From the NCBI RefSeq assembly GCF_016432865.1, contig NC_067399.1:261392001-261456000 (forward strand): 64,000 bases of DNA, given 5' to 3'. This DNA comes from Antechinus flavipes (lineage: Eukaryota). The position numbers were made by a program, and so were the translations under genes. The notes below the pieces were generated by a model. The model did no database searches and was not told the origin of the DNA. It was given only the letters and a program-made list of their open reading frames with translations. Shown here piece by piece: positions 1-64,000 of this stretch (position 1 is the first letter of the stretch; each line of letters starts with the position of its first letter).

Positions 1-690
1 TTTAGCCTCATGTGCTTGGGACCTCAGTGCATCAAGTCAAGCCTCAGCCCATTACAGATCTGATCTTACAAGATGTTTTGGGCCAGAACCTGAAACAAGG
101 TATAAGTAGAACTAATTAGTACAATGCTTGTGTTTATACCTTTACTCATCGGAGTTCACAAGTATGCCAGATTCACAAAGTAAATCTTGTAACTTTGTTA
201 CAAAGAATTCACACCTCCCTTAAAGCTCTTAGGGCCAGAGAGCACTATGGGAGAAAACCCACAATCCCATTCTCTCAGAAGGGCCAGTGAAGAGAGATCT
301 ATTGCAGAATATTTTCCACTTGGCTGGCTGGTGGCAGAAGAAGAGTTTTCAGAGGAAGAAGCTACAAGTCGAGATTTCAGCAGAGTTATATGAAGAGTGG
401 AGCTGGATTGAAGGCTGAAGAAAGCAGAGGCAGAAGCAAAGGACAAAACTGCAAGAGCTCTTGGAACCAAGCAGAGAGATAGACCTCTAAGCTAACCGGG
501 CTATATTGGAGGCAGTAAAACATCTGAACTTTTTATCACCTGGCTGCGTTTTGAGATGATTATTACTTTCAACTGATACTAAAGCTGCCTCCAAGAAAAC
601 CTCCCCTGAGAAACCTGCACCTCTCCCCCAGAGAGAACTATTATATTATTTTAAAGAAGAAAAAGATCACCGCATTTTGGCGCCCGAACA
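1..690 (+). mobile_element. ERV LTR (3' part) followed by a partial tRNA-Lys primer-binding site
   Basis: The segment ends ...CACCGCA at 674. TGGCGCCCGAACA follows at 678-690 and matches the first 13 nt of the canonical Lys PBS TGGCGCCCGAACAGGGAC. The LTR 5' end is not seen. Confidence 0.6.
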
Positions 691-1139
691 CCTTTGGATT
701 CCAATAGAAGATCTGGACTTGTCCTAGCCCCACCCGGATCTGAGCCAACTTTGGGGCTACACCCAAAAGCCCCTCGAGCTAAGTCTCCTATTATAAAAAG
801 GCCACTCTGGGAATCCCTCTTTGCAGAGATTCCAAACATGCTAGCCATGTGATTACCTTCTGTCAATTGGACCCTCTGTCCGGTGCCTTCTTTATCTCTA
901 CCTTCACCTATACTTTAACCTTGCTTACCCAATAATAAACCTCTTTTATCAATCTAGCTCTAGGGACAATAAATGCTTTTATTGGGAACTCGCGCCGTTA
1001 CTAGACCCATTTACCCCCGTATCCTTGCGCCGAATCCAAAGAGGTTGCAGGGGAGCTTTGCTTGATGCCCTGTACCCCAAACCTGCCACTAGACCTTAAC
1101 CCTAATTTCATTTAGGTACCCCAAATCTAGACCTCAACA
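691..1139 (+). mobile_element. 5'-truncated solo LTR, family B copy 1
   Basis: Closely similar to 1934-2435 and 22579-22917. Has TATAAAAAG, AATAAA and a terminal CTAGACCTCAACA. Confidence 0.8.
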
Positions 1140-1140
1140 C

Positions 1141-1504
1141 TATGAGGGAGAGAGAGTATCTCATAGTAGGCTTAGTCCTGAAGAGAACTTAGCAAGAATC
1201 TTCATAAGTAGATCTTTTAAAGGGGAAAAATGGCTCTGGGGGTTTCTCTCAGAGACCACAGAAGTAAAGGCCAGAACTCTTAAGGGGAGGATCAGGAGCC
1301 AAACCTAGCAGCTCAGAGGGAGGAGCCCAGAGCCCTGTGAAATGTACCTGGCTAAAGATACGCTAATCAAGATATCCAAAGGTTGTTTGAAGATACTTAG
1401 AGGTTGGGGGATGCACAATGAATGTTGCTAAAGAATTCCTTCTTAGATAGTCTGGAATTATCTAATAATAGCTTCTTCCCGACAGAAGAAATTAAGTCAC
1501 ATCA
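1141..1504 (-). mobile_element. Probable LTR fragment
   Basis: Begins TGATGTG on the minus strand at 1504, has LTR-like composition, and abuts the family B LTR. Not assigned to a family. Confidence 0.35.
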
Positions 1505-1933
1505 TTAGTATGTATATGTTATGATTATAGATATCTATTATATGGGTGTATATGAACATATAGATGTGTAGGTATATATGTATGTGTGTGTGCACACGTG
1601 TGTATATCCAAGCTTAATTGTAACCTTGGGGAAGTGGGGGGAAGAAAAAGGGAAAAAAGAATAAAGGTAATCCGTACACAGTAGAGAATAAAAGAAAACC
1701 TACAAAGAAGCAGAGAAAAGCTGAGAGTTCTGAACACAATATATGGTATTTGTTATATAGGCTTTTTTGAAATGGATATTTGTTTCATATTTTGAAATTT
1801 TTCTTGTGTTCAGCTGTATACATGGCAATGTGTTTTTTTCTTTTTCTATTCTGTATTTAAGTTTTAAATAAACTTTAAAATGTAATCAGGAATTTTTAAC
1901 AAAATAAATAAAAATACAATAAAACACTGATAC

Positions 1934-2435
1934 TGATGTGGGAAAGATTCCTTTTCTAGATTCCCACCCTCTCCTAGTTAATAATGTAAATTGCCCTTTA
2001 ACTCACAAATCCTGGTCCCTTTGAATTCCAATAGAAGATCTGACCTGTTCCCAGCCTCACCCGGAACTGAGCCAACTTTGGGGCTACACCAGAAAGCCCC
2101 TCGAGCTAAGTCTCCTATTATAAAAAGGCCACGCTAGGAACCCCTCTTTGCAGAGATTCCAAACATGGCTACCATGTGAGGACCCTCTGGCCACTGAACC
2201 CTCTGTCCACTGGACCCTCTGTCCAGTGCCCTCCTTATCTCTACCTTCGCCTATACTTTAACTTTGCTTATCTAATAATAAACCTCTTTTATCAATCTAG
2301 CTCTCTGGGCCAATAAATGCTTTTATTGGGAACTCGCGCCGCTACTAGACCCCCTTGCGCCGAATCTGTACCCCAAACCTGCCACTAGACCTTAACCCTA
2401 ATTTCATTTAGGTATCCCAAAGCTAGACCTCAACA
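1934..2435 (+). mobile_element. Complete solo LTR, family B copy 2
   Basis: TGATG...CAACA termini, a 4-bp TSD ATAC (1930-1933 and 2436-2439), TATA box and AATAAA. Confidence 0.88.
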
Positions 2436-2931
2436 ATACTACACTTCAAACTAATTTTGAGTTTGATACCATTAGTGTAGCCTACAGAGATGAAGATTTG
2501 GGAAATGTATTAGATGGTCATCCAGGGCTCAAATTTTCTCATCTATAAAATAAAAGGGGTTGGATTTTGTGATCTCTGTGATCCTTTCTATCTTGTCCAT
2601 TGTTAACTTTTCTGCAAGACTAGGCTCACATATTAAAGCTCTTCATAAGAGTAGAGGATTTAGAGCTCTCAGGGACCTAGAAATCTCTATTGAAGGTTAT
2701 TGAAGGTTGAATGCAACCTTGAATTTGATAAGAAAGCTCAGGGTCAAAGAAATGAATTATAACTTGCCTGATGACTCACAAGCAGGAAACAGTGAAGCCA
2801 AAATGTGAACCCAGGTTTTCTGATTATAAATCTCTTGCCACTATCTACCTACAAGAAGCCTTCTACTTACTACATATTTAATCTGAGTTTAAGCTAAAAC
2901 CACTTAGGAAGCATAAAATCTCCAGAAGTAC

Positions 2932-3479
2932 TGTTATGCTAGTACTTTCTTGAATTGTTCTTCTACCTCAGTTTCCTTAACTGTTCTGATTCAATCCCCT
3001 TAGTTGTAAACCCCATTCCCCCTGGTCCATTAAGACTGACGACCATTTGCTCTAAGGTTATAAATTGTCAATGTGAGACTCAAGATGAGGGGGAGATCAG
3101 ATTTCCTGGCTCCTAACTCCTGCCCTCAAGAATTTATGACATTACCCCCTCTAAAATATTCCAAAAGATAAGACTATCTGGGATACCTCATTGATATCTT
3201 TACTTCTGTTTATTCAGACATCTTGACTCTGACTTCCAGTTTCCTCCTATCCTGCTAGAACCAAATTTATGGTCCTGAAACTTCCCACTCTTAATGTTCT
3301 AACTCTGCCCCTGCCTTGGTCTACCCCTGTAGCTGAGCCATGTGGCTATATATGTCATTGAGAACTCACATTCACCAATGGATACTTTGAGAGTCCTGGT
3401 CATTCAATTATACTCTCCAACTAATAAAATATTAAAAACTCTCTAATCTCTATCTTGCCTCAGTTTCTCTGGCATTACA
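2932..3479 (+). mobile_element. Complete solo LTR, different family
   Basis: TGTTATGC...GCATTACA near-perfect inverted termini, a 4-bp TSD GTAC (2928-2931 and 3480-3483), a TATA-like run and AATAAA near 3423. Confidence 0.85.
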
Positions 3480-5429
3480 GTACAACCCTAATCAAGTGAT
3501 TTAATATCTTTTAAATTATCACCCCAGACAATTTGAGAAATATTCAGTGAAGATCAATGGGAGGTAAATTAACCCATAAAGTGGAAGAGAGAAGGGATTG
3601 GGGAGAGGGGAAGTGTTGCTGCTTCCTAAGGCCTATGGATTCCTGGGTCTAAGTGATTATTTGATCCCATAAAATCCCAATTTCATGGAATCTTATTTCC
3701 TTATAATTAAAAAAAAAATCAGCTTTAAATGAACTTTCAATGCAAGTTTGAATTGGTTAACATTTCACAAAATTGCCTCAAACTTTTAAAATGTATATTC
3801 AAAGCCCTCTTCAGTGGGGTTTCCCCAGGTATTCACAAATCCTCAGTTAAAGAGGATATTCTGCATTAACAATTATCCAGCAGCCCCTACTACAACTGCT
3901 CCTCTTCCCTCTTTCCTTGCTCCTTCAGTCTATGCCTAGAGGCAAATACTTCAGCTGAAAGAACAAAGAATTTGTAGCTAAAGGATCTGATTTTGGGGTC
4001 TCCTATTGTGGTTCTGTTTCTTCATAGATAAAACAAGAGGAATTTGAATTAAATGAATCTATGGAATCCCTTTCAATGTTTTCTAGCTGTTGAAACTCTA
4101 TGCTTAAAAATCCAGTTCAAGAGCTCATTTCTCCATGACCTCCTCCCTGATCTTAGATCCATAGCTGGAAAAACTCAAGAGTTCATCTGGTTCTTATGAA
4201 AAAAATCCAGAATCAGGGGATTATTTACTCAAGATATTATAATGTAAAAGGAAGGATTTGAATGCAACTCCTCCATCTCCCCTATTTATACCTGGAGCCG
4301 CACTTAGCTATTCTAAATGCACTCAAATGGCATTTTGGTTGTTTGAATAGTATTTAAAAAAAAATAACAAAATTCCCATTAATCACTTATTGTGCAAAGG
4401 AAACAATTTACTAAACTCTTATCTGCCAGTCATCCTGCTCAGCTCTAGGTAGAGACATACCAAGTAAAGCAGTCCCTGCCCTCCCATTTATAATTAATTG
4501 GAGAAACAACAACTAAGTCTAGAGGTATAATAATGATGGATGATAACAGCAACATTTATATTGTCTAATAAGATCTACAAAGCACTTTTACATACACAAA
4601 ATATGCAAAACTTATTGGTCATTATCAGATGGGGTGATCAAGAAAGACTACATGTAGAAGATGTTTTAAATTGTGCCTTAAAGAAAACTAAAGATTAAGA
4701 CAATTCCAATAGATTTGGAATAGAAAATGCCATTCACATCCAAGTGGGAGAACTATGGAAACTGAATGCAGATAGGATTGAACAATACTATTTCCACCTT
4801 TTTTGTTTGCTTTTCCTTTCTCGTGTTTCCCCTCCTTTGTTTTGTTTTTCTTTCACAACATGACTAATATACAAGTATATTTCAAATGACTGTACATGCA
4901 TAACATCAGATTATTTGTCTTCGGGAGGGAGAAAAAAATGGAACTCACAATCTTAAAAAAATGAATGCTGAAAACTATCTTTACATGTAATTGGAAAAAT
5001 AAAATATTAAAAAAAATTGAAAGAAAAGGCTTTATAAAGGTGAGGAGTGTACAATGTGTGTAGGGATAAGAATTAAGAAAGATCTGTTCCCTCAAAGGCA
5101 TACAATCCAACATTTAAGAAAGATGGCTAAATATGCAGTCAAAGAGGGTATAGGTTAAAATTATTTTTTGGCCACAAATCCCTAATGTGATTCTGATGAG
5201 TTGAATTTTAAACATGGGTTGAATTAGCTGGTCTCATAAAAACATTTCTAAAGTGCTGGGCTACCTCAGTTGAGTGTCCTGGGATGCCGCACATAAACAC
5301 CGGAACCATTTGTCAAAAACATAGTGGCTCTTCAAGATATCACAACAGGGGGGCTTAATCGAACCCTACATCCCACCCAGCTGCCAGGCTCTTCCTGGCC
5401 ACGCCCTCTTGCGCCAAATTCGGGCGCTA

Positions 5430-6066
5430 AATCCCAACCAATGAAGATACGCGTGCAACACGAATGGGCTGCAAGAGGAAGAGCTAACAGCCAATGAGAG
5501 AACGAGATTATGTTCCAGGAAGTGAATGCCTCTGCTAGAAAGGAAGCTAATGCGTGAGACCTCATCTCGAGGTTACAAGAATTTGACCAATTAGAAAAAA
5601 TCAGAAGTCACGTGCTGTGGGAGCTGGATAAAGCAACTAATCAGAGAAAGACTTTCTTGAACACATGCCGAGGATAGGAGCGAAATCAGGAGGGCACCTC
5701 CTGGCCCAGAAGTAGCGTGATGGCCTGTGTCACCAATGGCCAGCTGGTTCTTTAGTCACGTAAAACTTCCGCAGGGACCTTCAGATCACGTGGTAGAGGC
5801 TGTCAGCGAACAGACACCAATGAGCGGGGACGATGGTTATCTTGGGACGAAGGGAAAGGTCCGTCTGTACCAATGAGATCCTGGTGAACTTGCTGATTTC
5901 ACCATCACGTGCAGCGGCTGGACGGAAAGGGGCGTCCACCAGGGAGGGAAGCTGGGTGGGAGCTTGAGGGCTGGGCGCGTGGGGCGCAGGCGCCTTGGGG
6001 ACCCGGTGGCGGCGGCGGCAGCGGCGGAGGGAGCCGGGTCCCGAACCGAAGCGGGCGGCGACAGCC
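5430..6066 (+). promoter_or_regulatory. PIP4P1 CpG-island promoter with CCAAT and E-box/CLEAR-like motifs
   Basis: CCAAT at 5438, 5491, 5587, 5733, 5817 and 5870. TCACGTG at 5608, 5786 and 5905. GC- and CpG-rich up to the ATG. Confidence 0.75.
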
Positions 6067-8394
6067 ATGGCGGCGGACGGAGAGCGCTCCCCGCTCCTCT
6101 CCGAGCCCAACGATGGCGGTGCCAGCGGCAACGGGCTGGTGGGGCCCGGCGGGGGCGGGGTCGGCGCCGGGGGAGGCCTGGTTCCCTCTGCGCCGCCGTA
6201 CGGATCCGGGAAACATGCCCCGCCTCAGGGTGAGCTGAGTACAGCTTTCAGATTTGGGCCGAGAACTGACAACTAGAGGGGGCGGGACCAGGACCGAAGG
6301 TGCGGGGTTGTGGTCCTCTGGCTGGACCTGTGGGAAAAGAAAGGGGGTGAGGCTCGCTGTCTTACAAAGAGGCGGGGCCTCGGGCAGGGGTGGGCGGGGC
6401 CCTCGGAAGGAGGGCAATGACTGGTTACTGAAGGAGGTTGAGGGTTATCCTGGTCGGGGTAAATAGGGCAGGACATGTGGGGGTGACATGTCTGTGATCA
6501 TGGATGACCCATTCTGATCGTATTTCCACAGCGTTCCCTCCATTTCAAGAGGGCCACCCGGCTGTGTTGCCCGGGGAGGACCCACCACCATATTCACCCC
6601 TGGCCAGTCCCGACAGTGGCAGTGCCCCTATGATCATATGCCGAGTTTGCAATTCTCCCATCAATGTGGAAGGCAAGATGCACCAACATGTTGTTAAGTG
6701 TGGTGACTGCAACGAAGCCACAGTGAGTTTCATTATCCAGGATTTTTTAGATCTCTTAACTCTAGACCCCAAATTTTTCCTGATTCCTGTATATAAATCT
6801 CAGAAATTACACAAGTCTAGACATCTGTCCTAACTTTCTCCCTTCCCAGCATCACCCAGAGTAAGTCCCAAAATTGTTCTATTTCATATCCATCTCCAGT
6901 TTCCCCTAGCTTTCTACATCTATATATTAAAAGTTCACCCCTGCTTCCCATGGTCTGTTTCCATTCTCCCCAGTATACCTTCTTTTCTTTCTAATCAGGA
7001 TCCCTACCAGCTTCCTGGATTATTGCTCTTGGGCCCTCCTCAAAAGGTATGTTTGGGAGGGTTGGAATTCAGGGCTTTTGGTGCTCATCTCCCTATTATT
7101 CCTTAGCCAATCAAGAATGCTCCACCTGGGAAGAAGTATGTTCGGTGCCCTTGTAACTGTCTCCTCATCTGCAAAGTGACTTCCCAGCGGATTGCCTGCC
7201 CTCGGCCCACCTGGTGAGAGCAGAGAACTAGGAAAGCCAAATGAGGAGGGATGGAGACAAAAGAAGTTGTAGGGAATTTAAGAGTATAAGAAAAAGTGGG
7301 GATAAGAAACCTGGGGAAGGGCAGACTGGTAGAACTGCAAGATTCTACAGGGGAATTTCAGGATGTGGACAATGAAGAACTCTTCCTCCAGAATGATTTT
7401 GGTTTATCTAACCAGCCAGCTTCCTTGGATCCATAAATAAAAGGCTTTGGGGAAAGATGAGGCCCATTTAGGATTAATAGGTTATATATAAGACTATCAG
7501 ATTTGGTGATCTGAGGCCTAGGACTTATCTTTTGATCAAGGTTTATCAGTTCAGGATGGGAGAAGAGGATTTTGTGTATAGGAAGAGGCATGTGTACATT
7601 GTCTAGGTGCTATCTGAAGAGGAAGAGAAACAGTTCTTAGGATTTAAAAAGTCCTAAACTTTAGCTTTCTTTTCTCTTCCTTCTCAACCGCCCCCTCCCT
7701 CCCCCCCAAAAATAGTAAAAGAATCATCAACCTGGGTCCAGTACACCCAGGACCTCTGAGTCCAGAACCACAGCCTGCAGGTGTCAGCGTCAATTGTGGC
7801 CATTGCAAGAATACCTTTCTGGTGAGTAAGGCTGGGATGGATTGGGAAAAAGATAATAGACATCTATGAGAATATTCTTGTGGGTGATGTGAATGTATGA
7901 AAGGTGGAGTTAATTACTGAAATTTGCCCTTTCCACTATTCAATCCTTGTGTTTTATCCCATTGGAATCCCTTAAAGAACTTACCTCATAGAGCCTTTTT
8001 CTTTCTGCCTCTATCATAAATTGACCCCTCATCCTGTTTTCTCTATAGTGGTCAGAGTTTACAGGTCGAACCTTGGCACGCTGCCCCCACTGCAAGAAAG
8101 TGTAAGTGATTTGGAATTGATATTATAGACCTAGTTTTCAGAAGGAGGGGTAGGGGATAAGGACTGTATAAGGATTATAAATGCATGACAGGTTTGCTCT
8201 GTATGCTTATTCCTTCACAGCTCTTCCATTGGGAGAAGATATCCCAGGAAAAGATGCATTTGCTGTTTCCTCCTTGGGTTACTATTGGCTGTTACTGCCA
8301 CAGGCTTAGCAGTGAGTAACAAATCTCCTCTAACTCTTGTTAATCTTACTATTTTTTACTCTCTTCAAGAGAGTCAAAGATTTCCTAAGCAGTT

Positions 8395-8445
<51 letters not shown>

Positions 8446-9140
8446 AGAGTTCATCTGACAAAAGAAAGGTTAACAAGGAATTGATGAAGTCTTCAGGAGT
8501 AAGTGGGAAAGATTTTCTCTCCACAGAACAATACCCCCAAAAAAAAAAAAAATGTCTTCCAAGTGGCCAGCTTGTGTAATTTTGTCTTTTTTTTGGTTTG
8601 GGGGGGAGGCAGTCTGAGTTAAGTTATTTGGCCAGGGTCACACAGCTAGTGAGTCTGAGGGGATTTGAACTCAGGTTCTCCTGACTTCCAAGGCCAATTC
8701 CTTTATCCTTTGCAACATCTAGCTGCCCCTTTTAACTTTGAATTATGTGAGAGTGGGAACTTTGCTTTACCAGATGATTTAAAGTAAAGAGCTACATGCT
8801 TCATGGGGTTATAACTACTTCCAAGAGTAGATGGTTGAATATCCCTGAAGAGTCTTGTCTTGTTTTTAATATAATTGCCTGCAGGTGGGAGTCAGAGGTG
8901 TAATTGAAACTAACTTGGATTCAGTGTCTTATCAGGTGATGGACTGACAGATTGGCACTATGGCATTGATTCCTTTTTTCCATATTTCTCTCCTAGTTTG
9001 GCACATGGAAGCATGCCCGACAGTATGGGGGTATCTATGCAGCTTGGGCCTTTGTCATCCTGCTGGCTGTGCTCTGTCTAGGCCGGGCTCTTTACTGGGC
9101 CTGTATGAAGGTCAGCCACCCTGTCCAGAACTATTCTTGA
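6067..9140 (+). CDS. PIP4P1: Phosphatidylinositol-4,5-bisphosphate 4-phosphatase 1 (TMEM55B), 284 aa
   Basis: Exons 6067-6229, 6532-6722, 7107-7213, 7716-7821, 8049-8101, 8221-8311 and 8997-9140, all GT-AG, sum to 855 nt. Translation runs [11 protein letters not shown]...CRVC...[13 protein letters not shown]...[21 protein letters not shown] at 9804. Confidence 0.98.
8397..8444. repeat. (AC)24 microsatellite in PIP4P1 intron 6
   Basis: Read directly from the sequence. Confidence 0.95.
8600..8729 (-). mobile_element. Marsupial CORE-SINE (WSINE1/Mar1-like)
   Basis: The reverse complement starts GGGGCAGCTAG and contains a B-box-like GAGTTCAAATCC. Confidence 0.75.
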
Positions 9141-10054
9141 GCCCTAAGATGATCCACTAACTGTGCCTGGCCCCTCTCTAGCAGGGACAGTGACATTACA
9201 GAGGGAAATGGGAATGTCCCCTCGGCTTCCATAAGAGGAGCCAGGCTGTTGCCCTCCTCTTCTATAGGGGGAAAAAATGGGAAAGACCTGGGCCCTCAAA
9301 GATAAACAAGATTGGAAGGGTAGGTGGGCCAGTGCTGGCTGTTTAGTCCCTTCTGAGGGCTGCCTGTGCTTGGGGTGGAGTGAGAGATAAAGTATCTTTT
9401 CTCTAACTTCTGGAAAATGGTTATAGCTCTTTTTCCTTCCTCCATCCTCTCCTAAGAGGCCATTCCTGTCCCTCAAACATTCCAGGGCAGGGTAGGGGTA
9501 GGCAGCCCTGGGAGTTCCCCTCCCTTTTGCACCCCCAGGACCTTGCTGCTGCTATTGCACTTCACCAGGGGGTAACTCTAATTTGGCCGCCCTCTTGGCC
9601 TCCTTTTCCCACCCCTTTCCATGCCCTGTGGGGGTGGGGTCAGCCGCTGCTCTGTACAGTACCATGGGAAAACTGATGTATATATTTATTTAATGTGGGG
9701 TATGTTCCCCAACCTGTGTTCCCTCTCCCCAAATCTTTCCTCTCTTACCGGCTGTGGCCGGTTTGTCTGTCTATGGGGATCAGGGGCTCATCCTGTGCTT
9801 GTAAATAAATGAAGTTGTGATTACCTTATTCCTTGTGTCACCTTTTTTTTGAGTGGGGGGATATATAGGAGAAAAGATTCCAGCCCTTTGTTATGAGTCC
9901 TTCCAGAAGGGACAGGACATAAAAGACAACAAAGCTGGACCTCTATGGCTCTTTATTCTCTAACAGATTATTTCAAAAGTAATCAACAACAGCATTCTCA
10001 AAATTAAACAGTCCTGGATTTCTGGTTGCTGAAGAAGCAGTTTAAATTGTATAA

Positions 10055-11575
10055 TTACAAGGCCAGTAAGAGGGTGATAGGACAATGGTCACTACCCAGG
10101 GCTTTGGACCGGATCTTACTGTCACATAAGGCAGGGAGCAAAGACTGGGATAACAAGAAATAGTCAAGCCGCCAGCCAACATTCTTGGCTCGGGCATTCA
10201 TCATGTAAGTCCAAAAAGTATAAGCATAAGCTGCCTCTGGATAGAGATGGCGGAAGCTGTCAGTCAGTGGCACTGCTTGGAGCAGTTCCCCAAAACCTTG
10301 GCGTTCCTGTGGGGTAAAACCAGCATTTTTCTTGTTCCCTTTGGGATTACGCAAGTCAATCTCTTCATGGGCCACATTGAGGTCCCCACAGAGCACAAGT
10401 GGCTTTTTGGCATTTAGCCCCTTCAAAAACTTTCGAAATGCTTCATCCCACCTTTGTCGGTATTCTAGTCGAACCAGCCCCCGTCCTGCATTAGGCACGT
10501 ATGCTGTCACCAGCACAAAAGCCTCAAACTCAGCCACTATCACCCGGCCCTCCTGATCATGCTCTTCTTCACCTATGGAATTGGACACAACAAACTCAGA
10601 GGCCAAGCATTAAGAAGTGAAAGTGAAACACTTTCAGAGCTTAAGGAGAACAAGGGTTAGGGCAGCAAGCTATCATGTCTCACCAATGCCAAAAGTGACG
10701 TTGAGTGGGCACTGTCGAGAAAGGAGACCAACACCACTATATCCTTCTTTATCTGTGGGTGAGGACCAGTACTGGTAAGTAAGTCCAGGCAGATCCTGAA
10801 GTTCGGATGGCAGCTTGCTCTCTGAACATTTGGTTTCTTGGAGGCAAAGGATATCTGGGGCTTCTTCCTTTACCCACTGTACATGTAGAAAAGAAGGCAG
10901 GTTATAAGGGCTCAGCCCAGCCCATCACTCTGCCTCTCCTCCAACTCATCCCAAAGCCTATGTTCCCAGAATGAGATAATGGCATTTTTAAGGAGAAAAC
11001 CTTGAAAAGCAGAGAAAGTAATAGGGGAAGGCTCCCCAAAGTAACTCGGTACTCTTAAGAACCAAGTCATCTTTCCTCCCTAAAAACCATACTCACATCC
11101 AGACCCTTTTTCTTGATCCAGGCCCGGAGCCCATCCACATTCCAAGAGCATATCTTGAGTGTAGAAGGTTTGCCATTAGGTGAGGTCTGCTGGTCTGGGG
11201 GATCTTCATACACAGCAGATCCTTCCCCTGTTGCCTCCTTGTCTTTTGCACCTTTCTTGGTTTTCTTTGGCTGGGGTTCTGTTAAGTTTTATTGGGAAAG
11301 GGAATTTCAGATTTTTCAAGATGATAGCAGCTACTCTTACCTCAAGTGACCCCGGGATAACCTGTTGACCAAGAGATCCACCCAAAGGAAACAGACTGAC
11401 ACCTTTTCCCAGGAATGGGAAAACCCTGATAAGCTGTACTTCCGTCTCCCAAGGTTCAGGCCTCAGACTGCAGGGGAGGATAAACAATCAAGGACCACGT
11501 GTTACCTTTAGCCTCTGACTCCTCATCACTGATCCCATCCTTCACAGAAACTTCCTTCTTCCCTCGTTTCGGCAT
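10055..11575 (-). CDS. APEX1: DNA-(apurinic/apyrimidinic site) endonuclease APE1/Ref-1, 320 aa
   Basis: Coding exons 11575-11506, 11278-11097, 10876-10684 and 10572-10055 sum to 963 nt. Motifs [41 protein letters not shown] and SDHCP. Minus-strand AATAAA at 9952-9957. Acceptor of the ATG exon at 11640. Confidence 0.98.
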
Positions 11576-11899
11576 CCTCGCCCAGAACAACGCCCCTCGG
11601 CCCAAGCTCCCTCTAGCCCACCGCAGCAGAATCCTGGCCCTGCGGACACAGTGAATGAAAAAGGGATAAGGCTAGAAACTGCCAGGTTTGCCAATGAAAG
11701 AAGTGGGGAAGGGGTCTTTGCCCTTGGGACTCGCCTCCTTCGGGTAAGGCTTTGGAATCCCTCCCTCCGGGCTCCCTTCCTCCATCCCCAAATATCCCAG
11801 GATTCTCAGTCCTTGTATTCCCCGGATCCCCAGGCCCCAGCCTATCCGCTTCACGCTGAAAACCTCTTGGGACCGCCTGCTTGGCCCTGTGGACACTTC

Positions 11900-12572
11900 T
11901 AGCCTGCTACTGCTCTAAAGGTACCGCCGAAAGTAGGGTGATTCTACCCCGAAGCGGACTCGGCTTAGTAGAAGCTCCTTCCTACCCAGGACACAAAGAG
12001 AGAAGGCGCGATTCCCCAACGTGGGTTAGTTGGTCCTGATCACAAGGTCCTGGAACTCGAGCTTCCGTGGAGAAGAAAAGGCGGGGATTGGCTGAGTCAG
12101 TGAGCCCGCCTCTCCATGTGACTCGAATGCGCCTCCTCCGGGAGGGCTTCTCCTCCGGGGCTGTCTATTTTTATGCCGCACATTCGACGCCACATTCCAA
12201 GCTGCAACTAGAGACCGACGAATGAAGAAGAGGGCAGGAAAAGTCCGGAATGACCTGGAACAGACTCAATGACTTGGTCATGGGACTGAGAGGATAAGAC
12301 GCCGAATCATGCTCCCCGGCAGGAGCTAGGGCAGATCCCGCTTGGCACAAGTCGCAGGTCGGGGTGAGATGAGAGGCGGGGCCTTTGGCCTCGTCGCCAT
12401 AGCGACGCGGGCGGGAGCAAAGGAACTGCAGTCAGAGGCTGGATTAGCCAGTACGGACAGCTCTTGTCGTGTTCCGGTAATCCCCGCTGCCTTCTGCGCC
12501 CTCTCTTGTGGCAGTGGCGGTGTCGGCGGGAACCTTATGGATCCCTGGGACCTCTAACCTCACGGCCCAGCC
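11900..12572. promoter_or_regulatory. Bidirectional CpG-island promoter shared by APEX1 and OSGEP
   Basis: The two ATGs face away from each other about 1 kb apart. The interval is CpG-rich, with a reverse CCAAT (GATTGG) near 12086 and GC boxes. Confidence 0.75.
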
Positions 12573-17623
<5,051 letters not shown>

Positions 17624-18382
17624 CCTAGTGAGGAGAGAGGGTCACACAGGATCAACACCAAGGAAAATCTGAATTTGTGGAACCTTCCTGTTATTAACTG
17701 TCCACATAATGGGTTTTAGAGTAGGTTCCCTATTATCTCTTCTAAAGAGCTGAGTTTCATCATGATTGAGCAATAATTTTTGTGTGTCTGTCACTAACAT
17801 GGATTTCTCAAAACCCATATGAATTGCCTTGTGCCAGGTACATAGAGCATGTTAAATAAATGCTTATTTGTTTGACAAGCTGACTAAATAAAAGTCTTAT
17901 TGACTAGAAGAAGTGATAGCCAATTTTTTCAAGATGAGAAAAGAAATGAATTGAAAATACATGAAAAGGTTGTTTTGATAACAGAAATTTGGCAGCAGAA
18001 ATGATTGGCTGTAAGACTAAGACTTGTGGTGGGAGGTTGAACTACCTTACCTGTATATTTCTTTAAGATATATTTCAGCAGACATTTATTGAAATCCTAT
18101 TTGAAGGAGCAGGGAGCTGATTGTATAAATGGGGAACAAGGATGCCACTGTTGCACATTAGCCTTGGATGTTTAGTTAAAATTTGTTTTAATAGTTTTGA
18201 GGTAATGAAGGTGTGGGAGAAGGAACCCTGCTTTGGGATTGTATACTTGTTGAGGGTTAGGAAGGGAAGAGCTCCTCCTTTATGACGAGCTGAGCTCTTG
18301 CCTAATAAGGTTCCTGTGGGGAACCTTCTCTTTCCTCCCTTATCTGCAGCTGTCATTGGCAGCAAGTGGTCAGAGAATTAAC

Positions 18383-18470
18383 CAATATAAGGTGAAGCGG
18401 GAGAACTCGAGAGAAGGAGACAGCAAGGTCAGTGAGGTGGTCAGGTGGGGGGCTCAGGAGTTGCAAAACA
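18383..18470 (-). pseudogene. SLC12 pseudo-exon, weak match to NCC exon 16
   Basis: PPPDHLTDLAVSFSRVLPLHLIL followed by GTTAAT resembles [30 protein letters not shown]. Heavily decayed. Confidence 0.4.
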
Positions 18471-18792
18471 ATGCCTCCAGGCCAAATATTTGACTTTTTT
18501 GTCAAGCCAGGCCTTGTGCTAAGAATGATTTTTACATTTTGCAAAATATAAAGCCCATTTTTAGCTCAAGTGCTGTACAGAAACAGGCAGCTGGCTAGAT
18601 GTGGTCCTCCAACCCTTGTTTACCCACTCCTGCTTTAGCCTGTTGCTTATATCCTCTGCACATATGCGAGTACACACACACCTACACACACATGCATTTC
18701 AAGGTCTGTAGTAGAAGTCGTCCCCTGCTCTTTTCTTAATTCTTACTTAATGCCCTATTTCCTATATTTCCATTCTCCATGCCCTTCCTTAC

Positions 18793-18933
18793 CAGGCTTC
18801 CTATGGAAACTGTAGAATAGCAGAAGAATGAATCATACAGCTATTAGTGCTGCTCACCAGGTAAAGAAAAACATGATTAGCGGGCAAAGCAGGGATAGCC
18901 ACGGACTATACCATTTTAATTAAGGGTGCCAAT
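18793..18933 (-). pseudogene. SLC12 pseudo-exon (NCC exon 14 equivalent)
   Basis: Intact AG/GT. Translation WHP*LKWYSPWLSLLCPLIMFFFTW*AALIAV*FILLLFYSFHRKP versus NCC WRPSFQYYNKW...IMFLLTWWAALIAI...YKKP. Three stops. Confidence 0.9.
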
Positions 18934-19107
18934 CTAAGCCAGAGAGGAGACTATAAACTGTCCCTCACTATTAATCCTCAACTATGACTCAGACTTACGA
19001 GGTTCTATTCCAAATCATCAGCCACCTCCTGGGTCCCAGTTCTGTTGACAGCACCCTCCCAATTTTTTTCTCTAAATCTCCCCAATCTAAGAAATTCCTG
19101 CAGTCAC

Positions 19108-19212
19108 CAGGTGAGTGGGTGAGCAAGGTGTGGAAGCAACTGAAGTTGACAAGGGCATACATAGGAACAGGAAGAAGTTGGAGATGGTGGAAGCAATAAT
19201 GTTCAGCTTGAG
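19108..19212 (-). pseudogene. SLC12 pseudo-exon (NCC exon 13 equivalent)
   Basis: Intact AG/GT. Translation LNIIASTISNFFL..YALVNFSCFHTLLTHSPG versus [34 protein letters not shown]. Internal indels. Confidence 0.93.
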
Positions 19213-19561
19213 CTTCAAAGGAGAAATGAGAGCTAAATGAGAACATTCAAAGTGAGGAACATGGGAAATGGGCTCAGAAATCTTGGGGAATCATCCCCAT
19301 AGCTTCCTATAGATTGAGTCATTTTCTTAAATTCTAGGGAATTGGAGAAAGGGGAAGTAGGGATGATGGATGAGTTTTTAGAAACAAGTATTAAGTGCCT
19401 ATTATGTGTTAGGCACTATGCTAAACACTACATATTATCTCATTTGACGGAAGGGGTATAAGTCCAGGACAACTTAATAGGGGAATAGGAGGGGGTACAA
19501 GCTACATAAAAGAGGAACAAAGCAATGGGTGGGGCCTGATAGGATGAGGAAGAATCTTTAC

Positions 19562-19676
19562 CAATGAAAATAAAGCCTATAGCAATGATGGTGAGCAAGT
19601 GCCAGTGACTCATTGTTCTTGTTCATCCTTTCCCAAAGAAGCTAATGACAGGGTACAGCTTGTCCTGGCATAGACA
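19562..19676 (-). pseudogene. SLC12 pseudo-exon (NCC exon 12 equivalent)
   Basis: Intact AG/GT. Translation CLCQDKLYPVISFFGKG* ... LLTIIAIGFIFI versus CLCEDQLYPLIGFFGKGYG...AIAVAFIII. TGA at 19623-19625. Confidence 0.93.
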
Positions 19677-20349
19677 CTGAAGGAGTGGGTGGTTTAGTAA
19701 AAGCTGAGACTGGAATCCCCACGTGATGGGTAAAACAACACTTTTACCTCCTTTACAGGGGTTGGGAAGGATTTGTAAAAGCATAAAAATGACAGGAACC
19801 TGAGACAGAGATGGTATGGGGGAAATGTTGTGGAGAGGTGAGGGGATAGAGAGAGAGAGAACTCATGGAATCTCAAGGATGTACTGGCTCTAAACCAAGA
19901 TACATCTTTAGATGAATATGGAAGGAGATGGTGTGCTAGTACAGGCTCTCACAGATTCCTGACAGTGTATTAAGTTTTCAATATAAGCATTTACATTTGG
20001 AAGTTGGCAAATGCCACAAAATTAGGACTTAATTGATTGTTTTATTCATTGTCTACTTGTAAGAAAGGGATGGAGAAAATGTTAATAATGCAGATTGAAT
20101 TTGAAGCCTTTCGATATTGTATGGGTTTTNNNNNNNNNNNNNNNNNNNNNNNNNNNNNNNNNNNNNNNNNNNNNNNNNNNNNNNNNNNNNNNNNNNNNNN
20201 NNNNNNNNNNNNNNNNNNNNNNNNNNNNNNNNNNNNNNNNNNNNNNNNNNNNNNNNNNTCTTTTAAAGAACCAACCAGCTAGAGCCATATGTGTCCCTAC
20301 CTGACTATAAGGAACCCCAAACTCCCCACTTGTCCTTCTCCTGACTGAC

Positions 20350-20445
20350 CTGGAAGACTTTGGGAGCAGAGACAAAGCAGGAGAGAGCAGAGTGTAGCAC
20401 TGAAGATTGCAGCAGAGAACTGAAGGCAGACACCATGCTCATGGT
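20350..20445 (-). pseudogene. SLC12 pseudo-exon (NCC exon 11 equivalent)
   Basis: Intact AG/GT. Translation TMSMVSAF...(shifted frame AAIFSATL)...SALSCFVSAPKVFQ versus [36 protein letters not shown]. Confidence 0.93.
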
Positions 20446-20607
20446 CTAGAGAAATAAGGTTGGTCAAGAATAGAAACTGAAGTCTACTCATTCTTCCTTT
20501 CTCCCCTCCCCCTCTTGGATTTCCTCCAGACCAGAATAACTTCTGCTGTTAATCAGTCATCTCAATATCATATCCTCATTCGAGCATCTCTCTTCTTTGT
20601 CACTCAC

Positions 20608-20759
20608 CGATTGATAGTGGTTAGACAGTCCATAGGTACAGGAGCCAAGTTCCTTACAGCTGCTGAAGCCCCAGCCATTTGGATACTCTGGCCCATAGCT
20701 CCTATTCCTCACACCCATATCTATCATATTCCCTGAAGCTTCTGGCACTACACAGGAAC
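20608..20759 (-). pseudogene. SLC12 pseudo-exon (NCC exon 10 equivalent)
   Basis: Translation SCVVPEASGNM...GWGFSSCKELGSCTYGLSNHYQ versus SCVVRDASG...[22 protein letters not shown]. The acceptor reads AA and the donor GTGAGT. Confidence 0.9.
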
Positions 20760-20949
20760 TTGAGAAGGGGCTAAGGATACAAGTCTCTTCTCAGGGAGAG
20801 GCCCCTTTCTAAGGGCAACACTGCAGAGTAGATAGAACAGTCCAACCCTCCCTCAGAACAGGAATTCCTTCTACAGTAGCCCTGGTAGGATGATTCAGCC
20901 TTACATGTCTGCGTTTTAATAATCAAAAAACATAAGATGATATATAAAT

Positions 20950-21120
20950 TGTATTTGTTCGGGCTAGCTTTCTGGAGGTCCTCCGGAAGGGCCTTGGATA
21001 CACACCATGAGGATGGACAGGAATAGAGTCCAAAGTTTTTATTGTCTTTTACACAGTCTATGTCTGTCATAGTCTGATTCAGTCTCCTCCAGCAGTCTGC
21101 CAGTCTGACTTCCTTGCAGA
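20950..21120 (-). mobile_element. LTR 3' fragment
   Basis: On the minus strand it has GACAATAAAAACTTTGGAC and ends ...AGCTAGCCCGAACAAATACA. Truncated by the pogo element. Confidence 0.55.
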
Positions 21121-22560
21121 ATAAGACACTGTCTTATTATTTTTTTGGACAGAAAAACACCAGAGGGCTTATTTTCAGGGGAGGGCTTATTTTAATGAAC
21201 ATTGACAGCAATTTTAATAAACAGGTAAACGTGAACAAAAAAATGTACCTTTATTCAATAATGATCATGTCATCTTCTTCAACAACATCGTCATAAGTGT
21301 CCATACCCTGAATTCCGTCCTGGATGTCTTGCGCCTCTATTTCCTTCAGAAGAAGTGGACCCAATCTGTCATGTCCAGCAATATAGCTCTCTTTAAATGA
21401 ACATGTCTTGTCCAGGTAACCTGCCTTGGCGACACAGCTATCAGTAATTTTATCCCATGACTTCTTCACCCAAGTCACAACTTCTTGCAGACAGGGCTTC
21501 ACAAAGTTTCCACGCTGATTTCTTTCCATTCTATTTTCAATGTAGTCATTGACTTCCATGCGCAAATGGTCCTTGAATGGCTTGTTTATTGCAATATCAA
21601 GGGTGTGGAGATAGGCAGTCATTCCTGCAGGAAACCATTACTTGATCTATTCTTCTCTCTGCAAGGAAGTGCTGGCTGAATCCCAGATTATCAGACCTCT
21701 TTGGTTACCTCGCATAACAAGTGGCAGCATTAAATCAACCCACTTTCTTATAACGGCTTGTGTACATCAGACTTTTTCGGTTTCAAGAACATAAATGCCT
21801 GATACACGTTCAATCTTATCTTTCTTGCCCTTGATGATTAGAGGTGTGGCTTTCTTTCCATCCAAACGAATTGCCAAAACACAGGTGACCTGTGCACTTT
21901 CATAGCCAGTGGTGGGAATGTAGATTGACGTTGTACCCCTGTGATGAATTGTTGTTTGAGATCCTTGTCCCATAAACACTGCAGTTTCATCCATAGCAAT
22001 CATATTGCAGGTTTGGTACTTGGAAATGTCGATCCTATCAATAAAGGACTTGAATGCAAGTGCACGTTTAATAACTTCAGCATCTTCCAGCTTAAACAGT
22101 GTTGTTGATCTTCTTAGGGACAGTTCATACCATTGAAGGAAACTGTCCAACCAGTGTTGTGATGCTTTGAATTCTTCTGAGACCATTTCAAACTCTGGTG
22201 CCATTGAAAGGGCAAATGCTTGAATATCAGCCCTGCGCACAACCAAGGCCTTTGCTCTCCTGTCAGCAATCCATTCACCAATGAGGATCTCCAAGTCAGG
22301 ATATAAAGGTTGCCAACCTGATCCAGACCTGCGCTTTTTCCCTTTTCCCTCATCCACTTGTTGATTGAGGTTATTATAATCTGCTCTCCATTTTCTGATC
22401 ATTTGAAGATCCAAAAGTTTTTCTTTACAGAAAACTGCAAGATTCTTGCCATGTGACTCTTCTACAATTGCTTTCTTGTACTCAACAGTATAGCTCTTCC
22501 TTTTTGTACTCATGTCTGGGGGTCAAAACAGACAGAATAATAAAATTATGACCATCAGTC
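21121..22560 (-). mobile_element. pogo-superfamily (POGK/Passer-like) DNA transposon with a decayed transposase
   Basis: ORF 22513-21767 has an N-terminal helix-turn-helix region (KRKSYTVEYK...) and MDET. An in-frame TGA replaces W, then come WDSAS, a deletion and a 1-nt insertion, and TLDIAINKPFKD with an acidic tail to 21251. Subterminal palindrome ATAAGACA-C-TGTCTTAT and repeated GGGCTTATTTT. Full TIRs are not present. Confidence 0.9.
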
Positions 22561-22578
22561 CTTTTTTTCACTCCAGAT

Positions 22579-22917
22579 AAATCTCTCATTATAAAAGAGT
22601 TAAGCTGGAGCCCTCTTTTTGCAGAGGTCCCAAACATGCCAGCCTTACACCTGGCATGCCAGGATCCTCTGTCCACTGAAATCCTGTTTCTGGTGCCCTT
22701 CTTATTTCTATCTTCACCTATTTCCTTAACTGTACTTTAACCTTACTTCCAAACCCCATAATAAACCTCTTTTATCAATCTAGCTTCGGGCCAATAAATT
22801 CCTTCATTGGGAACTCGTGCCGCCACTAGACCTCATTTAACTCCATATCCTTGCGCTGCTGCTAGACCTCAATTAAACCCTAATTTCATTTAGGTACCCC
22901 ATATCTAGACCTCATCA
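22579..22917 (+). mobile_element. 5'-truncated LTR, family B copy 3
   Basis: Similar to 1934-2435 and more diverged. Ends CTAGACCTCATCA. Confidence 0.8.
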
Positions 22918-23039
22918 GATATCACTTTTGCCCGTTATATTCTCTTCATTATCAGCCTCTATTTCCTCTGAGAGGTTGAGCCAAGTAAAGACCAAGTAAT
23001 TCTGCAGGTGGGTCTTACTGATAGTGAGCTGAATCTTAC

Positions 23040-23125
23040 CAATAGTGGCAGTGGTGCCCAGGTAAGAAAGGATAGTCCAAAAGATGGCAAGGAGGAATGG
23101 CCTTAGGAATCGCTGTGGCTGGGTC
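23040..23125 (-). pseudogene. SLC12 pseudo-exon (NCC exon 9 equivalent)
   Basis: Translation DPATAIPK..(+1)..LLAIFWTILSYLGTTATIG versus [29 protein letters not shown]. The acceptor reads TG and the donor GTAAGA. Confidence 0.93.
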
Positions 23126-23589
23126 CAAGAGGCAGAAGCAAAGTGGAAAGAGGAAAGTGAACTGCATCTTCATACACACAGAGTTCTCATTGCCCCCACG
23201 CTCTTTCCCCAAGGTCAGCTCACTTCATTTAAGTTCCACCCTAACTCTTCTCCAATCGACGTCCTCTCATCCCCTCTAACAAGACTCTGCGTTGACAAAC
23301 ATCAGGTTTTGAGGAAGCTGGCGTGTTCTACTCCATCTCTGAGATTCAATGACCCCCTCTCACACTAGCCTTAAGATTGAGGGGAAATGCCATACCTCCT
23401 TGCAACGTGGGCCTCTTTCTCTGAGCACTTCATTTGAGTTCCCCAAGGCTTCTGGCTCTCCTGACACCTCCCTCTTTTTAGAGATTTTTGAGCCTAATCT
23501 TCCTTGCTTCATGAAAGAGTTTTCCCATCAGCCCTTACATCTCCCATCCTCCCTCTGCACTCTCTTCCAATAAGCTTCAATGTGCCTGG

Positions 23590-23706
23590 CTTGGACTCCT
23601 ACTCCATGCCAGCTAGTGAGACACCCAGCAGGATTATCATGGTCATAGTCCCCACGATCCTCAATTTGTTCTCTGGCTCAATCTGCTGCAGCTGCACCCC
23701 ATGTTT
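23590..23706 (-). pseudogene. SLC12 pseudo-exon (NCC exon 6 equivalent)
   Basis: Translation KHGVQLQQIEPENKLRIVGTMTMIILLGVSLAGME*ESK versus ...[30 protein letters not shown]. TAG at 23599-23601. Donor lost. Confidence 0.92.
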
Positions 23707-23886
23707 CTAGGTGAGGAGGGGTAAGGGAGAGGATCACAGACAGACCTTCAAGTAGAGAAAGTGTGTGGAAGGGAGAGGTGCACAGGGAAAGAAGCCCAAG
23801 ACATGCTTTGTCAAGGGGAGGATCACTTCTGGAAAGAGAAAAGGGAAAACATGAAGTGGGGAATGGGGTGTAGCTGGGTGCCATAA

Positions 23887-24016
23887 CCGAAGCAAGTCAC
23901 AGAAAGTCTCAGCAAAGCCCATGGGATGCATAGCCACAGCATCGGCAGGGGCCAGAAGAGGCGGATGGTGCCTCTGAGCTCCAGACCTGGACTCTGGAAG
24001 ATCAAGAACTTCGTGC
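23887..24016 (-). pseudogene. SLC12 pseudo-exon (NCC exon 5 equivalent)
   Basis: Translation GTKFLIFQSPGLELRGTIRLF..(shift)..AVAMHPMGFAETFCDLLR versus [23 protein letters not shown]...VAMHTVGFAETVRDLLQ. The donor reads TT. Confidence 0.9.
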
Positions 24017-24020
24017 CTAA

Positions 24021-24446
24021 TGTGAAAAGGTGCTCCAGATCACTATTGATCAGAGAAATGCAAATCCAGACAACTCTGAGACACCACTACACGCCTGTCA
24101 GATTGTCTAGAATGACAGGGAAAGATGATGAATGTTGGAGGGGATGTGGGACAACTGGGACACTGATGCATTATTGGTGGAGTTGTGAATGGATCCAACC
24201 CTTCTGGAAAACAATTTGGAACTATGCTCAAAAAGTTATTAAACTGTGCATACCCTTTGATCCAGCAGTGTTACTCCAGGGCTTATATCCCAAAGAGATC
24301 ATAAAGAAGGGAAGGGGGCCTGTATGTGCAAAAATGTTTGTGGCAGCCCTGTTTGTAGTGGCCAGAAATTGGAAACTAAGTGGATGCCGATCAGTTGGAG
24401 AATGGCTGAAAAAAGTATGGTATATGAAAGTAATGGAATATTATTG
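24021..24446 (+). mobile_element. L1 ORF2 C-terminal fragment, truncated at both ends
   Basis: Translation REMQIQTTLRHHYTPVR...CIPFDPA...MFVAALFVVARNW. Same subfamily as 43311 and 53497. No poly-A tail. Confidence 0.9.
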
Positions 24447-24899
24447 CCTATGATTGGACTAGCTCTTTGGAGGGCCTCAGAATCAATCAGCGTCAGGATC
24501 AAATTCCTTGGTCTTTAGGAGGAGAAGTAAAGGAGGCAGGCAAGTTGCCATGCAGCTCGTCAAAGATGAATCCTGGACTCCGGAGTCTGGAGTCTCCAGC
24601 TCTCTCCTCTTCCTGCCTCAGAGTGACTCTGACCTCTCTCCCTCAACCCTCCAATCCTTGCCTAAGATTACCTCACTACCACACATTCAGCAAGCCCCAA
24701 TTGTAGGAGAGCCATCACATCACCATCTCTCTAAATATATGTATATAGAACCATCATCTCACATCGAATAGGTAATTAGCCTTAAGTGCTCTGCTGTCTC
24801 AGGTTCAAGTATACCTTTTAGAGTTTCAGCCCTCTACAATTGTCCTATAAAAATGATGAACAAGCTGATTTTAGAAAGACCTAGATCCAAGAAAACTCT

Positions 24900-25290
24900 C
24901 CTGGATGGATAAAACATGAGGGGGGAGTAGAAATAGAAAAAAATCCACATATTATCATCTCAATGAAATCCTTTGTGGAAAATGCACAAAAATATTACTA
25001 CTAAATTTCAAAACCAGAACAAAGGGAAAATTTTGCAAGAAGCAAGAATTCAAATACACCAGAGCTACAATTAGAATTGTACAAGATTTCCAGAAATTAC
25101 AATAAAAGACTGTACTCATAGTTACCAACAATCAAAATAACTAGACCAGCTGCCAAAATCATATCCAAGAAAAATATCCATGATATTAAATGAAAAAATG
25201 AACATTCAATGAATTTGCAGATTTTCAGAACTTTCTATCAACCAAACCCAAACAATAGAAAATTTAACATATAAGAGCCAATATCAAATA
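24900..25290 (+). mobile_element. Old L1 ORF1 C-terminal remnant
   Basis: Decayed similarity to KILQAARK..FKY.GATIRI.QD and KWTFNE..DFQ.FL. Confidence 0.5.
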
Positions 25291-25828
25291 TCAATTTCAA
25301 GAAACTCAATATGGACAAATGGTTTATTTTTTTTTTACATGTCAAATACATACTCTATGTTTGATTCATAGCAACAACAGGGTAGTTCAAAAGAAAGATT
25401 GGCAGAGTTAAGGTAAAAATTAATTATACAAATGAGGTGCAGAGGAAGAATGGACACAGAAGCATTGCAGTAGTTCTGAAAACCTACTCAAATTGGGAAT
25501 CTTCCCTGATGTTTTGCTAAGCACATGATAATGTTCTCTTTTGTTTTGCATTCCTTTTCTGTTTTTCTGGGGTTTTTTGTTTTTGTTTTTTAATTTTAAA
25601 AAAAAAGTCTGGAAAGATTTACACAAACTAATGCTGAGCAAAACAAGCAGAACCAAAAATACATTGTATACAGTAACAACAAGATTGTGTGATGATCAAC
25701 TATGAACTTGGATCAACTTGGTTCTTCTTAGAACTTCTCAGAAGTTCAGTGATCTAAGGCAATCCAATAAACTTTGGATAGTAAATGTCATCTGCATTCA
25801 GAGAGAGAACTATGGAAACTGAATGTAA

Positions 25829-26016
25829 GGCAGTTAAATGGCGCAGTGGATAGAGCCCTATCCCTGAAGTCAGGAGGACCTGAGTTCAAATTTGGCCTCA
25901 GACACTTAATACTTCCTAGCTATGTAACCCTGGGCTAACACTAACCCCAATTGCCTCAGCAAAAAAAGAAAAAGAAAGAAAGAAAGAAAAAAAGAAAGAA
26001 AGAAAAAGAAACAAAA
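25829..26016 (+). mobile_element. WSINE1-like CORE-SINE with an A-rich tail
   Basis: GGCAGTTAAATGGCGCAGTGGATAGAG...GAGTTCAAAT...CCCCAATTGCCTCAGC followed by (GAAA)n. Confidence 0.85.
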
Positions 26017-26494
26017 CTGTGGTGAACAAGGCAGAAAGAAGAATGATAACTCATGTGAGTCATAATTAACATCCCTGGATTCTAATGCTCAGGCCCCAAA
26101 CACTGTCCTTCAAAACTCTCCTGTCTAAGTCCTTTTATTGGTTCATACCCATACCAACCTGGGCTGTGATCTAGGGTAACTAAAGGTAGAGGATGTGTTT
26201 CAGGGACAATCCCCCAAAGCTTTGGTTATTGACTTGTCCATTTTCTACCAAGTTAGAATCCAAGAAGAAACAATACTATTGAAGAGGAGAAACAAAAGCC
26301 AGTTCTATCCCCAGGATGGACTGAGAATTTAAGAGGTTTAGGGAGGAGGAAGTGTAGAGGACAAGAGTCAGGATTGCAGATCGAAAATGACCCATCTCCA
26401 CGGTCTTGTACCAAGGGACAAGTTCAGGGTGTTCCAAAGCTCTCTACCTATTGGAATGTTCAAAGATTGTGTACTTCTTTCTTCCCACCTGGAA

Positions 26495-27330
26495 TTTTTT
26501 TTCTTTTCTAGTAAATTTATTTTTTAATATACATTGCTTTATAAATCATGTTGGGAGAGAAAAATCAGCAAAAGGGAAAAACCATGGGAGAGATTAAAAA
26601 AAACAGAAAAAAAGTGAACATAGAATGTGCTGATTTACTTTCATTCTCCTTAGTTTTTTTTTTTTTTTTTTTTTCTGGATGCAAATGGCATTTTTTGTCT
26701 GAAGTCTATTGGGATTGCTTGGATCACTAAACCACTGAGAAGAACCAAGTCTTTCTTAGCTGATCATGCACATTCTTACTATTATGGTATACAATGTATT
26801 CGTGGTTCTGCTTGTTTCACTCAGTATCAGTTCATGTAAATCTTTTCACGCATTTCTAAAATCAGCTTGTTCATTTTTTATAGAACAGTAATATTCAATT
26901 ACCTGCATATATCATAACTTGTTCAGCCATTCCCTAGTTGATGAACATCTACTCATTTTCCAATTCTTTGCTACCACAAAAAAAAAAGCTGCTAGAAACA
27001 TTTTTGTACATGTGATTTCCCTGGGACCCAGACTCAGTAATGGCACTGCTGGGTCAAAGGGTATGCACAGTTTTTAGCCCTCTGGGCATACTTCCAAATT
27101 GCTCTCCAGAATCATTGGATCATTTTACAATTTCACCAACAAAACATTCGTGTCCCAGTTTTCCCACATCCCTCCAATATTTTTCTGTCATCTTAGCCAA
27201 CCTGAAAGGTATTTTAATTTTCATTTCTCTAATCAATAGTGATTTAGAGCATTTTTTCATATAGTTATGGATGGCTTTAATTTCATCATCTGAAAATTAT
27301 TTGTCATATCTTTTGACCATTTATCAGTTG
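26495..27330 (-). mobile_element. Older L1 3' end
   Basis: T-rich tail plus antisense ORF2 end. Flanked by a decayed direct repeat CTTTC..CCAC.T..GGA / CTTTCCACTCAGGA. Confidence 0.8.
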
Positions 27331-28671
27331 CTTTCCACTCAGGATGAATGACTTGGGATGAGTAGTAGTGTGCAGAGCATAACTTAATCTTGGTCCCAGG
27401 ATTCCTGAGAGGGCTGAGGTTCAAGACTTTGGGATTTTTTTCTCCTAAATGAGGTTGATTTCTGGTTATTGATAATTAAATGAAAAGATTCCTAGACAGA
27501 GTGACACCCAGTTCAGAGGAATGGGTATACAACTTCTCAAGAGTAGAACTAGCAATTCACCCTTTATGTGAGGAACAGAGAGAAAAGCCTACACACAAAA
27601 AAAAGGACATGTTGAGACTGGTGACCAAGCTGGCAAGAGTCCCATGTGCTTTGGTTGGGTTATAGGAATCATGATAAGGAATCACAGAAGGAAGTCTGAG
27701 GAATAAAGAGGGCTGAAGAGACAGAGAGGAAATAGGGAAAGCTATGGGTTTCAGGAAAACTAAAACCAAGAGAAGTTAGGTGGCCTCACCTATGGAGAAT
27801 AGGTCAAAGGAGAAATAGGTCAAAAGGAGAATAATCAAAGGCACTTGGGAGATAAATTCTTGAAGAAAGGCTACTGATCCTTCTCGGAGGTTTTCTCCCC
27901 CTAGATGTGCTGCATGCTCAAGTCGGTCAGATGTTTCAGGGGGATTTCACAACCAGAAGCATCATCTGCAAAAGGGTTGCAAAGATGAGCCCTGGGGAGA
28001 AGATCCTAAAGAAATTGGCTCCTGGCTAGGTATTCCAAAGTCTTGTGCCTCAGCCAATCTCAGGACTGGTTCCTGGGACCCGATTGAAGTTGTGTCCTGC
28101 ACACCACATCCCGTTCCAAGTCAGTCAATCCTGAGTGGGAAAAAGAAGGAAGGAAGGGACACGATTTTTGAATATTCTAGCACGTAGAGAGCTTTGGAGC
28201 ACTCTGAACCTCTTCCACAAAGCCTAGAAGATGGGTCATTTTCGATCCACAACCCTGCCCCCTATTCTCACGCCTCCCTCCCACCCCTCCCAACCTCTCA
28301 GGTGCCCGGACTACCTTGGGGATAGAGCTCTTCAGTAGCATAGTTTCTTCTTGGACCCTAGCTTGGTAAAAACTGGAAAAGTCAATAGCCAAAGCTTTGG
28401 GGGATTGTCTCCGAAATAACTCAATTCGCTGCAGCCCCCTCTTAGAGCAGGGCTCACTTCCCTCTACTCGCCTTTCCATCACTCTCACTATCAGCGGCTC
28501 AGACAGCTTTCCTGGGTTATTCTCGTTCTTCCCTTTTCAATTCTCGACCTGTCATGGACTTTTTTATGTTCAGCTCCCCTATCTACAAGTGGGAGAGAGG
28601 TCATCCGAGGACCGGGCTCTAGGGATTGGGTGTCCAAGTCCAGGCAGCCGCAACCTCAGCCCCTTACCCGA

Positions 28672-28757
28672 CTATAATTAGCTCACTCCGGCGACAGGCC
28701 AGGGTGGCCCCACAAGTTCCCTCTCCCTGGGGCTCAGAGACAAAGCCCAGCACCTAG
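28672..28757 (+). promoter_or_regulatory. Candidate KLHL33 promoter and non-coding first exon with a MEF2-type site
   Basis: CTATAATTAG at 28672-28681 fits YTA(A/T)4TAR. Donor TAG/GTGAGG at 28757 and acceptor at 29139 before the ATG. Confidence 0.45.
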
Positions 28758-29157
28758 GTGAGGAGGATGGGAGAACTTGTGAAGGTGACCGGCTGTAGAA
28801 ACTAACGACACCCTCTCAGTGCAGCAAGGGAGAGGGCAATAGTGGGACAAACTCTGGACCAGGAAGGGTCCCTCTAATCTCTGCCTCCTTGAGGCTCCGA
28901 ATCTATCTCCTGTTTGCTGTGAGATAGCCCGACTCCCCCAGAAAGGCTGAAAAAAGGGAACTGTCCTGGAGGGGGATAGGGCTGGAGGTTTATGTGGCAG
29001 AACGCCTGAAGTACAGGTTTGGCACTTCTCGGACTTGATGAGTGATGAAAGGTGCATTTTATCTACGTTCGAGGGCAGAGCAGTAAAAACTTAAGCTTTG
29101 TCAGATGCCTAATTTCGCCTCTCTCCCAATTTTTCTCAGATCAACCCAGCTCTGGCC

Positions 29158-32100
29158 ATGAGTTCCCCAGGCACCGTGATCTGCAGCGAAGACGAGGGGC
29201 TACTTTCCCCTCAGTTCCGGAAGGACTACCCCAGCCTCTCTTTACCAACTCAGCAAAGCCCCAGCTGGCCTTCCTCCCCAGACGAAGACTCGGGTCTACT
29301 TCCCTTCCCTCTGGGACAATCCAGTCACCGGGCCTCCGAGCTTGGAGATCTTCCTTCTCCTTCCTTGTCCCTGGAGGAAGATGAAGAAGGGGAAACTGAG
29401 GCGCTAGTGAGTGAGGAGCACCCAGGCCAGTTCTTTGCAGAAGCTCGAAGGCTTCGGGACTTAAGTCTGCTGCTAGATGAAGAGGTAATAGTGCAGGGTC
29501 GAAGGTATGCGGTGCATGGGGCGGTCTTGGCTTCAGTCAGCAGCCTCTTTCGCTCCCGGCTGCTGGGGAATGGGGACCCAAGACCCCCCATACAGCTGGA
29601 CGTAGCACCCCAGGGTTGGGAGGCAGTGCTGACCTTTGCCTATGAGGGGGTGGTGGGTCCCGCCGCTTTGGGAGATGTGATAGCGGCAGCGGAGCTCCTG
29701 GGAGCCCCTCGGGTAGCAGCAGCTGCCCTAAGGAGACTGGAGGGGGACCGGAACCAAGGAGACAAGGAACAGGAGGGACCGGATAAAGCTGAGGAGTTGA
29801 GAGAGAATCTGAGCAGCATGGAGCAGCTCTATCGTGAGGGTGTTGGCTGTGACCTGGAGCTGGAAGCAGAGGGCTGCCACCTGAAGGGTAAGCACCTAGA
29901 CAGGGAGAGAGGGAGGAGGATGAGGAAGAATCGATGGGAAGCAAGGGCAGATACCGACAGGATTCTGCGCATTCACTAAACTAAAAGGATTAAGATAGAA
30001 TTTGGATGCAAAATAACTGAAGGGTATATTACTTACTTCCTTAGGTTCTCCATATATCAAGGATCTACTGTCAAACAGAACATGAGCTTTGAGTTGTTTT
30101 TCCCATAGTGGTGATAGATTTACACTGACCATGCACTCTTTCTATCCCTGTCCTCTCTTGAGATAAACAACATTCATTTACAGGACAGCTGGCTGGAGTT
30201 AGTATACAATCTGTGACAGTAGATACAAGCAGCAGCCAATTGGGGCAAAGAAGGATAAACCTGACATTGGCCTGTTGGTCTGGCCATGCTCTGGTGCCAC
30301 ACATTACTAGTGGAAGGAACGATGTTGAAAAATGATTATCAATTAATGCTTGTCACACATTGGCTTGAAGACTTGGGTCTTCTACAGATGCTAAACAGGA
30401 TTTCTTTTCTTTTCATTTCTTTTCTTTTTTCTTTTTTTTCTTTTTTTTTTTGATGTGGTACAGCCCTTAGGAAGGATATAGTCTTGGATTATTGCTATAG
30501 CCTTTCTTTCTTTCTTTCTTTCTTTTTTTTAATAACTTTTTATTGATAGAACCCATGCCAGGGTAATTTTTTACAGCATTATCCCTTGCATTCACTTCTG
30601 TTCCGATTTTTCCCCTCCCTCCCTCCACCCCCTCCCCTAGATGGCAAGCAGTCCTTTATATGTTGAATAGGTTACAGTATATCCTAGATACAATATATGT
30701 GTGCAGAACCGAACATTTTTCTTGTTGCGCAGGGAGAACTGAATTCAGAAGGTATAAATAACCCGGGAAGAAAAACAAAAATGCAAGCAGTTTATATTCA
30801 TTTCCTAGTGTTCTTTCTTTGGGTGTAGCTGCTTCTGTCCGTCTTTGATCAATTAAAGCTCTCTTTATCGAAGAGATCCACTTCCATCAGAATACATCCT
30901 CAAACAGTATCGTTGTTGAGGTATATAATGATCTTCTGGTTCTGCTCTAAACAGGATTTCTTGCTCAGAACTCAGTTTAATGTGATCTCAAAACTCCTCT
31001 TCCAAAATTCCCTGGTTTTCAAGATCATATCCTTTCTGACACATTCCTTAACCAGTAGAGCCAGTGCTAAATAGGTAAAATATTAGTTAATTTTGTCTAT
31101 GCATCCAGGGGATGAGGAATGCTGCTGAAACTGCTCAGGGAGTCTGATGTGACTTATCCTAGTGGCAGATGTCAAGAACATAGCTCAGTAGAGCTCAACA
31201 GATCTCAAGGGCTGGATCTTTCAATTTTATCTCTGGCCCCTAATACTCGGTACAAATACCAAATGACCAAAAAACAAAACAAAACAAAACAACCCTGGTG
31301 CCAGCATCCAGAATAATAGAACTGGGAGTAGAAGGGAGTTTTAGACATCATCTAGTTCATTCTTGTTTTCCAAGTGAGAAAACAGAAGGTTTAAGAGGAA
31401 AGTCACTTGGGTGCTTAGGATTACACAAAGAATTAGTGGCAGAACCAAGGTAAACCATAAACTCAAGTTTTCTGAGGTTCAGTCTGCCACTCTTTTTGTT
31501 ATTCTACATTGTCTTCAGAAGAAAGTTCCAGTTGAGGCACATCTGTGTGGCAGAGTGGTATATAAAACAATTATGTTTACAATCCAATTCAGTAAGTGCC
31601 CAACATACGTGAGCTTAGGCAGCTAGTTGTGAAGAATTTATTAATCACCTTACTATATTCCATGTAGCTAAGTGGCATAGTGGATAAAGTTTTAGGCTTG
31701 AAATCTGGAATACCTGATCTCAAATCTAGCCTCAGATACTTACTAGCAGTATGACTTTAGGCAAGTCACTTGCCCCTGTTTGCCTCAGTTTCCTCATCTG
31801 TAAAATGAACTGAGGAAGAAAATAGTCAAGTACTCCAGTATCTTTGCAAAGAAAATCCCAGATGGGGTCATGAAGAGTTATTCACAACTGAACAACAACA
31901 AATATAAAGGGTGCCATACCAAGCATTAAGGGTCAGAGACAAAATGAAAGCTCCAGACTTTAAGGTTTACTGAGATTTACTGAAGCCTCTGTGGCTGTGT
32001 TCCTGGCACTTCACACAGGCATAAGTCATATCTGACTCCCTGAAAAGTTTTAACAGCATTCCTCATGAATCCAAGTGAGCAGGACAGGATTGCCAGCAAT

Positions 32101-35100
32101 GAGGTCCTGGAATGGAACCAACTTACTGTCATTCAAGTGATGCTCACTGCAAAACAGCTTCAATGAATGCAGAAAGTACACTGGCACCCTACCCAAGGAG
32201 CTGCTGTGTGTCAGACCCTGCTCTATTACTATCTGACTTTTTGAACACAGGCATACTTATTTACTTACCTAAATCTCAGTTTCTTCATCTTTAGAATGGG
32301 AGGGGAGAGAAGATGGGAAAATGGAGATATGAAATGGTCTCTAATAACTATATCCAGGGAGGAAGTTATGGGTGAGAGTAAAGAGAGCCCAGGATTGGAA
32401 TTAGGAAGATCATCTTTCAGACATTTAGTAACTGTGTGATCCTGGATAAGTCACAGAAACTCTCTGACTTAGAGAATAGGGATAATAACCAAGTCTATCT
32501 CCCTGGGTTATTGTGAGCTATTAATATATCTTTCTATTAGAGCACTATTCTAGAGTAGTATAAAGTTCACAAGCATTTTCCTCACATTCCCCTCGCTATG
32601 GAAAAGGTAGTGGAATACAGTAGCATACCTATTTTTTTTTTTTAAAAAGGAGGCTGAATCTAGGAGAGGGGGTGGGGGGAAGGAGGGAAAGTTGGAACAG
32701 AAGGTTTTGCAAGGGTCAATGCTGAAAAATTACTCATGCATTATCTCTTGTAAATAAAAAGCTATAATAAAAAGAAGAGGAGGGCTTAAATAATTTGACC
32801 AGAATTACACAGCTATTAAGTGTTGGAGATGTTATTCAAATCAGGTTTTCTTCTAACTCAGTCTAACTGCCCTACTCTATGAATTGGTCCCATTCTAGTC
32901 TATGAATTGATCAGGCAGATGGAAGAAATATCATTGGAGAAGGAGAGTCAGTGTGTGATAGTACAAAAAATTAGATTTGGAATCAAGGGCCTGAAGTCTA
33001 ATTCCACTCTTGCGCCTTGAGATCACTTAGTTTTCTCTCATCATCTCATCATCATTATCTGTCCTACCCACTTCTCACTGATGTTATGAGGTCCCTAAGA
33101 GGAAAGGTAGTTGAAAGCACTTCCAAACCAAAAGGTGCTTTCTATAAAAAGGATTCTGTATAATCAGGCTGCACCAGGCAGAGGTTCAAGCCATGTTAAC
33201 TAAATCTAGGCTTCTGAATGACAACAGAAGCAAGCAGACATAGGAACCTGGAGTGTGCCAATTAATCTCTAGGAGAAAGGAAACTTGTTAAATAAAGATT
33301 TGATTGCAAAACTGAGTCAGAAATGCAAATAGTAAAATAGCAAGATAGCAGCATCTGTTGTTAAGCCAAAAGTAATCTTCACAGGTACAAGGTATGAGCA
33401 GGGCTATTGGCTGTATCCTTGTCTTTGAAGCACATCTATCTGCCCTTGCAGTATTATCAGTGAGAAACTAGATTAGGAATAACAAGAATAGTGTTCTGTT
33501 CCAGGTGACAGCTTAGGGCCCAGTGGTTCTCAAACCTTTGTTCTCAGTATCTTCATATTGTTAAAAAACTATGGAGGATCTGTTCAAAGAGTTTTTGTTC
33601 ACATGGGTTATAGTTATTGCTATTTATTATATTAGAAATAAAATCATTTTGAATTTGTAGACCCTCTGAAAGGGTTTCAGAGACCCCAACAATTCTTTGG
33701 ACTACACTTTGAGGACCACTGGCTTAGGCTCTTTAGTTAGATTGGAATATGGGGAGTTCTATAATATAGTAGACAGTATCGGAGGTTGGCATTAAAAACA
33801 GGAAGAGCTGTCGGGGTTGGTTGGGAGCCTGGCATCTGTTCTGACCCCATGCTCTCCCACATTTCCTGTACCCACAGTGCACCGCGTGGCTCTAGTCTGC
33901 GGGAGCGAGTTCTTCGGAGCGATGCTCCTGAGTGGGATGAGGGAATCTCAGGGCTCAGCTGTCACACTACGCACAGTCTCAGCCGCAGAACTGCAGCTCC
34001 TCGTCTCCTTTGCCTACTCAGGGGCACTGCAAACAAACTGGCCAGGGCTGCTGAGGGCCACCCTGACTGCCCTGCAGTACCAAAGCGGCTCCTGCTTGGC
34101 CTTGTGCCAGAGAGCCCTGGCCCGAGGCCTTAGCCCAGTCCGATGCTTGGCCTTGCTTCCCGTGGCTGAAGCCCCAGGACTGGAGAGACTTTGGGACAAA
34201 GTCCATCACTACCTCCTCAACCATCTGCCGGCTGTGGCGGCCTGCCCTACCTTCCCAGACCTGCCCCGTCCCTTCCTGGCCAGCCTCCTGGCCAGCGACG
34301 AGCTGCATCTAGAGGAGGAATTCGAGGCTTTCGAGGCGGCGTGGCACTGGCTGGCGGCAGATCCCATTGGCAGAGAGCCTGAAGCGGAGCCTCTACTGCG
34401 CTGCGTCCGCTTTGGTCGCATGTCCACGCGGGAACTGCGGCGAGTGAGAGCTGCCGGACTGCCCCCGCCGCTGCCCTCGTCCTTGCTACACCAGATTCTG
34501 ACGGCGGCCGAGGTGCCGGGCCGAGCAAGGCGGCGGGAGCCCGAGCGGGCGCTGGTGGTGATCGGCGGAGACGGGCTCACTGCGGACTTAGCTCAGAGCC
34601 AGCCGTCGCGAGGGGTGTGGTGGGCGCGCGCCTTCTGCAGTGGCGTGGGGCTGGTGCACACGGTGGAGTGGGGGAGGCTGCCTGCCCTGCCCCTCCGGGG
34701 CGCTTCCGGCATGGCGCTGCCAGTCTCACTGGGCGGGAGCTGTACGTGTGCGGAGGGCAGCACTACTACAGCCACTCAGACACGCTGGCCTCCGTGCTCA
34801 GGTAGGGGAGAGAGGGGCAGATCAGACTAGCCTTTGTCGCTGGGTGCCCCCTCTTCTTCGGGGCTCCTTCGACCAGGTGACTCTTCGTGGCTCCCCTGTC
34901 GCCCAGCCTTACTTATCTGGCAAGGGATTGCGGAGGGAGGGCTTTGGGGGTGAGGCGGAAAGCAGCAAGCCCGGTGGGTGCCAGAGCCGGAGAGAAGAAC
35001 TCAGGAGGGAGGCCAGATAGCTCTGCTGGAGGGGAATGGAGGAAGATGTGCAGCTTCAGCGGCACCTCCCAAGCACCAGGTTAACTCTGCCCGTCTCTCT

Positions 35101-36266
35101 TTCCTCTGTGTGTTCATAGGTGGGCACCTGGCCAAAGTAATTGGGAAGAGTTGGCGCCAATGTGTCAAGCTCGGTCTTTCTTCCCACTGGTGGCTCACGA
35201 TGGACATCTTTATGCCTTGGGTGGGAGAGACAAGGGGGCTGCCTTGGATTCGGTGGAAGCCTATGATCCCAAGCTTGATGCTTGGAGGTGAGCAAAAGAG
35301 ATCAATCAATTAGTAGGCCTTTATTAAGTGCCTATTAGGTGCTAGAGAAAATAGTGATGGAGAGGAACCAGGTTTCTCCTAAAACCATAGCAACTACTTT
35401 CCCTTAAACAAGATAATCTTTTATTACTTTAGCAGGGATCTGTCCTTTCAGTCAATTCTTAGACTCACAGAATCTCAGAGTTATAGGAGATCTCAGAGAT
35501 TATCTAGTCCATTCCCTTCCTGACCAAGAATCTTCCTGTTTCATTACTTGTGCCCTCTGCCTCTGTTAGGGATAATGGGATATTCAGACAGATCCACATC
35601 TGTATCACGATGCCCACATTTAACTGGCCCAAGACGCTCAGTGTCATGAAGGGGTTGGAGTGACCTAGAGGTAGACAGGGAAAGGAGGCCCAGCCATAAG
35701 AAGGAAGTTAAGGCTGTGGGCTGCCCTTCTCTGCTGAGACAGTCCTTTGTTCTTCCTACAGGTCAGCACCACCCCTCCCCACACCCTGCTTTGCACACGC
35801 AGCCTCTGTGTTGGATGGTCAGGTCTATGTGAGTGGAGGCTGCAATGAGTTTGGTCAATATCTGGCCTCCCTCTTTAACTACAACCCTACTCGCAAGCCG
35901 TCATGGGTCCTGCTGAATCCTATGAAGACCCCTCGGGCAGGTCATGTCATGGTAGCCCTGGGTGGACGACTCTATGCAGCAGGAGGTTTGGGTGAGGCCG
36001 GAGACTTGCTTAGTTTTGAAGCATATGAGCCCAGGACTGACACCTGGATGAGCTTGGAACCTTTGCCCTCTCCCCACGTGGGAGCTGCTGGAGTCTCTCT
36101 TCAAGGGGAGATCCTAGTTTTGGGGGGCTACAGTCACCAAACATATGCTCTCTCCCACCTCATTCATGCATACTGCCCCGGCCTAGGCCGCTGGCTTTGT
36201 CTGGGAACCTTGCCCCGGCCCCGAGCTGAGATGTCTGCCTGTGTCCTTCAGCTATCTCCCATATAG
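29158..36266 (+). CDS. KLHL33: Kelch-like protein 33, long BTB-BTB-BACK-Kelch form (about 775 aa if the frameshift at 34690-34693 is corrected)
   Basis: Exons 29158-29887, 33878-34801, 35120-35287 and 35762-36266, all GT-AG and phase-compatible after adding 1 nt. Motifs VHRVALVCGSEFFGAML, GRFRHGAASL, YALGGR and YCPGLGRWLCLGTLPRPRAEM. Confidence 0.9.
30407..30946 (-). mobile_element. 5'-truncated young L1 with a 3' transduction
   Basis: 16-bp TSD CTAAACAGGATTTCTT (30391-30406 and 30947-30962). L1 body at 30531-30946, with two tails separated by 51 unique nt. Confidence 0.88.
31664..31900 (+). mobile_element. Mar1-like CORE-SINE
   Basis: tRNA-like head, CORE segment CCTCAGTTTCCTCATCTGTAAAATG, and an RTE-like tail ending ACTGAACAACAACA. 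Confidence 0.75.
33521..33721. mobile_element. hAT-type MITE
   Basis: Terminal inverted repeats CAGTGGTTCTCAAA / TTTGAGGACCACTG. Approximate TSD GCTTAGG. Confidence 0.65.
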
Positions 36267-38049
36267 CTGCAAACTCCAGGAGCTGATTCAGCTCAGATTT
36301 AACTCCTTAGTCAGGCAGAAAAAGGAGGAGGAAAAAAAGATGGAGAATCAGGATGTGCAGATTGAGGATATGGGCAAGAAGGAAAGACACACTTGAGGGA
36401 AAAAAAATAAGTCATGTGATGGGGGAAAGCTTTACAGAAGGTTTTCTTCATTTTGTGTGTGTGTCATAGACTCCTTTGGCAGTCTGTGACACCTAAGGAC
36501 CACTTCTCAGGATGATATTTTTAAACTTTGTGCACAATATAAAATATATAAGAATACAAAAGAAACTAACTATATTGAGGTACAATTAACAGAATATTTT
36601 CTAAATGAACCCCTGTACCTCAGTCTAAGAACCTGCTGAAGTAGGAAAATAAAGTTAGGGGAAAGAAACTTTGTTCAATTCCATCCAAGGCTTATGGATC
36701 TAAAGGTAGACTTATACATGGCACAGAGCATGGCATCCTATCATCCTAGGATTTAGAATGGAAGCAGAGTTTAGAAACCATCATTTTATGGATAAAGGAA
36801 CCAAGGTCCAAAATTTTAAGTGAGCTATGCAGATAAACATGAACAGTAAATCTAATTTATGGAAAGATCATGGAAAGAAATGGGAAGCAAGGAAAATTTG
36901 ATAAAAGTTTTAAAAGGGCTACAAAAGACTTTTTCTTCCTCACTTATCTCTTTTACCTTGTTAAATAATTATTTTTTCCCCCACTGCCATGCTCCAAAGT
37001 GTCTGAACTCTCCTGACCAGACCATTTCCCTCCTTAAATAGTCCCTAAGAATAAGCTTGACTTTTTCATATCTCAATCATCACTTCTACCTTTGGGGAAC
37101 TTCTGGGTTCCAACAAAATTGAAGGCTCAAGCAAAGAAGCTCTTGACTAGGGTTGTAAGAGGTGAGGAAATGCAGTAGATAAAGTGCCAGATTGGGAATT
37201 GGGACAACCAGGATTCCAATCCTGCCTCTGATACTTAAGTAGCTATTTGATTGAGCAAAATCATTAAATATTCCCCATTCATTTTTCTCATTTAAAACGA
37301 GAGGACTTCTAAGGTCCCTTCTGGCTCTTAATCTATGATCTTATGATTTAGGTAGTAATTAACTTCAGGAAAGCTGCTAATAGAAGCAAAAGTGTGTATA
37401 TATGTGTGGATGGACAGGGGTTATATTTGGTGAAGGGAAAGGGCAGGTGAAACAGAGATAGATTTAAAAGAGTCTATACTGGAAGGGGTTATGGTTTAGG
37501 AGATGGAAAGTGAACTAGGGAACTTCACTGCCTGGATCTGTCCTTACCCAGCATCCCCAGAATAGATTGTGAGGTGAGTGAAAAGAAACATTTTTTTACT
37601 TTAGACTTTCCTGTTGAGGAAAAGGTGAATAGAAGGATAATTTGAACACCATGAGAACTGGACAAGAGATCCCCTATTCCCTTTACTCCTTTTCTCTGGG
37701 ATTTTCCTGACCCATCTATTCTTTTCTGAATGGGGAAGGGGAATAGGGACACAGATACACTGTGTTTTGGGAATTTTTGATATCCATCTAGTCAAAGACA
37801 AATAGCTATTTCAAAGATATTCCAGGGATATGCCTATATTTTATTTTTTTATTCTGAACTTAAGAAATAAAACAAGCATTTCCATGACAAAGCAGAATAT
37901 AAAAAGAAGACTGTATATGAAACTGCAAATCTATTATGTACAATGTTCTCTTCCTTTTAAATAAAGTAGTCATGTAACTTTCAAAGCCATCCTGTTTTTG
38001 TTTCCATTTTTCCTTCTATTCCATTTGAGAAATTTTAAAAAATGCTTTA

Positions 38050-38185
38050 ATAACTCCTTTTTCTCTCTCTTTCTAGCCTTTTTTTCTCCCCTCTCTCCCT
38101 CCTTCTCTCTCTTTCCTTCCCTTCTTTCCTCTCTCCTTCTCCCTCTCTCTCTCTCTCTCTCTCTCTGCTTCTTTCTTTCTTTCTC
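38050..38185. repeat. CT-rich low-complexity tract
   Basis: Read directly from the sequence. Confidence 0.85.
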
Positions 38186-39567
38186 AATCTTACTGCTAAT
38201 CCCTTCTTCAACCTATTCCTTTTACCACCTTCCCACTGAAAAAGAAAAACACAGTGGATATGCAACCAATTGAAAATTCAGGTTCAGGGTCAAATCTTGG
38301 AGGCACTCAGAAGGTAGTGGATAGAGCACCAACCCTGAATTTAGAAGTTCAAAGCCAGCGTCAAGCACTTAACACTTCTAGTTGTATGACTCTGGGCAAA
38401 TTACTTAACCCCCAATTGTCTCAAACAAACTAATATGTCAAATCTTGAGGTGGTTTTAGGTGTCATTCTTTAAAAAATGAGTGTTGAACAAATAAAATTT
38501 CCTAGGGAGAATGTAGAAAGATAAGAGTGGATAGGGTTGAAGAAAAAATTTGTGGGAAACCCACAGGTGAAGAGAAGAAGGAAGAGAAGCCTGAAAACAA
38601 GCAGTTGGATGGGAGGACAACTCAGAATAACATATTGTTTCACTAAGGGAGAAGAATATATCTTGAAAAAGAGTATGATTAATATTGTCAAATGTTGAAG
38701 AAGCAGAGATTTCGAGAAAAGAGAAGAGACAAAAGATTTTGTATTTTATGAGTAGAAAGTTATTTATGACCTTTGAGAAAGCAATGATTTTGAGAAAGTT
38801 GTAGAGACAGAAATCATATTACAAGGGATTGAGGAGAAAAAAAGTGGTGAAGAAAGTGGAATGAATAAAAATAAATAGAAAAGAGTTTAATACAAAGTGG
38901 GTAAGCAGGGGTTACCAGGTGGGGAAGAATCGTTCATGTAGAAATGTGCTTAAGATGTTCATCTTGAAGGAACTGAAGATTCTGTGAGACAGAGATGAGG
39001 AGGGAGTGATTCCAGGGATATAGGACAGCTAGTACAAAGTAAGGAGATGGGAAATGGTGCCATATGTGAGAGATAGGGAGAAGGTCATTTGGGCTCAATA
39101 ACTGACTGTGGGAATAGAAGCTGGGATATGATCAGATTAATGCTTATGGAAAAATACTGTGTGGAGGATGGATTAGAAGGGAAGGTATTTGATTCAGGGA
39201 GATAATAATGATACCATTGCAATAACCTAGTTGGGAATTAATAAGGACCTGAACTATCAGGTAGCTAGATTGATTTTTCTGGACCTATAGTCAGACAAGA
39301 GTTCAAATCTTAACTCGTAAATTTACTAGCTACTTAACTCTTAGCAAGTCAATCTTCCTTCAGTCTCAATTTCTCATCTGAAAAATGAGGTTTAATAATA
39401 GCACCCATTTCCCAGGGATATTATAATATTAAATGAGATATAACTTTACAAACCACCAATTTACAAAAATTTGGAACGCAAGGTTTTACAAGGGTGAATG
39501 TTGAAAACTTCTATGAATGTGTTTTGAAAATAAAAAGATAGATATATATATGTATACATAAAAACTA

Positions 39568-39599
<32 letters not shown>

Positions 39600-41469
39600 A
39601 AGACTAATCCATATACCTGTCTCTTTTATACTTTCTGTCACATCTTAGCCACATTTAGCTTCCAAAACAATCATTTTCTATCATGGTGCCTTTTGCAAAT
39701 CAAGGTCCTAAAGAACTGACTTTCTATGGAATATTTTATGGAAAATTTATATTTAAATGTTACCAAGGAAAAACCATTGCAGTCTACAAAGATGAAACGC
39801 AATCTACAGCAGTAAGCCTTGAGACTCAATCAGTTAGTTGCTGATTCCAGTATTATAGTACATTTGGGTGGAGTTAGTCAGTTAATCAGTCAAAAAATAT
39901 TTCTTGAGTATCTACTTTATGCCAGGCACTGTGTTAAGTATTGGAGATATAATGCAAGGTAAAATACAGTTCCTATCCTTGAGGAGCTCAAAATCTAAAG
40001 GTCAGTCAAATTCTTCCCCTTCCAGGTCGGGATACTGTGCCAAGCCTCTGATCTTATATAGCCAGATTTGATCATCTGCCTGAACAAACAGTATTATATG
40101 GAGATATAGAAGAAGCCCCAAAAGTAAGAGGTTATAGAAGAGGATGATCAAAGAGAATGGATCACCATCACAGCCTGAGGATGAGCCAGACTAGCCTTTT
40201 TAATGCTAGTATTTTGCCTCTTTTGATTATCTCCAACTTGTCCCATATATATCTCGTAAATTGTCTGCATATTGTTTCCCCTGTTACATCATGAACTCCT
40301 TGGGAGCACAGACAATTTTGTTGCCTTTGCTTGATTCTCCAGGATTTAGCACAGTGTCTGGCACATAGGAAGCCTTTAATAAATACTTGTTGACTGACTA
40401 ACTAAATCACAAGAAACAATCACTTAAAAAAACATCTAAAAAAGGGCCAAGGCAGAATTAAATAAAACAAAGAATATGAGGATAACAAAGCTTAGTCTTG
40501 TAGGCATTCCAAGATATAACAAAATTTCTCTTAGTTAATTAACCCTCTGCTTATTACCAGGAATTCATTAGTGGAAGGAATGAGTTTGTTTCTTTTCCAG
40601 CTTCAGAAACTCAGGTAAACAATTTATTAAAGCAAAGAGAGTTTTGCTATCTATTATTGGAGGACATATTTATGCCAACAAAATCACTGATCCTTGAAGT
40701 ATTGGAACTAGTATGACCCTATATTATTTCTCCTACATTTGTCTCTCTTTTTTAAATTTTTCTTTCAAACTAGTTCATATTTAATTAGTTGTCTTCAAGA
40801 AAATAATATAACCTTCTAGTATTTCTGTCTATCCAAGAAACTTGCTTTGGTTTCTTTCCAGCCTGCAGGTTCCCCAAAGTCCATGGATCTCTCTTAGCCA
40901 AAAACCTATCCAAAGGCCCTTCTTCCCTTCTAGAGTGGGATCACTTTATCAGACAACTTTGATTCAGTAGCTAGATCTGACAGCTTCTGCCTTAATAAAT
41001 ACCATTGTGTGAAAGGAGACAGGTGTGGGTATCACAAATAGTGCAGCTAGTAGATACAAACGTGGGCAGAAGAGGATGATCAAAGAGCTCATGAGAGAGT
41101 CTGACCCAGGATGAAGGAATGAAAAAAAGCATCATATTAATACAGGGCATCGTGGTTGCAAATAGAAAATAGTAAAAATAAGAAAACAGAAAAATTAGAC
41201 AGTTCCAACTTTCAAGAAACTCATCTTCTCAAAATTCATATGAAAGGTTTTAAGTGCAAGTCATTTGCAAAAGTTCTATGGTCCTTAGGGTGCAATGGCA
41301 AAATTGATGATATATCTCTTCTTTAATGTCATCTGCCAGGGAAGAAGGCAATTATGTGATAGCTTTCAGCATCTACAGCCTAGGGTTTAGAGCAATAATA
41401 TAAAAAGTTTACCCCAAAGAAACAGAAATTTTGGGAACTCATTGGTCCATACTGCTTTCACTTCAGCTT

Positions 41470-42452
41470 TTTCTTTATATGTCTTTGCTGACCTCCAATC
41501 TTCAATTTCCAAATGCCATTCAGGCATCATGAACTGGATTCCAGTAGACATCTTAAATTCAATATGTCCAAAAGAGAGCTCATTATCTTTCTCTCTAAAT
41601 CCTCCCTACTCTTACCTTCTCTATTACTATAGAGAGCATCACCATCCTCCCAGTCCCTTAGGCTTGCAAACTAAAAGTCATCCTGGATTCCTCACTATTT
41701 CTCACCTTCCATATCCAAGTTGTTGCCCAGACCTGTAGGCTTCAATTTGCAACATCTCTTGAACATATCCCCTTCTCTTCTCTGAACTGCCACTACTCTA
41801 GTACAGGTCTTCATAACTTCACACCTGGAACATTGCAGTAGCCAGTTTAGTGGGGCTGCCTGCTTCAAGTTTCTTCCCACTGCAAACCATATTCAAGCCA
41901 TTAAAATGATTTTCCTAAAACACAGATCTGACCATATCACCTCTCCCTACTCAACAAACCCCAGTGCTCCCTATGGCCACAAAATCAAATACAAAATTCT
42001 TTATTTGTCATTCAAACTTTTTTATAACCTAGTCTCCTCCTACCTTTCTAGTTTTTTTATGCCTTAATTCCTCTACACATATTCTTTTATCCAGTAATCC
42101 TGGCCTCCTATTTCACAAACAAGACACTCCATTTCATGGCTCCAGACTTTCTTTCTGATTGTCCCCCATGTCTGGAATGCTCTCCCTTCTCCATTTTGAT
42201 TACTGATCTTTTTGGCACCCTTTAAGTCTCAACTAAAATGTCATCTTCTACAGGAAGTTTTCTCAAACTTCTTTCAGTTTCAATATCTTCCTCCTATTAA
42301 TTATTTCCTTTTTATCTTACATATAGTTTGCTTTTGATATATTTGTTTGCATGTTATCTCTTCCATTAAATTATAAGCTCCTTGAGAGCAGGAATTGTCA
42401 TTTACCACAAAGCCTGGAATATAGTAGGCACTTAATAAATGTTTACTGATTG
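41470..42452 (+). mobile_element. L2 LINE 3' fragment
   Basis: Typical L2 3' end TAAGCTCCTTGAGAGCAGG...TAGTAGGCACTTAATAAATGTTTACTGATTGA, with upstream L2-like sequence. Confidence 0.75.
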
Positions 42453-42879
42453 ATTATACTTTATAGAATCAAGTTCAAATTCTTTAGTTTGTCATATAAG
42501 ACTCTCCATGCTTTGCTTCCATTTTTTTCAATTGGTATGAATCCTGCATTCTTTAANNNNNNNNNNNNNNNNNNNNNNNNNNNNNNNNNNNNNNNNNNNN
42601 NNNNNNNNNNNNNNNNNNNNNNNNNNNNNNNNNNNNNNNNNNNNNNNNNNNNNNNNNNNNNNNNNNNNNNNNNNNNNNNNNNNNNNNNNNNNNNNNNNNN
42701 NNNNNNNNNNNNNNNNNNNNNNNNNNNNNNNNNNNNNNNNNNNNNNNNNNNNNNNNNNNNNNNNNNNNNNNNNNNNNNNNNNNNNNGAAAAGAATTCTTT
42801 TTAAATTTTTAGATTTAAAATTCTGAAGTTAAACACTAATAAAAGCCATAAGAAATCATGAATCTCTGCTTGTTTGCTT

Positions 42880-43017
42880 TTGGCTGAGGCAATTAGGATT
42901 AAGTGATTTGCCCAGGATCATACAGCTAGGAAGTATTAAGTCTCTGAGGCCATATTTGGCCTCAGGTCCTCCTTATTTCAGGGCTAAAGCTCTAATCCAT
43001 TGTGCCATCTAGCTGCC
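42880..43017 (-). mobile_element. WSINE1-like SINE
   Basis: The reverse complement matches the element at 25829. Confidence 0.8.
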
Positions 43018-43310
43018 GCATACTGCTTGCTTTTTAAGAAATGCATTATACATTCTACCAATTATTTTCAATTGTCCTGCTTGTCTGTGCTTTCCTTTTA
43101 TTTTCTTCTGTGAATTTTTATTTTTATTTTTAAAAAGTTTTTTATTTTCAAAACATATGCACGGATAATTTTTCAACATTGACCCTCGCATAGCTTTGTG
43201 TTTCAGATTTTCCCTTCCTTTCCCCCATCCCTTCCCCTAGATGGCAAGCAATCCAATATATGTTATACATGTTAAAATATATGTTAAATCCAATATGTGC
43301 AAACATATTT

Positions 43311-44212
43311 TTTAATTTAAATTTTATTTTATTTAATAATAACTTTGTATTGACAGAATCCATGCCAGGGTAATTTTTTACAACATTATCCCTTGCACTC
43401 GCTTATGTTTCGTTTTTTCCCCTCCCTCCCTCCACCCCCCCAAGATGGCAAGCAGTCCTATATATGTTAAATATGTTGCAGTATATCCTAGATACAATAC
43501 ATATTTGCAGAACCGAACAGTTCTCCTGTTGCACAGGGAGAATTGGATTCAGAAGGTAAAAATAACTCGGGAAGAAAATCAAAAATGCAAATAGTTCACA
43601 TTCGTTTCCCAGTGTTCCTTCTTTGGGTGTAGCTGTTTCTGTCCATCATTTATCCATTGAAACTCAGTTAGGTCTCTTTGTCATAGAAATCCACTTCCAT
43701 CAGAATACATCCTCATACAATATTGTTGTCGAAGTGTATAATGATCTCCTGGTTCTGCTCATCTCACTTAGCATCAGTCCATGTAGGTCTTTCCAAGCCT
43801 CTCTGTATTCATCCTGCTGGTCATTCCTTACAGAGCAATAATATTCCATAACATTCATATACCACAATTTACCCAGCCATTCTCCAATTGATGGGCATCC
43901 ATTCATTTTCCAGTTTCTAGCCACTACAAACAGGGCTGCTATAAACATTTTGGCACATACAGGTCCCTTTCCCTTTTTTAGTATCTCTTTGGGGTATAAG
44001 CCCAATAGAAACACTGCTGGATCAAAGGGTATGCACAGTTTGATAACTTTTTGGGCATAATTCCAGATTGCTCTCCAGAATGGTTGGATTCGTTCACAAC
44101 TCCACCAACAATGCATTAGTGTCCCAGTTTTCCCGCATCCCCTCCAACATTCATCATTATTTTTTCCTGTCATCTTAGCCAATCTGACAGGTGTGTAGTG
44201 ATATCTCAGAGT
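43311..44212 (-). mobile_element. Young 5'-truncated L1 nested in an older L1 3' end (about 43118-44450)
   Basis: ORF 43700-44182 is the ORF2 C-terminus. 15-bp TSD TGTGCAAACATATTT (43296-43310 and 44213-44227). Confidence 0.92.
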
Positions 44213-47200
44213 TGTGCAAACATATTTAAACAGTTCTCTTGTTGCACAAGAAAAATCAGATCAAAAAGGAAAGAAAATGAGTAAGAAAACAAAATGCAAG
44301 TGAACAACATCAAAAAAAGTGAGAATGTTATGTTATAATCCACATTCAATTCCCACAGTCTTCTCTCTCAGTATTGTAGATGGCTCTCTTCATCTTTTGT
44401 GCATTTTAAAAAAAGCAAATAGACCTCTTTCCCTCCAATAAGGCTGCCTCTCATCCTTCACATATGCCACATTTATTCCTTCTCTTCATTACTTAAGCTG
44501 TTCTCCCCAACTCCTTACATATCCCTCTTTCCTATCCAAATTCTGCTATCCTTCAAAGATCATCTCAAAGATCTTACTATAGTCAGGGAGGCAGAATACT
44601 TCAGACATAGAACCTTGTTCTATGGGATGATGTTTGGGCTGGCCTTTTAGGCTAGATCTATGTATGGGAAGAAGAAATGAAAAAATGGCCAAGTTAGAGC
44701 TTTTCAAGACAGGACAGTTGGTCTGGGAGCATGGTATTACTAGATAACTTTCTCTATATGTCTGTGCTTGTATTCCTTAGTGTTGTACATGACTTTGGGG
44801 AACTTTTATGCACTGGACAATGATGAAGTGCTCTTTGACATAGGAAATATCAAAAAGTTTGGGTGGTGATGATTGATAAGCAACAGCTCAATTCTTCTAA
44901 GCCCTTCTTTATTGTCATGGATATGACTTGAAAAATACTGACCTTTAGAAATCAAGGGACCCTAATATTTCCTTCCTTGAACTTCCAGAATATTTAGATT
45001 CTGCATGATATCAGGTAGCATTTAATTACATGTAGTCTTACATTGTTCACTGCTTAGCATGCTTGTTTTGCTTCTCAATGTCTTTTTGAATCCAAAAATG
45101 TTTTCTATTGAAAGTTGGGATATTATAAAGTTAATTTTATGAAATTGTATGGAGAATACAAATTTTGCATTTTAAGAATTGTTCATGAATTTTGGGAATC
45201 TTTATCCCAGTTCCCATTCACATTGATGAGTTGGTTCATCCAAAAAAAGATTCTAACTGTATCTCATGGGTACCTACAAAGAATTAAGGGACTATTACTA
45301 ATTTTGTCACCTCAAGTCCCCATTCCAGTGTTTTACTCAACATTAATTATCAGTTCAAATTGGTCTCTCCTTTATATTCTTGTTACCTTATGTGACTGTT
45401 ATCCTAATATCACTCACTTCTGAAGGTGACGTGGTTTGGAACTTGTTAAGCTTAATGTGTCAGTGAAACATTGAAGTAGAAATATCCTATAGGTAACTGG
45501 ACATGTGGAACTGGAGAAAGGGAGAGAAGCGAGATGCAATTTCAGAGTTAGTCAAATTCATTCTGAAAAAAATGCCTGACAGTTGCTCATTTACCATTTG
45601 CTTAATGAAAGGGAATCTATTCTCATTGCAGCCCATTCCACTTTTGAAAGGAAGAGTTACCCAGCATCAAGCCTAAATCTTCCTCTTTGTGACTTCTACC
45701 AGAACAGAGAAATTGACTGGGGAGTTTAGTTATCTATATGGAAATTTTGTTTAAGCTACAAGATTTAATCAACTAGAGAAAAGATGACAACATTAATAAA
45801 GGCTTCTAAACTATAATTTAGGAGTATGTACCTGCATACATTTTGAACCGGAATAGTTGAGTCCCAGAGAATTCAATCTGTTGGGGGTTAGGAGCCTGGA
45901 GTATTAATTACACTAATCCCAAAATTTTTTTAGGGATCCAATGCCAATGAATGGAAAAGTAGAAGGCTAAGGTAGTGATTTTGTTCATGAAATCAAAACT
46001 TTTCATAATAATACTAAGACATTTTAATTTTAATACAGTAAATATCAATGGATATAACTGACTGGAACTAAAGTTCTTGGCAGGTAAAGTGATCCTCAAT
46101 AATTTTTAAAAGTATGAATTTAAATCCTCAAAAACTTTAAGAACCATTGGACAAAGGAATAACAATTCTTAAATGAAATCACTTCAAGACTTTTTCTTTA
46201 TCATTCCAATTCTCTGTTCCAAATTTTTGCCTTTATTATGTAAATGTAATTATCATATACATATTACTATTCCAGTAACAAGCTTAGCACCTGGCTTTAA
46301 GTCTACATTTGTATGCCCCCCAGAGCCCACAGACTTAATAAGTTTTTTTCTGAATTGAATTTGTTGAATACTCAGGACAGTATTACCCAAACCACTGATT
46401 CAGCAGAATCAAATGATGTTGAAGTCATTGGTTTTAGTTCAGAAATACAAAAAATTTCATGCCTTTATTTATGGAAAAGATCCATAGTTTCTGGAGATTG
46501 TGATACTTGGCAAAGTCACAGATGATAGTGGCTTTTTAGATTATCTTTTTAGAAAGAGATTTAAAGCATTCAAGACATGCTTAAAGATTTATACAATTAG
46601 AATTGTACAATATAAGATCTATTTTCTCCCAAACCAGTGATTTCCCCCTCTGAAACACAATGCTTCCTCAAAATCAAACAATCAACATTTGTTCAATGTT
46701 TTCTATTATATTTTTCTGGCAATGTTCTAGAGCCTGCAGATATAGTGCCTGACCCTCTTTTGTACTTTTTTTGGTGGGAGGAGCCATGTATGTCACAGAA
46801 TAATTTTGTTCAATTTTGTTCCAAGTGGTATAGTATTGGGTTTTTCTTGAAGGGTTGTAGTGGAATATAGTGGAATATCCCTGTACTTGGAGTCAAAATA
46901 TCGTCATCACTTGCTATTTGTGTGATCTTTCACAAATCACTACCTTTCTTTCATCGTTAGTGTCGTCTGTGAAATGCAGACAGTGACATTTGAACTTTCG
47001 ACCTACAAGCACAATGCTTGTAAACCATATACCACAATAACAAATGCATCATTTTTATAGATACTAGAAATGAAGAAGCTTTTTTTTAATTGACAGGTCT
47101 TTATGCCCCTGAAGAAATCAGCTGAAGGTCACATTCAAATCAAAAGCTCAAAAAAGAGAGAATATGTTACAAACAAATGCCCATCCAATTATAGGCTTCA

Positions 47201-47849
47201 TTTTTCATAAAGTTCAAACTTCTAAGAGTTGGAAGTCACGGCACATTCCAATGAGACTTTGAATTCCTGAGAGAGTGCTGTGTAGTAAGTTTATATTATG
47301 AATAGATGACAGAAGAGGGAAGTGAAAATAGGTCTGCTCACCGGATAGAGCAAAGGCATGAGGAAAGGGAAAAAAGGAACAGAACAAGAGTGGTACAACA
47401 TTCAAGACATGGAGTGTCAAAACATAGAGCTATCATGAGAACCAAGATCAGAGTGGAAAAGTAAGCTTCTGGCTGAGTCAGCCAATAAGACAATAAATTT
47501 TATTAAGCTGTAGCTATAAGAAGGAAAGATAACAGAAATATAGTATTTTCCCTAGTTTACCGACAAAGACAAATGGATTAAAAAAGAGCTTTTTCTAAGA
47601 AGTATGCTGGGGAAGTAAAAAAGGGAATACATTCATTGCGGAATGATGGCTAAGCATGTATCTAGTAGTTTGGGTTTTTTTTTTTTTAAGTTTCCTTTTT
47701 TCTTTCATTTAAATGGTTTTGCTCCTCTTTGCCTAGTGTATTAATATGACAATAAATGAGTTTCTAAATCTAATTTAACCTTAAATGTCACCAGTTCACA
47801 GTAGAGTGAGAACTTTAGTCATGTACAAATTAGAATGGAAACAGTGATG

Positions 47850-48430
47850 TGGATGATGGTAGGCACCAAAAGATTGGGGTTTGGTCCTATGAAGAATTCA
47901 CAACAGCTATTCTCTTTGGCAAAAGGTAGATTTATTTAGAGAAGAGTTACAGACAAAATGAAGGGATGATAGACACCAGGGATGGTAAATATGAAATATA
48001 GTGAGGGGGTTTTACCAGGAAAAAGGAGATACCCCATGAGGTTGGGACATGCCTTTAGCTGGCAGGCTAAATCCTAAAAAGGACTTAACACCCCAGAAGA
48101 GTTAGCTAGCTATAAGAAGTGAGGTCAGGAGAGACACCACAAGGCAGATTGGGTTAGGGGAGTGGTGAGGAGAAAGAAACCATAAGGCAGAATGCTCTGG
48201 AAGACTGATTCAAAGGAGGGCAGCAGTCATGGGATAGCCCATGGGTAGATTTGATAGGGAAATTTTAACTTCATGGACATAACTAAGATTTCTGACAGGA
48301 TATGGCAAGGTGAAACAACTCAAGATCTCTACAGAGGGTGGGTCTCAGGCGTTTGACATAATTTGGATTTCTGACTGAATGACTTTCCCAGAGGATGGAA
48401 TCATGAAACTAAAATAATCTCTATCAGTGC
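47850..48430 (-). mobile_element. Probable solo LTR
   Basis: About 570 bp with LTR-like composition, minus-strand AATAAA near 47931, and TG/CA-like ends. No convincing TSD. Confidence 0.4.
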
Positions 48431-51400
48431 CTTCTCCCCTCAGGGATTAGTTTTTATCAGTTTCTCTTGGCTAGTCACTGAAGACCTCATCAAAAGTATT
48501 CTGTATGAAACTATGAATCACTATTATATATAACTTGCTTTCTGAAAATACATATATGGTATATTCAGCAAGTTTTTTCAAAGCTGTCCTGTTTGTCTGA
48601 GTTCCCTTCTGGCCTTTCTTTGGTTCTTTTCTGCAAATTTAAGATCATCTTTATTTTTTTTTTTTTAACTTTTCTGCAAATTTAAAAAAATACTTGAATC
48701 CTGTTCTTTCTTTGGCAACACAATTGTTAGCTTTCCTCTCCCCTCCAAATTGCCATTCCAATTAAAAAAGAAAATTCACAAACATCATAACAAATTTAAG
48801 CACTGTAATAAAAAAGATATTCCCTTATGAAATATCTTATTGCCATATATTAGTAGGTAAATGTATCAGATTTGTTGTTGTTCAGTCATGTCTGACTGTT
48901 CGTGACCCCATATGTAGTTTGCCAAATGATTTGCTGTTTCCTTCTCCAGATCATTTTACAGATAAGGAAACTGAGGCAAACAGGGCTAAGTTATTTACCC
49001 AGTGTCACATAGCTATTATAAATTCAGGTATTCCTGACTACAGGCCCAGTACTCTATCTACCCAACTTGTCAGATTAGATGGCAAAAACAGATACTTGTA
49101 TTGTTAAAGTCATACTCTACAGAAAAATCAGGTTAAAAAAAATCTATGGAAGAAACCTTTATCACCATTGTAAATTTTATCTTAATAGATAAGTAATAGA
49201 AAATTGCTTACGGCACAAAGAGAATAAGTCATTTGCCTACAATCATACCACCAGGAAGATTGAGAAATAGATTTGAATCCCAGTTTTCCTGTCTTCAAAT
49301 CCAGCATTCTATACACTTACTTCGAGGCAATACCATATTGTCTTAACAAGAAATTTAAGTAAATAAATGAAGACCTTCCCACAAAACTTCTTCATTTTAA
49401 TAATGTTCTATAGAGCTTGATCAGACAAAACAGAGTAGTATTATAGGAAATACTATATATAGAAGCAAACAAAATTATGACTAAATACTATGTAATTTTG
49501 CAGCCTAAATTTACCTTATAGACTTGTCTAGCATCTCTTCTTCCAGTTCTGATATTATACACTGGCCTTTTCTTTATTCTAACAAATCCTAATAAAATTT
49601 GGTTTGTTTTCCATCACAGAAAACTCTGACAGCCAATTTACATCCATTCTATTTTCTTTGTGGCCACCCTTATATTTGGATGTGTCAGCTGTTCAGTATG
49701 TTCAAAGGGCCAGCAAAAAAAAAAAAAAAGACTTTAGTTCCTTCATTCTGTCCTGCAAAATTTTCAGTTTCTTTTCTGTTATTTAACAGGCATCCCACAT
49801 CAATTTTAGACTATTCTAACAAGCATACAAGTGGCACAATAAGTAAGAGAAGGTACCTTGTAAAGTCACAACATTGAACCCTCATATATCCCTTCACTTT
49901 TCAGTCTCAATATCAGAGACTGTGACATTGAGGCTGTCTTCCCCTCTCTGCCTCCATACTATACTAGCTACCCTTCAGATCTGCATTCCTTCTCTCAGAG
50001 CCATCTGCCTGTTCTCTGGGATTCTAGTTGAGCCACTATCTCAATGAGGCTTCCACAGTCTGAGAATCCAGGGCTAAATCTGCAGGAGAACAAAGCTCAG
50101 ACTCATTGGTATAATTAACCTTTCCTATTTAACCCAGTTAAATAGCTACAGTTCACTCTTATAAATCACTCATTTTTTTTTTTAAGTCTGAGGCTTATTT
50201 TGAAACATTCTTTTTCATAATTTTCTCTCAGTTTAGATAGAATTGAATTTATAAGACATGCTAGGTAAAAGCTGGTTGAGTGCCTCATGGGCTTAATGTT
50301 TGTTATCAGAAGTTTCATCTATTAGACCATGGTACTGATTTAGGGCAATGTAGGCAGCAAAATGAAGCTCTTGCCCAAGCTTGGCCAAATAATATCTTAG
50401 AGCAGTGTCACAAAGCTAGTATAAACTCAGGAGGAATATAGAGAATATAGTATAAACTCAGGAGGAAAAAAATAGAACAGAGATAGATTGTTGCTTGTCT
50501 AATTTTCACTGTATTCAGTCTGTTTAAATTACTCTATTTTTTGGGCTTCAGAAGTTTCTGGCACTTTTAATTAAATTCCCTCAGATTAAGAATTACACAT
50601 ATATAGAAATGGATCTCTGCCACAGCTATCATATCCTGTTTTCTGAGAACATAGGATCTGGCAAATGTGCTACCTTGGCCATTAGGCCTTTGTAATTTCA
50701 GTTATTCCATCAGCACAAAAAAAAAAAAAACAAGTTTATCTCTAAATCTGAAGTCAATCTGTTGTTACCTTTGGAGTTTTCTTTTCATTTTTAGGAGCCC
50801 TTTCTTTTTGGCATATGCTTTCCCTAAACTCCCTTCCAACTGCCTTTCTTGTTTCTAGTGGTTTTGAGGGAGAATGGGATTTATGAAATTATTATTTATT
50901 ATCAGTAAATATTTGATTTATACACCTATTTTATATACCTATCTATAAACTCAGGGTCACATAAAATTTTTTCTTGGGGAAATGAGAGGAAAAAGTTTAA
51001 GAAGCTCTGTTCTATTACATTCATATATAATTTGCAGTCATTCCCCCAATAAATAGGTACCCCTTTAGTTTCTAATTTTTTTCTCCTATAAAAAGAGCTG
51101 CCACAGATATTTTTATAGTAATGATTTCTTCATTCCTTCTTTTATTTCTTTGGGGTTACTGCCTATAATGGTGATATAGGTGAACAAAAGATATGTATAA
51201 TTTAGTGGTATTCTCTATATAACTATTCTTTGTTTTGCTAAAAAAAAAAATCTATAGAGTTTTCAAAGGAGAAGGGGAAAAAAATCCAAGGGATGAAACT
51301 AAAAGGACATTTTCAGCAGTACTTTTGCCTCTTCACAAAGGATTTCTTCAAAACGTCACATACTGCACAGAATTCTCTTACATTACTTCCCATAAAACCT

Positions 51401-53496
51401 GTACTCATAAGGATTCTGAAAGAACAGAAAAGGCTTGAAAAAATAGTCAATTTGGAGAGAAAAACAGGATCGTGGGTATTCCTGAAGTTTGGAAATATTT
51501 GCCTCATTCTACACTGTTAGGTCACTGCCATCTGCCCAGAGGCATACTTTTATCATCTTCTGAAGTCATTATTAATGATGGCATTGATTAGAGTTCTTGA
51601 GTCTTTCAAAAGTCTTTCCCTTTATAGGGCTGTGATTACTAAATAAATTTTCCCCTGATTCTACTTATTTCACTTTGTATCAGTTCATAAAATCTTCCCA
51701 TGTTTCTGAATCCCTCATATCCATTACTTTGTACATTCTATTACAATCTAATCTGTTTACATATTATGATGGGACCATTATTTGCTAGGAATCTCTTCTC
51801 TCTGCCCTACTCCCTCCTTCACACAGAATAGGCTATATTTTCCCCCAAAGGTGACAAAACCCAGCTTTGGCCCAGGGGGAGGCAGCTCTAAGACATATCT
51901 CTCTCAATAGCAGCTTCCCAGTTGCCTCAGACTTCATTTGCATAGCTCCTTGGTTATCTAAAGTCATAAAAAGATCCACATATTGCATTAATTAGTACCC
52001 TTTGGACTTGTTGTGCGTCCCAAAATCATAGGAAATGTTTCAATATGAAAATAAGAACATTGAGAGGAAAGGAGGTTATTCCTTAACTAAATGCTATAGT
52101 ATCCTTATTGAATATCTTTGGGTGTTCTGTGTTAGGACTAAGTAAACCTTATTTTGTTAATTGTTCAGTGACATATGAATGCCTTATCTCCTTCACATGG
52201 AATTTGAACAGAGGATAATGATGTCAGGCCCACACCTAATGCATTCAATTTGTGCAGCTCACCTTATTCCCCTGTTCCCTCTCTCCCTTTCCTTCTGTCC
52301 AACTCTTAAGATCTCTCATTTTCACAGTTCCCATTTCAACCTAGTATCTAAAGATCCTTTCTCCTAGGAAAACAAAAAAATGAAGAATTTTATTTGTTTT
52401 TCATTAAAAAGAAACAAATTTTCTTTCCCTCTTCCCCAATCTTAGACATACATAGAGCTACTATTAATTTGTTTAAAGATTTGTTCTTCTGATGTTACTG
52501 GTCAAAGCTTTGGCCAGATATCTGTAGCAATCATATAGATCTGCAGAGATCAGAGCACTGTTAGAAGTAGACAAAGGTCAAGGATTTTTGACCCTTCAAG
52601 TCAGAGGGAGAGGTAGCTGTACTTGTGGGGAAGAACAGAACAATTTAATTAGTAACCTTAGGGGGAAAAACACTGTGGTTTGATAAACTGAACCCTCTGA
52701 TGGGATATTAGGTATATAACATTACAGTTTGAACTTGCTCTGTAGCAAAAAATACAATTTCCTGTATTTTATAAATTAGCTACATACTTTCTTGGATTAT
52801 ATACATAACCTATTTCCTTGTCTTCACCTTCTTAACTCCCACATTACCAAATTACACATTTTTTAAACTGGAAAGGATTTTGCAGATCATATAATCCAAA
52901 GCCCAGGGAAAGAATAGAGAGGAGAAAAAATCTTTCAGGTGTTCAGGAAAAGAGGAAGGAAAGAATGGAGGCTATAGTAAGAATTTTGCAATTGAAAAAA
53001 AAAATTGTACTTTTTTGACTTTGCTAGGAAAGACATTTATGTTTTCTTCTCATTAACAAAGAAAACTTTGATACACAGAAAGAAACTGATAAGAGAAAGC
53101 TAAATTTAGGGATCACTGAGTAAAGTGATAGACCTCTGAACCTGGACTTAGAGAAGATTGACTTTGAAACCTATTTGAGACCCTTACTGGCTCTGTGGCC
53201 CTGGCAAATCAACTCAGTCTCCTCATCTGTAAAATGAAGATATTAGTGCCCATCTCAGGAGGTTGTTGTGAAGACCAAATGAAATAATATATGCTATTTT
53301 GCAAACCTTAAAGCACTTTGTATAAGTTAATGTAAGGAATTATGTTAGAAACATTTATTTAATCTGATCCCCAATATGAATCTGCAAAAGTTTTGATAGG
53401 ATCAATATAAAGTGAGAGGAACAAGTAAATATTTGATTCTTCTAGTAGGCCTGGCTAGTCATAGTTAGTATCTGTTTGTGAAGAATCCTGGATTTA

Positions 53497-54429
53497 CATT
53501 ATTAATCAGAGAAATGCAAATTAAGACAACTCTGAGATACCACTACAATAATCTGTCAGACTGGCTAGAATGACAGGGAAAGATAATGCGGAATGCTGGA
53601 GGAGATGTGGGAAAACAGGGACACTGATATATTGCTGGTGGAATTGTGAACACATCCAGCCATTCTGGAGAGCAATTTGGAACTATGCTCAAAAAGTTAT
53701 CAAACTGTGCATACCCTTTGATCCAGCAGTGTTTCTACTGGGCTTATACCCCAAAGAGATACTAAAGAAGGGAAAGGGACCTGTATGTGCCAAAATGTTT
53801 GTGGCAGCCCTGTTTGTAGTGGCTAGAAACTGGAAATTGAATGGATGCCCATCAGTTGGAGAATGGCTGGGTAAATTGTGGTATATGAATGTTATGGAAT
53901 ATTATTGTTCTGTAAGAAATGACCAGCAGGATGAATACAGAGAGGACTGGTGAGACTTACATGAACTGATGCTAAGTGAAATGAGCAGAACCAGGAGATC
54001 ATTATGTACCGCAACAATGATACTGTATGAGGATGTATTCTGAGGGAAGTGGATTTCTTCGACAAAGAGAAGATCTAACTCAGTTTCAGTTGATCAATGA
54101 CGGACAGAAGCAGCTACACCCAAAGAAAGAACACTGGGAAATGCAACTGCTTGCATTTTTGTTTTTCTTCCCGGGTTATTTATACCTTCTGAATCCAATT
54201 CTCCCTGTGCAACAAGAGAACTGTTTGGTTCTGCATACATATATCGTATCTAGGATATACTGTAACCTATTTAACTGTAACCTATGTAACAAGGCCTGCT
54301 TGCCCTCTGGGGGAGGGGGTGGAGGGAGGGAGGGGAAAAATCGGGACAGAAGTGAGTGCAAGGGATAATGTTGTAAAAAATTACCCTGGCATGGGTTCTG
54401 TCAATAAAAAGTTATTAAAAAAAAAAAAA
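53497..54429 (+). mobile_element. Young 5'-truncated L1
   Basis: ORF 53570-53953 is the ORF2 C-terminus. It has a poly-A tail and a 16-bp TSD AAGAATCCTGGATTTA (53481-53496 and 54430-54445). Confidence 0.93.
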
Positions 54430-57400
54430 AAGAATCCTGGATTTAGGACGCTATGAACACAGGGAAGGTACTCTAACCACTGGAAAAAAAGATGTTTTTC
54501 AAAGAAATGTTTTTGTATAACATTATATAAATTATTCTTTTCACAATATATGTAAGACTACAAAGTAATAGATATGAGCTATAATAGTATCTGGCTTTTT
54601 AGTCCCAAAAGTTTAAAATTGCAATGATTTGGGGGATATCTTATGTTATGGTTTCTTTGCAAAGTACTATTCCCAATCTTAATTAATTTTCTCAATAATC
54701 TCTCTCAATTATCAGCACAGTGTGTAGAAATACATACATGCACACACACACTTTATACATGCAGAGATACATGATAAACATATACACATTTGTATATTAT
54801 ATGCATTTGTGTATATCTATGATATGTATATGCCTATATGCATTAATATAGATATGGCTGTATATTACTATATTGTTACAGATATGGATATGGATATTTT
54901 ACAGATTAGGAGTATGAGGGTCAGAGTACTTAAGCAATTTGTCCATGGCCAAAGGTCAAAGGCAATATTGGAACTCAGGCCTTTCCAGATTCTTACTCTA
55001 GAGTTCCACTCTACTATCCTGCCTCTTCATTAACCTGGGCATACTGTTAACCCTGGATCCTGTTGCTGCAGAGGGCTACTTATGGTACAAAAAAGCTTAA
55101 ATTCTGAAATATATCACAAGTAGCCTCAACTAACATCTCAACTCATCTTACAGATCTTAAAATAGACATCTCCAATTCCCACTCTATGTTAAGTTTCTAG
55201 TTTTTTTTCAGTAAATAGAGTATATACAGAGTCAGGAAGACCTGAATACGAGTCCAGTTTGTTAGCTGTGTGACCCCTGGGCAAGTCCCTTAAGTGCTGT
55301 TTGCCTCAGTTCCCTCATCTGTAAAAATGAGGATGATAATAGCACCTACCTCCAGGTTTGCTGTGAAGACAAAGTAAGATAATTAAGCCTCATGGAGTTA
55401 TATAAGTGCTACTTGTTTTATTATTAGCTGAATAGATTTGGCAAGTTAGTACCCTGTCACTTGGATTTTGTAATTTGTTCTGCCCACAGAGATAACGAGT
55501 ATATTCTTAAATCTAAGGAAAATTTGTTGTTACCTTTGAAATTTTTTCTCTCTTTAGGAGGACTTCCTTCTTAGCACATAATTTTCTTTGGCTCCTTTCC
55601 AATTGCCTTTCCCATCTCAGGTGGTTTTAGGAGAGATGAAGACAAGCTCCTTGTCCTGCTTCAAAGAGATCATCAGATGTACCTCTTTGCTTAGACCATT
55701 ACTGAAGCTGTCATATTTCCAACCTTGGGAAAGCCAAATGGGCATTTGCTAAATCTCACCATGATGCCAGATTGGCAGCTGGCATTTGCTACCAACCTTG
55801 TATATTTATCTCTATTCTAGGTACACACTGGATCTTTTCTCTTAAAAAAAAAAAAGTGTAAGATCATCACAGTCACTGAGAAGAAATGGGTACTGTTTAT
55901 AACTAGTGGAAGAATCAGGGACAAATTTCAAGATCAGGTCATGCTCTTTCATGGTCACCTCGGTCTCTGCTGAACAATTTTGTCTTGATATCTAGGTCTA
56001 AATGAGCCTCAGGTTTAAGGCAGTAAGTAAGATTGCTGACAGGGATGGTAAGTCTGAAATGCCTTCCAAAGATATTGCACTGACTCTGAAAAATGGGCAC
56101 ATAAGGCTGCCTCAAAGCAGCAAAAGAGCTGGAGAACTCACTGTGAGCCTATGGTGAGCTTTCACATGTATAGATTACCTTGGTTGTCTCTGATCAGCAC
56201 CTTCTCCTGTCACAGGTCCTCGAGTCATCCCATATACCAAGAAGACTCTTTGAGCTTTTCTAGATGAGCTTTCCATAAATAATTCACTGGTTGTGTGGAT
56301 TCCACAGCCTTAATTAGCTTCCATTAACTCCATGGCAGTTTAAGGCAAAAGAAAGATGGTTACAACAGAAAGAAAAGGCAGGATGAAGGAGATGTAAAAT
56401 ATCACCTTCTGAAAAGATGACATTTTTCACAAAGGACTGATTAGACAGGACAAAGAAACTATCACTTCAATATATGTTACCAACTATTCCCAATGACCCA
56501 ATGATGTCCTTGACATTATTATTATCTCTAAGTAGTCCCTCTTTAATCAATAATACTGGAAAAGCTAATGGCTACAGGGCACTTAAGAACTAGTCAATGA
56601 ACTTGAGCCGGGGAATGTGAGCTCCTCACCTTCTAATGTTTTTTGTGAACATTGGTCTTTGCTCTCTTCATTTTCCTCTAAGAACTGAGACTTGTTTTTC
56701 ACAATGTTCCCCATGCTCCTTGAGATATATCATTCCCTATCCTGATGCAATGAATAGTTTTTCTCTGTAGTGTTTCTTTGTTTACCTCCTCATTCTCTTC
56801 TATTTACATTTCCTGATAAGTCTCATCACTTTCTTACAGCTCTTTTCTGATTCCTTTACTATATCCACAAGAATGTCAAATTGGTCACTTCTTTCTAGAT
56901 ATATTCATCTCATGTTGAATCTCAGGCATTTCCTATTAATTTGATAACTACATATAACTTAAGACCAGAGGTCTTCTATTCTGTGCTGGCACCCACTTTT
57001 GCAATTAGTAGAATGTTCTCCACTTCCAGAGTATAATGTGTTTTTGTGAAATATTATACCCATCTTCAACTTACTGCTTTCTGTTAGAGCTGCCTTTAGT
57101 CAGGCAACTTTCAGTGGTATATAGGATCCAGTCATCATCCTTATCACCCTGCCACTTACCAAAAATAGCCTACACTCTTAACAACTTAAAAAGCAGTATT
57201 TTGTAGGAATTAAATTGAAATGAAAAAATTCTGAATAATCTACCTCTATTCTAAAGCATACATTTTAAAGGAAAATATAAGTTGCACAAGATTTATTGAG
57301 ACTTTTAAATCTGAGTCAATAAGCATTTTTGAACATTTCTAATGTAGAAATTTGTTTTATTTGGCTATGTATATTTGTTATAAGGGCTTTTTAACTGTTT

Positions 57401-59452
57401 GATTATGGGAAGCAGAGCAAAAAGAAAAATAAATGCTTGTTAATCTGAAAAATTTTAAAATTTAAATCAATAAATATTTATTAAATGTTTATTCTTTGAA
57501 AGCAACATAACTCCTAATAATCCTAGAATCCAATGCAGAGTTCTTAAGAGGCAGATTTGTCCCCAGATTTATCCCCTTTTGTTTCTGGTTTATGAAGAAA
57601 ACCCAATAAAATTTTTTTCTAAATAATGGTATCAAGGAATAAAGACAATATTCATATTACACATTATTTATATTATGGCTAAAGACATAAATCATGCTGA
57701 TAAAGAATATGATTTGTACAGAGTTTAAATATCTCTATGGATGAGAAAATAATAGAGTTATGATATCTCTCCCCCAAATGGATACCTCCTGATCAACAGA
57801 CAGATTCTTATGGAGAAGCCTTGGTCTTTGATGGTAACAGCAATCCTCTTCTTGGTCCTTGTATGGACTTCTCTATATTCCATTACTCCATTCTCCATAT
57901 TCCCTTACTCCATTTTCCATATTCCATTACTCCATTCTCTACCACTTTCTTCAGATTCACTTGATAAAGCATCCCCTGAATTTAAATCAGTCTGACTCAA
58001 TCATCTTTACCTAAAAGACAGATTAAGTCCCAGGATAAAAATCCAACAAGACTGGCAGAGGTGTTGGCTGTGGGGTGGGGCAGAGAAACAGGAGAGAGAG
58101 AAAGGATAACTAATTCCCTAATGTAGGTATGCAGAGAGTCTTGATGGGAGAAAGAACCAGTATATCCTGATATAATAAAAGCAGAGCATTTTCTTCAGGA
58201 ATCTTACCAGTATAGTTTAGAGATCTGGTTGGTACATCTCTGAGATGAAACCTAAACAATGTTGACAAGACATTTAAAGTAATATACAGAAGAAAACAAA
58301 AAGAACTCCAGAAGAGGGTCTAAACAAATGGCAATTTTATACTACTGTACTATCTCATTTATATAAAAAGGGAAACAAAAATCATAGTTTCGTATATAGA
58401 CAGTCTTGCATTATATAAGTGGACTATTCTGTAAAACTTTATGTGAAACAATTTTTATGTATTAGAATTAGTATCAGAAATGGAGGGTTAGTTAGGATTG
58501 GAGTTGGTTACATTTGGCATTAGAGTTAGAGATGGAGATGAATTTAACGTTAGAAGTCAGAGGCTAAGAGTTTAGTTTATATAACAAAAGCATAGGCTAA
58601 ATAATACCTTTACATTAGTCATAAAATGTGGCAAAATGTAGACATATTAAATGTTGTCCCATGATAATAAACAGAATTTTGAAATGAAAGATATAATAAT
58701 GATAATGGTAAAATTAATGTAAGTATTGTATTATAAAGTTAACAGTTGTATAGTATGTTGCCCCTTTCCTACCCATTGACCTACCTTTTATCACTGGTGG
58801 TTGGCTGAAATTTTTTTCAGAACTCTTTACATAAAGTCAAATTTGTGTAATGGGAATTTTATGTAAAGGGAAAATGTGCAGTAAATTCTTGCTGCTATTT
58901 CTCCCTCTCAATCTGTGTATCTCCTTGTCCAGGCAAAGAATGGTTTGTAAAAACATGTTATTAGCCTTGATTTGAGGAATCATTATCTTGGAGGAAAGGA
59001 GGAATTTGTAGGTCCTTCCTCAATATGATTATGAGAATATTTTAATGAGAGATTGAGACTTGATAGACAATCCCATTCCCAGGAAGTCTGGGAGTAAACT
59101 ATAAACTCCTTGAAGGCAGGAACTATCCCAGTTCTCTATATATTTAACACCTTGAACAGTGTTTGACATAACACTAATAAATATATGTTGAGCCATGATT
59201 TGTTCTGTTTTACTTTAAAATATTCTTGGCTGCATCTTAAGTACAAGATAAATAAGTTGTGGGGTTTGTTTTTTTTTTTAAAGCAGGTACAACCAACAAT
59301 TACAAGGAATGCTGTGAGCCTGTAAGAATACCAAATAAAACCAATCCCTAGGTATTAAGCTGCAGCGTATTTTTCTCATAGGAGAGTTTGTAAAAAAAAA
59401 AATAACATGTATTCCCACTGGGAAAAGTAGCATTTTCTGAAACATCTAAGAT

Positions 59453-59471
59453 CGGCTGCCCTCTAGTGGAC
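59453..59471 (-). promoter_or_regulatory. Candidate CTCF site
   Basis: The minus strand reads GTCCACTAGAGGGCAGCCG, close to the CTCF core CCACCAGGGGGCG. Confidence 0.55.
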
Positions 59472-61294
59472 AGCTGGGCAGAGAATAGCAATACAAGAAA
59501 GTCAAAAGCTCAGCCTATATATTGTAGGCATCAGCTAGAGAGGTAGAATATCAGACATAACAGGGACATAGAGAGCGACTTTTCATCTGCTAATCTCCAT
59601 GCTCCAGGATATGAAATTGTCCCAGGATATGTGAGCCAAAAGACCAAACTTCAAAGTATTAGGTAATGAAAGAAGAAAACTGTGGCCCAGAAAGCCTCCA
59701 GGATCATTCACTGAGCAGGGAATATAAATTCCAGAAGTATCACACCCTTTTCTTCCCCAAAGCCCTCCTATTATTAGTGAAATGTGCCTGTAGGTGGTAT
59801 TGCCCTGTCTACTTTTCAGACTTTGGCCCTGAGCACTGACCCCTCCACTTGGAGAGAGAAAGACTAGTCTAATGTCCATATTGAAGTGGTGGTTGTTTGC
59901 CCTGTTCTCTAAGATGATCATCACATCAAGAAAGTGATGTCATGACATACAAGTGAATTGGATTTAAATGAGAGGTACAAGGTCACCTGCCTCTCTTTCC
60001 CCTCCAGAACCATCTGGGTACAGTGGCCATATAGTTCAGGACATCTGAACATGGCCCTGGATGCAGTGGAAGACTTTGGCCTTTTAAAGCTAAAGTCTTA
60101 ATCATATTGAGGTAGAGGAAAGTTCAAGGGGAAGATGAAGTAAGGAAAGTACTCACAACCTCAGCTCAGATAACACCTATGAGAACTGTTTAACTCAGGG
60201 AGAGGCAACCTCTCTGAATCTGTTACTTCATCTGTAAAATGAGGATTCTTGGACAAAATAGCTTCTAAGAGCACTATGAATCTTTTTTTTTTTTTTTTTT
60301 GGTTAACATTTTATATATTTAGGAAAAGCAAATTCCCATTCCCACAAATCCTCAAATTTTCAAAAATGTGTCTCTTCTGGCATTTTAAATTTACACTTCC
60401 ATTTCTCTGTCAGAAGGTAAGTGGTGGGTTTCATCTTTAACCTTATGGATTTGTGGCTTACTATAGTGCTGATCAGAGTTCTAAAATCTTTTGAAGTTAC
60501 TTTTCTCTATGATATCACTTTACCTTTTAAATCTATGGATGGGAGAAATTTCAACATTAAACAAGTGATAGGATAACAGAAGATAAAATGGATTTCCCTA
60601 TTTATTGGCTCAACCTACCCATGAACAATGAAAGTTTCTGCACTTACTTTGTGTGCAAGGAATGTTAGGTTGATAGATGGTTCTGAGGACAGCCTGGTAG
60701 AATCACTTTAAAGTATTTTATAGCTTCTGTAGTCATTTTGAATGGAATTTCTCTCTTTAGCTCTTGGTACTGGACTTTGTCAAAAATTTTCAGCGACAGG
60801 GTTTTTATTGTTCATATTATTAAAATTATCTAGTCTTAGTTTTTATTATATTTAGTTGAACCAAATTTGCATTCCTGGGATAAATCTAAGCTGACTCTTT
60901 CTAATATGTTATTGTAGCTTATTGATAAAATTAAAAAAAACATTTTAGCATCAACGTGGTTAGTAAAAGTTGCTCAATCATTCCCATTTGCATATCCCCC
61001 ACTAATCAGCTAGCTGTGTTTCTCAATATAAATTCTTTGCTCTGGTAAATTCAAGTCAATAAATATTTATCATGCGCCTACTATGCACCACGAACTGTGT
61101 GTGTTAAACTAGTAGTTTACAATATAATGGGAGAAGACAGCATACAAAGAAAGCTGAAAAGGGGATAGGGCACTTGGGGGTGGCGGTGGTAAGGTCATGA
61201 CATTCCTGGAGATGAAGTCAGCTGGTGCTGGTGGATGGTGGAAAATGAGATGAAGGATCTCTCCTCTCTTCCATCCCCATTTTATTAAAAAATT

Positions 61295-61310
61295 AAAAAA
61301 AAAAAAAAAA
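61295..61310 (-). terminator. Pol III oligo-T terminator (T16) of RPPH1
   Basis: An A16 run on the plus strand immediately 3' of the RNA. Confidence 0.9.
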
Positions 61311-61311
61311 G

Positions 61312-61661
61312 ATGGGCGGGGGAGAGTAGTCTGAATTGGGTTATGGGATCCTCAAGGAGGTAACCCACCTCAGCCATTGCACTCACTTGGCTGGCCGTGA
61401 GTCGTTTCCAAGCCCAGTCGGGGGAGGCATCCGCCCAGGCCACCTCCCCTGTTCGGGTTGGCGGAACCGCATGGGCATCTCCTGCCCAGTCTACCCCCGA
61501 ACCGGGCCCCATTTTCTGGGAACTCACCCCCCCAAATCGCGGGAGGAGCCCTGCTAGGGCCGCTATTGGCCCTCGTCTCAGACCTTCCCAAGGGCTGGGT
61601 TGAGAGAGTGACGTAGTGCACTCAGCTTGTAGCCCCAACGATGAGCTTCCCTCCGCCCTAC
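61312..61661 (-). ncRNA. RPPH1: RNase P RNA component H1
   Basis: The minus strand starts GTAGGGCGGAGGGAAGCTCATC, contains GGGAAGGTCTGAGAC and AACCCAATTCAGACTAC (conserved regions forming P4), and ends CCGCCCAT followed by oligo-T. Confidence 0.98.
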
Positions 61662-61685
61662 GCAAGAATCCCGCCCGGCGGCCAC

Positions 61686-61773
61686 TATATAAGGCTCACC
61701 AAATCAGTGCTACTTCTTACAGAGGGTGAATATCCCGTGATACTTGGCGACATGCAAATAAGAGCTTACGTCA
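61686..61773 (-). promoter_or_regulatory. Compact type-3 Pol III H1 promoter
   Basis: TATA (TTATATA) at 61686-61692, PSE-like TCACCCTCTGTAAGAAGT at 61712-61729, Staf/ZNF143-like site at 61732-61751, octamer ATTTGCAT at 61752-61759 and CRE-like site at 61766-61773. Confidence 0.85.
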
Positions 61774-61910
61774 GAGTAGAGCACAACTTTCCAGTCTTTC
61801 ATAGCGCGGGAAATCCCGTTTTCTTCAGAGGTCGTAGGTGATAAGCGCATGCGCTGAAGCCAGAGAATGATCCGGGAAGGTGGGCCCGCCTGCATTCGGT
61901 TTAGAGCGCC

Positions 61911-63031
61911 ATGTCCTCTCGCGGCAGAGGTGGAAGCACCGGCTACGCCCGAGGTTCGGAGCAAGTTTCGGGATTCAGGGTTAGAGAATGCTAGAGATTA
62001 GGAAGAGGTGGGGGAACGCCCACCTATCCCCGCTCCTGAGAGGTTTCCGGGAATGCCACAGTCCCGGGCTTGATAATTGGCTAGACAAAGATTGTGGGTC
62101 TTTGTTTGCAGGGTCTTGTCTGGTCCCGGGGTCAGGGGTCAGGGGTCCGGAGGCCGATGTGACGGAGAGGCGGCTCCCCCTCCCATTATTCTCGGCCGAC
62201 TGCGTTTTTGCCCTCGTGTTTATCCGTCTCTTTGATATTTGCCTGGTTGGTTATTTTTTCCACCCCACAACTGGAACAGTCACAGAGTAGATAGTCAAGA
62301 CAAGTCAGCAAGCATTTATTAAGCACCTGCTGCGTACCACACTGCTGAGCACCGGTGATACCCCTACCCCCAGTTGAAAACTGGGTCTCGACGAACAAAA
62401 TGCTTGTGGAATAACTTGGAGATAAGTCATAAACGCTGCTGGCAAGGATCTCAAAGGCCATCGAGTTCAGCTCCTGCATTATATAAATCCCAGAAGTAGA
62501 TCACAGTTATTGGCCCTATCGTCTCCCCGTTAGACTGAGTTTCCCAAGGGGAAACCTGTCAGCACTTGGCACTGTGTCTGGGATATACCAACTCAGCGTT
62601 TATTTAATAAAATGCTTCTTTCACATCCCAAACCAAAAGTGGAAGGGACCTTAGTAACCCCCATACAGATGAGGAAACAGAAGGAAGAAAATACAACGGC
62701 TAGGAATTTTCCTAGGTAGGACATGAACCGCTGTTTTCTGGATTCCAGAACTAGGGCTCAAATCTATAGCATTGGATTCCGGGTTCTTCCCCTTATTACT
62801 CTTCTCGGTCCATCTGGATTCCAATCCTTATTGGAGCACTAGACAAAACTCATGTTCCATTTTTGTTTCGTCTTCAGGTGCAAAGGTAAAGCGGCAGTGC
62901 CCAGAGCCAAAGCCAGGAAAGAGTGAAGTGGCCTCACCAAGCATTGAGTTTCGTTGGCAATGGGAAGACCCCGAGGGTGTCTGGCACTGGTACTCTTCTG
63001 CTCAGGATGTGGAGATCACAGAGGCTTTCAG
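61911..63031 (+). CDS. PARP2: Poly(ADP-ribose) polymerase 2, first two coding exons (partial)
   Basis: Exon 61911-61953 (MSSRGRGGSTGYAR, donor GAG/GTTCGG) splices in frame to 62878-63031 (GAKVKRQCPE...RWQWEDPEGVWHWYSSAQDVEITEAFR, donor AG/GTAAGT). The name comes from the head-to-head position with RPPH1. The catalytic domains lie outside the window. Confidence 0.8.
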
Positions 63032-63569
63032 GTAAGTACTATGCAGAATTTCCTCTCATTTTCTATACCCGAGGTTAAGGGTTTGGTCCAAAGGGATGGT
63101 CCCCTTTCTTATCTCTAGGAGCATGAGAATTGTGTTTTCAGAGACCTGTGCTCCCACTTATACTCTTACTTACACTGAATTGGATTCATCCAGCTTTCTA
63201 TAGTAGAATCACTGACTATAGATATTTAAGAAAACATTACCAGTCTCTAAGTATATCAATCTTAACAGATTCTTAGAAGTTCTTCTACAGGAAAAAATTC
63301 AGTTGGGTATTAATAGAGCAGCTTCCTATTCACATCATCCTGTCAATGTTTCACAGCAACTAGTTCTGTGAGAAGATAAGATTTGTGAGGCAAATCTTTT
63401 GCTTACTGTATTTTAGATTATGCTTGGCTTTTCTCCCATCAATAAATTCTTACACTGGAGAATTAGATATTCTTTTTCCTCTTGCTGTCAGTCCTTTTGG
63501 ATTGACTTTATCATAGGATTTAGTTTGTTTTTCATTTTTAACTCTTTTGACATTATGGAACTTGCAGCA

Positions 63570-64000
63570 ATCTATTGATAAGCATTTATTCAGGGCCTAC
63601 TTTGTGCTAGGCACTATGCTAAGCACTGGGGATTAAAAAAAAAGAAGAAGCAAAAGACTGTCATTTTCTTCAAATAGCCCACAGTCTAACAGACGAGACA
63701 ACACTCATACATATGTACAAACAAGCTATATACAGGGCAGATAAGAAGTAATTTAAAAAGAAGGCATTAAAATTAAACAGACTTGGGTTATGTTTTCTGT
63801 AGAAATTGGGATTTTAGATGGGACTTTAAAAAAGCTAAGGAAATCAGTAGGTAGAGATGAAGAAGGGGATGTTCCAGGCATGAGAGACAGCCTGAGAAAA
63901 TACCTGGAGTTGAGAGATAGAAGGTCTTGTTCTTGCAACAGCGAGAGGCTGGGTCACTGCATCAGGGTATGTGAGGGGAGGGAAGGGGTTGTATAAAGTA
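63570..64000 (-). mobile_element. L2 3' fragment
   Basis: ATAAGCATTTATTCAGGGCCTACTTTGTGCTAGGCACTATGCTAAG is the antisense of an L2 tail. Confidence 0.6.

What the first reader, a model, noticed from the sequence alone, without database searches (positions are those of the whole stretch)
18051..28479. Hidden Na-Cl cotransporter pseudogene (probable NCC2/SLC12A10) between OSGEP and KLHL33
Seen: eight minus-strand exon remnants in NCC order 5, 6, 9, 10, 11, 12, 13, 14. Their sizes and phases are close to SLC12A3 and they carry hallmark peptides (AMH.MGFAET, SLAGME*ESK, DPA.AIPK, YGL.NHYQ, SAPKVFQ, LYP...FFGKG, YALVNFSCFH, TW*AALIA). At least five stops, several frameshifts and four broken splice sites. 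It has introns, so it is not a retrocopy. Recalled but not verified here: NCC2/slc12a10 is a second NCC gene kept in fish, amphibians, reptiles, platypus and horse, lost in most mammals, and I recall it lying next to klhl33. Inference: this is the marsupial relic of that gene, recording an independent loss.
Basis: partly seen in the sequence, partly recalled or inferred. Interest (0 to 1): 0.9.

Follow-up and report, generated by a model that had tools for sequence, protein, structure and literature searches.

The report
Dead SLC12A10 salt-transporter gene relic
This stretch holds the decayed remains of a second sodium-chloride cotransporter gene (SLC12A10/NCC2) in a dasyurid-type marsupial; the relic is real, but this gene is already known to be dead in most mammals.

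Summary
Remnants of exons 3b and 4 also exist. Exon 2 plus the first 14 nt of exon 3 lie inverted on the + strand. Exons 7-8 and 15-26 are deleted.

The window copy has 8 stops at aligned codons, at least 8 frameshifting indels and about 7 lost splice sites.

The relic sits tail-to-tail with OSGEP and head-to-head with KLHL33. An intact annotated SLC12 gene occupies that position in a turtle, and an NCC-like gene lies 3 kb from APEX1 in Xenopus.

In a tree, the window, Tasmanian devil and Dromiciops relics join a black-rhino copy from the same locus and the protein named horse SLC12A10 (support 100/100). Union with mammalian SLC12A3 is rejected (AU p = 0.00015).

Codon positions have evolved at equal rates since the Dromiciops/dasyuromorph split, so the gene died at about that split or earlier.

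SLC12A10 pseudogenes at this locus are already reported for "various mammals" (Motoshima 2023, cited in PMC11145369), so novelty is modest.

The scan had separately noted the inverted 5' end on this same window (s1-189947).

The parts
18793..18933 (-). Exon 14 relic. It carries three stops (TAA 18922, TGA 18856, TGA 18835) and 12-nt and 3-nt deletions. It is the last exon remnant present.
   Evidence: It shares derived residues (WYSPWLSL, FHRKP) with the rhino copy and not with human NCC.
19108..19212 (-). Exon 13 relic with +1 and +2 insertions.
19562..19676 (-). Exon 12 relic with a stop (TGA 19625) and -1, -5 and -3 deletions.
   Evidence: The DNA is 91% identical to the turtle exon over 44 nt.
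20130..20258 (.). Assembly gap inside intron 11. It does not touch any exon.
   Evidence: the devil is collinear on both sides.
20350..20445 (-). Exon 11 relic with -7 and -5 deletions. Its splice sites are intact.
20611..20759 (-). Exon 10 relic (extracellular loop). The acceptor is lost and 3 nt are inserted before the donor. This is the exon that best separates the paralogues.
   Evidence: It is 66% identical to horse SLC12A10, E = 1.5e-15.
21114..22642 (-). Insertion in intron 9 carrying a decayed Tc5/pogo-type transposase frame with three stops. It is absent at the same site in the devil.
   Evidence: Pfam HTH_Tnp_Tc5 and DDE_1.
23040..23125 (-). Exon 9 relic. The acceptor is lost (TG) and a +1 insertion is specific to the window.
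23156..23225 (.). Junction of the deletion that removed exons 7 and 8. It corresponds to 926 bp of Dromiciops DNA that still holds both exons.
23590..23706 (-). Exon 6 relic with a stop (TAG 23601). The donor is CC (the ancestral mammalian donor was GC). This exon is deleted in the devil.
23887..24019 (-). Exon 5 relic with a 7-nt deletion. Both splice sites are lost.
26010..26061 (-). Exon 4 relic, 5' half only. It carries TGA at 26053, which is shared with the devil and Dromiciops. The rest is overwritten by a (TTTC)n run.
26149..26194 (-). Exon 3, 3' part (3b), with two TAG stops (26182, 26173). It abuts the rearrangement breakpoint.
26198..26472 (.). Inverted-repeat arm A, which borders the inverted segment.
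   Evidence: pairs I1, I6, I8.
27590..27673 (+). Exon 2 relic, inverted onto the + strand. The donor has changed from GT to AT.
27905..27918 (+). First 14 nt of exon 3 (3a) with its AG acceptor, inverted onto the + strand.
28159..28416 (.). Inverted-repeat arm A', the partner of 26198-26472.
12576..17623 (+). OSGEP, the flanking gene tail-to-tail with the relic. Only about 1.2 kb separates its stop codon from exon 14.
   Evidence: Motif scan of the + strand. In Petaurus a 335-aa TsaD gene ends 10 kb upstream of KLHL33.
29158..36263 (+). KLHL33, the flanking gene head-to-head with the relic.
   Evidence: Pfam BTB, BTB_KLHL33, BACK and Kelch; 87-97% identical to devil KLHL33.

Best explanation
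This is a pseudogene of SLC12A10 (NCC2/NCC-beta), the second Na-Cl cotransporter gene of bony vertebrates, most likely the genome's only copy. It lies in its ancestral position between OSGEP and KLHL33 in a dasyuromorph marsupial that is close to, but not the same as, the Tasmanian devil. It encodes nothing.

Shown: the gene lost purifying selection at about the time Dromiciops and dasyuromorphs split, or before. It has drifted neutrally since.

Shown: dasyuromorphs then accumulated further damage. Exons 7-8 and exons 15-26 were deleted. An inversion with duplicated arms cut exon 3 and flipped exon 2. L1 and pogo-type elements inserted. Many stops, frameshifts and splice-site losses followed.

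Inferred: there was a single inactivation in a common australidelphian ancestor, independent of the losses within placentals.
For: Family: pieces of the relic hit only SLC12A3 and SLC12A2 chains in the PDB. No SLC12 hit lies elsewhere in the window.

Orthology by sequence: the window, devil and Dromiciops relics form a clade with the rhino copy and the protein named horse SLC12A10, at 100/100. The marsupial relics are monophyletic at 99/92. Union with mammalian SLC12A3 is rejected, with delta lnL = 42 and AU p = 0.00015.

Orthology by position:
- the turtle has an annotated intact SLC12 gene head-to-head with KLHL33, with exons 3-15 giving a 500-aa open frame and all splice sites AG/GT;
- the rhino copy is in the same place;
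- the Xenopus NCC-like gene lies 3 kb from APEX1.

It is dead: 8 stops, at least 8 frameshifts and about 7 lost splice sites. Exons are missing. The 5' end is inverted.

It evolves neutrally. The rate ratio of codon positions 1+2 to position 3 is 1.02 (0.73-1.47) on the window branch and 0.91 (0.55-1.51) on the Dromiciops branch. On the older stem plus the rhino branch it is 0.30 (0.23-0.38). Window-devil divergence is equal at all three codon positions (0.085, 0.106, 0.082) and matches the flanking DNA at about 90% identity.

The TGA in exon 4 is shared by all three marsupials. The TGA in exon 14 is shared by the window and Dromiciops.

Literature: the gene is kept in platypus and horse and pseudogenised or deleted in most mammals (PMC11381001). 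Pseudogenes at the same locus are reported in various mammals (PMC11145369).
Against: The tree does not by itself join the mammalian SLC12A10 clade to the reptile gene beside KLHL33. The NCC backbone is a polytomy, and the join is merely not rejected (p = 0.354).

The shared stops are weak evidence for a single loss. All lie at TGG codons. 4 of 9 conserved TGG codons are stops in each lineage, and an overlap of 3 has P = 0.17 by chance. No frameshifting indel is shared between Dromiciops and dasyuromorphs.

The lower confidence limits of the codon-position ratios still allow the gene to have been functional for part of the time after the split.

No opossum DNA was obtained.
Confidence: 0.92

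Rival explanations
1. The relic is a decayed segmental duplicate of SLC12A3 (NCC) that landed by chance between OSGEP and KLHL33.
For: Individual exon pieces score about as well against human NCC or frog SLC12A3 as against turtle NCC2. The NCC backbone of the tree is unresolved.
Against: A clade of the relics with mammalian SLC12A3 is rejected (AU p = 0.00015). Amniote SLC12A3 forms its own clade at 100/99 without the relics. The relic groups at 100/100 with the protein named horse SLC12A10. Intact or near-intact genes occupy the same position in turtle and rhino.
Confidence: 0.02
2. Two or more separate inactivations occurred within marsupials, one in Dromiciops and one in dasyuromorphs soon after their split, and not one ancestral loss.
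For: No frameshift is shared between the two lineages. The stop in exon 6 is TGA in Dromiciops but TAG in the window. The overlap of stops at TGG codons has P = 0.17 by chance. The lower confidence limits of the codon-position ratios (0.55 and 0.73) allow some functional time after the split.
Against: The point estimates of the ratios are close to 1 on both branches. Two identical stops are shared, and the TGA in exon 4 is present in all three marsupials. One loss is more parsimonious than two.
Confidence: 0.3
3. The locus still does something, for example as a non-coding transcript from the promoter region it shares with KLHL33, or as a truncated protein.
For: Head-to-head gene pairs often share bidirectional promoters (general knowledge).
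Against: There is no open frame. Exon 2 and part of exon 3 are inverted. Exon divergence equals flank divergence, and all three codon positions evolve alike. The devil and the window differ by whole-exon deletions and insertions.
Confidence: 0.04
4. The lesions are assembly or sequencing artefacts in an otherwise intact gene.
For: The region holds one assembly gap (20130-20258).
Against: Most lesions recur in two independent Tasmanian devil assemblies (L003, L004) at about 90% identity, and some recur in Dromiciops. A second sample of the same organism holds 81% of the sampled words. The gap is intronic.
Confidence: 0.01

Closest known systems
SLC12A10 pseudogenes at the same locus in other mammals (Motoshima et al. 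2023, Physiol Genomics 55:113; known to me only through PMC11145369 and PMC11381001)
   Same: The parent gene and chromosomal neighbourhood are the same. It is an unprocessed pseudogene left by lineage-specific loss.
   Different: This is a marsupial (dasyuromorph) copy. I could not read that paper, so I do not know whether marsupials were covered. Added here are an exon-by-exon lesion map, the inversion of exon 2/3a, the loss of exons 7-8 and 15-26, and a dating argument from Dromiciops.
Horse SLC12A10 (NCC-beta), reported as a retained, apparently active gene
   Same: It is the closest named relative in the tree (clade 100/100). It is 66% identical to the relic over exon 10. Its rhino orthologue has the same position beside KLHL33.
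   Different: The horse protein is an open frame, while the window copy is broken throughout and lacks about half of its exons.
Turtle (Emydura macquarii) SLC12 gene beside KLHL33
   Same: It is head-to-head with KLHL33 in the same way, and the exon boundaries and phases of exons 3-15 are identical.
   Different: It is intact (958-aa product). It is no closer in sequence to the relic than NCC1 proteins are, because the mammalian SLC12A10 lineage evolves fast.
SLC12A3 (NCC), the thiazide-sensitive cotransporter; solved structures such as 7Y6I and 8FHT
   Same: It belongs to the same NCC subfamily with the same transmembrane core. The best PDB hits for exons 10, 11 and 14 are NCC chains.
   Different: It is a different paralogue with a separate clade at 100/99. 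Union with the relic is rejected.

Membership tests
SLC12A10 (NCC2) orthologue | Sequence belongs to the Na-coupled NCC branch of SLC12, not to NKCC or KCC. | tested here: met
   The NCC clade of 26 rows is separated from NKCC1/2 at 100/100 and includes the relic. PDB hits are only SLC12A3 and SLC12A2.
SLC12A10 (NCC2) orthologue | Groups with a named SLC12A10 and not with SLC12A3, SLC12A1 or SLC12A2. | tested here: met
   It forms a clade with 'solute carrier family 12 member 10 [Equus caballus]' (P0227) at 100/100. AU rejects union with mammalian SLC12A3 (p = 0.00015).
SLC12A10 (NCC2) orthologue | Lies at the conserved locus (APEX1-OSGEP / SLC12A10 / KLHL33) where outgroups keep an SLC12 gene. 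| tested here: met
   The turtle's annotated SLC12 gene is head-to-head with KLHL33. The rhino copy is in the same place. The Xenopus NCC-like gene lies 3 kb from APEX1. A cobra locus was uninformative because nothing lay within 10 kb.
SLC12A10 (NCC2) orthologue | The mammalian clade is sister to non-mammalian NCC2 in a sequence tree. | tested here: inconclusive
   The NCC backbone is a polytomy. Union with the reptile clade beside KLHL33 costs 1.1 lnL, p-AU 0.354. Only partial proteins of up to 651 aa could be fetched.
Unprocessed single-copy (unitary) pseudogene | Introns are retained at the parental positions. | tested here: met
   The remnants are spread over 9 kb in parental order. Their edges match the turtle's exon edges, and several AG/GT sites are still present.
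Unprocessed single-copy (unitary) pseudogene | Disabling lesions and neutral evolution. | tested here: met
   It has 8 stops, at least 8 frameshifts, about 7 lost splice sites and missing exons. The codon-position ratio is about 1.
Unprocessed single-copy (unitary) pseudogene | No functional copy elsewhere in the same genome. | not testable with these tools
   Only this 64-kb window of the genome is available. The scan's notes for this genome mention no other SLC12 gene, which proves nothing.
Unprocessed single-copy (unitary) pseudogene | No productive transcript. | not tested
Processed pseudogene (retrocopy) | Intronless, with contiguous exons. | tested here: not met
   The exons are separated by introns of 0.2-2.3 kb that are collinear with other marsupials.

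The most novel reading that the evidence does not exclude
SLC12A10 was inactivated once, in or before the common ancestor of Australidelphia and possibly of all living marsupials. This would be independent of the placental losses and would make the exon 4 TGA a dated, clade-wide marker. The black-rhino copy also shows fresh frameshifts, so the gene would be a case of repeated, still ongoing loss across therians.
Probability: 0.55. Interest if true: 0.35.

Novelty: new member of a known kind. Interest (0 to 1): 0.3.

Why it matters
This is a clean example of a gene that died in place and can be traced exon by exon. It adds a marsupial data point to the published picture that the second Na-Cl cotransporter, used for ion uptake in fish gills, was lost repeatedly in land mammals.

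The Dromiciops comparison gives a rough date for the loss. The lesion map offers markers (exon 4 TGA, the exon 7-8 deletion, the exon 2/3a inversion) that could be scored across marsupial orders.

It changes nothing about how NCC transporters work, and the loss in most mammals is already in the literature.

Tried and rejected
- The protein-atlas search with the same piece gave only noise.
- Pfam on seven exon pieces gave no family.
- One PDB search was wasted on a wrong reading frame.
- Motoshima 2023 (PMC9988527) is not held. No held paper links slc12a10 with klhl33 or osgep.
- The look-up of encoding contigs found nothing on record for the seal isoform and for opossum KLHL33. It gave no DNA for golden mole, sugar glider and bilby.
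- The cobra NCC2-like locus and the Pelobates SLC12A3 locus had no KLHL33 or OSGEP within 10 kb, so they were uninformative.
Later local scripts used window.fa only as a BLAST subject on the closed machine.
- Retrocopy, SLC12A3 duplicate and assembly artefact were each considered and rejected (see the rival explanations).
- Shared stop codons were considered as proof of a single loss and downgraded after the TGG-codon test.
- No exon 1 relic was found in marsupials by tblastx.

Full report
**What is in the sequence**

Translating around them shows short conserved stretches broken by stops and frame changes. Pieces searched against the PDB hit only SLC12A3 and SLC12A2 chains. They are too short for Pfam or for the large representative library.

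**Neighbours**

- Pfam on the large open frames shows KLHL33 on the + strand, with BTB at 29158-29976, BTB_KLHL33 plus BACK at 33817-34827 and Kelch at 35808-36263.
- An APEX1-type exon lies at 10055-10606 on the minus strand.
- A pogo/Tc5-type transposase remnant lies at 21251-22513.
- OSGEP runs on the + strand from about 12576 to its stop at about 17621.
- The order is therefore APEX1(-), OSGEP(+), relic(-), KLHL33(+). The relic is tail-to-tail with OSGEP and head-to-head with KLHL33.
- The window's KLHL33 is 87-97% identical to that of the Tasmanian devil, and the flanking DNA is about 90% identical. The animal is a dasyuromorph, but not the devil itself.

**Synteny test**

KLHL33 proteins from other species were used to fetch their loci.

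- In the turtle Emydura macquarii (L001) an annotated 958-aa gene with AA_permease_N, AA_permease and SLC12 domains lies on the opposite strand, 4 kb upstream of KLHL33.
- I read its exons 3-15 from the DNA. All have AG/GT borders and together they give a 500-aa open frame.
- A black-rhino locus (L002) has homologous exons in the same place.
- In Xenopus laevis (L008) the 'solute carrier family 12 member 3-like' gene lies 3 kb from the 3' end of APEX1.
- In the sugar glider the gene table shows OSGEP ending 10 kb upstream of KLHL33, with nothing annotated between them.

So outgroups do keep an SLC12 gene at this locus.

**Anatomy of the relic**

tblastn with the turtle peptide, per-exon alignments of turtle, rhino, Dromiciops (L005), devil (L003) and window, and programmatic tallies give the map listed under 'parts'.

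- Present on the minus strand are exons 14, 13, 12, 11, 10, 9, 6 and 5, half of exon 4, and the 3' part of exon 3.
- Exons 7 and 8 are still present in Dromiciops. In both dasyuromorphs they are removed by a deletion: window 23156-23225 corresponds to L005 4429-5355.
- Exon 15 survives in Dromiciops only. No trace of exons 15-26 lies between exon 14 and OSGEP, a space of only about 1.2 kb.
- Exon 2, intron 2 and the first 14 nt of exon 3 lie on the + strand at 27590-27918. They sit between inverted-repeat arms at 26198-26472 and 28159-28416.
- This inversion has one breakpoint inside exon 3. It is shared with the devil and absent from Dromiciops. This explains the separate scan note s1-189947.
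- The window copy has 8 stops at aligned codons, at least 8 frameshifting indels and about 7 lost splice sites.
- The assembly gap is in intron 11 and is bridged collinearly by the devil.

**Which paralogue**

Short pieces cannot reach full-length proteins in the search for homologous proteins. The GC-rich turtle DNA, however, contains a 372-codon stop-free stretch that includes exon 5 in frame.

Searching with that reference, scoring only exon 5, returned 146 partial SLC12 proteins. These include 'solute carrier family 12 member 10 [Equus caballus]' and named SLC12A3, SLC12A1 and SLC12A2 fragments.

I translated the relics codon by codon in the turtle's frame, writing X at stops and gaps, and built trees. 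The careful tree has 40 rows and 600 columns.

- NCC and NKCC separate at 100/100.
- Amniote SLC12A3 is a clade at 100/99.
- The reptile genes related to the turtle gene beside KLHL33 form a clade at 100/99.
- Horse SLC12A10, the rhino copy and the three marsupial relics form a clade at 100/100. Within it the marsupials are monophyletic at 99/92.
- The relations among these NCC clades are unresolved.
- An AU test rejects joining the SLC12A10 clade to mammalian SLC12A3 (delta lnL 42, p = 0.00015). It does not reject joining it to the reptile clade beside KLHL33 (delta lnL 1.1, p = 0.354).
- tblastn of horse SLC12A10 against the window gives its best match on exon 10, at 66% identity and E = 1.5e-15. 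Frog or pangolin NCC proteins reach only 39-45% there.
- In exon 14 the relic shares derived residues with the rhino copy that neither the turtle nor human NCC has.

**When it died**

- Window and devil differ equally at the three codon positions (0.085, 0.106, 0.082).
- With the rhino as outgroup, changes were assigned to branches. The ratio of positions 1+2 to position 3 is 1.02 (95% bootstrap interval 0.73-1.47) on the window branch and 0.91 (0.55-1.51) on the Dromiciops branch.
- The same ratio is 0.30 (0.23-0.38) on the older shared part, which is the signature of a working gene.
- Both lineages have therefore been essentially unconstrained since they split. From general knowledge I place that split at about 55-65 million years ago.
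- A TGA in exon 4 is shared by all three marsupials. A TGA in exon 14 is shared by Dromiciops and the window, and the devil has CGA there.
- These stops sit at TGG codons, which mutate to stops easily. 4 of 9 conserved TGG codons are stops in each lineage, and an overlap of three has P = 0.17.
- No frameshift is shared.

I therefore favour one loss in the common ancestor, but cannot exclude two losses soon after the split. No opossum DNA could be fetched.

**Known or new**

PMC11381001 summarises that SLC12A10 persists in ray-finned fishes, coelacanths, amphibians, reptiles, platypus, horse and zebra. It also says the gene was deleted or pseudogenised in birds and most mammals. [quoted passage not shown] The marsupial relic is thus another member of a described kind. 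Because horse and platypus keep the gene, the marsupial loss is independent of the placental losses by parsimony.

**Limits**

- Whether this is the genome's only copy could not be tested from one window.

Noticed in passing
L002:3300-8300 (black rhinoceros, upstream of KLHL33): The rhino SLC12A10 copy has no stops in exons 3-15. It does have a 10-nt deletion in exon 13, a 5-nt deletion in exon 15 and changes in the conserved ISRSLGPELGG motif. It is not annotated as a gene. It may be a recent pseudogene, although the horse is reported to keep the gene.
   Followed up: partly
window 21114-22642: An insertion in intron 9 carries a pogo/Tc5-type transposase frame of about 430 codons with only three stops (HTH_Tnp_Tc5 and DDE_1). 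It is absent at the same site in the Tasmanian devil, so it arrived, or was replaced, after the two lineages split.
   Followed up: partly
window 26198-28416: An inversion with duplicated inverted arms of about 275 bp has one breakpoint inside exon 3 of the dead gene. It is shared with the devil and absent from Dromiciops. It matches the scan's separate note s1-189947.
   Followed up: yes
L008:10001-25475 (Xenopus laevis): The frog NCC-like gene is convergent with APEX1, not with OSGEP. The APEX1/OSGEP pair therefore seems to be flipped relative to the arrangement in this marsupial window.
   Followed up: partly
window 25960-26020 and 24020-24446 / 26886-27262: A (TTTC)n run has overwritten the 3' half of exon 4. 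Two L1 3'-end fragments lie in opposite orientation on either side of exons 3-4.
   Followed up: no
window 29158-29886: KLHL33 here has a long first coding exon with its own BTB-type match, which gives the roughly 775-aa form seen in marsupials, turtles and many placentals. The 533-aa human form lacks it.
   Followed up: no
L005:3662-4378 (Dromiciops): Exon 9 of the Dromiciops relic is split by an insertion of about 715 bp. Exon 6 has TGA where the window has TAG at the same codon.
   Followed up: partly
No reads were laid, and the letters were kept away from search tools afterwards.
   Followed up: no

What the first reader, a model, noticed from the sequence alone, without database searches (positions are those of the whole stretch)
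62878..63031. PARP2 exon 2 encodes the first half of a WWE-like domain absent from human PARP2
Seen: RWQWEDPEGVWHWYSSAQDVEITEAF, in frame with exon 1, fits the WWE pattern W-x-W-E-D-x-x-G-x-W-x-x-Y...I-E-x-A. Established: WWE domains bind ADP-ribose (RNF146, Deltex, PARP11-14), and human PARP2 has only a disordered basic N-terminus before WGR. I recall a similar segment in fish PARP2. Inference: marsupials keep an ancestral PAR-reading PARP2 that eutherians lost, which implies a different way of recruiting the enzyme to DNA damage.
Basis: partly seen in the sequence, partly recalled or inferred. Interest (0 to 1): 0.75.

Follow-up and report, generated by a model that had tools for sequence, protein, structure and literature searches.

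The report
Marsupial PARP2 exon with half a WWE domain
A clean coding exon next to the RNase P RNA gene encodes the first half of a WWE (poly-ADP-ribose-reading) domain in what is almost certainly marsupial PARP2. Such a domain was already reported in 2014 for PARP2 of non-mammalian vertebrates, so this adds only the point that eutherians, not all mammals, lost it.

Summary
Window 62878-63031 (+) is an open exon with a pyrimidine tract and AG acceptor and a CAG|gtaagt donor. Its last 26 codons (62952-63029) match positions 2-27 of the 67-position Pfam WWE profile (E 7.4e-4, 20.3 bits, cut-off 21.1). The motif occurs once in the six-frame window and in none of 300 shuffles.

The gene is very probably PARP2. 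A full-length RNase P RNA gene (248.7 bits) lies head-to-head about 250 bp upstream, which is the published PARP2/RPPH1 arrangement, and KLHL33 lies in the same window.

Three things could not be shown: splicing (every run laid was genomic DNA), the second half of the domain, and the WGR and catalytic exons. The last two lie beyond base 64000. Exon 1 is not fixed, because 13 ATG/GT combinations keep the frame.

Perina et al. 2014 (PMC4245714) already reported WWE domains at the N-terminus of PARP2 homologues in "non-mammalian" metazoans, and their only mammals were human and mouse. A marsupial copy moves the inferred loss to the eutherian lineage.

The "different recruitment" idea is untested. 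It is also weakened by the finding that the disordered human N-terminus itself binds PAR (PMC6089979). No orthologue could be retrieved with the tools available here.

The parts
61315..61657 (-). RNase P RNA gene (RPPH1 orthologue), head-to-head with the protein-coding gene
   Evidence: Rfam RF00009, 248.7 bits (gathering 28), E 6.4e-76, model 1-301 of 301, not cut off
61686..61759 (-). Compact external pol III promoter of RPPH1 in the shared intergenic region. It holds a TATA-like tatataa at 61686-61692, a PSE-like element at 61710-61729 (minus strand TCACCCTCTGTAAGAAGTAG) and the octamer ATGCAAAT at 61752-61759.
   Evidence: Read directly. The spacing from the RNA 5' end (about 30, 55 and 95-100 nt) fits the type-3 pol III layout known for the human H1 RNA gene. 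The consensus comparison is from my own knowledge and was not tested.
61911..61953 (+). Candidate exon 1 coding part (ATG, 14 codons plus 1 base, donor GAG|gttcgg). It is provisional.
   Evidence: It is in phase with exon 2, but it is one of 13 frame-compatible ATG/GT pairs; ATG 61911 with the donor at 61930 is another. No RNA evidence. It lies in a GC-rich island (GC 0.54-0.56 at 61200-62399 against about 0.35 upstream).
61954..62877 (+). Intron 1 if the exon 1 model holds. It contains a high-copy MIR-like SINE fragment at about 62261-62362.
   Evidence: Genomic contigs run through it without joints. Word depth rises about 100-fold at 62261-62362, with many loose ends.
62878..63031 (+). Coding exon (phase 1 in, phase 2 out). 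Codons 1-24 are a basic, Pro/Lys-rich linker (AKVKRQCPEPKPGK...). Codons 25-50 are the WWE N-terminal half.
   Evidence: There is no stop, no ATG inside, a strong acceptor and a consensus donor.
62952..63029 (+). The WWE N-terminal half itself (RWQWEDPEGVWHWYSSAQDVEITEAF)
   Evidence: Pfam PF02825 profile positions 2-27 of 67. TRIP12 WWE alignment. Only one conservative change (V34I) among three related species.
63032..64000 (+). Start of intron 2. No exon carrying the second half of the domain lies before the window ends. A second MIR-like fragment lies at about 63575-63625.
   Evidence: The ORF list for 63032-64000 shows nothing WWE-like. Sequence read.

Best explanation
This is a genuine internal coding exon (probably exon 2) of the marsupial PARP2 gene, transcribed away from the RNase P RNA gene with which it shares a bidirectional promoter. 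The exon encodes a short basic linker (probably the nuclear-localisation region) followed by the first beta-strands and helix of a WWE domain. The rest of the domain, then WGR, the regulatory helical domain and the ART catalytic domain, should be encoded beyond base 64000.

By analogy with the WWE domains of RNF146, TRIP12 and ZAP, the complete domain most likely binds an ADP-ribose unit of poly(ADP-ribose). It would thereby bring PARP2 to, or activate it on, PAR already laid down by PARP1. In human PARP2 the disordered basic N-terminal region has been shown to do this job.

Shown: exon anatomy, the WWE half-match, and the RNase P RNA and KLHL33 context. Inferred: splicing, completeness of the domain, PARP2 identity of the downstream exons, and PAR binding.
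For: Exon anatomy and open frame. WWE is the only Pfam hit, E 7.4e-4, on exactly the N-terminal 26 of 67 profile positions, ending at the exon border. TRIP12 WWE is the best PDB sequence match. The motif is unique in the window and absent from 300 shuffles. A full RNase P RNA lies 254 bp upstream on the other strand, with TATA, PSE and octamer between the two genes, matching the published PARP2/RNase P bidirectional promoter (PMC11140550). Related species keep the frame and splice sites, with only V34I in the WWE part. Perina 2014 reports WWE at the N-terminus of non-eutherian PARP2 homologues. The aromatic residue that stacks on adenine (RNF146 Y107, ZAP W611; PMC8853533) appears to be the second Trp of RWQW; that alignment is my own and rests on my recollection of the RNF146 sequence.
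Against: The Pfam score is 0.8 bits under the curated cut-off, which is expected for under half a domain. There is no RNA evidence: all four runs laid are genomic, with no joints, and no RNA run is on record. The second half of the domain, holding three of the four AMP-pocket residues (the Y144, Q153 and R163 equivalents), is outside the window. Exon 1 is ambiguous. No PARP2 orthologue carrying this segment could be retrieved. The R110-equivalent position appears to be Pro (alignment from memory). Divergence in the WWE part (1 change in 78 bp) does not differ statistically from the intron rate (about 1.7%), so purifying selection is not demonstrated.
Confidence: 0.8

Rival explanations
1. Relic exon. 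The WWE half-exon is a still-intact remnant that is no longer, or only rarely, spliced into marsupial PARP2 mRNA, so the working protein resembles the eutherian one.
For: There is no RNA evidence for inclusion. Substitution density in the exon among relatives (6 in 154 bp in X4) is not lower than in the introns. Four of the five changes in the linker part are non-synonymous.
Against: The frame is open across 51 codons with a consensus donor CAG|gtaagt and a strong acceptor. No indel or splice-site change appears in three related species. All the WWE signature residues are intact, and the only change there is V to I. The exon also carries the only basic NLS-like stretch seen so far, and it has no ATG of its own.
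Confidence: 0.1
2. The exon belongs to a different WWE-containing gene that sits beside RPPH1 in this lineage, not to PARP2.
For: No WGR or PARP catalytic sequence is visible in the window. The gene order differs from the one I recall for human, where TEP1 lies between KLHL33 and PARP2; here KLHL33 is followed by 25 kb without Pfam hits and then RPPH1.
Against: The RPPH1/PARP2 head-to-head pairing is the published arrangement in mouse and human. PARP2 of other non-eutherian vertebrates is reported to start with WWE. The Arg/Gly-rich start and basic linker resemble the PARP2 N-terminus (my recollection).
Confidence: 0.06
3. The domain is a complete WWE fold in PARP2 but a degenerate one that does not read ADP-ribose. 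It would serve protein-protein contacts or be structural only, as proposed for some WWE domains such as ZAP WWE1.
For: The position equivalent to the phosphate-binding RNF146 R110 appears to be Pro (alignment from memory). ZAP shows that tandem WWE modules can differ in ligand binding (PMC8853533). The pocket residues of the second half are unseen.
Against: The adenine-stacking aromatic and the second conserved Trp are present. The closest solved sequence is TRIP12, described as a PAR-binding WWE (PMC11300803). The human N-terminal region that took its place binds PAR.
Confidence: 0.3
4. A chance WWE-like motif in non-coding DNA.
For: The Pfam score is just below the gathering threshold.
Against: There were 0 motif matches in 300 shuffled windows. 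The match sits in an exon-shaped ORF with consensus splice sites, at the expected place after a CpG-rich bidirectional promoter. The match ends exactly at the donor.
Confidence: 0.02

Closest known systems
WWE-bearing PARP2 homologues of non-mammalian vertebrates (frog, fish; Perina et al. 2014, DNA Repair, PMC4245714, section 3.1.1 and Fig. 1A)
   Same: A WWE domain sits at the N-terminus of the PARP2 orthologue, ahead of the WGR, regulatory and catalytic domains, where human PARP2 has only a basic region.
   Different: Here the host is a mammal (a marsupial). That paper's mammals were human and mouse only, and it called the feature non-mammalian. I could not retrieve those proteins to align them, so orthology of the WWE segment is inferred, not shown.
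Human and mouse PARP2 N-terminal region
   Same: Same gene position: a promoter shared with RNase P RNA and a basic NLS-like stretch near the start. The human region binds PAR and promotes PARP2 activation and branched PAR synthesis (PMC6089979).
   Different: The human region is intrinsically disordered with no WWE fold (PMC11140550; PMC10450202). The marsupial exon encodes canonical WWE signature residues.
TRIP12 WWE domain (PDB 9bkr, 9bks)
   Same: It is the best sequence match among solved structures: WQW.D..G.WH.Y shared over 21 residues. It is described as a PAR-binding WWE of a DNA-damage-linked E3 ligase.
   Different: E is only 0.05, the host protein is different (a HECT E3), and only the first half can be compared.
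RNF146 WWE domain (PDB 3V3L), the prototype iso-ADP-ribose reader
   Same: W/Y-x-W/Y-E...G-x-W...Y...E-x-x-A-F layout. The aromatic at the Y107 position is Trp here, as in ZAP W611.
   Different: No phmmer hit at E up to 10. The R110 equivalent seems to be Pro (alignment from memory). The Y144, Q153, R163 and K175 equivalents are not visible.

Membership tests
WWE domain (Pfam PF02825) | Profile score at or above the curated gathering cut-off (21.1 bits) | tested here: inconclusive
   20.3 bits, E 7.4e-4, from only 26 of 67 profile positions because the exon ends mid-domain. The full domain cannot be scored.
WWE domain (Pfam PF02825) | The conserved Trp, Trp and Glu that give the family its name, in the N-terminal strands and helix | tested here: met
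   RWQWEDPEGVW...VEITEAF is read directly and aligns to TRIP12 WWE at W, W, D, G, W, H and Y. The motif is unique against shuffles.
WWE domain (Pfam PF02825) | C-terminal half of the beta-sheet, with the adenine and phosphate pocket residues (RNF146 Y144, Q153, R163 equivalents) | not testable with these tools
   It lies beyond base 64000. No exon of that kind lies in 63032-64000. Pocket residues are taken from PMC8853533.
WWE domain (Pfam PF02825) | Binding of PAR, iso-ADPr or ADPr | not testable with these tools
   Needs biochemistry.
PARP2 orthologue | Head-to-head arrangement with the RNase P RNA gene through a short bidirectional promoter | tested here: met
   RF00009 at 61315-61657 (-), 248.7 bits. 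The candidate ATG at 61911 is 254 bp away, with TATA, PSE and octamer between the two. Published for mouse and human.
PARP2 orthologue | WGR, helical regulatory and ART catalytic domains downstream | not testable with these tools
   Outside the window. No orthologue or transcript was retrievable.
PARP2 orthologue | Conserved neighbourhood (OSGEP, KLHL33) | tested here: met
KLHL33 BTB, BACK and Kelch exons on the + strand at 29.1-36.3 kb. The order relative to human seems rearranged (human order from memory).
PARP2 orthologue | The exon is included in mature mRNA | tested here: inconclusive
   Only genomic contigs were available and no joints were seen.

The most novel reading that the evidence does not exclude
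Marsupial PARP2 carries a complete, ligand-competent WWE domain. Under this reading the ancestral therian PARP2 was a PAR-reading 'second-wave' polymerase recruited and activated through a folded reader module. Eutherians would then have replaced that module with a disordered basic region that kept PAR binding, which is a fold-to-disorder swap with retained function. The loss would date to the eutherian stem rather than to all mammals, as the 2014 survey implied.
Probability: 0.5. Interest if true: 0.45.

Novelty: new member of a known kind. Interest (0 to 1): 0.3.

Why it matters
PARP2 is a target of PARP-inhibitor drugs, and how it reaches DNA damage is still debated. The human N-terminal region binds PAR without any recognisable fold. 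An intact WWE reader at the same position in a marsupial, as in frog and fish, would suggest that PAR reading by PARP2 is ancestral and that eutherians kept the function while losing the domain. That would give a natural comparison for testing how PAR-dependent PARP2 activation works. The point is modest, for two reasons. The domain architecture was already noted in 2014. The marsupial case is also probably visible in existing automated gene predictions, which I could not reach from here.

Tried and rejected
1. HMMER search of the 50-aa exon peptide against 1.84 billion representatives. It gave 12 hits at E below 1e-3. The eight I scanned against Pfam were multi-repeat Ig/PKD-type surface proteins or had no clear domain, and the weak WWE-profile scores some of them gave were spread over their repeats. 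None was a PARP2 orthologue, so the search was uninformative for so short a query.

2. Word-index search with the 87-aa ORF, scoring residues 37-87. It returned no candidate in the 48-152 aa range. Longer proteins are invisible to that tool at this query length, so this says nothing about full-length orthologues.

3. RNA evidence. The look-up of sequencing runs found no RNA holder. The four runs laid are genomic contigs of this species and two relatives, so splicing could not be tested.

4. Selection test from the relatives' substitutions. There are too few changes to separate the WWE part from the neutral rate.

5. Using frame compatibility to fix exon 1. Rejected as evidence, because 13 ATG/donor pairs fit.

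6. Earlier scan notes searched for PARP, PARP2/WWE and TEP1: none found.

7. Literature search for PARP2 plus WWE plus marsupial, opossum or platypus: no paper holds both PARP2 and WWE together with a marsupial term.

8. Pfam scan of ORFs in 36.5-61.2 kb for TEP1 or other genes: nothing found.

9. Folding the half domain was considered and not run, because half a beta-sheet gives no meaningful model.

10. The joined exon 1 plus exon 2 model was sent to no search tool. The two pieces were concatenated only inside the script, to check frame and stops, and only lengths were printed.

Full report
**What is in the sequence**

Window 62878-63031 on the + strand has the anatomy of an internal coding exon. 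It is preceded by a pyrimidine tract and AG (tcatgttccatttttgtttcgtcttcag|GT) and followed by a consensus donor (CAG|gtaagt). The frame fixed by the surrounding ORF is open throughout. The exon enters in phase 1 and leaves in phase 2, and it contains no ATG, so it needs an upstream start.

**Is it more than chance**

- Against Pfam-A the only hit is WWE (PF02825): E 7.4e-4 and 20.3 bits, against a gathering cut-off of 21.1.
- Peptide residues 25-50 align without a reported break to profile positions 2-27 of 67. Under half of the domain therefore almost reaches the whole-domain threshold, and the match stops exactly at the donor site.
- Among solved structures, the best sequence match is the WWE domain of TRIP12 (9bkr, E 0.05), sharing WQW.D..G.WH.Y.
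- The pattern W.WE[DE]..G.W..Y is found once in the six-frame translation of the 64-kb window, at this place, and never in 300 block-shuffled windows.
- The exon is single copy in genomic read sets, whereas a neighbouring MIR-like fragment in the intron (about 62261-62362) is roughly 100-fold over-represented.

**Which gene**

A complete nuclear RNase P RNA gene lies on the minus strand at 61315-61657 (RF00009, 248.7 bits, model 1-301 of 301). Three elements sit between its 5' end and the candidate start codon at 61911, read:

- a TATA-like element at 61686-61692;
- a PSE-like element at 61710-61729;
- a perfect octamer, ATGCAAAT, at 61752-61759.

This spacing is what I know for the compact type-3 pol III promoter of the human H1 RNA gene. 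The consensus comparison is from my own knowledge. The region is a GC-rich island (0.54-0.56 against about 0.35 upstream).

A bidirectional promoter shared by PARP2 and RNase P RNA is the published arrangement in mouse and human (Ame et al. 2001, as cited in PMC11140550). KLHL33 exons (the BTB_KLHL33, BACK and Kelch families) lie at 29.1-36.3 kb on the + strand. These are PARP2's neighbours in human, though from memory the human order has TEP1 between KLHL33 and PARP2. Here, 25 kb without any Pfam hit separates KLHL33 from RPPH1. I put PARP2 identity at about 0.9. It remains an inference, because no WGR or catalytic exon lies inside the window.

**Exon 1**

An enumeration, however, shows 13 ATG/GT pairs upstream that give an open frame into the exon. 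These include ATG 61911 with the donor at 61930. Frame compatibility is therefore weak evidence, and exon 1 stays provisional.

**Expression and constraint**

- No RNA run holding this stretch is on record.
- The four runs I laid (organisms A, B and C) are genomic. Their contigs run through intron 1 and show no joints. Splicing could therefore not be tested.
- These relatives do show that the exon keeps its frame and both splice sites, with no indel.
- There are six substitutions: V3A, a silent change at R5, C7G, E9G, I22V and V34I. Only the conservative V34I falls in the WWE part.
- With one change in 78 bp, against about 1.7% in the introns, there is no statistical power to claim purifying selection.

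**Orthologues**

I could not retrieve any.

- The exhaustive HMMER search with the 50-residue peptide returned only 12 weak hits. The eight I scanned against Pfam were repeat-rich Ig/PKD-type surface proteins or had no clear domain, and none was a PARP.
- The word-index search is limited to 0.55-1.75 times the query length and found no candidate.

These blanks say nothing about full-length PARP2 proteins of other species.

**What is known**

- Perina et al. 2014 (PMC4245714, section 3.1.1) state that human PARP2 has a basic nucleic-acid-binding N-terminus. [quoted passage not shown] 1A).
- Their vertebrate set contained only human and mouse as mammals. The same paper also says that birds lack PARP2, which is an internal inconsistency.
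- Reviews describe the human N-terminus as intrinsically disordered (PMC11140550). A domain re-annotation based on AlphaFold models says those models add little new knowledge about the domain composition of PARP1-3 (PMC10450202).
- No paper in the library combines PARP2, WWE and a marsupial or monotreme term. No functional work on a WWE-bearing PARP2 surfaced.

The architecture is therefore known. The marsupial instance is new in the searchable literature and moves the inferred loss from mammals to eutherians.

**How it probably works**

In RNF146 the WWE pocket holds the AMP moiety of iso-ADP-ribose through Y107 (stacking), Q153, Y144 and R163. ZAP WWE2 has Trp at the Y107 position (PMC8853533). 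On my alignment, which rests on my recollection of the RNF146 sequence:

- the second Trp of RWQW takes the Y107 position;
- the Trp of GVW takes the W114 position;
- the R110 equivalent is Pro;
- the other three AMP-pocket residues belong to the unseen half.

The most likely function is ADP-ribose or PAR reading that brings PARP2 to PARP1-made PAR or activates it there. This is not necessarily a different logic from human PARP2. The disordered human N-terminal region binds PAR and thereby drives PARP2 activation and branched-chain synthesis (PMC6089979). The more economical reading is that the function was retained while the fold was exchanged. I give about 0.5-0.6 to ligand competence and about 0.3 to a degenerate, non-binding WWE.

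**Verdict**

It is a real WWE half-exon in what is almost certainly PARP2, and the domain is absent from eutherian PARP2 according to the literature.
- Completeness of the domain, splicing and PAR binding are unverified.
- The idea is not new in kind.
- Interest is modest (0.3), as a new member of a known kind.

Noticed in passing
window 61315-61759: A complete RNase P RNA gene (minus strand) with a compact external promoter: TATA-like element at 61686-61692, PSE-like element at 61710-61729, and octamer ATGCAAAT at 61752-61759. An NRF1-like palindrome GCGCATGCGC at about 61846-61855 lies between the octamer and the PARP2 start.
   Followed up: partly
window 29100-61300: KLHL33 exons lie on the + strand (29.1-36.3 kb), followed by about 25 kb with no Pfam-detectable coding ORF before RPPH1/PARP2. 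From memory, TEP1 lies between KLHL33 and PARP2 in human, so the RPPH1-PARP2(-TEP1) block may be inverted in this marsupial relative to human.
   Followed up: partly
window 62261-62362 and about 63575-63625: MIR-like SINE core fragments (…AAGCATTTATT.AG..CCT.CT.TGT…GGCACT.TGCTAAG…) lie in introns 1 and 2. The first shows about 100-fold excess word depth and many loose ends in all four genomic read sets.
   Followed up: no
window 62880-62951: The basic, Pro-rich linker ahead of the WWE half took four non-synonymous and one synonymous change among three closely related species, whereas the WWE part took one conservative change. This hints at a fast-evolving linker, but the numbers are too small to test.
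   Followed up: partly
PMC4245714 (literature): Perina et al. 2014 cite 'bird' among the species whose PARP2 has a WWE domain, yet state elsewhere that no bird genome has a detectable PARP2. Whether birds belong on that list therefore needs re-checking against current annotations.
   Followed up: no
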